Part shown: piece by piece, positions 1 through 35,493 of the stretch
Layout: every line of letters begins with the position of its first letter
How positions within the stretch are numbered: position 1 is the stretch's first letter
IMG/VR virus record: IMGVR_UViG_2529293246_000006
Reading direction: 5' to 3' (one strand)
DNA length: 35,493 nucleotides
DNA from: a virus
Taxonomy: Duplodnaviria > Heunggongvirae > Uroviricota > Caudoviricetes
Position numbers and translations under genes: made by a program
Notes under the pieces: generated by a model
Told to the model about the DNA's origin: nothing
The model's database searches: none
The model's input: the letters and a program-made list of their open reading frames with translations, nothing else

Positions 1-390
1 TTACTCCTTTTTCCCTGTATCGGCATCAGGTTCGCCATCAAACAGTTTGCCCTGCATCCGATCCAGTTCTTCTTTTCTGACCCGCTTCACCACGCTGTAA
101 ACCCACTGTAGTGAAACACCAAATTTGCGGGCCAGTTCGTGATGGTTGCGCCCGTCAAACTCCAGGAAAATTTCCCGGTCGCGCTGGCTGACCTTCCAGA
201 CCATGCCCATCGGAAAATAGACGTTTTGCCCACCCCAGACCTGCATCATGCGGTTCGCGACGGCCTGACCAATCTGGTCGGCAACTGCGGGTTCGATATC
301 AATAATCTCGCGGACAGTCTCAGAGGTATGCTGTGCCAGTTCCACCAACAGTTCCGGCCCTTTACTACGAAACTGATTCAGGTCGCTCAT
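1..390 (-). CDS. mor: Mor/C-family transcriptional activator (middle operon regulator-like), 129 aa
   Basis: ORF 1..420 trimmed to the internal ATG at 390 (MSDLNQF...), which gives the 129-aa size typical of Mor. That ATG overlaps the upstream gene's stop as ATGA. C-terminal HTH-like region; family assignment is from memory. Confidence 0.75.
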   Translation of the reverse strand: MSDLNQFRSKGPELLVELAQHTSETVREIIDIEPAVADQIGQAVANRMMQVWGGQNVYFPMGMVWKVSQRDREIFLEFDGRNHHELARKFGVSLQWVYSVVKRVRKEELDRMQGKLFDGEPDADTGKKE

Positions 391-815
391 TGCTTCACTC
401 CCGCAGCTCTGCGCTGCCACTTCTTCAGTTTCTCAATCACGCTACTTGCCTGCTCATTGCTGAGCCAGCGTAACGCGCTGATTCCGGTTTCCCGTTTAAC
501 CCACAGCGCCAGCGCCTGCTCTGAACTGTCACGGACGATGCCTGCGGCAGCCATTTCAAGCCATAGCGCACGGATTTTCTTTGACTGCGGATGGCTGTCG
601 AGCGGTAAGCCGGACTTGGCTTTCCCGGCAGGCTTAATGCGAAAGCCTTTCTTTTTCATTGATTCCAGCACGCGGTTTAGCTGTGGGGTATCCATCCCTT
701 TGGTTGAGGCTTTGCCGGTCAGCCCCTGTAGCATCTGGCGGTAGGTGTCCTCATCCATCTGGAGGTCGCTGCGGGCAATATGAATGAGTTGAATAAGACG
801 CTGCTTAGTCATCAT
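387..815 (-). CDS. gemA: GemA-like protein (Mu gp16 family)
   Basis: ORF 387..1004 trimmed to ATGATG at 815..810, preceded by an AGGAG Shine-Dalgarno. Protein starts MMTKQRLIQLIHIARSDL...; sits immediately upstream of mor as in Mu. Family assignment from memory. Confidence 0.6.
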   Translation of the reverse strand: MMTKQRLIQLIHIARSDLQMDEDTYRQMLQGLTGKASTKGMDTPQLNRVLESMKKKGFRIKPAGKAKSGLPLDSHPQSKKIRALWLEMAAAGIVRDSSEQALALWVKRETGISALRWLSNEQASSVIEKLKKWQRRAAGVKQ

Positions 816-1016
816 TGCCACTCCTTTTACCTGCGCCACCGATATAGTCGACATATAAAGGAAGCGCGACAGGCCAGCACAGGAACATAACGGCCCAACT
901 GATCCAGTGTCCGGTACCGCTGTAACGTGAGTAAAACCCTGAACGGCGGTGCAGTTCAGCAGTACACCACCCCACGAGACCATACCAGAACAAGGCACAT
1001 ACAATTGATTCAGCCA

Positions 1017-1706
1017 TCATAAGCCACTCCCCAGCTTCCGCTGTTCCTGCCCGCTGACAGGCTGATGTAGACGGACGTTTTCTCCCTCTCTGTAACCGAT
1101 GTGGCGGGACATGTCCGCGTCACGGGATTTACCGGCTTTGCGGCCAGAGGTTGTTCCTGAATCAGGGTATTTTTGTTCAAGCCAGAGGTTTGCCAGCTCC
1201 CGTTCTTCGCGGGACATAGCAAATAAATGAACCTCACTACGCACGGCCAGAACCCATCCTTCGGCAAATTTGTCACCACGGCTGGTCTTGGTCGTGTTTT
1301 TGATTCTTTTATTCTGCTGTCGAATATAGTTTTTACGGGCCATGATTAACTGTCTGGCCAGTACCTCCCATGTATATGAGGCCAGTTCAACCCGGTCTTT
1401 ATTACCGTAAAAGCCAACGCCGGGTTTAAAGCCGGAGTGAATAATAGACTTAACGCCAAATGCCACCTGGATAATATCCAGCAGACCCAGCATATAACGC
1501 GGCGGATTAACGCTACCTGCAGCCCAGTAGTTACTGACGCTTTCATCAATATCACTGAGTGCGAGGTCAGCCTGGGTGATGTTATAGGCCTGCATCAGTT
1601 TCTGGGCGCGTTGCAGTGCCAGTGCCGCTTCATGGGGGTTATCGGATTTAGCCAGCGCAAGTAGCTTTTTTAACTTCTCCAGCAGCTTTTCATTATTCTG
1701 CGGCAT
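1017..1706 (-). CDS. early protein with DUF2786-like N-terminus
   Basis: 229-aa ORF. N-terminal LLEKLKKLLALAKSDNPHEAALALQRAQKLMQAYNI matches the helical motif I associate with DUF2786 phage proteins. ATG at 1706. Confidence 0.55.
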   Translation of the reverse strand: MPQNNEKLLEKLKKLLALAKSDNPHEAALALQRAQKLMQAYNITQADLALSDIDESVSNYWAAGSVNPPRYMLGLLDIIQVAFGVKSIIHSGFKPGVGFYGNKDRVELASYTWEVLARQLIMARKNYIRQQNKRIKNTTKTSRGDKFAEGWVLAVRSEVHLFAMSREERELANLWLEQKYPDSGTTSGRKAGKSRDADMSRHIGYREGENVRLHQPVSGQEQRKLGSGL

Positions 1707-1989
1707 AAGTCACCCCCAGGCGTTCGGCAAGGCGTTCCAGCTTTTTCTGCTTATGAAAATCAATCATCAGGCCCATCCCGTTTAGGCGGAACTGTTCAAT
1801 TATGATTTCAACGTCAGCCAGTTCGCCTGCCAGATCAACTTCATTGCCCAGTCCGTTCATGTTGCGGGCAGCAGCAGCGGCCAGTTCGGCAGCTTCTTCC
1901 ATCAGCTTCAGAGCCTGAGCTTCTGGGCCGAAGGTTTTGAGGGCCAGATTGTAGATCGTCGAACGGTTATATAATTTCATGCCTTTCAT
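1693..1989 (-). CDS. small MazG-like all-alpha NTP pyrophosphohydrolase (putative)
   Basis: 98 aa. Contains LKLMEEAAELAAAA...DLAGELADVEIIIEQ, resembling the EExxE...ExxD metal-binding helices of MazG/HisE-type pyrophosphatases. Assignment by motif only. Confidence 0.4.
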   Translation of the reverse strand: MKGMKLYNRSTIYNLALKTFGPEAQALKLMEEAAELAAAAARNMNGLGNEVDLAGELADVEIIIEQFRLNGMGLMIDFHKQKKLERLAERLGVTYAAE

Positions 1990-2004
1990 CTTATCTTCCC
2001 CAAA

Positions 2005-2277
2005 TCAATGGCGTGATACGCTGATAACTTTCACGTGGCCGTCCTCAGTAATTTCCAGCTCGTACAGCGGCGGCATTTTTCTCAGGTGGTCACTGGTGGC
2101 GTGAAGAACGTAAATGGCCTGATCTAGGCCATTTGTTGCTACGATGGCGTGTGAAGCCATGCTGATTAATTTGATTAATACCTGCCGGATATGGTTGGGA
2201 TTTTCACAACCACATTCACTGATATATTCCGCGACAATTTCACGGGTCCGTTTTTCGGCTTCTTTTGCAGTAATCAT
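2005..2277 (-). CDS. hypothetical early protein (90 aa)
   Basis: ORF in the early operon; ATG at 2277 overlaps the upstream stop (ATGA). Confidence 0.5.
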   Translation of the reverse strand: MITAKEAEKRTREIVAEYISECGCENPNHIRQVLIKLISMASHAIVATNGLDQAIYVLHATSDHLRKMPPLYELEITEDGHVKVISVSRH

Positions 2278-2462
2278 TTCTTTGCCTCACAAGGGATGAA
2301 TTCCATGGCCGGGACTTCGGTGTAGTAATGCTGGCTACAGTGTGGGCATACCAGCGTGATGAGGACGGCTGGTACGCGGTACTTACCGGAGGAAATGACG
2401 CTGGCGTCGCTGAACTTCAGGGTGGTGATACCTTTCTGGCAGTTGATACATTTGATGGACAT
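2274..2462 (-). CDS. small zinc-ribbon protein (62 aa)
   Basis: Two Cys pairs (CINC ... CPHC) about 35 residues apart, typical of a zinc ribbon. Sits in the early accessory region. Confidence 0.5.
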   Translation of the reverse strand: MSIKCINCQKGITTLKFSDASVISSGKYRVPAVLITLVCPHCSQHYYTEVPAMEFIPCEAKK

Positions 2463-2540
2463 GATTTATTCCTTAATGCTGTTTTCGGCGTGCAGAAGCC
2501 CACGGCACTGACGCCGAAATAAAAAGAAATTGAATTAAAA

Positions 2541-3152
2541 TTAAATGGCAGCGATATCTAACGGAATATTAATTAGCTTCCCGTGTTTATCTTTCTCCCG
2601 GAAATTAATATAGGTTTTGGACATTGCCACCTGCAGTGATTCCGATATGGCCTCCATTGCCCGGTTCCAGCGCTCGTCCTGAATCTTGACGCGGCGCAGG
2701 GAAAGAATACGTCCGGTATTAAGCTGGCCCTCTTTGTCCACCTGAAAAGCATCGCTGATGATGGCCCGCAGGTTGGCGTTCGCGCCTTCCGACCACTCGG
2801 TGACGCACTCGTCTATCAGGTCTTTGGCAATCTGCAGCTCTGGCCCGAAGGTCAGGGTTTCCTGCACGCGGATGGTGATCTGCTGAGCACCGTCGAAGCT
2901 GCTGAAGGTCACGTTGCCTTTGGCACCGCCACGCGTTCTGCCGTACTTCTCGGCCACAAGGTCAAGCCAGGCATAGCACTCGTCAAAGGCACGACGCTTG
3001 AAGTCACTGAGTTCATCGCGTTTAACCTTCGCGGCGACAACCTGTTCTTTAACGAAAGAGTCCATCGCAAGGTCATAGTCAGACACCTGGTCAACCGGCA
3101 CCAGACGCCCCTTGCGGTCTTTCATGTAGTTTTCTTTATTTACTTCGCTCAT
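2541..3152 (-). CDS. conserved early protein of Mu-like phages (possibly DUF3164 family)
   Basis: 203-aa ORF in the semi-essential early region between the B-like ATPase and gemA. Family guess from memory; no similarity to Mu Gam noted. Confidence 0.45.
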   Translation of the reverse strand: MSEVNKENYMKDRKGRLVPVDQVSDYDLAMDSFVKEQVVAAKVKRDELSDFKRRAFDECYAWLDLVAEKYGRTRGGAKGNVTFSSFDGAQQITIRVQETLTFGPELQIAKDLIDECVTEWSEGANANLRAIISDAFQVDKEGQLNTGRILSLRRVKIQDERWNRAMEAISESLQVAMSKTYINFREKDKHGKLINIPLDIAAI

Positions 3153-3169
3153 CTCTGTTCACCTTATGG

Positions 3170-3439
3170 TTAATGTAACGACTCTGACCAGGTAATACGG
3201 CAGCCATGCAACTCAAAGACACCCTGACGGAAGCGCCCTGAGCCGTCATGGCCAACATGGGTATAACTCGCTTTGCCCTGCTCCAGCAGGCGGGCACAGT
3301 GCCCGTTGCGGGCGATACGGATAACCGGCTTACTGCCAGCAATCATGACGCTCTGCACGGTAGTGTTCATGGCGTTGAGCGCCATAATGGCGGACTGCAC
3401 CTTGTTCATCTGCTGGTTGATATCGGCGATGGATTTCAT
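3170..3439 (-). CDS. hypothetical small early protein (89 aa) at the kil position
   Basis: ORF immediately downstream of the B-like ATPase (stop at 3442), the position Kil occupies in Mu. No recognisable motif. Confidence 0.45.
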   Translation of the reverse strand: MKSIADINQQMNKVQSAIMALNAMNTTVQSVMIAGSKPVIRIARNGHCARLLEQGKASYTHVGHDGSGRFRQGVFELHGCRITWSESLH

Positions 3440-3441
3440 GC

Positions 3442-4608
3442 TTAAACTCCTTTGACGACGTCGGCGTTGACCTGCGGGACCCCGATTTCAGCAGCCAGAT
3501 TCATGGCGGCTATCACCAGGTTACTGACGGCCAGCGGATACAGCAGGCTGACCATGCTTTTACGGCTACTACCCAGATTGCTCAGACGGGCGCGGATGGC
3601 TTCCACTGCGCTGGCGTCCATGATGTCGGCCAGCTGCTTACCGGCACGTTGCAGTTTGAACGTCAGAAACTCTTCGAGGCTGTTGTCCAGCGGCAGCAAT
3701 TCAACCAACTCGCAGCGCTGGACGACCTCACGGACTTCCATGTTGCGTTCGGACAGTTTGTCTGCCAGTTCAGGCTGGCCAATCAGCACGATGGACAGCA
3801 GTTTTTTGAAGCCGGACTCCAGTTCGAAGAAGCGTTTAAGGTGCTTCAGCGTCGGAATGGGAAGGCTGTGGGCCTCCTCAATCACCAGAACGTGGCTGAA
3901 ACCCGCCTGACTGCTGTCCTTCAGGACTCGGTGCAACTGGCGGAAGCGGGCGTCCTGGCTGCGTTTGATACTCTCCAGCGGCGCGATGGTGCTGATGATG
4001 GCCTCGGCGATAGCTGCCGCCTTCAGGGTTTTGCCCTTCACGTCGTTGTCTTCCATGGCGATGATGTATGGCTCGATTACAATCACCGGCGCGTTCTCGC
4101 GGTTGACGCGTTCAATCAGGTCGCGGCGCAGCGTGGATTTACCCGCACCGGACTCGCCGATAACCGCCAGAAAGCCACCATGGCGGGCGGTCTGGAACAG
4201 CGCCTCACGCACGTAGCGGATATCCGGCGTGGTGAACACATCGTCCGCGCCCTGCATGGCTTCATCGGCGAACGGATCACGGAAAAGGCCAAACGCTTTT
4301 TTGGTTGCTGGAAATAACACCTGCTTTTTGAGTAACATGTTCTCTTCCTCACTGAGGTTGGTTTTATCGGTAGTACCCGCTGTACGGGGCGTGACAGCGC
4401 CCTGTGCAGCATCAAAACTTTTCACTGTATCAATCCCCTTACTTTCCAGATACAACGCCAGACGCTGGCGTACCTCTTCGGGGCTGGTGCGTGGCCACTC
4501 GTTATGGTTCACAATCTGGGCCAGCGTGGCCTCGGAAACGGCGACGGCTCTTGCCACCACCGCCTGCGGGATGCGGGCCTCTTTCAGTTGTTGCTTCAGT
4601 ACCAGCAT
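3442..4608 (-). CDS. transposition ATPase (MuB-like AAA+ target DNA activator)
   Basis: 388 aa. Walker A GESGAGKST and Walker B VLVIEEAH. Directly downstream of the transposase. Strong GAGGAGG Shine-Dalgarno before the ATG at 4608. Confidence 0.85.
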   Translation of the reverse strand: MLVLKQQLKEARIPQAVVARAVAVSEATLAQIVNHNEWPRTSPEEVRQRLALYLESKGIDTVKSFDAAQGAVTPRTAGTTDKTNLSEEENMLLKKQVLFPATKKAFGLFRDPFADEAMQGADDVFTTPDIRYVREALFQTARHGGFLAVIGESGAGKSTLRRDLIERVNRENAPVIVIEPYIIAMEDNDVKGKTLKAAAIAEAIISTIAPLESIKRSQDARFRQLHRVLKDSSQAGFSHVLVIEEAHSLPIPTLKHLKRFFELESGFKKLLSIVLIGQPELADKLSERNMEVREVVQRCELVELLPLDNSLEEFLTFKLQRAGKQLADIMDASAVEAIRARLSNLGSSRKSMVSLLYPLAVSNLVIAAMNLAAEIGVPQVNADVVKGV

Positions 4609-4618
4609 GCCTTCCTCC

Positions 4619-6388
4619 TCAGTTACCGTTAACGATGCTGATAACGCTGTTGCGGGCCGGAGTGGTCAGGGTAACCATCACCTCATCCAGCGCGGCTTCA
4701 GGTACGCCATCCGGGTACTGCGCCGTTAACTGGCGGTAATGTTCCGGCGTCCAGATATGGCCGTTAGCGCCAAACTTCTCGCGCAGGGCTTTCGCCGCCT
4801 CCACATGGGTCAGCGGACGCTGCTCAATACGCGGCCCGCGCACGTCTGAAGCCTGACCGCGCTTCGGCATATAGGCCGGAAGCGTGGTGTCGTCGATATG
4901 TTTGTACGGGTCAAGTCGCCCGCCGAACGGCAGCGCCTTCGCCTTGCGTGCAGCAGCTGCATCGGTGGCGTTATCGGTGCCCGTAACCAGCTCTTCGATT
5001 TCTTTTGCCGCCGTCTGCGCCGGGGTCTCCGGCAGGGCTTTGTAGTTTTCGCCAAATACCGCCGCGTTTTCGGCAAAGCCGAACTCGTTCTTTCTGACCT
5101 CCTCGACCAGGAAGAACGTCTCGTGACCGTCCTCACCGGTCAGCACCACCTGCGCCACATCGCTGCGCCACGGGTTACGGGTAATCATCAGTTTTTCGCC
5201 GACCAGTACGCCCGGTACCGTCGAAACGTCAAACTCATTGCCCCGGAACGAGACGCGCAGTTTTGGTGTGACCTTACGGAGTTCCGGTGCGGCCACCGCC
5301 AGTTCGCGGCAAACCTCAACGGATGGCGCTTTTTTCAGCTGGTCAGCAGTAATCTTCAGCCAGATATCCGTGCGGGTTTTACCGTGGCGGCTGTGGACCG
5401 CCGTGGCGTTAAAGTGGCTGCGCCATTTCACCGCCAGTGCGTTCAGTTCGTCCAGGCTATGAACCGGCTGGAATTTGAGACCCGGCTCCAGTTTACGTTC
5501 GATAATGTCACGGGCCTTTTCCACCTGCCCGGTGGCGCGGGCGTTATGCGGCTTGTGCGCTATCAGATTGATGCCCAGCGAGCGGCACATGTTTTTCGTC
5601 ATGCCAGCGGTGTTCGCCGAACCGGGATCAAGGTAGAGTATTTTCGGCACGCCGTGCAGCACGTCCGCGCCGCCGCGCTCCTGCATGGCGTTGATAAGCA
5701 CAGAACAGAGGTTCTCACCAGATTCCGCACCCATCACGTACTCAACGTAAATCCAGCCGCTGGTATGGTCGGTAATCTCGTAACTCCACACGCGGTCACT
5801 GGCGATGCGGGCGATGTTGGCAGGCTTGTTCTTGTAGAACTTCGAGCTGTCCATCACCTGCAACCCTTTATGGCCGTTGCTCAGGTAGTAAAGCGTACAA
5901 AGTGAGGCATCAATCTCCCAGACGTGATTGGGATGCAGGCTGGCCATCTCGGACGACGGGGCCGGTGCGTCAAGCTGTTCCGGGTGCAGACCATAGTTCC
6001 GCAGGGCGCGGCTGATGGTATCCTCGGACAGCGGGAAAAACTCGCCTGTGGCCTCGTCCGTTCTGCCAGCAGTGATAAAGCCGTTTGACCGCAGGGTCTC
6101 CACCGCATCCGCGATGGAATACAGGCGCTTACCGTTCTTACGGGTGGCCTCGCGCAGCGTGGCAGATATCAGCGCGGCTTCGTCGCGGCTCAGGGCACTG
6201 CGCCCGGCATCGGCGCGTTTTTTACGTTTGTCAGTCACTGATACCTCCTTCAGCTTGCGCAGCAGGGTGGCGCGGGAAATGCCCAGTTCGGCGCAGGCGG
6301 CATCATATATCGCACCACGCTTACCATGCCCCGCGTCACGTGCCGCGCGGGCAACATAAACCAGTCGTTCAGTCAGGGCGGCACTCAT
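4619..6388 (-). CDS. DDE transposase (Mu/BcepMu-type, integrase-core fold)
   Basis: 589 aa. N-terminal HTH region, candidate catalytic Asp residues in HVWEIDAS and YLDPGSAN, followed by a conserved Glu region. Sits just upstream of the ATPase as in transposable phages. Confidence 0.85.
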   Translation of the reverse strand: MSAALTERLVYVARAARDAGHGKRGAIYDAACAELGISRATLLRKLKEVSVTDKRKKRADAGRSALSRDEAALISATLREATRKNGKRLYSIADAVETLRSNGFITAGRTDEATGEFFPLSEDTISRALRNYGLHPEQLDAPAPSSEMASLHPNHVWEIDASLCTLYYLSNGHKGLQVMDSSKFYKNKPANIARIASDRVWSYEITDHTSGWIYVEYVMGAESGENLCSVLINAMQERGGADVLHGVPKILYLDPGSANTAGMTKNMCRSLGINLIAHKPHNARATGQVEKARDIIERKLEPGLKFQPVHSLDELNALAVKWRSHFNATAVHSRHGKTRTDIWLKITADQLKKAPSVEVCRELAVAAPELRKVTPKLRVSFRGNEFDVSTVPGVLVGEKLMITRNPWRSDVAQVVLTGEDGHETFFLVEEVRKNEFGFAENAAVFGENYKALPETPAQTAAKEIEELVTGTDNATDAAAARKAKALPFGGRLDPYKHIDDTTLPAYMPKRGQASDVRGPRIEQRPLTHVEAAKALREKFGANGHIWTPEHYRQLTAQYPDGVPEAALDEVMVTLTTPARNSVISIVNGN

Positions 6389-6391
6389 GGG

Positions 6392-7300
6392 TTATGCCTC
6401 CTGCCCGTTAATCTCTGGCGTCGGGTCAGTCAGCCATGAAGGGGCGGCGTTGCCTGTCGGCTCGTCCGGCAGGTCAAATGTGGAGCGTAGGCTACGCGCG
6501 GTGCTTTCCAACTGGCAGACCAGACCGGCCATAAAGTCTCTGGGGGTATCAATCATATTTTCAGCACAGTATGCGCACAGGGTCTCAAAGGCGCTGGACA
6601 GTCGAACGGCGATGGCAGATTCCGCCTCAACCGCTAACGCTGTAACTTCCGCACGCAGCTTCTTCACCTCTTCGTCAGGCTTGGGCGGCTGGATACGGGA
6701 TTTCTTCTCCAGTTTTGTGGAGAGCGAGTCGATTTTTTCGTTTTTGTCGGCAAGCACGCGCTGTTGTGCTGCGTTGGTTTCGCGGGCTTCACGTAGGGCT
6801 TGACGCAATTCTCTACAGCTCATGCGGTCGACATCATCTAGTTTCAGACCCGCTACAGTGCCACCATCAGCCAGTTCAGCGAGAGATTCATCATCTTCAG
6901 TCATCAATTCAAAAAGTTTGGATTTACCCAAATGTGCCAACGTTGGCACATTTGATTTCAGTGCGGGGGATAAGTATTTAGTCGATGCTTGCATCATCCG
7001 CACAGAAGTTCGGTATGGTAAGCCCAACTCATTTTCAAGAATGTTAATAAATTCCCCGTGCGGCTCATTTTCTTTAAGAATTACAAGGCGCTTACCTGCT
7101 TCCAGCATCGCCTCAGCACTCTGTGCCATATAAAACCGTGTTTCGTGAACAATACGATCACGTTCATACGGCAGACCATCACCGAACTGCTGCATGATTT
7201 CGAGGCGATGTTCGGTCATGGCATTAAGACTAACGTTGAGGCCATCACTCAGCGGAGCATCTTCCATTAGTTCAACTGGTTGTGATTTTGTGCGTCCCAT
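6392..7300 (-). CDS. hypothetical early protein (302 aa, coiled-coil rich)
   Basis: ORF with an AAGGAG Shine-Dalgarno before the ATG at 7300. Central region is Glu/Lys/Ala-rich and looks coiled-coil. No family recognised. Confidence 0.5.
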   Translation of the reverse strand: MGRTKSQPVELMEDAPLSDGLNVSLNAMTEHRLEIMQQFGDGLPYERDRIVHETRFYMAQSAEAMLEAGKRLVILKENEPHGEFINILENELGLPYRTSVRMMQASTKYLSPALKSNVPTLAHLGKSKLFELMTEDDESLAELADGGTVAGLKLDDVDRMSCRELRQALREARETNAAQQRVLADKNEKIDSLSTKLEKKSRIQPPKPDEEVKKLRAEVTALAVEAESAIAVRLSSAFETLCAYCAENMIDTPRDFMAGLVCQLESTARSLRSTFDLPDEPTGNAAPSWLTDPTPEINGQEA

Positions 7301-7309
7301 TTCAACTCC

Positions 7310-7615
7310 TTAGCGACTACCAGCCATAACACGCTGGTTGATTTCATTAATACGATCCTGCGCCCGCGCCATTTCGGTACTGTGCGCCATGGCGATTTGT
7401 AAGAGCTGGACTCCAGGGGCAAAACGCCCGTTATCCAGTTTCAGGGCCAGTCCTTCTTCGATAAGGGTATTGAGCGCCCGATTGATATTCGCCGGGGACT
7501 CGCCCAGAGCTGACGCCAGCTCGCCGTTAGAAACACCGTTCAGAGCGTGACCGCGTAAAGCCTTAAGGACACGCAAAATACGGGTACCTGAGCTTGATGT
7601 ATTTGGTTTACTCAT
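7310..7615 (-). CDS. winged-HTH transcriptional regulator (IclR/MarR-like N-domain)
   Basis: 101 aa. RILRVLKALRGHALNGVSNGELASALGESPANINRALNTLIEEGL looks like an HTH. Its start overlaps the ner stop (ATGA). Confidence 0.5.
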   Translation of the reverse strand: MSKPNTSSSGTRILRVLKALRGHALNGVSNGELASALGESPANINRALNTLIEEGLALKLDNGRFAPGVQLLQIAMAHSTEMARAQDRINEINQRVMAGSR

Positions 7616-7836
7616 GACGCCTCCTTGAGGATGCCGGGGGTAACTTCTTTGCCTATTGCGACCGAAAGGTCTCGCAAAATCCGATAAGTCAAACGACCGC
7701 GTGGAAGTTCGCTTTTGCCTGCCCAGCGGCTGACAGCCTGGGTGACTGTTCGTGGCTCATAGCCCGCGTTAAGCGCGAACTGGCGCAAGCTACTGCCTCT
7801 TTCAACCAGCCGTGCCCGAACTTGTTGTTTGTTCAT
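7612..7836 (-). CDS. ner: Ner-like DNA-binding protein
   Basis: 74 aa from the ATG at 7836. ...LRQFALNAGYEPRTVTQAVSR... resembles the Ner/Nlp family. First gene of the minus-strand early operon, divergent from the repressor. Confidence 0.7.
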   Translation of the reverse strand: MNKQQVRARLVERGSSLRQFALNAGYEPRTVTQAVSRWAGKSELPRGRLTYRILRDLSVAIGKEVTPGILKEAS

Positions 7837-7924
7837 ATGCACCGTGTTCCTGTTGGGTTATGATGTACTCTATTGGGTCTATTGTACGCACCCGAACGGG
7901 TATGTCAAATTGAGATATGTTCAA
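7837..7924. promoter_or_regulatory. divergent ner/repressor intergenic control region (putative operators and promoters)
   Basis: 88-bp spacer between divergent start codons. Contains TGTTGGGTTA and TATTGGGTCT direct repeats and a CCCGAACGGG inverted repeat. Function inferred from position only. Confidence 0.4.
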
Positions 7925-8335
7925 ATGAGTATAAAAGAGAGATTGCGCGAAGCGATGGATGCTAAGAGTCTGACAATTAAGGCATTGTCAGAGTTGTCAA
8001 AAATTCCATATCGCTCACTTCAAAACTATCTGCGTGGAGAGAGAGAACCTAATGCAGAGGCTCTTGTTGCGCTAAGCACCCATTTGAACATATCAATAGA
8101 TTGGCTACTTACTGGTAAAGGGGAAGCTGTTGGGGTAGAGAAAGCACAGCCAGCTAATCAGGAGCAGCATTTCAACCAGTCTGATCTGAAGTTATTGGAG
8201 CTGCTCAACCAACTGGAGCCAGAGGTGCGAAAAGATTTGCTGCGAGGCGCTGAGGAAAAACAGCGAATGATTGATATGGAAAAACAGCTTAAGGAGCTGT
8301 CCGCAGCGTTCGAAAGATTAAAAAATACGGGTTAA
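7925..8335 (+). CDS. XRE-family HTH repressor (putative prophage maintenance repressor)
   Basis: ORF 7829..8335 trimmed to the ATG at 7925 (MSIKERLREAMDAKSLTIKALSELSKIPYRSLQNYL...). Classic XRE HTH with a C-terminal helical domain. Divergent from ner. Confidence 0.7.
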   Translation: MSIKERLREAMDAKSLTIKALSELSKIPYRSLQNYLRGEREPNAEALVALSTHLNISIDWLLTGKGEAVGVEKAQPANQEQHFNQSDLKLLELLNQLEPEVRKDLLRGAEEKQRMIDMEKQLKELSAAFERLKNTG

Positions 8336-8370
8336 TCTGTTCCTATTAAGAACATTAGAGGTATAAGGAC

Positions 8371-8904
8371 ATGACTATGCGCAAATTATTTTTACCGTTG
8401 ATATTTGTTTTATCTGGGTGTGGAGATAATACCGATCCTGCTGATACGTCCACCACAGCTAAGGAGCACGCGGTTTTTAGCGTTGAAACAGATAATCCGG
8501 TTGTAAATCGCGAATTACCGTTTATTCGCCAACAACTCCCCGGCCTGGATAAGTACGCGGACAGTTTTGAAAAAGTCGAAGTATCCGAGGATAGCGAACG
8601 TCCGGTGACAACGGTGCAGTTTCATATTAAAGACGAAAATAATATTCCAAGTGACTACATAGCCTCTGGTCATAATTGTTATTTGTTCATATCAAATAAT
8701 GCCCACGAAGTGAAAATATCTAAATCAGCATGTCAGGCTGTTTTTTTCGATAAAACGGATGTTCCTGGTGGAGACCTGACCGTGAAACTTGATAAGGAAA
8801 AAGTTCCTATGACAGATGATGGTAAGACCCCGCGAGCAGGTTGTTTGAAAGCTTATTCACCAGAGCCAGATAATGATTATTGGACTTGTCCAAGGCAGGA
8901 TTAA
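8371..8904 (+). CDS. lipoprotein of unknown function (moron; candidate superinfection-exclusion protein)
   Basis: 177 aa. N-terminus MTMRKLFLPLIFVLSGCGDN is a lipoprotein signal peptide with an LSGC lipobox. The gene and flanks are visibly AT-richer than neighbouring phage genes. Confidence 0.65.
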   Translation: MTMRKLFLPLIFVLSGCGDNTDPADTSTTAKEHAVFSVETDNPVVNRELPFIRQQLPGLDKYADSFEKVEVSEDSERPVTTVQFHIKDENNIPSDYIASGHNCYLFISNNAHEVKISKSACQAVFFDKTDVPGGDLTVKLDKEKVPMTDDGKTPRAGCLKAYSPEPDNDYWTCPRQD

Positions 8905-8911
8905 ATGTTTA

Positions 8912-8934
8912 GGTGGTGCTGCAGATGCACCACC
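8912..8934. terminator. hairpin between convergent lipoprotein and dam genes (putative bidirectional terminator)
   Basis: GGTGGTGC (8912-8919) / GCACCACC (8927-8934) stem with a 7-nt loop, flanked by A/T-rich runs. Lies between the stop at 8904 (+) and the stop at 8952 (-). Confidence 0.45.
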
Positions 8935-8951
8935 ACCTTTAACTACCTCTT

Positions 8952-9722
8952 TCAAAAATTACAAATTACCAGCTCTTTCTTCGGGCTGGGTTTGCCTGTT
9001 ACCTTAAGGTTGTAGCTGATATCAACCGACTGCATGTTCAGACCGTTGAATACCTGCCGCATTTCCGGGATATCGTTCACTGATATAATCATCTTCCCTT
9101 TGATCCTTCGCGCTAAATCTGCCATGTGATCATAGTTTTCCAGCCCGAACTCCACACCATAGCCTTCCGTTCCCCAGTACGGTGGGTCACAGTAGAACAG
9201 CGTATGCGGGCGATCATATCGCTCTATGCACTGGTGCCAGTCCAGATGCTCTATCAGCGTTCTCGACAGGCGCAGGTGTGCCATCGACAGTTCTTCCTCA
9301 ATACGCAGCAAATTGAAGCGCGGCGCACTGGTTGTAGAGGTACCGAATGTGTGATCGGCGACCTTGCCGCCAAATGCCTGTTTCTGCAGGTAGTAGAACC
9401 GGGCCGCCCGCTGAATGTCGGTGAGCGTTTCTTCCGGCGTATCCTGCAACCATTTGTAAATCTGACGGCTGACCAGCGCCCATTTGAACTGGCGAATAAA
9501 TTCTTCCAGATGATGCTTGACCACCCGATAGAGGTTCACCAGTTCCCCGTTGATATCGTTAATGACTTCGGTCTTGCTGGGAGTCTTTAGGAAATAGAGC
9601 GCAGCTGCCCCGCAGAACGGCTCCACATAGCAGGTATGGGCCGGAAACAATGGTAAAATATGCTTCGCCAGACGACGTTTACCGCCAATCCATGGGACGA
9701 TGGGTAAAGATTGTTCTTTCAT
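8952..9722 (-). CDS. dam: DNA adenine methyltransferase (Dam-like, N6-adenine D12 class)
   Basis: ORF 8952..9746 trimmed to the ATG at 9722 (MKEQSLPIVPWIGGKRRL...). FCGAA (motif I) and the DPPY catalytic motif (YCDPPYWGTEGYG). Opposite strand to its neighbours. Confidence 0.85.
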   Translation of the reverse strand: MKEQSLPIVPWIGGKRRLAKHILPLFPAHTCYVEPFCGAAALYFLKTPSKTEVINDINGELVNLYRVVKHHLEEFIRQFKWALVSRQIYKWLQDTPEETLTDIQRAARFYYLQKQAFGGKVADHTFGTSTTSAPRFNLLRIEEELSMAHLRLSRTLIEHLDWHQCIERYDRPHTLFYCDPPYWGTEGYGVEFGLENYDHMADLARRIKGKMIISVNDIPEMRQVFNGLNMQSVDISYNLKVTGKPSPKKELVICNF

Positions 9723-9769
9723 TATCCGTAAGCCTTTTGCAATCAATGAAAATATGGCAGGCTAGTCTG

Positions 9770-9781
9770 GTCTCGCGAGAC
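9770..9781. promoter_or_regulatory. perfect 12-bp palindrome GTCTCGCGAGAC upstream of dam
   Basis: Seen directly in the dam/holin divergent intergenic region, about 50 bp upstream of the dam start. Candidate operator; function unknown. Confidence 0.3.
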
Positions 9782-9969
9782 TGACTGAACCCTGGTCGGC
9801 TCACAGTGCATACCTGTGGGTTGATGACCAGCCTGGTGTTACCGCACCGGGCTGGTCGTTCTTTCAAAGCCATCATGCGGTTCACGTCTGCATCCTCACT
9901 ATTAACGCTGTTTAAAATCCCTTTCCCCGACCATTTGTGATGCTGTCTCCACTACACAAGGAGACGCTC

Positions 9970-10320
9970 ATGAAAAACCTGAAAAAATTCATTCCCCCTG
10001 TTAAAAAGCCACGTCTCAGCGGCTGGCTGCTGACCGCTGTGCTGCTGCTCGGCACCATCGGTCTGGTATCGCCCCAGCAGCTGCCGGTGGTTGTCTACAA
10101 GCTATCACTCATCACGCTGGCGGCAGTATTGGGCTACTGGCTTGACCGTTCGCTTTTCCCCAAAGCCCGTCCCGGTCAGTACCTGAAGCATGATGACAGG
10201 CTGATGGCTGATGGTCGCTTCCCTGTCCAGACTGGCCTTCACCTGGTCTTTTCTGCTGCGCTAATCCGCCGTGCGCTGATTGTTGCTGCAGTCTGTCTGG
10301 CCGTAGCGATGGGGCTTTAA
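9970..10320 (+). CDS. putative holin (three predicted TM segments)
   Basis: ORF 9937..10320 trimmed to the ATG at 9970, preceded by an AAGGAG Shine-Dalgarno. Three hydrophobic stretches. Immediately precedes the endolysin. Confidence 0.5.
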   Translation: MKNLKKFIPPVKKPRLSGWLLTAVLLLGTIGLVSPQQLPVVVYKLSLITLAAVLGYWLDRSLFPKARPGQYLKHDDRLMADGRFPVQTGLHLVFSAALIRRALIVAAVCLAVAMGL

Positions 10321-11057
10321 TGATGACCCTCTATATGTACTGGCCTCAGGTTGTCTGGGCCGTGCTGGTACTGCTGGGGCTGGGCATCGAACTGGCCCGC
10401 TACGGGCAGGCCCGAACGGGTAAGCACAGTTTCTGGTGGCAGCTCTTTGGTTCAGCAACGGTAGCCTGGCTGCTCTGGTGTGGCGGCTTCTTCAGTCAGG
10501 CCCGCGCTGCCCAGCCACCGCAGACCGCGCTGCAGTATCGCGACGATGTGATCCGTAATGCCCGGCTTGAATGGGGAATGTCTGCGCCGGTGGCCGACTT
10601 CGCCGCGCAGCTGCATCAGGAAAGCGGCTGGCGACCTGATGCGGTCTCGCCGGTTGGCGCTCAGGGACTGGCGCAGTTTATGCCCACCACCGCTGACTGG
10701 ATAAGTCAGCTGATGCCGGGGCTTAACAGCCGTGAACCGTTTAATCCGTCTTGGGCCATCCGGGCGCTGGTCAGCTATGACCGCTGGCTGTGGCAACGAG
10801 TCAGCGCCGTCAATGACTGCGAGCGTATGGCCATGACGCTGTCAGGCTATAACGGTGGTCTGGGCTGGGTACAGCGGGACAAACGGCTGGCCTCGCAGCA
10901 GGGGCTGGACAGCACCCGCTGGTTTGGTCATGTCGCCACGGTGAATGCCGGACGCAGCACTGCCAACTGGCGGGAGAACCGTCATTATCCGCAGCGCATC
11001 CTGCACGAACTGGCCCCGCGTTATCTCACCTGGGGAGGCGGCAGCTGTGTGGACTAA
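10320..11057 (+). CDS. endolysin, lytic transglycosylase (SLT domain) with hydrophobic N-terminal segment
   Basis: 245 aa. Contains ...LHQESGWRPDAVSPVGAQGLAQFMPTTADW..., resembling the SLT catalytic region. The hydrophobic N-terminus suggests a signal-anchor (SAR-type) endolysin. Confidence 0.75.
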   Translation: MMTLYMYWPQVVWAVLVLLGLGIELARYGQARTGKHSFWWQLFGSATVAWLLWCGGFFSQARAAQPPQTALQYRDDVIRNARLEWGMSAPVADFAAQLHQESGWRPDAVSPVGAQGLAQFMPTTADWISQLMPGLNSREPFNPSWAIRALVSYDRWLWQRVSAVNDCERMAMTLSGYNGGLGWVQRDKRLASQQGLDSTRWFGHVATVNAGRSTANWRENRHYPQRILHELAPRYLTWGGGSCVD

Positions 11058-11700
11058 CCTGCTAAAAAATCTGCCGTGGCGCAGTCTGCTGCTGGCGGTG
11101 GTCATAAATGCTTTTCTGATTGGGCTTTATTACCTGGGCTACAAAAGCGGGCATGAAAACGCCACGCGCGACGGCGATAAGGCGGTCAGTGAGTTGCAGT
11201 CAGCATTCGACACGTACAAAACGGAGCAGGCAACGCTTGAGAACGCTGCGTTGCGGGCTTGGGCGAAACGGTATCAGGAACAGGTAGCCGCCGGGCAGCA
11301 GGCTGAAGCCAGTTACCTTGAGCAGATTGCTCAACTGGAGAGCCAGAACAAACAACTACAGGGGCAAATTAACGATGTCACACAGCGCTGGATTGATGAA
11401 AAAGGTAAGAGCCATCCCATTGAGTGCGTGTTTACTCGCGGTTTCGTGCGCCAGTACAACGCCGCGCTCGGATATGACAACGCATCCGTCGACACCGGTC
11501 ATTCAGACGCAACTGCCGCCGCTGGCACCGGCACTGGCGCAGCGTCCGGGCAACCTGAAGCCGCTGACGCCTGGCTACGCAACTCAGGCGTCTCCCAGCG
11601 TGATGTCCTCGCCAACATCATCGACAACGCGAAGCAGTGCCGCATCTGGCGCAGCCAGATAAACGGGATGCTGGACGAACGGGAAGGATTACAGAAATGA
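11047..11700 (+). CDS. Rz-like inner-membrane spanin (i-spanin)
   Basis: ORF 10945..11700 trimmed to the GTG at 11047, preceded by a GGGGAGG Shine-Dalgarno. One N-terminal TM (LLLAVVINAFLIGLYYLGY) then a coiled-coil periplasmic domain. Start choice uncertain. Confidence 0.6.
   Translation: MWTNLLKNLPWRSLLLAVVINAFLIGLYYLGYKSGHENATRDGDKAVSELQSAFDTYKTEQATLENAALRAWAKRYQEQVAAGQQAEASYLEQIAQLESQNKQLQGQINDVTQRWIDEKGKSHPIECVFTRGFVRQYNAALGYDNASVDTGHSDATAAAGTGTGAASGQPEAADAWLRNSGVSQRDVLANIIDNAKQCRIWRSQINGMLDEREGLQK
11396..11662 (+). CDS. Rz1-like outer-membrane lipoprotein spanin (o-spanin), nested in Rz in the +1 frame
   Basis: MKKVRAIPLSACLLAVSCAS lipoprotein signal followed by a Pro-rich mature peptide. 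Lies entirely inside the Rz ORF in a different frame. An alternative ATG exists at 11375. Confidence 0.6.
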   Translation: MKKVRAIPLSACLLAVSCASTTPRSDMTTHPSTPVIQTQLPPLAPALAQRPGNLKPLTPGYATQASPSVMSSPTSSTTRSSAASGAAR

Positions 11701-12029
11701 CGTTGCAGGTTGAATTCTGGACGGTGGTGGGCTTTCTCATCACCTTCATGAGCTTTGTCGGCGGTATGGCCAAGTGGCTGTTCAGTAAAGCGGAGGAGCG
11801 TCAGGCGGCGCGGTTCGCCTCTCTTGAGCAGTCGCTGCAACAGTCCGCTTCCAACTGGGGCGAGCTGGAAAAAGAATTTATGCGGTTTAAGGCGGATTTA
11901 CCGCTGAACTACGTCCGCCGCGAGGATTACATCCGTGGGCAGACGGTCATCGAGGCCAAGCTGGACGCACTCTACAACAAACTGGAAGTGGTACAGCAGT
12001 ATCGTCATACAGGAGGTCACCATGGTTGA
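11697..12029 (+). CDS. small membrane protein (one N-terminal TM), Mu-like
   Basis: The ATG at 11697 overlaps the Rz stop (ATGA). FWTVVGFLITFMSFVGGMAKWLF hydrophobic helix followed by a coiled-coil region. Confidence 0.5.
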   Translation: MTLQVEFWTVVGFLITFMSFVGGMAKWLFSKAEERQAARFASLEQSLQQSASNWGELEKEFMRFKADLPLNYVRREDYIRGQTVIEAKLDALYNKLEVVQQYRHTGGHHG

Positions 12030-12333
12030 TATCGCCCGCGTGCGCCGGGAATCCCTGCGCTGGAGTCTGCTGGTTGCTCTGAACAAAACCCGCCCGTACA
12101 CCGCCAGCGAGACGCTGCTGCTGGACGTGTCCCGCGCCATCTACCCGGACACCACTCCGCTGGAGCTGCGCCGTGAGCTGGATTATCTGTCCGACCGCAA
12201 GATGGTTGATCTGGAGAAAAAACCCTCCGGCGACTGGTTTGCCGACCTGACCCGCCTCGGCGTTGACCTGGTGGAATATACCGTGGAATGCGGCCCCGGT
12301 ATCGCCCGCCCGGAAAAGTACTGGAGTGAATGA
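12022..12333 (+). CDS. hypothetical protein (103 aa)
   Basis: ATG at 12022 preceded by an AGGAGG Shine-Dalgarno; overlaps the upstream stop by 8 nt. Confidence 0.5.
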   Translation: MVDIARVRRESLRWSLLVALNKTRPYTASETLLLDVSRAIYPDTTPLELRRELDYLSDRKMVDLEKKPSGDWFADLTRLGVDLVEYTVECGPGIARPEKYWSE

Positions 12334-12878
12334 TGGCCAGACGCAGCACGATAGAAAAGCTGCCGGAAGACGTGCGTCGCTGGCTTGAGCGGGCGCTGAC
12401 TGAATCCGGCTTCAGCGGGTATAACGAGCTGGAGTCCCTGCTGCGTGAGCAGGGTTATGTCATCAGCAAATCGGCTATCCATCGCTATGGCCAGAAGATT
12501 GAGCGCCGCTATGGCGCTATCCGTGCAGCCACTGAAGCGGCCCGGATGCTGACCGAAGGTGCGGCTGACGATCAGGATGCACGTTCGGAGGCGGTGATCG
12601 CCCTGATTCAGACCGAGCTGTTCGAGAGCATCGTCCAGCTGCAGGAAGCGGAAGAAGGCGAAGTCGACCCCAAAGAGCGCGTGGCGCTGTTGTCGAAGGT
12701 GGCAAAGAACGTGGCCACGCTGTCCCGCGCTTCCGTCAACCTCAAGAAGTTCCAGTCTGAAGTCCGGGCCAGAGCGCAGCAGGCGGCCAGCAACGCCGAG
12801 AAAATTGCCCGTAAGGGTGGACTGTCAACCGATGCGGTACAGGCGCTGCGTCGTGAAATTCTGGGGATTGCCTCATGA
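12330..12878 (+). CDS. putative terminase small subunit (Mu gp27-like, DUF3486)
   Basis: 182 aa, directly upstream of and translationally coupled to the large terminase. Family assignment from memory. Confidence 0.55.
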   Translation: MMARRSTIEKLPEDVRRWLERALTESGFSGYNELESLLREQGYVISKSAIHRYGQKIERRYGAIRAATEAARMLTEGAADDQDARSEAVIALIQTELFESIVQLQEAEEGEVDPKERVALLSKVAKNVATLSRASVNLKKFQSEVRARAQQAASNAEKIARKGGLSTDAVQALRREILGIAS

Positions 12879-14398
12879 GCCAGCTTGCTCCTGTTTTGCC
12901 TGACACCTCGGCGCTGGATATCCCCGCCGTTCTGATGCCCTACCAGCAGCGCTGGGTGGCTGACACGTCTCCGCTCAAGGTGATTGAGAAGAGCCGCCGA
13001 ACCGGTATCACCTGGGCTGAGGCGTCCGATGACGTGCTGACCGCAGCCTCTTCAGCCCCTGCGGGTGGGATGAACGTGTATTACATCGCCTATAACCAGG
13101 ACATGACCGTCGAATATATTCAGGCGTGTGCGATGTGGGCGCGGGCATTCAACTATGCCGCCAGTGAAATCGAAGAGGGTTTCTGGGAAGAGGACGAAGA
13201 CGACAAGCATATCAAGACCTACACCATCAAATTCCCTGACTCCGGCTTCCGCGTTGTCGCGCTCTCCAGCCGTCCGTCTAACCTGCGTGGCCGTCAGGGC
13301 ATCATCGTTATCGACGAAGCGGCGTTCCATGAGCAACTGGACGAACTGCTGAAGGCGGCGCTGGCGATGCTTATCTGGGGCGGTAAAGTGCGCGTTATCT
13401 CCACCCATGACGGTGACGATAACCCGTTCAATACGCTTATCGGTGATATCCGGGCCGGGCGTCAGGGGGGCAGCGTACATCGCATTACTTTTCAGGAGGC
13501 TGTGTCCCAAGGGCTGTTCCACCGCGTCTGCCTGCGTACCGGGAAAGAATGGTCGGAAGCATCCGAGCAGGCGTGGATGGCATCGGTGTACAAATTCTAC
13601 GGTGCCGGTGCATCGGAGGAGCTTGACTGTGTTCCGGCCAACGGTGGCGGAGCCTGGCTGTCCCGCGCCCTGATTGAGTCCCGTATGTCGGCTGGCACGC
13701 CGGTGTTGCGTCTGACCTGCCCGGAGGGTTACGAGCTGAAGCCCGATGATGTCCGCTGGAGCGAGACGCAGGAGTGGCTTGATACACATCTGAAACCGTT
13801 GCTGGAGGCGCTCCCCGCTGACGCACGTTCTTTCCTGGGTCGCGACTTTGGCCGCAGCGGTGACCTGTCGGTGGACTATCCCCTGCTGCAGGAGAAGAAC
13901 CTGGTTCGCCGCGTGCCGTTCGTGCTGGAGCTGCGCAACGTGCCGTTCAAACAGCAGGAGCAAATCGCCTGGTACCTGATGGATGGCCTGCCAAACCTGA
14001 TGGGCGCGGCGCTTGATGCCCGTGGTAACGGCTCTTACCTCGCCGAATACGCCATGCAGCGCTACGGCTCCAGCCGGGTTAAGCAGGTGATGCCAACTGA
14101 AAACTGGTATCGCGAGCATATGCCGCCGGTCAAGGCTGCGCTGGAAGATGGCAACCTGGTGGATTTACCGAAGGATGAAGATACGCTGGATGACCTGCGG
14201 GCCGTTCAGGTGGTAAACGGCGTTCCCCGCGTGCCGGAACAGCGCTCAAAAGCGAAGTCTGACAGTGGCAAGCGTCACGGGGATTCAGCCATCGCACTGG
14301 CGCTGGCGTACTTCGCCAGTCGTGAAATTAACAAAGGGCCGGTGAAGGCAAGCTCACGCCGTCGTCGTCAGGCGGCCCGTATGCTGGAGGATTACTGA
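12875..14398 (+). CDS. terminase large subunit (Mu gp28-like)
   Basis: 507 aa. Position and size match, and an ATPase-like VIDEAAF Walker B-type motif is visible. Overlaps its neighbours by ATGA. Confidence 0.8.
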   Translation: MSQLAPVLPDTSALDIPAVLMPYQQRWVADTSPLKVIEKSRRTGITWAEASDDVLTAASSAPAGGMNVYYIAYNQDMTVEYIQACAMWARAFNYAASEIEEGFWEEDEDDKHIKTYTIKFPDSGFRVVALSSRPSNLRGRQGIIVIDEAAFHEQLDELLKAALAMLIWGGKVRVISTHDGDDNPFNTLIGDIRAGRQGGSVHRITFQEAVSQGLFHRVCLRTGKEWSEASEQAWMASVYKFYGAGASEELDCVPANGGGAWLSRALIESRMSAGTPVLRLTCPEGYELKPDDVRWSETQEWLDTHLKPLLEALPADARSFLGRDFGRSGDLSVDYPLLQEKNLVRRVPFVLELRNVPFKQQEQIAWYLMDGLPNLMGAALDARGNGSYLAEYAMQRYGSSRVKQVMPTENWYREHMPPVKAALEDGNLVDLPKDEDTLDDLRAVQVVNGVPRVPEQRSKAKSDSGKRHGDSAIALALAYFASREINKGPVKASSRRRRQAARMLEDY

Positions 14399-15894
14399 TG
14401 GCCCGTGGACTCTGGGTTTCACCCAGTGAGTTCGTCAAATTTGCCGAACCTAATAAAACACTGACGGAGCAGATCGCCTCGCGCAGCCGCTCCATCGACT
14501 TCTTCGGGCTGGGGATGTACCTGCCTAACCCTGACCCCATTCTGAAATCTCAGGGCCGGGATATCCGCATCTATCGCGAGCTGCGTACCGACCCGCTGGT
14601 CGGTGGCTGCATCCGCAGGCGTAAGGCGGCGGTCAAATCGCTGGAGCGCGGTCTTGAACGTGGCCATGCCCCGGCGCGGGTATTCAGCTTCATCCGGGAT
14701 ATGCTCGACGATCTGGATCTGTCCCGCATCATCGGCGAGATGACCGACGCCGTTCTCTACGGGTATCAGCCCTGTGAGATCATGTGGGGACGCTCTGTTA
14801 AATCCTGGGCCATTGCCGATATCGTAGGTAAACCCCCTGAGTGGTTCCAGTTCGACAACGACAACCTGCTGCGCTTTCGCGCCAAGGACGCCGGGCTGGA
14901 AGGCGAGCCGGTACCGCTGAACAAGTTTGTGGTACCGCGTCAGGACGCGACCTACGATAACCCGTATGGCTTCCCTGACCTGTCGATGTGCTTCTGGCCC
15001 GTGACCTTCAAAAAAGGCGGCATGAAGTTCTGGGTGCGCTTTGCCGAGAAATATGGCTCACCGTGGGTTATCGGCAAGCATCCGCGCGGTACCGCTCAGG
15101 GTGAGATTGACCTGCTGCTGGATTCCATGGAGGCAATGGTGGAAGACGCGGTGGCCGCTATCCCCGACGATTCCTCCATTGAAATTAAGGAGGCCGCAGG
15201 CAAGGCCGACAGCAGCGATATTTATCAGAACCTGATAACGCTTGCCCGCAGTGAAATCTCCATCGCCCTGCTGGGGCAGAACCAGACCACCGAGGCCAAC
15301 AGTAACCGCGCCTCCGCGCAGGCCGGACTGGAGGTTACTGATGATATCCGTGACGCTGACGCTGATATCGTGGAAAGCGCGGTGAATCAGGCCATCAGGA
15401 TGGCGGTATCAATGAACTTTGGCGACGTGGCCAGCCCCGTCTGGAAGATGTGGGAACAGGGAACGGTCGACGATACCCAGGCAACCCGCGACGAGAAACT
15501 CAGCCGCTCCGGTGTGGTCTTCACCCCGCAATACTTCAAGCGTGAGTACCAGCTGCAGGACGGTGATATTGACGAGACACCACCGTCAGAACGCCAGAAG
15601 AACATGCTGCCGCTGTCATTTGCCGAAGCTATTGATGCCGATATTCAGGCACAGCAGGCCCTGGACGACGCGCTGGATATTATGATGAACGGAGGCGCGT
15701 TAAATGGCACGCTGGAACCCGTACTGGCTCCTTTGTTTAAGCGGGTTGAAGATGGCGTCAATCCGTCTGAGCTGCTGGGCGAACTGGCCGAGCTGTACCC
15801 GCAGATGAACGCTGAAGACCTGCAGGAACGGCTGGCACGGATTATGTTTGTTGCAACTGTCTGGGGGCGTCTGCATGAGCGTGACAACGGCTGA
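14398..15894 (+). CDS. portal protein (Mu gp29-like, DUF935)
   Basis: 498 aa immediately after the terminase. Family assignment from memory and gene order. Confidence 0.75.
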   Translation: MARGLWVSPSEFVKFAEPNKTLTEQIASRSRSIDFFGLGMYLPNPDPILKSQGRDIRIYRELRTDPLVGGCIRRRKAAVKSLERGLERGHAPARVFSFIRDMLDDLDLSRIIGEMTDAVLYGYQPCEIMWGRSVKSWAIADIVGKPPEWFQFDNDNLLRFRAKDAGLEGEPVPLNKFVVPRQDATYDNPYGFPDLSMCFWPVTFKKGGMKFWVRFAEKYGSPWVIGKHPRGTAQGEIDLLLDSMEAMVEDAVAAIPDDSSIEIKEAAGKADSSDIYQNLITLARSEISIALLGQNQTTEANSNRASAQAGLEVTDDIRDADADIVESAVNQAIRMAVSMNFGDVASPVWKMWEQGTVDDTQATRDEKLSRSGVVFTPQYFKREYQLQDGDIDETPPSERQKNMLPLSFAEAIDADIQAQQALDDALDIMMNGGALNGTLEPVLAPLFKRVEDGVNPSELLGELAELYPQMNAEDLQERLARIMFVATVWGRLHERDNG

Positions 15895-16696
15895 ACTGGC
15901 GTACTGCATGACGTTGCCCCCCAAACGGGCTATCAGTTACCTGAAGTCCAAAGGGTATAGCTTCACGTGGGACTGGGAGGAGATGTGGCAGGATGCCCAT
16001 GCCCGCGCCTTTACCGTCGCCAAAGTGACCCGCCTTGATATCCTGGAAGATATTCGCGGGGCACTGCAGCAGGCTGTCGATGAAGGAAAAACAGGCCGCT
16101 GGTTCCGGCAGGAGCTGGAGCCGGAGCTGCAGCGTAAGGGATGGTGGGGGCCACGTGACACCACCGACCCGGTAACGGGCGAGCCGGTCACCATCCAGCA
16201 GGGCAGCCCATGGCGTCTCGACACCATCTTTCGCACAAATATGTCCGTACTCTACAGCGCCGGTCGCTGGGCTGAGCAGATGGAGAACGTCGACGACAGG
16301 CCGTACTGGATGTATACCGGCATCAACGACAGCCATACCCGCAAGAGCCATCTGGCGCTGCATGGTCTGGTGCTGCGCTATGATGACCCGTTCTGGCAGG
16401 CGTTCTATCCGCCGAACGGCTGGCGCTGCCGTTGTGGCGTGATTGCCCTGAGCGCGGCGGATGTGCGTGCCCGTGGCCTGAAGGTGTCAGGTTCTGGCGC
16501 AGCTCTGGGATGGGAGCTGAAGCTGGTCTCAGAGAAAACCGGCGAGATGCAGAACGTCGCCACCTTCAATACCGGCACCACGAAGGTGGCTACCGACGTC
16601 GGCTGGTCTTATGCGCCGGGGGCAGCATACCGTCCCGACCTTGCCCGCTATCAGGGGACGCTTCAACCGCTGGCACAGCAGGAACTGAGAGGATAA
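15875..16696 (+). CDS. head morphogenesis protein (Mu F-like)
   Basis: ORF 15848..16696 trimmed to the ATG at 15875. Size and position downstream of portal fit the Mu F family. Confidence 0.65.
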   Translation: MSVTTAELAYCMTLPPKRAISYLKSKGYSFTWDWEEMWQDAHARAFTVAKVTRLDILEDIRGALQQAVDEGKTGRWFRQELEPELQRKGWWGPRDTTDPVTGEPVTIQQGSPWRLDTIFRTNMSVLYSAGRWAEQMENVDDRPYWMYTGINDSHTRKSHLALHGLVLRYDDPFWQAFYPPNGWRCRCGVIALSAADVRARGLKVSGSGAALGWELKLVSEKTGEMQNVATFNTGTTKVATDVGWSYAPGAAYRPDLARYQGTLQPLAQQELRG

Positions 16697-16698
16697 CG

Positions 16699-17157
16699 AT
16701 GGCTTCCGATAACCTGGTCAATGTCACCATTAACGATGAATCCCTGCGCCGGAGCCTCCGTGCGCTGGATCTTGCTGCCACAGACCTGGAACCCGCGATG
16801 CGCAAAATCGCCGGAACCCTGCTGGCGGAAACGCAGTTTAACTTTCTCGATGAGGGGCGTCCGGGGTGGACTCCCTCGCTGGCAGCGCAGGAGCGCGACG
16901 GGCAAACGCTGCAGGATACCGGGCGTCTGATGGGGTCGGTATCAACCGACCATGACGACCGGCAGGCAGCGGTTGGCACTAATGTCGTTTATGGGCCGAT
17001 TCACCAGTTTGGGGGTAAAACGGGGCGTAATGAGTCCGTTGAACTTCCTGCCCGTCCGTTCCTGCCGCTGACGGGGGACGGTGAGCTGCAGCCTGAAGTG
17101 GTTGTCCCTATCCTCGATACGATTGTCCGCCATCTTGAAGCAGCGGCCCGTCGCTGA
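16699..17157 (+). CDS. virion morphogenesis protein (Mu G-like)
   Basis: ATG at 16699 after a GAGAGGA Shine-Dalgarno (MASDNLVNVTIND...), 152 aa. Family assignment from memory. Confidence 0.65.
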   Translation: MASDNLVNVTINDESLRRSLRALDLAATDLEPAMRKIAGTLLAETQFNFLDEGRPGWTPSLAAQERDGQTLQDTGRLMGSVSTDHDDRQAAVGTNVVYGPIHQFGGKTGRNESVELPARPFLPLTGDGELQPEVVVPILDTIVRHLEAAARR

Positions 17158-17201
17158 GTTTTGTCTCTGCAGGCGGGTGATTTATCATTGCCAGCCGCTG
17201 A

Positions 17202-17237
17202 GGGGCTGTATTACCTTTATAAAGGCTTTACAGCCCC
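17202..17237. promoter_or_regulatory. 36-bp imperfect palindrome in the G-I intergenic spacer
   Basis: GGGGCTGT...CCTTTATAAAGG...ACAGCCCC, with 8-bp perfect outer arms and a 12-bp perfect inner palindrome. Lies in a 214-bp non-coding gap. Confidence 0.4.
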
Positions 17238-17371
17238 CGCTTTGCACCACTATTCGCCCGCAGCGTGACATTCCCCGTACTGATACCCCCGATTTTTTCT
17301 AAAGCAGATTAAAAGCGCTGCTGACGCTTTTTCCACAGACTGTCCCCGACAACGTAACGCGGGACAGCAAA

Positions 17372-18469
17372 ATGCCAGCCATTCACATTTTTAAAGCCGG
17401 TACTCATACCGATATGCACGGCACGAAATTGCCGTTCACGCAAAGCGATCTTGCCGCCTGCGTGAAAGCCTATGACCCGTCCGTCCATGAAGCACCACTC
17501 GTTATCGGCCACCCCAAAACGGAAGACCCGGCGTGGGGCTGGGTGAAATCCCTGTCGCTTAACGGCGGCGATCTGCTGGCTGAGCCTGACCAGCTCGACC
17601 CGCAGTTTGCCGAACTGGTGGGCAACGGGCGCTTCAAGAAGGTCTCAGCCTCGTTCTATCTCCCGGACTCACCGAACAACCCGAAGCCCGGCACGCTTTA
17701 CCTGCGTCATGTCGGCTTTCTGGGGGCGCAGCCACCGTCCATTAAGGGGCTTAAGCAGGTTTCGTTTGGTGAGAAAGAAGAAGGCGTCGTGGAGTTTGCC
17801 GACTGGAGTGATATCACCAACGCCTCTTTATGGGGCCGTCTGCGCGATTTTCTGATCGCCCAGTTCGGGCTGGACGAGACCGACAAGGTGCTTCCTTCAT
17901 GGCAGGTGGACTCCCTGCGTGAAGAGGCTTACCGCGACACCGGGAAGTCTGAACCGGACTTCAGTGAACACAATCCCACCCCTCAAAAAGAGAACAGCAC
18001 CATGACTGAAGAAGAAATCAAAGCGCTTCAGGCGGAAAACACGCGTCTGAAAGCGGAAGCCACCCAGCGGGCGGAACAGGAAGCGAAGGCTAAGCAGGAC
18101 AAACTGCACGCGGACAACGTCTCCTTTGCCGAGAAGCTGGTTGGCGATGGCCGACTGGCTCCTAAAGCGAAGTCGGTTGTCGTGGCCATTCTGGACGCGG
18201 TCTCTGCAGGCGACAAGCCGGTTGAGTTTGCCGAAGGCGATATCCGCACCCCTCTGGCCACGGCGTTTAAGACGCTGCTGGACAGCACTGAGCCGGTACT
18301 GAATTTCAGTGAGCACGCGACCAAAGACCGCGTGAACACGGAGATCAAAACGACGTCAGCAGAGTTCGCTGAAGCCGACCCGGAACGTCTGGCGCTGCAT
18401 CAGAAAGCGCTGGAACTGTCGAAAAAAGAAGGCATCAGCTACGACGCTGCTGTCTCCCGCTGCCTGTAA
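17372..18469 (+). CDS. head maturation protease / scaffold (Mu I-like)
   Basis: 365 aa. N-terminal domain then a Glu/Lys/Ala-rich coiled-coil C-terminus, typical of fused protease-scaffold proteins. Upstream of the major head protein. Confidence 0.7.
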   Translation: MPAIHIFKAGTHTDMHGTKLPFTQSDLAACVKAYDPSVHEAPLVIGHPKTEDPAWGWVKSLSLNGGDLLAEPDQLDPQFAELVGNGRFKKVSASFYLPDSPNNPKPGTLYLRHVGFLGAQPPSIKGLKQVSFGEKEEGVVEFADWSDITNASLWGRLRDFLIAQFGLDETDKVLPSWQVDSLREEAYRDTGKSEPDFSEHNPTPQKENSTMTEEEIKALQAENTRLKAEATQRAEQEAKAKQDKLHADNVSFAEKLVGDGRLAPKAKSVVVAILDAVSAGDKPVEFAEGDIRTPLATAFKTLLDSTEPVLNFSEHATKDRVNTEIKTTSAEFAEADPERLALHQKALELSKKEGISYDAAVSRCL

Positions 18470-18482
18470 TTAAGGAGAGAAC

Positions 18483-19436
18483 ATGTCTGACTATTTAAAG
18501 GGTAAGCGCGTTGTTGACCCGGTGCTGACCAGCATCGCTCGCGGTTATAAAAATGCCGCATTTATCGGCGAACGCATCTTCCCCATTGTCCAGACCGATA
18601 AGGAAGGTGTGACCGTCCCGACCTTCGGTAAATCCGCCTTTGTTGAGTACGACACCGAGCGTGCCGTGGGGGCTGACAGTAACGTCCTGGTACGTGAGAA
18701 GACCGGCAAACTGGATCTGGTTCTTAACGAGCACGATCTGGCCGCGCCGGTGGACTACCGCGAGCAGGCGGAGTCGATGTTCAACGAAGAGGCCAAGGCC
18801 ATTCGTCGCGTGACCAGTGGCGTCAACCTGAAGCGCGAACTGTATGCGGCCCGTCTGGCGCAGGACAAAAACGTTTACCCGGCATCGTCCGTTAAAGCAC
18901 TGGCAGCTGCTGAACGCTGGGTCGGTGGTAAAGGTGATCCAATTGGCATTATTGAAGGTGGCATTGAGGCGGTACGTAACAAAACCGGCCTGCGCCCAAA
19001 CCTGATGACCATGGGGGCCAGCGTCATGTCGCTGCTGAAGTTCCACCCGGCGATTCAGGCCGCGATTGGAGCCAACGAGCGCAAGCGTATCACCATCGAA
19101 ATTCTGAAAGACCTTTTCCAACTGGAAGATGTGGCGATCGGCGAGCCGGTCTCCATGGCCTCCATGAAAGACGCGCAGAACAAGGACAAAGTCCCGACCG
19201 ATATCTGGGGTGACAACCTGATGCTGCATTACGTTGGCAAACCGCAACCAGGCACCGACAGCGCCGACGAAAACGAGCCGTCATTCGGTTACACCCTGCG
19301 CCGTAAAGGGATGCCGGTGGCGGATAAATACGACGGTGTCGGCGGCAAAGTGAAGTACTGCCGTTATACCGATATCTACAAAGTCGCCGTGGTCGGTGGC
19401 GATGCCGGGTATCTCGTCACCAACATCGTGAAATAA
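18483..19436 (+). CDS. major head (capsid) subunit (Mu T-like)
   Basis: 317 aa with a good AGGAGAGAACATG start, following the protease/scaffold gene. Confidence 0.75.
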   Translation: MSDYLKGKRVVDPVLTSIARGYKNAAFIGERIFPIVQTDKEGVTVPTFGKSAFVEYDTERAVGADSNVLVREKTGKLDLVLNEHDLAAPVDYREQAESMFNEEAKAIRRVTSGVNLKRELYAARLAQDKNVYPASSVKALAAAERWVGGKGDPIGIIEGGIEAVRNKTGLRPNLMTMGASVMSLLKFHPAIQAAIGANERKRITIEILKDLFQLEDVAIGEPVSMASMKDAQNKDKVPTDIWGDNLMLHYVGKPQPGTDSADENEPSFGYTLRRKGMPVADKYDGVGGKVKYCRYTDIYKVAVVGGDAGYLVTNIVK

Positions 19437-19446
19437 GGAGACGGTC

Positions 19447-19803
19447 ATGGGTACAACTCAACAGGTCATTCTGACCACCACCGTGACGGCCAGCGCGGCG
19501 CTGACGCAACAGCGCTTTGTCGGTGCCGATAATGGCCCCTGTCAGGCCGGTGCCGTGGCGCTCGGTGTGGCAGAGGTGGATGCTGCTGCCGGTGATGTAA
19601 CGCCGGTCAACGTACTGGGTATTGTTGCCGTCGAGGCTGGTGCTGCGATTGCTAAAGGGCAGAACGTCCAGTCGGATGAGAATGCCTGCGCCGTTCCCCA
19701 GACAGCCGCATCGGGCGAGACCCCGGCGGGCATTTCTGCCGGGATTGCGCTGGATGAGGCGCTGGCCGAAGGTGACGTTATCCGTATCCTGCGCGGGGTG
19801 TGA
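19447..19803 (+). CDS. Ala/Gly-rich head-associated protein (hypothetical)
   Basis: 118 aa with a good Shine-Dalgarno (AGGAGACGGTCATG), immediately after the capsid gene. Confidence 0.5.
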   Translation: MGTTQQVILTTTVTASAALTQQRFVGADNGPCQAGAVALGVAEVDAAAGDVTPVNVLGIVAVEAGAAIAKGQNVQSDENACAVPQTAASGETPAGISAGIALDEALAEGDVIRILRGV

Positions 19804-19804
19804 T

Positions 19805-20251
19805 ATGTACTGCACCCTCGCGGATTTGCTTGAACAGGTTCCTGAGCGGACGCTAATCCAGCTCACCAATGAGGAGCTGGACTTCGACTCGCCCGCGACG
19901 GTGAAAACTGAGGTGGTGGACAGCTGTATTCGCTATGCCGATGAACTGATTGATGCCCATCTGCGCGGACGCTATACCCTGCCGCTGGCGGAAATACCGA
20001 CCGTTCTGCGGGACATTGCCATCACGCTGGTGCGTTACCGGCTCTACACCCGCCGCCCGGAAGGGGCTGTCCCGGATACCGTGAAGGATGACCACAAAGA
20101 GGCCCGGCGACAGCTGGAGGGGTTGCGTGACAACAAGCTGACGCTGGGGCTGCAGTCCACTCAAAAAGACGTGCCTGAGTCCGGTGAAATCCGGGCGCGG
20201 GCACGTCGCCCCACCTTTGGCGGGCGCGATGGCTTACTGGAGAAATACTGA
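19805..20251 (+). CDS. Mu gp36-like protein (DUF1320)
   Basis: ATG at 19805, two bases after the upstream stop. Family from memory. Confidence 0.5.
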   Translation: MYCTLADLLEQVPERTLIQLTNEELDFDSPATVKTEVVDSCIRYADELIDAHLRGRYTLPLAEIPTVLRDIAITLVRYRLYTRRPEGAVPDTVKDDHKEARRQLEGLRDNKLTLGLQSTQKDVPESGEIRARARRPTFGGRDGLLEKY

Positions 20252-20715
20252 TGAACGTTCTGCCCGTCCTCGATGCAGTACTGACCCGGTTACGGGAGAA
20301 GCTGCCGCAGCTGCAGGTGGAGTACTTCCCGGAGAAACCGGCTGAGTATCGCCTGAATCATCCGGTTGGGGCGCTGCTGGTGAGCTATGCCGGGTCGCGC
20401 TTCGATAAGCCGAATGATATCGGTGCGGTGCTCCAGACTCAGACTATCCAGCTCTGCGTCACGGTAGTTTTCCGCCAGCTCAACGGTAAAAGAGGCGCGA
20501 TTGACGTTCTGGATGCAGTCCGTCGCATCCTCGGTGGCTACACCCCGCCGAACTGCCGCCGTCGCATCTGGCTGACCCGCGAGGTGTTTATCGGTGAGGT
20601 CAAGGGGCTGTGGCAGTACGCCCTCGACTTTGCCACTGAAAGCGTCTTTATCGAAGACAGCGATTTACCGTCCGGCCCGCTGTTAACCGAAGTGAACTAT
20701 GAGGAAAGCGAGTGA
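20251..20715 (+). CDS. Mu gp37-like protein (DUF1834)
   Basis: 154 aa; ATGA overlap with the upstream gene. Family from memory. Confidence 0.5.
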   Translation: MNVLPVLDAVLTRLREKLPQLQVEYFPEKPAEYRLNHPVGALLVSYAGSRFDKPNDIGAVLQTQTIQLCVTVVFRQLNGKRGAIDVLDAVRRILGGYTPPNCRRRIWLTREVFIGEVKGLWQYALDFATESVFIEDSDLPSGPLLTEVNYEESE

Positions 20716-20966
20716 TGAAAGAATACCGCTATTCCGGCCCGGCCAGCGGCGTCACGCTGTCGGACGGAACCGAAATCCTGCTCTGGCCGGGGAAGAATGT
20801 TTCCCTGCCGGAGGAGCATGACTATGTGAAGGTACTGGTGGCGCTGAAGCATCTGACACCGGTATCTGAAGAGACTAAACCCGCCAGCACACCGGTTGTG
20901 CAGTCACCAAAGCGCAGGAACGCCGGCGACAACGATGTGAAAACGGAGGACTCCCATGGCAGCTAA
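20715..20966 (+). CDS. small hypothetical protein preceding tail sheath
   Basis: ATG at 20715 overlaps the upstream stop; 83 aa. Confidence 0.45.
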   Translation: MKEYRYSGPASGVTLSDGTEILLWPGKNVSLPEEHDYVKVLVALKHLTPVSEETKPASTPVVQSPKRRNAGDNDVKTEDSHGS

Positions 20967-22383
20967 CTATCTGCATGGCGTCGAAACCATTGAGGTGGAA
21001 AACGGTGCCCGCCCGGTAAAAACGGTGAAGTCTGCCGTCATTGGCCTGATTGGTACCGCCCCGATGGGGGACGTCAATACGCTGGTGCAGTGCCTGTCTG
21101 AGAAAGATGCAGCGGCGTTTGGCAGCCAGCTCACCGGTTTTACCATTCCGCAGGCGCTGGATGCGATCTACGACCATGGGGCAGGCACCGTTCTGGTCAT
21201 TAACGTGCTTGATCCGGCTGTGCATAAAACCGCTGTGGCCGATGAAGATGTAACGTTCGACAAGGCGACGGGCAAGGCACAGCTGGCTAATCCGGTGGTC
21301 GCGCAGCTGGTACTGAAACCGGACAGCGATGGCCAGCCTTATGTGGAAGGTCAGGACTACTCGCTTGATGCACAGACCGGAGTGATTACCAACCTTGGTA
21401 AGAGCATTGCCGCAGATGCAACGGTGAAGGCCAGCTATAACTATGCTGATCCAACTAAAGTCACCCCGGCTGATATCATCGGTGCCGTTAACGCTGCGGG
21501 CAACCGTACCGGCATGAAGCTGCTTAACGACAGCTTCAACCTGTTTGGCTACTTCGCAAAAATACTGATTGCCCCGGTCTTCTGCACCCAGAACAGCGTC
21601 TCGGTTGAGCTTATCGCCATGGCTGAGAAGCTGGGCGCGGTGACCTACATCGACGCGCCGATTGGTACCACTTTTGCGCAGGCTCTGGCGGGGCGTGGCC
21701 CGGAAGGCACCATTAACTTCAACACCAGCTCCGACCGCGTCCGTCTGTGCTACCCGCACGTCAAGGTGTACGACGCGGCCACCAACAGCGAACGGCTGGA
21801 GCCGCTGAGCCAGCGTGCTGCAGGTCTGCGTGCCAAAGTCGACCTGGACAAGGGCTACTGGTGGTCGTCCTCCAACCAGGAAATTCTGGGTATCACCGGC
21901 GTGGAGCGCCAGCTGTCGGCAATGATTGACGACCCGCAGAGCGAGGTGAACCTGCTCAACGAACAGGGCATCACCACGGTCTTCAGCAGCTACGGCAGCG
22001 GCCTGCGTCTGTGGGGCAACCGTATGGCGGCATGGCCAACGGTCACCCATATGCGCAACTTTGAGAACGTTCGCCGTACCGGTGATGTGATCAACGAGTC
22101 CCTGCGTTACTTCAGCCAGCAGTACATCGACATGCCGATTACCCAGGCGCTGATTGATGCGCTGACGGAGTCGGTCAACGCCTACGGTCGCAAGCTGATT
22201 GGCGACGGTGCGCTGCTGGGCTTCAGCTGCTGGTTTGATCCGGCCCGCAACGAAGAGACGGAGCTTGCCGCCGGTCACCTGTTGCTGAGCTACAAATACA
22301 CGCCACCACCACCGCTGGAGCGACTGACGTTTGAGACCGAGATCACCTCGGAATATCTGTTAACCCTGAAGGGGAATAGCTGA
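20956..22383 (+). CDS. tail sheath protein
   Basis: 475 aa with MAANYLHGVETIEVENG... N-terminus. Followed by the tube and tape-measure genes, the canonical contractile-tail order. Confidence 0.85.
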   Translation: MAANYLHGVETIEVENGARPVKTVKSAVIGLIGTAPMGDVNTLVQCLSEKDAAAFGSQLTGFTIPQALDAIYDHGAGTVLVINVLDPAVHKTAVADEDVTFDKATGKAQLANPVVAQLVLKPDSDGQPYVEGQDYSLDAQTGVITNLGKSIAADATVKASYNYADPTKVTPADIIGAVNAAGNRTGMKLLNDSFNLFGYFAKILIAPVFCTQNSVSVELIAMAEKLGAVTYIDAPIGTTFAQALAGRGPEGTINFNTSSDRVRLCYPHVKVYDAATNSERLEPLSQRAAGLRAKVDLDKGYWWSSSNQEILGITGVERQLSAMIDDPQSEVNLLNEQGITTVFSSYGSGLRLWGNRMAAWPTVTHMRNFENVRRTGDVINESLRYFSQQYIDMPITQALIDALTESVNAYGRKLIGDGALLGFSCWFDPARNEETELAAGHLLLSYKYTPPPPLERLTFETEITSEYLLTLKGNS

Positions 22384-22904
22384 TGGCAAAGATTGAGATC
22401 AACCGCATCACGAATGCCAACATCTACCTGGATGGCGCTAACCTGCTGGGCCGGGCCGAGGAGGTCAAACTCCCGGACGTCTCCATGACCATGCAGGAGC
22501 ATAAGGCGCTGGGGATGGTGGGCAAAGTGGAACTCCCGGCAGGCTTCGACAAGCTGGAGGGTGAGATCAAGTGGAACAGCTTTTACCGCGACGCGATGCT
22601 GTCTGCTGCGAACCCGTATAAGTCGCTGGCGCTGCAGTGCCGTTCCAGCGTCCAGCGCTACAGTTCGCAGGGGCTGATTGACGAAATCCCGCTGGTCACA
22701 TTCCTGACGATCATGTTCAAGAAGAACCCGCTGGGGACGTTCAAACAGCACGAGAACGCCGAGTTCTCTAGCAGCTTCACCTGCACGTACATCAAGCAGG
22801 TACTGGATGGTGAAGAGCTGCTGGAGCTGGACTATCTGGCCAACATCTTCCGAGTCGGCGGCGTTGACCAGTTGACTGACTACCGCATCAATATCGGGGG
22901 CTGA
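22383..22904 (+). CDS. tail tube protein
   Basis: 173 aa; ATGA overlap with the sheath stop. Confidence 0.8.
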   Translation: MAKIEINRITNANIYLDGANLLGRAEEVKLPDVSMTMQEHKALGMVGKVELPAGFDKLEGEIKWNSFYRDAMLSAANPYKSLALQCRSSVQRYSSQGLIDEIPLVTFLTIMFKKNPLGTFKQHENAEFSSSFTCTYIKQVLDGEELLELDYLANIFRVGGVDQLTDYRINIGG

Positions 22905-22906
22905 CG

Positions 22907-23188
22907 GTGACCGTCGAGATTGAAGATAAAGGCGGGAACTGTGGTTCGATTGGCATGGGAAATGGTACGTGGTTTACCATCCTTGATATTCCGGGGGTGG
23001 AAAACCTTTTTAATACCCAGAAAACCAATGACCCGATTGACTGCACCCGCTCTAAAGCACGGAAGCTCGCTGACCTGATTGAGGCATGGGAGCCACCTGA
23101 CCACTGGTTCACCGGCATCGGCAAATCTGAAGGAAAGGCGCTTCTTATCGCCTTCCTGCGTAACTGCAAAGGCTTTCGCACTCACTGA
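22907..23188 (+). CDS. hypothetical protein, moron inserted between tail tube and tail chaperone genes
   Basis: 93-aa ORF from the GTG at 22907 (GGGGG Shine-Dalgarno 7 nt upstream); an alternative ATG at 22955 gives 77 aa. Followed by its own intrinsic terminator. No recognisable motif. Confidence 0.4.
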   Translation: MTVEIEDKGGNCGSIGMGNGTWFTILDIPGVENLFNTQKTNDPIDCTRSKARKLADLIEAWEPPDHWFTGIGKSEGKALLIAFLRNCKGFRTH

Positions 23189-23194
23189 TATCAC

Positions 23195-23218
23195 AGGGGC
23201 TTCGGCCCCTTTCTTCTT
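23195..23218 (+). terminator. rho-independent terminator after the moron
   Basis: AGGGGC-TTCG-GCCCCT hairpin (23195-23210) followed by TTCTTCTT. Confidence 0.6.
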
Positions 23219-23286
23219 AATCCCCTTTAATATCCGTCACGTCCACCTCCAGACATACTGCTCTGAACTTACACAGGAGCACGATC

Positions 23287-23601
23287 ATGTCACAGACCCA
23301 ATCCGATACTTTTAAGCTGTCTTACCCCTTCACCACCGCAGCAGGCACCAGAGTTGAGCAGGTTGAACTGAAACGCCTGACGGTCAAAGACCTGAAGCAG
23401 GTGCGCAAAATCAGTAAAGACCCGGCTGACTGGGACGAACCGCTCATTGCCCGTAGCACCGGTATTCTCCCCGAAGACCTCGATAACATGGATCTTGCCG
23501 ATTACATGGAGCTGCAGAAACGATTTCAGCAAGTCACTGGGCTGGGCAAGAGCGACGAAAACGCTGATGCAGGCGCAGGGGCTGCTGGCGAGGTGGTTTA
23601 G
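23287..23601 (+). CDS. tail assembly chaperone (P2 E / Mu gp41-like)
   Basis: 104 aa with an AGGAG Shine-Dalgarno, between the tube and tape-measure genes. An overlapping downstream ORF sits in another frame. Confidence 0.6.
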   Translation: MSQTQSDTFKLSYPFTTAAGTRVEQVELKRLTVKDLKQVRKISKDPADWDEPLIARSTGILPEDLDNMDLADYMELQKRFQQVTGLGKSDENADAGAGAAGEVV

Positions 23602-23704
23602 ATTTCAGCCGGGGGAGATTGATGCCCTCGATACTGACGATCTGGAGATGTGGCTGGAGCAGGCTGAAGAGCAAATCAAAAGCGAGTTCGGCGACAATCA
23701 GTAA
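23447..23704 (+). other. +1-frame overlapping ORF: probable frameshift extension of the tail chaperone
   Basis: ORF in the +1 frame overlaps the 3' part of the chaperone gene and runs 103 nt beyond its TAG (23599-23601), ending ...EIDALDTDDLEMWLEQAEEQIKSEFGDNQ. The -1 frame hits a stop quickly. Slip site not identified. Confidence 0.45.
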
Positions 23705-23796
23705 CGACTCATCACTTAACAGCCGCCCCTCGCGGCTGTTCTGCATGGCTCTCAGACATTTTCCTTCCGTTTTTCCGCTTTCAGAGGATAACAACC

Positions 23797-26262
23797 GTGG
23801 CCAGTGAATTTTCAGTCGGCGTCATTATTGGCGGCATTGTCGGAAGCAGCTTCCGCTCAGCCGTCAGTGGCACCCGACGCGCCCTAGATTCCCTGGGCGA
23901 TACATCGCGCCGCCTGCAGGAACGCCAGAATGCCTTAACTCGTGCAACTGAACGTTATGGCCAGTTAGGCTCTTCCCGGATGCAGCGCCTCAACAGCGAA
24001 CTGCTGCGGGTAAGCCGCACAATGGAGCAAATTGAACGCCAGCAGCGCCGTCTGTCAGCAGTATCAGCCACCAGTGACGCGCTGAAAGCTAACCGCATGG
24101 CGCTCTATGGCCAGGGAGCAGAGACTTATGGTATCGCCCGAACGCTGGGCGCACCGGTCATGGCCTCTGTCAAACAATATTCATCGTTTGAATCCCAGCT
24201 ACGCGATATCAGTGTCACCGGTGATCTGGATTCAAGGCAGGAACAGGCCATCGGTACTGCCATTCGTCGGGCATCCCTGCAGGTCAATCAGCTCCAGGAA
24301 TCTCTGTTGAGCGGCGTTGGTCAACTGGTTGCCGATGGCATGAATCCGCAGCAGGCAGCGACCTTTGCCGGGATGCTCGGTAAAGCGGCCACGGCCACCA
24401 AAGCAGATATGACTGACCTCGCAAAAATGACCTATGCCTTTAGCGATGCGCTGAAAATTACCGATGCCAAAGAGCTGGAGCAGGCGTTTGGGATTGCGGC
24501 AACCGGGGCCAAGCTAGGCTCGTTTGAGCTGAAGGATATGGCGAAAGCGTTACCCGGTATGGCCAAAGCCTTCGCTGCACGTGGTATTTACGGCAAAGAC
24601 GCCATAACCCAGATCGTAGCCAGTCTGGAAGTGGGTAAAGGCAGCGGCTCAGCGGAAGAGGCCGTCACCAATATGTCAAACTGGCTGGCGGCAATGGGAC
24701 GCGGAGATACCACGCAGAAATACGCTAAGGCTGGCGTGGATTACCAGGGATCAATGCAAAATTATGTAGCCCAGGGGTTCTCTCAATATGAAGCCTCCCT
24801 GATGATTGCCAACCGGTTTATCGACGGTAAAGGCAAGGCATTTGTGCAGCAATGGAAGGCGGCAGGCTCAAGAGGCGATCAGGAAGGCCAGCAGAGGCTG
24901 ATGGAGTCCTTCGGACTGGCGGAAGTCTTTACCGATATCCAGACCGTGAACCATCTACTGTCTATGCGTCAGGGCTGGGATAAGTACCAATCTAACAAGC
25001 AGGAAATGAACACTCCCTCTGCAATGTCTACGCTGGACAAGGATGCAGCGAAACAAAATGATACGCTCGAAGGACGTTGGCGCAGAACGCAGATTGGGTT
25101 TAACGACTCGGCCATTAGCATCGGAGAATCATTACGTCCGGCGTTGATCCAGCTGGGGGAAACATTCATCCCCTTAATGAACAGCGTTGGAAAATGGATT
25201 GCGGCTAATCCGCAACTCGTGAGCGGCACAATTCAAGTGATTGGCGCATTACTTGCGTTCAAGATGGCAACCATCGGCCTCAAGCTCGGGCTGAATCTCC
25301 TTATTTCACCTTTCGTCAACGTCTGGAAAAATGCCGTGCTCCTGCGGGCCAACTGGCTTCGCCTGACACTCGCGCTGGGTGAAGGCGGCAAACTTCGCTG
25401 GCTGGTGACCGGCTTCAGCGCCGTCGCCAGAGGAGCCAGAACACTGGGTGGTGTGCTGTCAGGTGGGCTGGTTCGCGGCATTATGATCGCCGGGCGTGCC
25501 GTTCTCTGGATTGGGCGGGCATTGCTGATGAATCCCATTGGTCTTGCTATCACCGCCGTCGCGGCGGCGGCTTATCTTATTTATCGTAACTGGGGGGCTG
25601 TCAGCAGTTGGTTCAAACAGCGCTGGGCTGACATTAAAGAGGCTTTTAACGGCGGTATCGTGGGGATTGGTAAACTGCTGATTAACTGGTCGCCGGTTGG
25701 TCTGCTCTATAAAGCCTTTGCGGCTGCGCTGAAATATCTCGGCGTTGATCTGCCCGCGAAGTTCACTGACTTCGGTGGCCATCTTATCGACGGGCTGATA
25801 AACGGCATCAAAAACAAATGGGAGTCGCTCAAAACCACCGTCACAGATATGGGTGACAGTGTCGGCGGCTGGTTCAAGGAAAAGCTGGGTATCCATTCGC
25901 CGAGCCGCGTGTTTATGGGCTTTGGTGACAACATCGCGCAGGGTGCCGCTATCGGCCTGCAGCGTACCACACCACTGGCAGCGCTCGCCGGACAACGCCT
26001 GGCAACAGAGATGACTCCCGATGTTCCCCGTATCCCGTCGCCGGAAATCATGGCTGCGGGATATTCAGGTCGTGGCGCAGTTGCAACTGGCGGCGGAACA
26101 TCTGGCGGTATCCAGGTCAGCTTTAATCCTCAGTTTTTCCTCAATGGCAAAGAAACCGCAGCGCCTGCCGGACTGACCGGCGCACTGAATATGAGCCTGC
26201 ATGAACTGGAGAAAATGCTGGAGCGTCTGCTGGCTCAGAAACAACGTCGGGGGTACGAATAA
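23797..26262 (+). CDS. tail tape measure protein
   Basis: 821 aa. Largely alpha-helical N-terminal two thirds, hydrophobic segments and a Gly-rich C-terminus. GTG start after an AGAGGA Shine-Dalgarno. Confidence 0.85.
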   Translation: MASEFSVGVIIGGIVGSSFRSAVSGTRRALDSLGDTSRRLQERQNALTRATERYGQLGSSRMQRLNSELLRVSRTMEQIERQQRRLSAVSATSDALKANRMALYGQGAETYGIARTLGAPVMASVKQYSSFESQLRDISVTGDLDSRQEQAIGTAIRRASLQVNQLQESLLSGVGQLVADGMNPQQAATFAGMLGKAATATKADMTDLAKMTYAFSDALKITDAKELEQAFGIAATGAKLGSFELKDMAKALPGMAKAFAARGIYGKDAITQIVASLEVGKGSGSAEEAVTNMSNWLAAMGRGDTTQKYAKAGVDYQGSMQNYVAQGFSQYEASLMIANRFIDGKGKAFVQQWKAAGSRGDQEGQQRLMESFGLAEVFTDIQTVNHLLSMRQGWDKYQSNKQEMNTPSAMSTLDKDAAKQNDTLEGRWRRTQIGFNDSAISIGESLRPALIQLGETFIPLMNSVGKWIAANPQLVSGTIQVIGALLAFKMATIGLKLGLNLLISPFVNVWKNAVLLRANWLRLTLALGEGGKLRWLVTGFSAVARGARTLGGVLSGGLVRGIMIAGRAVLWIGRALLMNPIGLAITAVAAAAYLIYRNWGAVSSWFKQRWADIKEAFNGGIVGIGKLLINWSPVGLLYKAFAAALKYLGVDLPAKFTDFGGHLIDGLINGIKNKWESLKTTVTDMGDSVGGWFKEKLGIHSPSRVFMGFGDNIAQGAAIGLQRTTPLAALAGQRLATEMTPDVPRIPSPEIMAAGYSGRGAVATGGGTSGGIQVSFNPQFFLNGKETAAPAGLTGALNMSLHELEKMLERLLAQKQRRGYE

Positions 26263-27146
26263 TGTTTGCGGTACTGGGTGATATTGAGTTTGAACTGATT
26301 ACCTACTGGGACGGCTTTGAGGCCACTTTCGGTGTCGATTATGCGGAACATGCCCGCATAGAGGGTAAGCCCGGCCTGCAGTTCGTCGGCGACAAGCTGG
26401 ACGAAATCCAGATAAGCCTGGTCTTCCATCAGCATTATTGTGTGCCCGACGTGGAGCTGGCGAGACTGAGAACGGCCATGAAAGCCCATCAGGCGCTGGC
26501 ACTGGTTTTCGGCAACGGTGACTATCGCGGCTGGTTTGTGATTACCGACGTGACCGCGACCAGCGAGCAGACCGACAGCACAGGCAACGTGCTGGCCGTC
26601 AATGCCACCGCATCTCTCCGGGAGTACATCGGCGACCCGAAGAACCCGCTACAGCCTCCTGCGATACGCACGCAGGTTCCCGGCGTCGGGGCGGTCTCCG
26701 GTGCCGTACCTTCTCCCTCCGGGGTGGCGCAGTACGTTCGCGACGGCGTCAACTATGCCAAACAGGCGCAGTCTGTTCTCCAGACCACCATCAGCGCCGT
26801 TCGGGTGGCGCAGAAAATGAAGGATAACCCCGCCGTCGCGCTGACCCGCGTGCCGGGGCTGATGAGCGGACTGGGCAACGTGTCCGGGGCGTTAGGCCAG
26901 AGCGTTCCGGCATTCAATGCGCTCTCTGAATCCATGCCTGATGCCATCAGTCTGGCCAGAGCCACCAGCGATGCGGCCACGTATGTACAACAGGCACAGT
27001 CTTCGCTGAGCGGCGTGGACGGCAGCAATATCGCGGCAGCGCTGGATGCCGTTTCCGGGCAGCTTAACTCCGCCAGCACCACCTTCACTCGTATGTCGCC
27101 GGGGTTAAGCACCATGGCAGCTAAAATTCTGGCGAGGAGTGTGTGA
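26262..27146 (+). CDS. tail protein (P2 gpU-like N-terminal domain with Ala/Ser-rich C-terminal extension)
   Basis: 294 aa immediately after the tape measure. The N-terminus (MFAVLGDIEFEL...QFVGDKLDEIQISL) resembles gpU. Family from memory. Confidence 0.5.
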   Translation: MFAVLGDIEFELITYWDGFEATFGVDYAEHARIEGKPGLQFVGDKLDEIQISLVFHQHYCVPDVELARLRTAMKAHQALALVFGNGDYRGWFVITDVTATSEQTDSTGNVLAVNATASLREYIGDPKNPLQPPAIRTQVPGVGAVSGAVPSPSGVAQYVRDGVNYAKQAQSVLQTTISAVRVAQKMKDNPAVALTRVPGLMSGLGNVSGALGQSVPAFNALSESMPDAISLARATSDAATYVQQAQSSLSGVDGSNIAAALDAVSGQLNSASTTFTRMSPGLSTMAAKILARSV

Positions 27147-27358
27147 TGTTTCTTGAACATGTTACCCGTGACGGAGAGCGCTGGGACTCTCTGGCATGGC
27201 AGTACTACGGCGACCCACTGGGCTATCCCCGGATAATTGCCGCCAATCCGCACGTGGCCATTACGCCGGTGCTGCCCTCCGGGCTGTTGTTACTGATCCC
27301 GGTTATCGAGGCTGAAGAAGCCACCACAGAAGAGGATATTGCCCCATGGCTGAGATAA
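27143..27358 (+). CDS. tail protein X-like (LysM-like small tail protein)
   Basis: 71 aa. ...WDSLAWQYYGDPLGYPRIIAANPHVAITPVLPSGLLLLIP fits the Phage_tail_X pattern. Confidence 0.65.
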   Translation: MMFLEHVTRDGERWDSLAWQYYGDPLGYPRIIAANPHVAITPVLPSGLLLLIPVIEAEEATTEEDIAPWLR

Positions 27359-28515
27359 ACAGCACTGCACAGGTCGCATCAGCGTTAACCGGCGTCAGCG
27401 ATGTTCTGAGTCCGGTGTTCACGCTGTGGTATCTGCAGAAGAACATCACCACCGATATCGCCCCCTATGTCACCCGCGTAACCTACAGCGATAACATCAA
27501 AAGCGAGTCCGATACCATTGAGGTGGAGCTGGACGACACCGATGGCCGCTGGCTGGATAAGTGGTATCCGGGCAAGGGTGACACGCTGACGCTGAAAATG
27601 GGTTATCAGGGCGAGAAGCTGCTGTCCTGTGGTACGTTCTCGATAGACGAGATCGAGGTGAGTTCGCCCGCGTCCGTTGTCGCTATCCGGGGCGTGGCCA
27701 CGTCGGTCAACAACGCCCTGCGGACAAAATCCAGTCGTGGTTTCGAGAGCACCACGCTGGCGGCTATAGCCGGACGGATTGCCAAAAAGCATCAGCTGAA
27801 GCTGGTTGGCAGTATTGAGTCCATCAAAATTGACCGGGTGACCCAGTATGCTGAAACGGACGTGGGCTTCCTGCGTCGACTGGCCAGCGAGTATGGTTAT
27901 GCCGTGAAAGTGGTCAGCGACCAGCTGATTTTCTCTCATCTGGCCACGCTGCGCGATCAGGAGCCGGTAAAACAGTTGAAGCCACAGGATGTGGCCAGCT
28001 TTTCCCTGCGTGACACCATCAACCGCGTCTACAAATCCGCAAAGGTAAAACACCAGAAGAGCAGCGATAAAAAGCTGATCGTCTACGAAGCTGATGGCGG
28101 TACCAGCGAAAGCGACAAACAAACCAAAGGCGGTAAGGTCACCAGTGCCGACTCACTGAAGGTCAACAGCCGCGTCAGTGATCCGGACAGCGCCCGGATT
28201 AAAGCAGATTCGGCGCTGGCCAGGCATAACGAATACCAGCAGAACGGCTCGCTGTCGCTGATGGGGACGCCTCAGTTGACTGCAGGCAACAAAATTGAAC
28301 TGGTGGGTTTTGGTCAGTTATCCGGGCCATGGCTGATAACTACTGCCCGCCATGCGTTTGACCGTAACAGCGGCTACATCACCGAACTGGAAGTGGCACG
28401 AGGGCCGGTTACGCAGGGCAAAGCGAAGAAAGGTAAAAAGACCGGAAAAACCCAGACGCTGACCGTCTATAAACCGGACGGCAGCACGTCCACGGTAATA
28501 AAGGAGAAAAAATAA
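27346..28515 (+). CDS. tail/baseplate hub protein (P2 gpD-like)
   Basis: 389 aa following the X-like gene, as in the P2-type X-D pair. Family from memory. Confidence 0.7.
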   Translation: MAEINSTAQVASALTGVSDVLSPVFTLWYLQKNITTDIAPYVTRVTYSDNIKSESDTIEVELDDTDGRWLDKWYPGKGDTLTLKMGYQGEKLLSCGTFSIDEIEVSSPASVVAIRGVATSVNNALRTKSSRGFESTTLAAIAGRIAKKHQLKLVGSIESIKIDRVTQYAETDVGFLRRLASEYGYAVKVVSDQLIFSHLATLRDQEPVKQLKPQDVASFSLRDTINRVYKSAKVKHQKSSDKKLIVYEADGGTSESDKQTKGGKVTSADSLKVNSRVSDPDSARIKADSALARHNEYQQNGSLSLMGTPQLTAGNKIELVGFGQLSGPWLITTARHAFDRNSGYITELEVARGPVTQGKAKKGKKTGKTQTLTVYKPDGSTSTVIKEKK

Positions 28516-29027
28516 TGGCAGGCGTCACCCGTCAGGTCGGTACGGTCAGCGCCGTCGATGCCGACAAGGTTCAGGCCCGCGTTCGTCTGCCTGAGTGCGA
28601 TAACCTGCGCACTAACTGGCTTAACGTACTGCAGCGCAACACCCAGGATAACAAGGATTACTGGCTACCTGACGTGGGGGAGCAGGTTGAGGTGCTGCTC
28701 GATGCCAACGGCGAGGATGGTGTCATTCTGGGCGCGGTGTATTCAGACGTCGATAAGCCACCGTTCAGCGACAAAAACGTCCGGGGCACGAAATACGCGG
28801 ATGGCGCAGAGTTCAGCTATAACCGCGCGACCCATACGCTGACGGTCAAAGGTGGTATCGAGCGCGTAGTAATCGAGGTTGCGGTAGGTATCAGCCTGAA
28901 GGGGAAAACCATTGATTTGACCGCTGACACCACCACGGTGAACGGCAACCTTGAAATCAACGGCAATGCCCACTCCACAGGCAGCATGCTCTCTGACGGC
29001 CAGAACTCCAATCATCACTCCCACTGA
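28515..29027 (+). CDS. baseplate spike protein (P2 gpV-like)
   Basis: 170 aa; OB-fold-like N-terminus and His-rich C-terminus (NSNHHSH). Position precedes the W/J/I genes. Confidence 0.7.
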   Translation: MAGVTRQVGTVSAVDADKVQARVRLPECDNLRTNWLNVLQRNTQDNKDYWLPDVGEQVEVLLDANGEDGVILGAVYSDVDKPPFSDKNVRGTKYADGAEFSYNRATHTLTVKGGIERVVIEVAVGISLKGKTIDLTADTTTVNGNLEINGNAHSTGSMLSDGQNSNHHSH

Positions 29028-29081
29028 CCTTCTTAAACGCCTTTAATATCGGCGTTCCCGCACAGGGGCAATACTGCCCCC

Positions 29082-29429
29082 ATGAAAACTACTTCCGTAT
29101 TCTGGCAACCGGCCCTGCAGGCCCCTGGCGAAATCGTCCGGGGGCTGGATGATATCTGGCAGGCCATTCAAATCATCCTGCGAACTCCTCGCGGCAGCGA
29201 CCCGCATCGCCCGGAGTTCGGCAGCAACCTGCATCTTTATATCGACTGGCCCATCGACCGGGCTATCCCACATGTGGTGCGCGAGTCCGTTGATGCCATC
29301 CGGCGCTGGGAGCCTCGCTGCCAGCTTATGTCGGTTAAACCCGCCGTCGACGGTGAACATCTTACGCTCCGGGTGAGCTGGAAAGGCTCTGACGGACAGC
29401 CCCGGACTCAGGAGCTTTTATGGCGCTGA
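29082..29429 (+). CDS. baseplate protein (P2 gpW / GP25-like)
   Basis: 115 aa directly upstream of the baseplate J gene. Confidence 0.7.
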   Translation: MKTTSVFWQPALQAPGEIVRGLDDIWQAIQIILRTPRGSDPHRPEFGSNLHLYIDWPIDRAIPHVVRESVDAIRRWEPRCQLMSVKPAVDGEHLTLRVSWKGSDGQPRTQELLWR

Positions 29430-30523
29430 CAGAACCCGATTTTATTGAACGCGATGCCGACAAAATCACGGCTGAAATGATTGCTCAGTACGAAGCCGCA
29501 ACCGGCAAGACGCTGTACCCCGCCCAGGCTGAGCGCCTGTTGATTGACCTGTGGGCATACCGCGAAATGCTGGTCAGGGTAGCGGCGCAGGAAGCGGCCA
29601 AACAGAATCTGGTCGCCTTTGCCCGTGAGCCGATGATTGATTACCTCGGTGAACTGGTCGGTGTTTACCGCCTTGCCGCGCAGCCTGCCACCACCACTCT
29701 CCAGTTCTCCGTGGATGAGGCACTGGCCATTGATGTGCTGATTCCGGCAGGCACCCGCGTCAGCGCTTCCGACAGCATTATTTTTGCCACCGATACGGAC
29801 GTGGTGCTGAAAGCCGGATTGCTTCTGGTCAATGCCACGGCCACCTGTACCGAACCGGGAGCCGCTGGCAATGGCTGGCAACCTGCGCAGGTCAGTCAGT
29901 TGCTCGATGAGATTGATAACGTCGACCTGCAGGTGACCAATCTGATGGCAAGTTCTGGCGGTTCAGAGCAGGAAGACAATGACAGGCTCCGCGAGCGTAT
30001 CAAACTGGCCCCGGAGTCATTCACCAACGCCGGAAGCCGTATGGCATACCGCTTTCATGCCATGCAGGCCCATCCCAACATCGTCGACGTCGCTGTGCTC
30101 TCCCCGGTTCCCGGCACCGTAGAACTGTATCCGCTGCTCAGTACCGGCCTGCCGGACGACAGCATCCTCACTCTGGTAGAGAGCTTCTGCTCAGACGAAA
30201 AAGTCAGGCCGCTCACTGATACCGTGCGGGCTAAAACGCCCGTGCAGGTGGATTACACCATAGATGCCCAGATCACCATCTACCGCAATCAGGATGCCAA
30301 CTCGGTAAAAGACGAGGCAAACAACGCCATCCAGAACTGGGTCGCAGCCCGAAGAACCAAGCTGGGCGTGGATATCGTCCCCGGACAAATTAACGCGGTG
30401 TTGACTGTCAGCGGCGTTTACCAGGTTGAACTACCCGGCCTTGAACTTGTTGTTCTTGCAGAGAATGAGTGGGCTAATTGTACCGCCATCAACGTAACTA
30501 TCACGGGAGTTGTCGATGGCTGA
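29420..30523 (+). CDS. baseplate protein J (P2 gpJ-like)
   Basis: 367 aa; position and size fit. Confidence 0.75.
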   Translation: MALTEPDFIERDADKITAEMIAQYEAATGKTLYPAQAERLLIDLWAYREMLVRVAAQEAAKQNLVAFAREPMIDYLGELVGVYRLAAQPATTTLQFSVDEALAIDVLIPAGTRVSASDSIIFATDTDVVLKAGLLLVNATATCTEPGAAGNGWQPAQVSQLLDEIDNVDLQVTNLMASSGGSEQEDNDRLRERIKLAPESFTNAGSRMAYRFHAMQAHPNIVDVAVLSPVPGTVELYPLLSTGLPDDSILTLVESFCSDEKVRPLTDTVRAKTPVQVDYTIDAQITIYRNQDANSVKDEANNAIQNWVAARRTKLGVDIVPGQINAVLTVSGVYQVELPGLELVVLAENEWANCTAINVTITGVVDG

Positions 30524-31094
30524 GACGCTAAAACTCCCGCCAGCACTTGAGGGTGATATCAGCTTCAGGGCACTGGGCAATTTGGCCGGAAGACTGGACA
30601 GCATCGACCTGAGCGTGTTGATGGTCTACCTCGTCGATATTGTCGACAGCTCTGCACTGCCATGGCTGGGCGAGCAGTTCTCGCTGTTCGGTGACGGCTG
30701 GGAACTGGCGGAGTCAGACGATGTACGTCGCACGCTCATCAAATCCGCCATCGAGTTGCACCGCTACAAAGGGACGCCGTGGTCAATCCGGGAAATTATC
30801 CGCCGTTTTGGCTTCGGTGAGGTGGATCTGATTGAAGGCACTGGCCAGATCGGATACGACGGCAAACACAGTTATAACGGGCTTTTTGTCCACGGCGATG
30901 CGGAAGCCTGGGCGGTCTATCGCGTCATCCTTAAACAGCCCATCACTAACGATCAGGCAGCACTGTTACGTCAGACGCTCGCTGCCTTTGCTCCGGCCCG
31001 CTGCCATCTGGCGAGTCTGGAGTATCAGTCTGTCGCCATTCGCTACAACAACACCGTCAACTATGACGGCAGCTATAACCACGGGAGCAGTTAA
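30516..31094 (+). CDS. tail protein I (P2 gpI-like)
   Basis: ORF 30510..31094 trimmed to the ATG at 30516 after a GGGAG Shine-Dalgarno; overlaps the J stop. Confidence 0.65.
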   Translation: MAETLKLPPALEGDISFRALGNLAGRLDSIDLSVLMVYLVDIVDSSALPWLGEQFSLFGDGWELAESDDVRRTLIKSAIELHRYKGTPWSIREIIRRFGFGEVDLIEGTGQIGYDGKHSYNGLFVHGDAEAWAVYRVILKQPITNDQAALLRQTLAAFAPARCHLASLEYQSVAIRYNNTVNYDGSYNHGSS

Positions 31095-31096
31095 TT

Positions 31097-32071
31097 ATGG
31101 CAAACCTACCTGAAACCCCGCAGTGGGAAGACGGCATCTACCAGATTGAGGTCTCCGACCCCGTACTGGGCGGGCCTGACGGAATTTCTAACCGTCAGGC
31201 TAAACAGCTGGCCAGCCGTACTTCATACCTGAAACAACAGGTTGAAAAAGGCGGTTCAGATCTCGCGAAACACATCGCAGCGGCCGACCCGCATACCCAG
31301 TACGCGACGAAGGCCAGCCCAACATTCACGGGTACGCCAACGGCCCCCACGCCTGCAGCTAATGACAATAGCAAAAAGCTGGTGACGACAGAATTTGTGG
31401 CGAGGGCGATTGCTGCGCTTGCAGGTACAGCCCCAGAAACACTGGATACGCTGAAAGAGCTGGCTGATGCCCTTGGCAACGATCCAAACTTTGCGACCAC
31501 AGTGCTGAACAAGCTGGCGGAGAAACTGGCCAAAGACCAGAACGGTGCGGATATTCCCGATAAGGCAGCCTTTCTTCAAAACCTTCGTTTGGGAGCAGGT
31601 GCTCCAGCTATCGGTATTCCGTTCTTCTGGCCTTCAGCTGCGATGCCTAATACCGTCATAGATGAATGGGCAGATATGGTGTTTCTGAAATTCAACGGTG
31701 CGACATTTTCGGCAACAACTTATCCGAAGCTAGCTAAGGTGATCCCCAGTCTGACGCTAACCGAGGCTCGGGGTGAGTTTCCGCGCATTTGGGATGATGG
31801 GCGTGGCGTGGATAACGGGCGTGCATTGTTGAGTATACAGGGTGATGCCATCAGAAATATCACCGGTAATGTCGGCGTTTATTCAGATGGTTTATTAACT
31901 TATGCTTCTGGTGTTTTTTCTCTTGGGTCTTCATCATCGAATAAAAATAACCCAATAGCAGGGAGCGGGGCAAATGCTTACGCCACTTTTGATGCTTCAA
32001 AAGTCGTACCAACAGCTTCTGAAAACCGTCCTCGTAACATCGCTTTTAACTTCCTTGTGAGAGCAAAGTAA
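31097..32071 (+). CDS. tail fibre protein (constant N-terminal part 31097-31583 plus invertible variable C-terminal part)
   Basis: 324 aa. The left inversion site (31571-31596) lies inside the gene. The C-terminal part is AT-rich compared with the N-terminal part. Confidence 0.75.
   Translation: MANLPETPQWEDGIYQIEVSDPVLGGPDGISNRQAKQLASRTSYLKQQVEKGGSDLAKHIAAADPHTQYATKASPTFTGTPTAPTPAANDNSKKLVTTEFVARAIAALAGTAPETLDTLKELADALGNDPNFATTVLNKLAEKLAKDQNGADIPDKAAFLQNLRLGAGAPAIGIPFFWPSAAMPNTVIDEWADMVFLKFNGATFSATTYPKLAKVIPSLTLTEARGEFPRIWDDGRGVDNGRALLSIQGDAIRNITGNVGVYSDGLLTYASGVFSLGSSSSNKNNPIAGSGANAYATFDASKVVPTASENRPRNIAFNFLVRAK
31571..31596. repeat. left inversion site (gix/hix-like), core TT at 31584-31585
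   Basis: TTTCTTCAAAACC-TT-CGTTTGGGAGC is an inverted copy of the site at 33431-33456 and resembles the Hin hixL site TTCTTGAAAACCAAGGTTTTTGATAA as I recall it. Confidence 0.7.
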
Positions 32072-32682
32072 TGAAACCTATTTTTAATGAAAATGGACTG
32101 GCAACTGAGGCGGGCGATATTCGCTGCTTTTACTATGACTCTTTTACTTATGAATATACGGGCTGGTCTGACGAACATATTAACGTTGGTGTAAGCATGC
32201 CGGGGAATTCGACCGATATTGATCCGGGTGATGAGGTGTCAGGCATGGTCGCTGTATTTAACTGTGATGCATGGAATCAACAGGAAGACCACCGCGGCGA
32301 AACCGTATTTTCTACCGCTGATAGTAGCCATGTAACCGTTGATTACATCGGTGAAATCAGAGACGGCTTCACAACAGCAGCTCCTGCCACACCTTACGAT
32401 AAGTGGGATGGGGAGAAGTGGATAACGGATAGTGAAGCGCAGCACACAGCCAACATCGCCGCTGCTGAAGTAGACAAACAGTCCAAAATTGACCAGGCCA
32501 ATGAATACATCAACAGTAAGCAGTGGCCCGGCAAAGCCGCTTTGGGCCGCCTAAGTGACGCGGAGAAAGAGCAATATAATTTGTGGCTGGATTATCTCGA
32601 TGCGCTGGAAGCTGTAGACACCTCCAGTGCTCCAGATATTAACTGGCCTACTCAGCCTGATAATCGGGAGCAGGCTGGGTAA
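32071..32682 (+). CDS. tail fibre assembly chaperone (Mu U / P2 G-like)
   Basis: 203 aa; ATGA overlap with the fibre gene. Lies inside the invertible segment and is AT-rich. Confidence 0.65.
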   Translation: MKPIFNENGLATEAGDIRCFYYDSFTYEYTGWSDEHINVGVSMPGNSTDIDPGDEVSGMVAVFNCDAWNQQEDHRGETVFSTADSSHVTVDYIGEIRDGFTTAAPATPYDKWDGEKWITDSEAQHTANIAAAEVDKQSKIDQANEYINSKQWPGKAALGRLSDAEKEQYNLWLDYLDALEAVDTSSAPDINWPTQPDNREQAG

Positions 32683-32839
32683 ATGCGGCGCCATCGTATA
32701 AATACCCCGACTCAACGTCATCAGGACAATTAACCCAAACCAACGAGGGGTGGAAACGCCCCTCCGGATCTACATCTACGGTTTCTTCAACGCGAAAGTT
32801 TTCTTTGCCTTCAATTTTTTTAATTCTTGCCCATGTCAT
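32648..32839 (-). CDS. small putative tail-fibre assembly protein for the alternative fibre (U'-like)
   Basis: 63 aa, convergent with and overlapping the 3' end of the plus-strand assembly gene; follows the alternative fibre cassette on the minus strand. Confidence 0.4.
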   Translation of the reverse strand: MTWARIKKIEGKENFRVEETVDVDPEGRFHPSLVWVNCPDDVESGYLYDGAAFTQPAPDYQAE

Positions 32840-32843
32840 TTAA

Positions 32844-33442
32844 TCACCACTCAATAATCACAATACCATTTTTACCGGAGCCGGATTTATTACTACTGTT
32901 AGCAGCAATCCCACCACCACCGCCCCCATAACCAGGCGCATCCAGACCCATCCCTGTAGATCCTCGGCCTCCGGGGCCGCCACCGTTGCCGCCGCAATTT
33001 GCCGAGTTGGCTGAACCGTCATCCCCCCAACCCAACCCCTGATTAACGTCTCCGCCAAAACCGGCTCCCGACGAACCACCGGATGTTGATGTGCCGCCAT
33101 ACCCATACTGACCACCAGTCGCGGAGAGATAAGAACCAAAAGAAGATGACCCACCGGATGCGCCATTACCTGTAGTTACGCCAGCACCAGCAGAGCCAAC
33201 GGTTACCGTAACGCTTGAAACGTCTGTGAGATCGAGAAGCAATTTCGAATATCCGCCACCGCCGCCACCGCCCCCGCGCTTTGTTGTATCGGTAGTCGAC
33301 CCGCCAGACGCTCCACCACCAATTACTGTCACCTGGCATTTTCGCCCTTGTTGGAGTGCCTCAGGAACGTTCCAGTTAGATACTCCAGGGGTGTTGAAAA
33401 CAACTATGTTTTGCAGGCCAAAGGCCGATGCTCCTAAACCAA
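32844..33442 (-). CDS. alternative tail-fibre C-terminal variable domain (Sv'-like), promoterless cassette, Gly-rich
   Basis: Minus-strand ORF reads ...FSKNLGLGASAFGLQNIV... across the right inversion site, in frame with the constant part (FLQNL) after inversion. Contains long Gly runs (GGGGGGGG, GGGGGG). Confidence 0.55.
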
Positions 33443-33456
33443 GGTTTTTGGAAAAG
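33431..33456. repeat. right inversion site (gix/hix-like), core AA at 33441-33442
   Basis: CTCCTAAACC-AA-GGTTTTTGGAAAAG is the inverted partner of the site at 31571-31596; 61 bp upstream of the invertase start. Confidence 0.7.
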
Positions 33457-33516
33457 CAGTTACACATAGCGAAATCTGCAAAAATCCTCCTACCGCGACA
33501 TAGAGGAGGAAAATTG

Positions 33517-34098
33517 ATGGCCGTCATTGGTTATATCCGCGTATCAACAATCGACCAGAACAGCGATTTACAGCGTAATGCGCTCACAAGCGCAAACTGT
33601 GACCGCATTTTTGAAGACCGTATGAGCGGAAAAGTTGCCAGCCGCCCCGGTCTGAAACGCGCTTTAAAGTGCGTTAATAGCGGAGACACCCTGGTCGTGT
33701 GGAAACTGGACAGGCTGGGGCGCAGCGTTAAGAACCTGATCGCACTGATATCAGAATTACATGAACGCGGTGCCCACTTCCGCTCTTTAACAGACAGTAT
33801 TGATACCAGCACTGCCATGGGGCGCTTCTTTTTCCATGTGATGTCAGCACTGGCGGAGATGGAACGTGAGCTGATCGTCGAACGAACACTGGCCGGGTTG
33901 GCAGCAGCCAGAGCACAGGGACGCATAGGTGGAAGGCCCAATGCATTAAAACCGCATGAGCGGGAACAGATTGGGAGACTATTGGCCAGGGGACATACTC
34001 GCCAGCAACTGGCCATAATCTACGGAGTGGGATTATCGACGCTCTATCGGTATTTTCCGGTAGATAGTCAGAGGAAGGATGAAGCGGTAGGATTGTAA
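33517..34098 (+). CDS. gin: site-specific serine DNA invertase (Gin/Hin/Pin/Cin family)
   Basis: 193 aa. MAVIGYIRVSTIDQNSDLQRNAL...GDTLVVWKLDRLGRS...SLTDSIDTS..GRFFFHVMSALAEMERELIVERT closely matches the Gin/Hin sequences I recall, including the catalytic Ser in VSTIDQ. GAGGAGGA Shine-Dalgarno. Confidence 0.9.
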   Translation: MAVIGYIRVSTIDQNSDLQRNALTSANCDRIFEDRMSGKVASRPGLKRALKCVNSGDTLVVWKLDRLGRSVKNLIALISELHERGAHFRSLTDSIDTSTAMGRFFFHVMSALAEMERELIVERTLAGLAAARAQGRIGGRPNALKPHEREQIGRLLARGHTRQQLAIIYGVGLSTLYRYFPVDSQRKDEAVGL

Positions 34099-34132
34099 TT
34101 CTTTTGCAAATATTGAAACGCCGCAGCGATGC

Positions 34133-34176
34133 CATTTATCTCACGGAAATGGGCGCATTTATCGCGCGGCGCATCA
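34133..34176. repeat. prophage right terminus with two transposase-binding-like repeats; phage DNA ends ...CA at 34176
   Basis: CATTTATC at 34133-34140 and 34156-34163. Read inward from the end, the terminus is TGATGCGCCGCGCGATAAATGCG..., resembling the Mu R end TGAAGCGGCGCACGAAAAACGCG...CGATAAATGCG as I recall it. Confidence 0.65.
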
Positions 34177-35493
34177 TTTCATGGTTACGCCGGTGATTAA
34201 ACCAATCACCGCCACTACCATCAGGTAATAGGCAGGCATCATCAGATTCTGCGAGCTTTCGACCAGCCAGGCCGCCAGTGTTGGCGTCAGACCGGCAACC
34301 AGCACCGAAATATTAAATGCCGCCGCCAGCGCGCTGTAACGGATATGCGTCGGGAACATCGCTGGCAAGGTAGAAGCCATAACGCCCGTAAAGCAGTTAA
34401 GGATCACCGCCAGCATCAGTAACCCGGCAAAAATCAGGCCGATGACGTTACTGTTAATCAGAATAAACGCCGGGATCGCCAACACAAACAGGGCAACACT
34501 ACCAAGTAGCACAAACGGACGACGGCCAAAACGGTCACTCAGCAAGCCCATCACCGGCTGGACAAACAGCATACCGATCATAATGGCGATAATAATCAGC
34601 ACCCCGTGGTCTTCGGAGTAATGCAGGTTATGCGACAAATAACTCGGCATATAGGTCAGCAACATGTAGTAAGTCACGTTGGTGGCAATTACCAGACCAA
34701 TACATGTCAACAGGCTGCGCCAGTGTTTGGTGGCAATCTCTTTAAACGAGACTTTCGGGCCATCCTGCAAACCTTCGCGGTCGCCCTGTTCCAGTTTATC
34801 GACATGCTGCTGGAACGCCGGAGTTTCTTCCAGCGCATGGCGCAGGTAAAGCCCGATAATCCCTAACGGCAGAGCAATAAAGAACGGAATACGCCAGCCC
34901 CAGTCGAGGAAGTTCGCTTCGCCGACAATGGTCGAAATTAACACCACTACGCCAGCACCCAGCACAAACCCGGCAATAGAACCAAAGTCCAGCCAGCTGC
35001 CCATAAAGCCACGTTTACGGTCAGGGGAGTATTCCGCAACAAATATCGACGCCCCGGTATATTCACCGCCGACCGAGAAACCTTGTGCCATCTTACAGAT
35101 CAACAGCAGAATCGGTGCCCAAATACCAATCGTGTCGTAGGACGGTATTAAGCCAATACAGAACGTACTGATCGACATAATCACAATAGTGATAGCGAGG
35201 ATCTTCTGGCGACCATATTTATCGCCCAACATACCAAAGAAGAGTCCGCCAAGCGGTCGAATCAGAAAGGGAACGGAGAACGTGGCAAGTGCAGCAACCA
35301 TCTGCACGCTGGGGTCAGCCCCCGGGAAAAAAACTTTACCTAATGCGTAAGCAACAAAACCATAAACACCAAAATCAAACCATTCCATTGCATTACCCAG
35401 TGATGCTGCGGTAATGGCTTTACGCAGTTTACCGTCATCAATAATGGTGACATCACGAAGGGTAATCGGTTTTACTTTTTTCCTTTTCAGCAT
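34174..35493 (-). CDS. proP: proline/glycine-betaine MFS transporter ProP, 3'-truncated by the prophage insertion (439 of ~500 codons)
   Basis: Protein starts MLKRKKVKPITLRDVTIIDDGKLRKAITAASLGNAMEWFDFGVYGFVAYALGKVFFPG..., matching E. coli ProP from memory. The frame ends ...GVTMK and then a TGA formed by the phage terminal TGA at 34174-34176. The C-terminal domain is missing. Confidence 0.8.
   Translation of the reverse strand: MLKRKKVKPITLRDVTIIDDGKLRKAITAASLGNAMEWFDFGVYGFVAYALGKVFFPGADPSVQMVAALATFSVPFLIRPLGGLFFGMLGDKYGRQKILAITIVIMSISTFCIGLIPSYDTIGIWAPILLLICKMAQGFSVGGEYTGASIFVAEYSPDRKRGFMGSWLDFGSIAGFVLGAGVVVLISTIVGEANFLDWGWRIPFFIALPLGIIGLYLRHALEETPAFQQHVDKLEQGDREGLQDGPKVSFKEIATKHWRSLLTCIGLVIATNVTYYMLLTYMPSYLSHNLHYSEDHGVLIIIAIMIGMLFVQPVMGLLSDRFGRRPFVLLGSVALFVLAIPAFILINSNVIGLIFAGLLMLAVILNCFTGVMASTLPAMFPTHIRYSALAAAFNISVLVAGLTPTLAAWLVESSQNLMMPAYYLMVVAVIGLITGVTMK

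Follow-up and report, generated by a model that had tools for sequence, protein, structure and literature searches.

The right end of a transposable prophage very probably carries a functional switch of the Hin/Gin/Cin/Pin type, in which DNA inversion alternates between two states and joins one tail-fibre gene to either of two C-terminal tips. The features described here (Table 1) lie in a 35,493-nucleotide stretch of DNA, hereafter the window. The invertase would bind two 26-bp sites, cut at their TT cores and invert the intervening 1,859 bp, and is probably activated by Fis at an enhancer within its own 5′ coding region. The late transcript would always encode the same 162-residue N-terminus, in frame with either tip: in the orientation of the window, a tip like those of T4 gp37 and short tail fibres, followed by a Caudo_TAP assembly protein; in the flipped orientation, a TNF-like plus glycine-rich tip like cyanophage Pam3 gp24, followed by a 63-aa protein. 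A population of lysogens would release particles of either of two receptor specificities, and both the difference in host range between the orientations and the rate of switching are matters that we infer.

Table 1. Features of the inversion switch and its surroundings (window coordinates)
Feature	Position	Strand	Remarks
Constant 5′ part of tail-fibre gene	31097-31583	+	residues 1-162, common to both fibre forms
Left recombination site	31572-31597	+	TTCTTCAAAACC TT CGTTTGGGAGCA; core TT 31584-31585; within fibre ORF
Invertible segment	31584-33442		1,859 bp core to core
Variable fibre C-terminus, expressed as found	31586-32071	+	structure matches to short tail fibre and T4 gp37 tip
Tail-fibre assembly protein, 203 aa	32071-32682	+	partner of plus-orientation tip
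63-aa gene	32648-32839	-	probably minimal chaperone for glycine-rich tip
Silent alternative fibre C-terminus, glycine-rich	32844-33440	-	198 aa plus stop; without own 5′ end or promoter
Right recombination site	33429-33454	-	reverse complement TTTCCAAAAACC TT GGTTTAGGAGCA; core 33441-33442
Serine DNA invertase, 193 aa	33517-34098	+	Resolvase + HTH_7; catalytic serine in YIRVSTIDQ
Predicted recombinational enhancer	33542-33604		Fis-type sites 33542-33556 and 33590-33604; inside 5′ coding region of invertase
Right end of transposable prophage	34099-34176		ends ...GCATCA at 34176

The two recombination sites, set in the canonical 12+2+12 register, lie in inverted orientation and have Hin/Gin architecture, i.e., 12-bp imperfect inverted half-sites around an identical TT core. 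They agree with each other at 20/26 positions (outer half 8/12, core 2/2, inner half 10/12), and over the stretch 31578-31597 at 18/20. An earlier note on this DNA had described paired inverted 26-bp sites at 31571-31596 and 33431-33456. The pair stands, but the coordinates are 1-2 bp off and the two 26-mers are mutually one base out of register; the half-site matches of 12/13 and 8/10 given there could not be reproduced exactly. The likeness to Hin/Gin sites that it had recognized is borne out by the architecture, the identical cores and the scores against a palindromic consensus derived from Mu gix. Each site matches this consensus at 18/24 positions, and the next-best score in the 35.5-kb window is 15, leaving aside the right site read one base off. 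A pattern derived from the sites themselves, a circular test, gave 2 matches in the sequence and 0 in 100 shuffles. A chance origin of the two sites is excluded. Among related loci the core is TT or AA in 32/35, and in 46/54 the start codon of the invertase follows the site proximal to it at 76-77 bp; here the center of the right site is ~76 bp upstream of that codon. A third site, as in a multi-inversion system, was ruled out, just two sites standing above background in the scan with the gix consensus.

The fibre ORF as found in the window (31097-32071, 324 aa) is split into constant and variable parts by the left site, which had been placed inside this gene before and falls at codon 163, so that the constant N-terminus can be joined to one of two tips. 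This N-terminus matches PHROG 3100 (tail fibre, 3e-116) and is 99-100% identical to the N-terminal parts of many fibres bearing other C-termini (PF21882, PF07484 or PF21722); NCBIfam gave no informative name for any part of the fibre. The region of the junction (residues 138-165) matches chain 8ju3_A in the known structure of the Mu S/S′ fibre (E 6e-5). Further along, residues 172-322 match two known structures, a short tail fibre (9cuy_c, E 1e-15) and the tip of T4 gp37 (2xgf, E 1e-6), and the downstream 203-aa protein matches both Pfam Caudo_TAP (1e-30) and PHROG 105 (tail fibre assembly, 7e-73), in line with the tip and assembly gene assigned to the plus orientation in the earlier note. That note had also suggested inverting the segment computationally. 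When 31584..33442 is inverted in silico there is no frame break: a continuous 361-aa fibre results, followed by the 63-aa ORF. Its remark that the junction reads FLQNL in both is true for the expressed fibre in either orientation, the silent copy in the present orientation reading FSKNL. The fused fibre has a counterpart among database proteins (P0001: 361 aa, identity 94%, coverage 100%) and occurs naturally at three loci (L007, L011, and L012).

What does the silent cassette encode? The two tip-plus-partner cassettes converge, the 3′ ends of the 63-aa gene and the assembly gene overlapping by 35 bp. By fold modelling, the glycine-rich tip resembles the gp24 type of Pam3 (PMC9608196), and the model of the 63-aa protein folds like a tail-fibre chaperone domain on fold comparison. 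The gene is under purifying selection, and the small chaperone that had been proposed to accompany a Gly-rich tip in the minus orientation finds its match in this ORF; by analogy its product probably has a chaperone role. In Pam3, gp24 is paired with the chaperone gp25 (PDB 7YPX), a protein of 162 aa whose N-terminal β-sandwich comprises residues 1-55. The modelled 63-aa protein may be the counterpart of this fibre-binding β-sandwich domain, but it lacks the C-terminal helical trimerizing domain of gp25, which is present in known fibre chaperones. Membership in Caudo_TAP (PF02413) was rejected, as the length suffices only for the N-terminal β-sandwich and leaves no C-terminal helical assembly domain. 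Only fold comparison linked the silent cassette to known structures. At the sequence level no match was detected between it and Pam3 gp24/gp25, and the 63-aa protein has no Pfam, NCBIfam or PHROG match. PDB searches gave only spurious topoisomerase IV matches with the sequence of the glycine-rich tip, and nothing with a profile of the 63-aa family. Pam3 also differs from the present prophage in having no inversion system.

Loci with the cassette were found by exact-protein look-up of the 63-aa ORF. A scan of genome contigs with the 198-aa tip had returned 511 pattern matches of which tblastn confirmed none, a failure for which low-complexity composition is suspected. P2-like and other prophages carry the cassette too, adjoining related invertases; it is 95-100% identical in DNA across unrelated prophage backbones, an identity by which it has clearly been exchanged horizontally. 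It was absent from 80 viral-contig loci found via the invertase, which served for invertase and site statistics only. In complete E. coli genomes the cassette combination appeared in neither orientation (coverage ≤45%), matches being limited to the invertase and the constant part of the fibre. These data leave evenly balanced the proposal that the 63-aa gene represents an undescribed family of minimal stand-alone chaperones, consisting of the “tentacle” domain only and dedicated to glycine-rich tips of the Pam3 type, and that with tip and recombination site it would form a compact receptor-binding cassette mobile between the invertible segments of unrelated lineages (P2-like, BcepMu-like).

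The serine invertase begins at ATG 33517, 61 bp past the end of the right site as originally drawn, and its Gin-like character is plain. It matches Pfam Resolvase (8e-47) and HTH_7 (7e-14) and PHROG 125 (DNA invertase, 7e-86); its best solved relatives are the Mu Gin structures 4m6f and 3uj3 (E 1e-79; 1.7e-79 over residues 3-183 for 4m6f), and its sequence identity to Mu Gin is 66%. [quoted passage not shown] The ORF is intact and the catalytic motif is present. A Fis-bound enhancer had been anticipated in the 5′ part of the gene, and at the level of sequence two putative Fis sites are found there, their centers 48 bp apart. They are the two best matches in 33400-34100 to the Fis consensus. 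The predicted enhancer is ~107 bp from the center of the right site. Across 71 invertase genes, synonymous diversity is minimal in codons 9-33 (0.28 vs 0.46, p = 7e-5). Inversion in Hin/Gin/Cin/Pin systems requires Fis and supercoiled DNA, and from these features we infer that it would depend on Fis here too. Overall, similarity to Hin is presumably high. The Salmonella H segment likewise has its enhancer in the 5′ coding region of the invertase, with two Fis sites (here predicted) ~48 bp apart and a distance of ~100 bp between the proximal one and the closest recombination site. The motifs ATTTA and TAATG lie between the two predicted Fis sites, as described between those of the Hin enhancer (PMC3798978). 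The enhancer string GATTTACAGCGTAATGCG was not encountered in a search of the literature. A simple promoter and terminator scan returned counts at chance level, locating no promoter for the invertase and suggesting none for the silent cassette.

Judged by its sequence, the element is a BcepMu/phiE255-like transposable prophage inserted in E. coli proP. Identity to sister prophages ends at 34176 and identity to proP begins at 34177, the prophage thus ending 78 bp beyond the invertase. Its transposase is 68-70% identical to those of BcepMu and phiE255 (Bcepmuvirus), the closest characterized phages, with which the prophage also shares early genes divergent from the late genes on the opposite strand, a Mu-type portal and a baseplate of P2-type gene order. 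It is most closely related to Escherichia phage Phi06_2974 B (99.8%), followed by Klebsiella phage KP12 (97.8%) and PhiKM (93%). Mu proper (Muvirus) was discarded as an assignment, given the nearer transposases, the early genes on the opposite strand and the prophage end 78 bp past the invertase.

The same phage occurs in both states. Two Logan assemblies (SRR29737921 and SRR27788997, loci L007 and L011) are 100.0% identical over 5,177 bp (29000..34176) to the window inverted in silico and carry it at other insertion sites, so that it is seen in both states over three insertions. Hybrid sites in these assemblies confine the crossover to 31578-31585. In a sister prophage, two loci that share one insertion site (L003 and L009) have opposite orientations; their flanks are 99.93% collinear, and the 1.6 kb in between run in reverse at 99.8%. 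The breakpoints map precisely to the 2-bp core region, with half-sites reciprocally swapped at both ends. Perfect homology at the breakpoints extends over only 8 bp, much less than RecA needs to recombine DNA efficiently. Since the opposite orientations agree at 100.0% over 5.2 kb across three independent insertions in the first case and at 99.8-99.9% in the second, the flips must be very recent. The earlier note had named the sight of only one orientation in deep reads as one result that would tell against a switch; the inverted form is present in public assemblies at 100% identity.

Could the inversion serve something other than fibre choice in released phage? The switch might mainly benefit the lysogen, inversion in the prophage state altering the expression of a product with an effect on how other phages adsorb, a precedent reported for PinQ and PinR of cryptic prophages (PMC12529663; bioRxiv 10.1101/2025.03.28.646004). 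This is highly improbable here: on the evidence of the window, the prophage is fully equipped with structural genes of Mu and P2 type and has a transposase, the identical copies at three insertion sites point to recent transposition or infection, and what is switched is a fibre tip with its assembly factor in a late operon. A benefit to the lysogen would be compatible with the fibre switch proposed here. It is highly improbable that the locus is a frozen relic, with inherited sites and invertase, a segment that no longer flips in this prophage and strain differences left by old events. The scan that detected no invertase promoter would suit such a locus, but the near-identical opposite orientations are very recent flips, and the intact ORF with its catalytic motif and the conserved enhancer region also speak against it. 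Almost no credence attaches to the reading that prophages acquired the orientation polymorphism by general homologous recombination, or by exchanging cassettes with each other, and not through the invertase, for although the glycine-rich cassette is shared by unrelated backbones and translocation of fibre segments between ST131 prophages has been reported in a preprint (10.1101/2022.05.07.487787), exchange accounts for acquisition of a cassette and not for a reciprocal inversion, and neither the short homology nor the exact breakpoints with swapped half-sites fit recombination.

The two-state fibre switch has its nearest model in the G segment of Mu with Gin (Sc-Sv-U / U′-S′v). Both have a constant fibre part, a site within the ORF, two convergent tip-plus-assembly cassettes, a second site and an invertase, and in both the 26-bp sites consist of 12-bp half-sites around a 2-bp core. 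However, Mu gix (TTATCCAAAACC TC GGTTTACAGGAA) has the core TC rather than TT, and the segment is ~3 kb in Mu vs 1.86 kb here. In Mu the second cassette includes a full-length U′, whereas here a glycine-rich tip is paired with a 63-aa partner; com/mom follow gin in Mu but have no equivalent after the present invertase, and the BcepMu/phiE255-like backbone is different. Hin flips a promoter of flagellin genes and is encoded inside its segment, while the present system swaps a coding region and has its invertase outside. The P1 C segment with Cin, the e14 P segment with Pin and the fibre inversions of P2-like prophages belong to the same family of fibre-swapping switches, but reside in other phage backbones, and the related invertases are only ~67% identical in DNA to the one described here.

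The switch itself is textbook biology and its presence adds little. It does provide a verified natural case in which public assemblies reveal the exact crossover interval, and it pairs two very different tips, one like that of T4 gp37 and the other of the polyglycine type found in Pam3 gp24. A possible engineering part is the portable cassette of several prophage lineages that the glycine-rich tip makes up with the 63-aa protein. If the small protein suffices for folding, the cassette could retarget phages or tailocins.

The invertible tail-fibre switch proposed in the earlier note is correct and well supported. Inversion of 31584..33442 in silico produces an uninterrupted 361-aa fibre with a Gly_rich_2 C-terminus and the 63-aa ORF 4 nt downstream, the frame being kept as had been claimed. 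A database search returned a natural E. coli protein of 361 aa (P0001) with 94% identity and full coverage to this hypothetical fibre, and exact look-up of the 63-aa protein recovered contigs expressing the glycine-rich fibre. Two of these, from Logan assemblies SRR29737921 (L007) and SRR27788997 (L011), are 100.0% identical to the in-silico inverted window along 5,177 collinear bases (window 29000..34176), whereas against the window as found they align in three pieces with the middle one reversed. Their flanks part from the window after 34176, and they therefore represent independent insertions of the same phage. As the left and right half-sites differ, the hybrid junctions place the crossover within 31578-31585 (AAAACCTT), core included. 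Sister prophages L003 (GCA_052603735.1) and L009 (ENA ERZ17858525) share one insertion site, adjoining ygbA/mutS; their flanks, including host DNA, are collinear and 99.93% identical, while a 1.6-kb segment is inverted at 99.8%. Both orientations are thus found in nature. The switch is of an already known kind: fibre-swapping inversions are a recognized class catalogued in large surveys (PMC9881135), and a preprint on ST131 E. coli describes fibre DNA switches in an invertase-bearing “Burkho_phiE255”-type prophage (10.1101/2022.05.07.487787).

Features of the switch and its surroundings (window coordinates)
Feature	Position	Strand	Details
Transposase	4619..6388	-	
Fibre ORF	31097..32071	+	324 aa; left site at codon 163
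Left site	31572-31597		TTCTTCAAAACC TT CGTTTGGGAGCA; canonical 12+2+12 register
Caudo_TAP assembly gene	32071..32682	+	Pfam 1e-30
63-aa ORF	32648..32839	-	Opposite to fibre ORF
Glycine-rich reading frame	32844..33440	-	Extends as far as right site
Right site	33429-33454		Reverse complement TTTCCAAAAACC TT GGTTTAGGAGCA; canonical 12+2+12 register
Invertase ORF	33517..34098	+	Resolvase and HTH_7 domains
Interrupted proP	34174-35493	-	439 codons; stop contributed by phage end

Direct reading and a repeat search, checked against the sequence file, reveal two related sites inverted relative to each other. The pairing of inverted 26-bp sites had been recognized before, but with coordinates 1-2 bp off and 26-mers one base out of register. 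The sites are identical at 20/26 positions and share a non-palindromic TT core, making inversion the fixed outcome. A palindromic consensus derived from the Mu gix sites (TTATCCAAAACC TC GGTTTACAGGAA; NC_000929) was run over the 35.5-kb window; each site scores 18/24 and, if the right site shifted by one base is set aside, no other position exceeds 15. There are therefore exactly two sites, and the switch is a simple two-state one. A half-site-like sequence within the 63-aa gene (TTAACCCAAACC, 32730-32755) scores 14/24 and is probably due to chance, since its other half has no match. Among related loci, the cores are TT/AA in 32/35 with two sites, site-to-site spacing ranges from 1.3 to 3.1 kb, and in 46/54 the invertase start codon follows the centre of the proximal site by 76-77 bp.

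Within the expressed variable part of the fibre, residues 172-322 match a short tail fibre of known structure (9cuy_c, E 1e-15) as well as the tip of T4 gp37 (2xgf). In a simple scan the count of promoter-like sites within the segment was not above chance, consistent with a silent cassette that lacks its own promoter. As the segment now lies, the silent glycine-rich frame continues without a stop across the right site and reaches an ATG at 33527, a short way into the invertase gene on the opposite strand. Gene callers may annotate the resulting 227-aa ORF (32844-33527, minus strand), and the source assembly, GCA_000264215.1, where the window is contig AJWR01000094.1, carries a 162-aa version of it; most likely this ORF results from the layout and is no real gene. 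The assembly and 63-aa genes converge, and their 3' ends overlap by 35 bp (32648-32682), an arrangement present in every related locus, whether the assembly gene encodes 149 or 203 aa.

Among solved structures the invertase comes closest to Mu Gin (4m6f and 3uj3, E about 1e-79), with which it shares 66% identity; together with its domains, this bears out its assignment as a Gin-like serine invertase. The Fis consensus is GNTYAAWWWTTRANC. Its two best matches in 33400-34100 are predicted sites at 33542-33556 and 33590-33604, whose centres are separated by exactly 48 bp, the nearer lying about 107 bp from that of the right site; ATTTA and TAATG motifs lie between them. In Hin, these motifs likewise lie between two Fis sites, the proximal of which is about 100 bp from hixL (PMC3798978). 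Synonymous codon diversity, measured over 71 distinct invertase genes of related loci, provided a consensus-independent test of DNA-level constraint. Codons 9-33 form the lowest-diversity 25-codon window of the whole gene (0.28, compared with 0.46 in codons 34-180; Mann-Whitney p = 7e-5, indicative only, given the relatedness of the sequences). Ser10, Thr11 and Asp13, within the first predicted Fis site, show zero synonymous variation in these genes. At the sequence level, the spacing of the predicted sites and this synonymous minimum support a putative Fis-bound enhancer in the 5' part of the gene, where the earlier note expected one.

The host element is a BcepMu/phiE255-like transposable phage. 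The window encodes a Mu-type portal, a DDE (rve) transposase and an AAA ATPase, and in the prophage (window 1-34176) early genes are read from the minus strand, late genes from the plus. The transposase shares 68-70% identity with the BcepMu and phiE255 enzymes; closer relatives are those of Escherichia phage Phi06_2974 B (99.8%), Klebsiella phage KP12 (97.8%) and PhiKM (93%). Mu itself was rejected on this BcepMu/phiE255-like transposase and on the absence of com/mom from the prophage. The phage ends in ...GCATCA at 34176, only 78 bp from the invertase stop, and from 34177 on the host DNA matches E. coli proP at 100% identity. The interrupted ORF has 439 codons, whereas ProP of E. coli is 500 residues long; proP therefore appears to carry the prophage insertion, and the lysogen probably lacks the full-length osmoprotectant transporter. 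The left prophage end and the missing 3' part of proP lie beyond the window. Public assemblies contain identical copies (100%, at least 5.2 kb) at three distinct insertion sites, which suggests that the phage is currently active. In E. coli AREA_C483, a related prophage in nrfA shares the fibre/invertase layout but carries other cassettes.

The 63-aa protein has no match in Pfam, NCBIfam or PHROG, and only six clusters of homologues were found (55-66 aa). Its dN/dS of 0.12-0.24, against homologues 63-78% identical, argues that the ORF is a real gene. In the loci examined a Gly_rich_2 fibre always precedes it. In a Budvicia aquatica P2-like prophage with no invertase, its homologue lies between the genes for fibre and sheath, the position occupied in P2 by assembly gene G. 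There (L099, GCA_002591785.1, 4001-4291), the 56-aa homologue is followed by a 30-aa ORF fragment hitting Caudo_TAP. This fragment may be the remnant of a former two-domain chaperone which, if true, would hint at the origin of the minimal chaperone form. In the cyanophage Pam3, residues 64-162 of gp25, the chaperone of fibre gp24, form a helical trimerizing domain (PMC9608196); by its modelled fold, the 63-aa protein corresponds to the fibre-binding domain alone. Fold and genomic context thus favor its earlier description as a putative small chaperone.

Window 32487-33458 constitutes one block, comprising the right site, glycine-rich tip, 63-aa gene and the final 55-65 codons of the convergent Caudo_TAP gene. 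Prophages with P2-like, BcepMu-like and other backbones (loci L003, L006, L008, L009, L013 and L015) carry it at 95-100% identity, although their invertases and other cassettes are far more diverged, and the exchange joint falls within the conserved C-terminal assembly-protein domain. What makes this switch modestly interesting is the Pam3-like tip, the minimal protein paired with it and the spread of a near-identical cassette over prophage lineages.

Follow-up and report, generated by a model that had tools for sequence, protein, structure and literature searches.

Phage Mu, named for the insertional inactivation of host genes, transposes to random sites, has TG...CA ends with paired subterminal transposase sites, and carries Mor/C-type activators and a Gin-controlled invertible tail-fiber segment. 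The prophage described here appears to share all of these features; the two differ in the length of the target duplication (5 bp for Mu versus 6 bp), in the orientation of the early region, and in the sequences of their transposition proteins, which are unrelated to MuA and MuB. Mu cuts its target at positions 5 bases apart, whereas B3 duplicates 6 bp, the footprint of the B3/Tn552-family transposases (PMC8705779), and this published footprint equals the duplication found at the present locus. The transposases of the BcepMu type have an rve core and lie near Tn552, and their phages have TG...CA termini (PMC2628397).

The Burkholderia phages BcepMu (Bcepmuvirus) and phiE255 are among the closest known systems, with a transposase identity of 68% and sheath and tube DNA that is ∼75% identical, although nucleotide similarity to both phages is confined to a few late genes. 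The layout of BcepMu, in which Mor is the leftmost gene and the bottom strand encodes the early genes, is the same, as are its termini, which start with TGA, end with CA, and contain GNGATAWWT repeats at positions ∼12 to 21 and 35 to 44 of both ends. Unlike BcepMu, the prophage has an enterobacterial host, and its right end holds a Gin-type invertase and a candidate invertible tail-fiber segment in place of the acyltransferase gene of BcepMu. The transposase of Pseudomonas phage B3 shows 57% identity over its full length, but no DNA match was found between the late region and B3; in contrast to B3, which is a siphovirus, the prophage possesses a module for a contractile tail, with annotated sheath and tube genes in its relatives. 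Near-identical relatives in GenBank are the Escherichia phages Phi06_2974 B and PhiKM and the Klebsiella phage KP12. KP12 and Phi06_2974 B show 96 to 97% DNA identity over 76 to 92% of the late region, and the transposases of Phi06_2974 B and PhiKM are 99.8% and 93% identical to that of the prophage. All three are separate phage records, none of them tied to proP.

The gene that was hit encodes the osmosensory transporter ProP, for which the solved structure comprises the coiled coil only (PDB 1R48, residues 468 to 497). In the current model, the C-terminal domain locks ProP via membrane binding at low osmolality and activates it via coiled-coil dimerization (PMC10710835). As reported in PMC4272814, citing Culham 2000, ProP without its last 26 residues is expressed yet inactive, and variants and orthologues that lack the coiled coil respond only to a larger osmotic upshift. 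Natural ProP homologues from Cronobacter that are 60 to 70 residues shorter still give some osmoprotection at high osmolality (PMC4272814). The engineered C-terminal deletions (Culham et al. 2000) and the short homologues have lost the coiled coil or C-terminal domain and keep the 12-helix major facilitator superfamily (MFS) core, as does the ProP fragment described below; unlike the engineered deletions, the natural insertion removes residues 440 to 500 entirely while leaving them encoded as a separate 63-aa open reading frame (ORF).

The stretch of DNA analyzed here (the window, 35,493 nucleotides) covers most of a transposable prophage of 34 kb that split proP in one sequenced E. coli strain. 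Its source is contig AJWR01000094.1 (NCBI GCA_000264215.1; 208,556 bp), to which it is identical over the compared stretches (the first 8,000 and the last 11,000 nucleotides); the full prophage measures 34,337 bp and occupies positions 61189 to 95525 of this contig. The features of the window are as follows, with their basis in parentheses.

1 to 34176, no strand: prophage body within the window (relatives, contig comparison).
1 to 390, minus strand: Mor-family activator, last gene before the left terminus (relatives).
3442 to 4608, minus strand: AAA+ transposition ATPase of the ExeA/AAA_22 family, putative functional analogue of MuB (Pfam, relatives).
4619 to 6388, minus strand: DDE (rve-core) transposase of the BcepMu/B3 type, 589 aa, presumed maker of the insertion (homology).
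33517 to 34098, plus strand: Gin/Hin-type serine recombinase, 193 aa, last phage gene, convergent with truncated proP (Pfam Resolvase and HTH_7).
34099 to 34176, no strand: noncoding right prophage terminus, 78 bp past the recombinase stop codon, ending ...CA (ends of relatives).
34133 to 34142, minus strand: second transposase-site-like repeat GAGATAAATG, R2 analogue, positions 35 to 44 from the end, 23 bp from the first (conserved position).
34156 to 34164, minus strand: terminal-proximal transposase-site-like repeat CGATAAATG, R1 analogue, positions 13 to 21 inward from the end (conserved position).
34174 to 34176, minus strand: TGA stop of truncated ProP, from the terminal bases of the prophage (5'-TGAT... 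terminus) (junction comparison).
34177 to 34182, no strand: right-hand copy of the 6-bp duplication, TTTCAT on the plus strand, equal to codons M438 and K439 in the proP sense (junction comparison).
34177 to 35493, minus strand: proP codons 1 to 439, MFS core including TM12 (identity to intact proP, Pfam, hydropathy).

At the right junction, the proP ORF (34174 to 35493, minus strand) runs through 439 codons to a TGA and terminates ...GLITGVTMK, as read in the first-pass annotation of this DNA. The product of 34177 to 35493 is identical to residues 1 to 439 of the 500-aa ProP (K-12; E. coli DH5alpha) and lacks 61 residues, in line with the earlier statement of an intact protein of about 500 aa and the loss of a C-terminal domain of about 60 aa. 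A megablast search with positions 33900 to 35493 against 5,426 complete E. coli genomes places the beginning of host homology exactly at position 34177 (query base 278), and the host-side proP alignment is 100% identical in many strains. With the breakpoint given as a slash, intact proP reads gccgtctc/tttcatgg and the window reads ...gcggcgcatca/tttcatgg. The right phage end reads ...GCGCGGCGCATCA with 34176 as the last base, so that the final three prophage bases make up the TGA stop (34176 to 34174). The ends of related prophages, which also stop at 34176, agree with this earlier proposal that the phage terminus supplies the stop codon.

The left junction lies outside the window, whose base 1 belongs to the stop codon of Mor. 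On the contig, the phage continues for 161 bp past Mor to its left terminus and finishes ...catttatctcaagtctaatca; then follows ATGAAAgagacggcaaatcg, coding for a 63-codon ORF. The junction reads ...TCTAATCA/ATGAAAGAGACGG, and the phage end ...TCTAATCA is here succeeded by ATGAAAGAGACG..., which is the rest of proP, 34,337 bp away from the right junction on the same contig. Downstream are the 63-aa ORF with the Osmo_CC domain, pmrR, pmrB, basR, and eptA in the K-12 order. The expected proP remainder is thus present at the other phage end, and both junctions on one contig establish what had been suspected from the right one, a transposable prophage ending inside proP with removal of the osmosensing C-terminal domain. 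The 3' remainder of proP shows 0 mismatches in 444 nucleotides compared to K-12, and the proP promoter region, behind which ProP(1-439) remains, has a single mismatch in 263 bases. Once the phage and one repeat copy are taken out, the two halves of proP fit together perfectly.

Comparison of both junctions with the intact site gives a target duplication of 6 bp, ATGAAA in the proP sense and TTTCAT on the plus strand at 34177 to 34182, with the left-hand copy located ∼167 bp before base 1 of the window. The 5-bp duplication predicted in the first-pass annotation (TGAAA, or TTTCA on the plus strand) falls short by one base. The same length of 6 bp was found in all six insertions of the BcepMu/B3-type phage family that could be checked.

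proP (window strain): TTTCAT
nrfA: ATTACG
arginine decarboxylase gene: GTAGCT
rlmC: CCATAG
ulaF/yjfY intergenic region: GTTTCG
csgC: GACAAT

For annotation, this means that the "Mu-like" prophages that are frequent in E. coli belong to the BcepMu/B3 type and make 6-bp duplications, and since these are not 5-bp duplications, end finding by the Mu rule is off by one base. It is very probable that a complete 34,337-bp prophage of the BcepMu/B3 lineage transposed into proP with a 6-bp duplication and thereby split the gene. In the proposed mechanism, the rve-core DDE transposase and its AAA+ partner would bind the paired GNGATAAAT sites at each TG...CA terminus as putative recognition sites, the phage ends would be joined to target strands cut with a 6-bp stagger at proP codons 438 and 439, and gap repair would duplicate ATGAAA. 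The structural claim, with which no observation conflicts, is based on one draft assembly (2012 era) of one isolate. The split of proP is real but is an ordinary insertional disruption by a known transposable phage family and of low novelty. Its importance is modest and lies in a clean, fully resolved natural knockout or retuning of a well-studied osmosensor by a transposable phage, with the cut falling precisely where the membrane core of ProP passes into the regulatory tail.

The consequences for ProP follow from the position of this cut. Hydropathy places the last hydrophobic segment of the truncated protein at residues ∼416 to 438, with the break right after it. Pfam assigns Sugar_tr to residues 28 to 438 of the truncated protein, with no Osmo_CC, compared to Sugar_tr at 28 to 448 and Osmo_CC at 454 to 499 in intact ProP. 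The 12-TM MFS core is no longer joined to Osmo_CC in one polypeptide, as it is in the Group A ProP architecture; the locus is still identified as proP by its sequence (100% identity) and synteny, but its product is without the ProP family architecture. Truncated ProP is therefore predicted to keep all 12 transmembrane helices without the domain that locks and activates the transporter in response to osmolality. Because this lock-and-activate domain is lost from ProP(1-439), ProP-mediated uptake of proline and glycine betaine is most likely abolished or badly mistuned. E. coli normally has other osmoprotectant uptake systems, e.g., ProU, and these could mask a growth phenotype.

ProP(1-439) could keep some activity, as short natural homologues do. 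A living transporter, either constitutively unlocked or working only when osmolality is high, which would leave the strain retuned and not ProP null, is a possible outcome, though clearly the less probable one. The truncated protein keeps all of its 12 transmembrane helices and the gene its promoter region, the shorter Cronobacter homologues confer some osmotolerance, orthologues that lack the coiled coil become active at higher osmolality (PMC4272814), and the C-terminal domain is the part that locks the transporter at low osmolality in the model (PMC10710835). Against this outcome stands E. coli ProP itself, which, according to Culham 2000 as cited in PMC4272814, is expressed but inactive when only the last 26 residues are removed. 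In addition, the short natural homologues are only ∼40% identical and have coevolved without the domain, and an end flush with TM12 may destabilize insertion or topology. None of the published constructs consulted ends exactly at K439. Abolished or badly mistuned uptake stays the preferred reading of the truncation.

The severed tail persists as the 63-aa ORF just outside the window, at positions 12151 to 12342 of the retrieved left-junction DNA. Its sequence, MKETANRPLKG...QQHPRIDE, matches the Pfam Osmo_CC osmosensory coiled coil and comprises the entire cytoplasmic C-terminal domain of ProP. The ATG of this ORF is recreated by the 6-bp duplication, which is in frame, and M438 and K439 are consequently present in both fragments. 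The ORF lies directly downstream of the phage Mor operon and in the same direction. No Shine-Dalgarno sequence is visible before the ORF, and the promoter-like matches upstream of it are weak and do not outnumber those in shuffled sequence. Around both junctions, scans for promoters and terminators stayed at the level of shuffled controls. Because of the missing Shine-Dalgarno sequence and the background level of promoter-like matches, the orphan peptide is unlikely to be produced at a useful level. A natural "split ProP," in which the core coexists with a free 63-aa peptide, perhaps through read-through of the Mor operon, and the peptide acts in trans or the core is constitutively unlocked, is highly improbable. 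If both parts were made, dimerization or membrane binding might be the route by which the peptide acts, and the strain would then be a ready-made natural test of the lock-and-dimerize model of osmosensing.

A chimeric contig, joining proP to a prophage from elsewhere by misassembly, is a very improbable source of the junction. The 2012-era draft status gives some reason for caution, as transposable phages are repeats that can confuse assemblers and many other contigs break at the same spot in proP. However, a single contig of 208,556 bp contains both junctions, separated by 34,337 bp. The target is duplicated exactly over 6 bp, the length typical for the family and one that a chimera would not produce, and the proP halves are restored perfectly on removal of the phage and one repeat copy.

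The distribution of the insertion was followed in complete genomes and in contig collections. The uninterrupted proP site is present in 5,409 of the 5,426 complete E. coli genomes, and an insertion at this site is found in none of the 5,426. An exact-protein lookup recovers the identical 439-aa product from 22 contigs, with the phage on AJWR01000094.1 only. These contigs were considered as 22 lysogens, a count that was rejected: the nine others examined carry intact proP that ends at the contig end, continuing with the intact-proP bases (G or GA) or stopping right after codon 439. As far as the data show, the proP insertion is a single-strain event in one assembly. As a separate observation, these nine short contigs, from unrelated samples, end 0 to 2 bases after proP codon 439 with intact-proP sequence. 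The complementary 63-aa C-terminal fragment is recorded from 129 and 36 contigs, compared to 3 to 7 for fragments of neighboring lengths, an excess that may be due in part to M438 being the first ATG that gene callers can use. A common single-nucleotide polymorphism as the cause of the contig breaks at codons 439/440 was rejected, the nearest polymorphism (strain Q65) being 8 nucleotides away.

The identity of the phage follows from its transposition genes. A tblastn search of 50,697 phage records with the transposase matched 69 records, among them BcepMu, phiE255, and B3-like phages, and phage Mu was absent from these 69 matches. The identities to BcepMu and phiE255 (68%) and to B3 (57%) extend over 98 to 100% of the length; the Pfam rve match lies slightly under the cutoff (31.4 versus 32.6 bits). 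The transposase shows no detectable similarity to MuA (BLASTP E = 3.1), and the similarity of the ATPase to MuB is restricted to a Walker A patch (BLASTP E = 0.22). The gene for the AAA+ ATPase adjoins that for the transposase and is accompanied by a Mor-type activator and GemA; Mor (PF08765) and GemA (PF06252) were found in identical relatives. For the related prophage of strain AREA_C483, the annotation lists a Mor activator, gp16/GemA, a DDE transposase, and an ExeA-family ATPase, as well as Mu-type head genes, a contractile tail module (sheath and tube), and a terminal recombinase. Judged by these proteins, the inserted element is a BcepMu/B3-type transposable phage and not Mu because its transposase is 68% and 57% identical to those of BcepMu and B3 without similarity to MuA.

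The subterminal repeats lead to the same assignment. Two copies of CATTTATC at 34133 to 34140 and 34156 to 34163, 23 bp apart from start to start, together with the terminal ...CA, confirm the arrangement described in the first-pass annotation. The 8-mer occurs three times in the 35.5-kb window compared to 0.69 expected occurrences, and two of the three fall in the final 44 bp of the phage. The phage ends read TGATTAGA... and ...GCGCATCA, i.e., TG...CA termini. Read inward, the left end is TGATTAGACTTGAGATAAATGACAGGGGATAAGTGAGATAATTATGG... and the right end is TGATGCGCCGCGCGATAAATGCGCCCATTTCCGTGAGATAAATGGCA...; common to both are TGAT, a (G/C)GATAAATG block at positions 13 to 21, and GTGAGATAA(A/T)T at positions 33 to 43. 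The GNGATAAAT motif occurs at positions 12 to 21 and 35 to 44 of both ends in inverted orientation and in register with BcepMu, whose ends contain GAGATATTT or GCGATATTT and GCGATA(T/A)(T/A)T blocks at the same positions. At the position of the R1 analogue, the left phage end has GAGATAAATG and the BcepMu ends have GAGATATTT and GCGATATTT. From position and conservation, the CATTTATC repeats are most plausibly transposase sites equivalent to R1/R2 in an element of the BcepMu type. The earlier likening of the repeats to MuA-binding R sites does not hold, given that the repeats line up with the BcepMu ends and the transposase has no detectable similarity to MuA. Both termini start with 5'-TGA when read inward, and insertions into coding sequences therefore have a one-in-three chance of ending the upstream fragment without added residues, as in proP.

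That phage Mu or a close relative inserted here, with MuA acting on R1/R2 sites and generating a 5-bp duplication, can be regarded as refuted for practical purposes. The Mu-like genome size, the TG...CA ends, the Mor and GemA homologues, the Mu-like head genes (DUF935 portal and virion morphogenesis protein), and the Gin-like invertase at the right end would all suit Mu. Nevertheless, the duplication is 6 bp in every one of the six insertions, the transposase finds BcepMu, phiE255, and B3-like phages but neither Mu in the phage records nor MuA in a direct comparison, the ATPase resembles MuB in the Walker A patch only, and the early genes are encoded on the strand opposite to the late genes, as in BcepMu. 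Duplication length and absent MuA homology decide against Mu.

Members of the BcepMu/B3-type family sit at many places in E. coli. The right end of related prophages stops aligning at exactly position 34176 in 23 complete genomes, each time beside a different host gene, and at each of 20 left junctions obtained by exact-protein lookups, the phage ends in ...TCTAATCA and unrelated host DNA comes next. In total, more than 25 independent insertions show identical termini and unrelated host flanks; the phage family transposes. In other E. coli strains, it interrupts nrfA, the arginine decarboxylase gene, rlmC, csgC, and further genes. Elsewhere it adjoins csgD, chemotaxis genes, or a fragment of mqo, and it has also inserted into a different prophage, beside a gene for a DnaB-like helicase. 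The index of the contig collection lists the Mor protein of the family in 5,689 blocks. The BcepMu/B3-type family is an active and frequent source of natural insertion mutations in E. coli. Site-specific integration by an integrase using proP as its attachment site, which the serine recombinase gene (33517 to 34098) right at the junction might suggest, is scarcely credible given the same phage ends at more than 25 unrelated loci, the lack of any insertion at the proP site among the 5,426 complete genomes, and the small size (193 aa) and Gin/Hin type of the recombinase, which lies beside a probable invertible tail-fiber segment with hix/gix-like repeats.

Two further regions of the prophage deserve mention. 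Near the recombinase, which is annotated as a "recombinase family protein" in relatives, a 20-nucleotide inverted repeat (AAAACCTTCGTTTGGGAGCA/TGCTCCTAAACCAAGGTTTT) has its arms at 31578 to 31597 and 33429 to 33448. The repeat resembles hix/gix crossover sites. It brackets ∼1.8 kb (31578 to 33448) of the tail-fiber region with a Caudo_TAP assembly gene on the plus strand and an opposed glycine-rich ORF on the minus strand, and the segment looks like a Gin-type invertible host range segment.

Between the early and late operons, window positions 7829 to 9746 form a variable immunity/accessory region. It contains a CI-like helix-turn-helix repressor (136 aa in relatives), a D12-class DNA adenine methyltransferase (8952 to 9746, minus strand), and a 177-aa protein (8371 to 8904, plus strand) with no Pfam match. 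In relatives, this region holds other genes, e.g., those for a nucleoid-associated protein and a DUF2441 protein.
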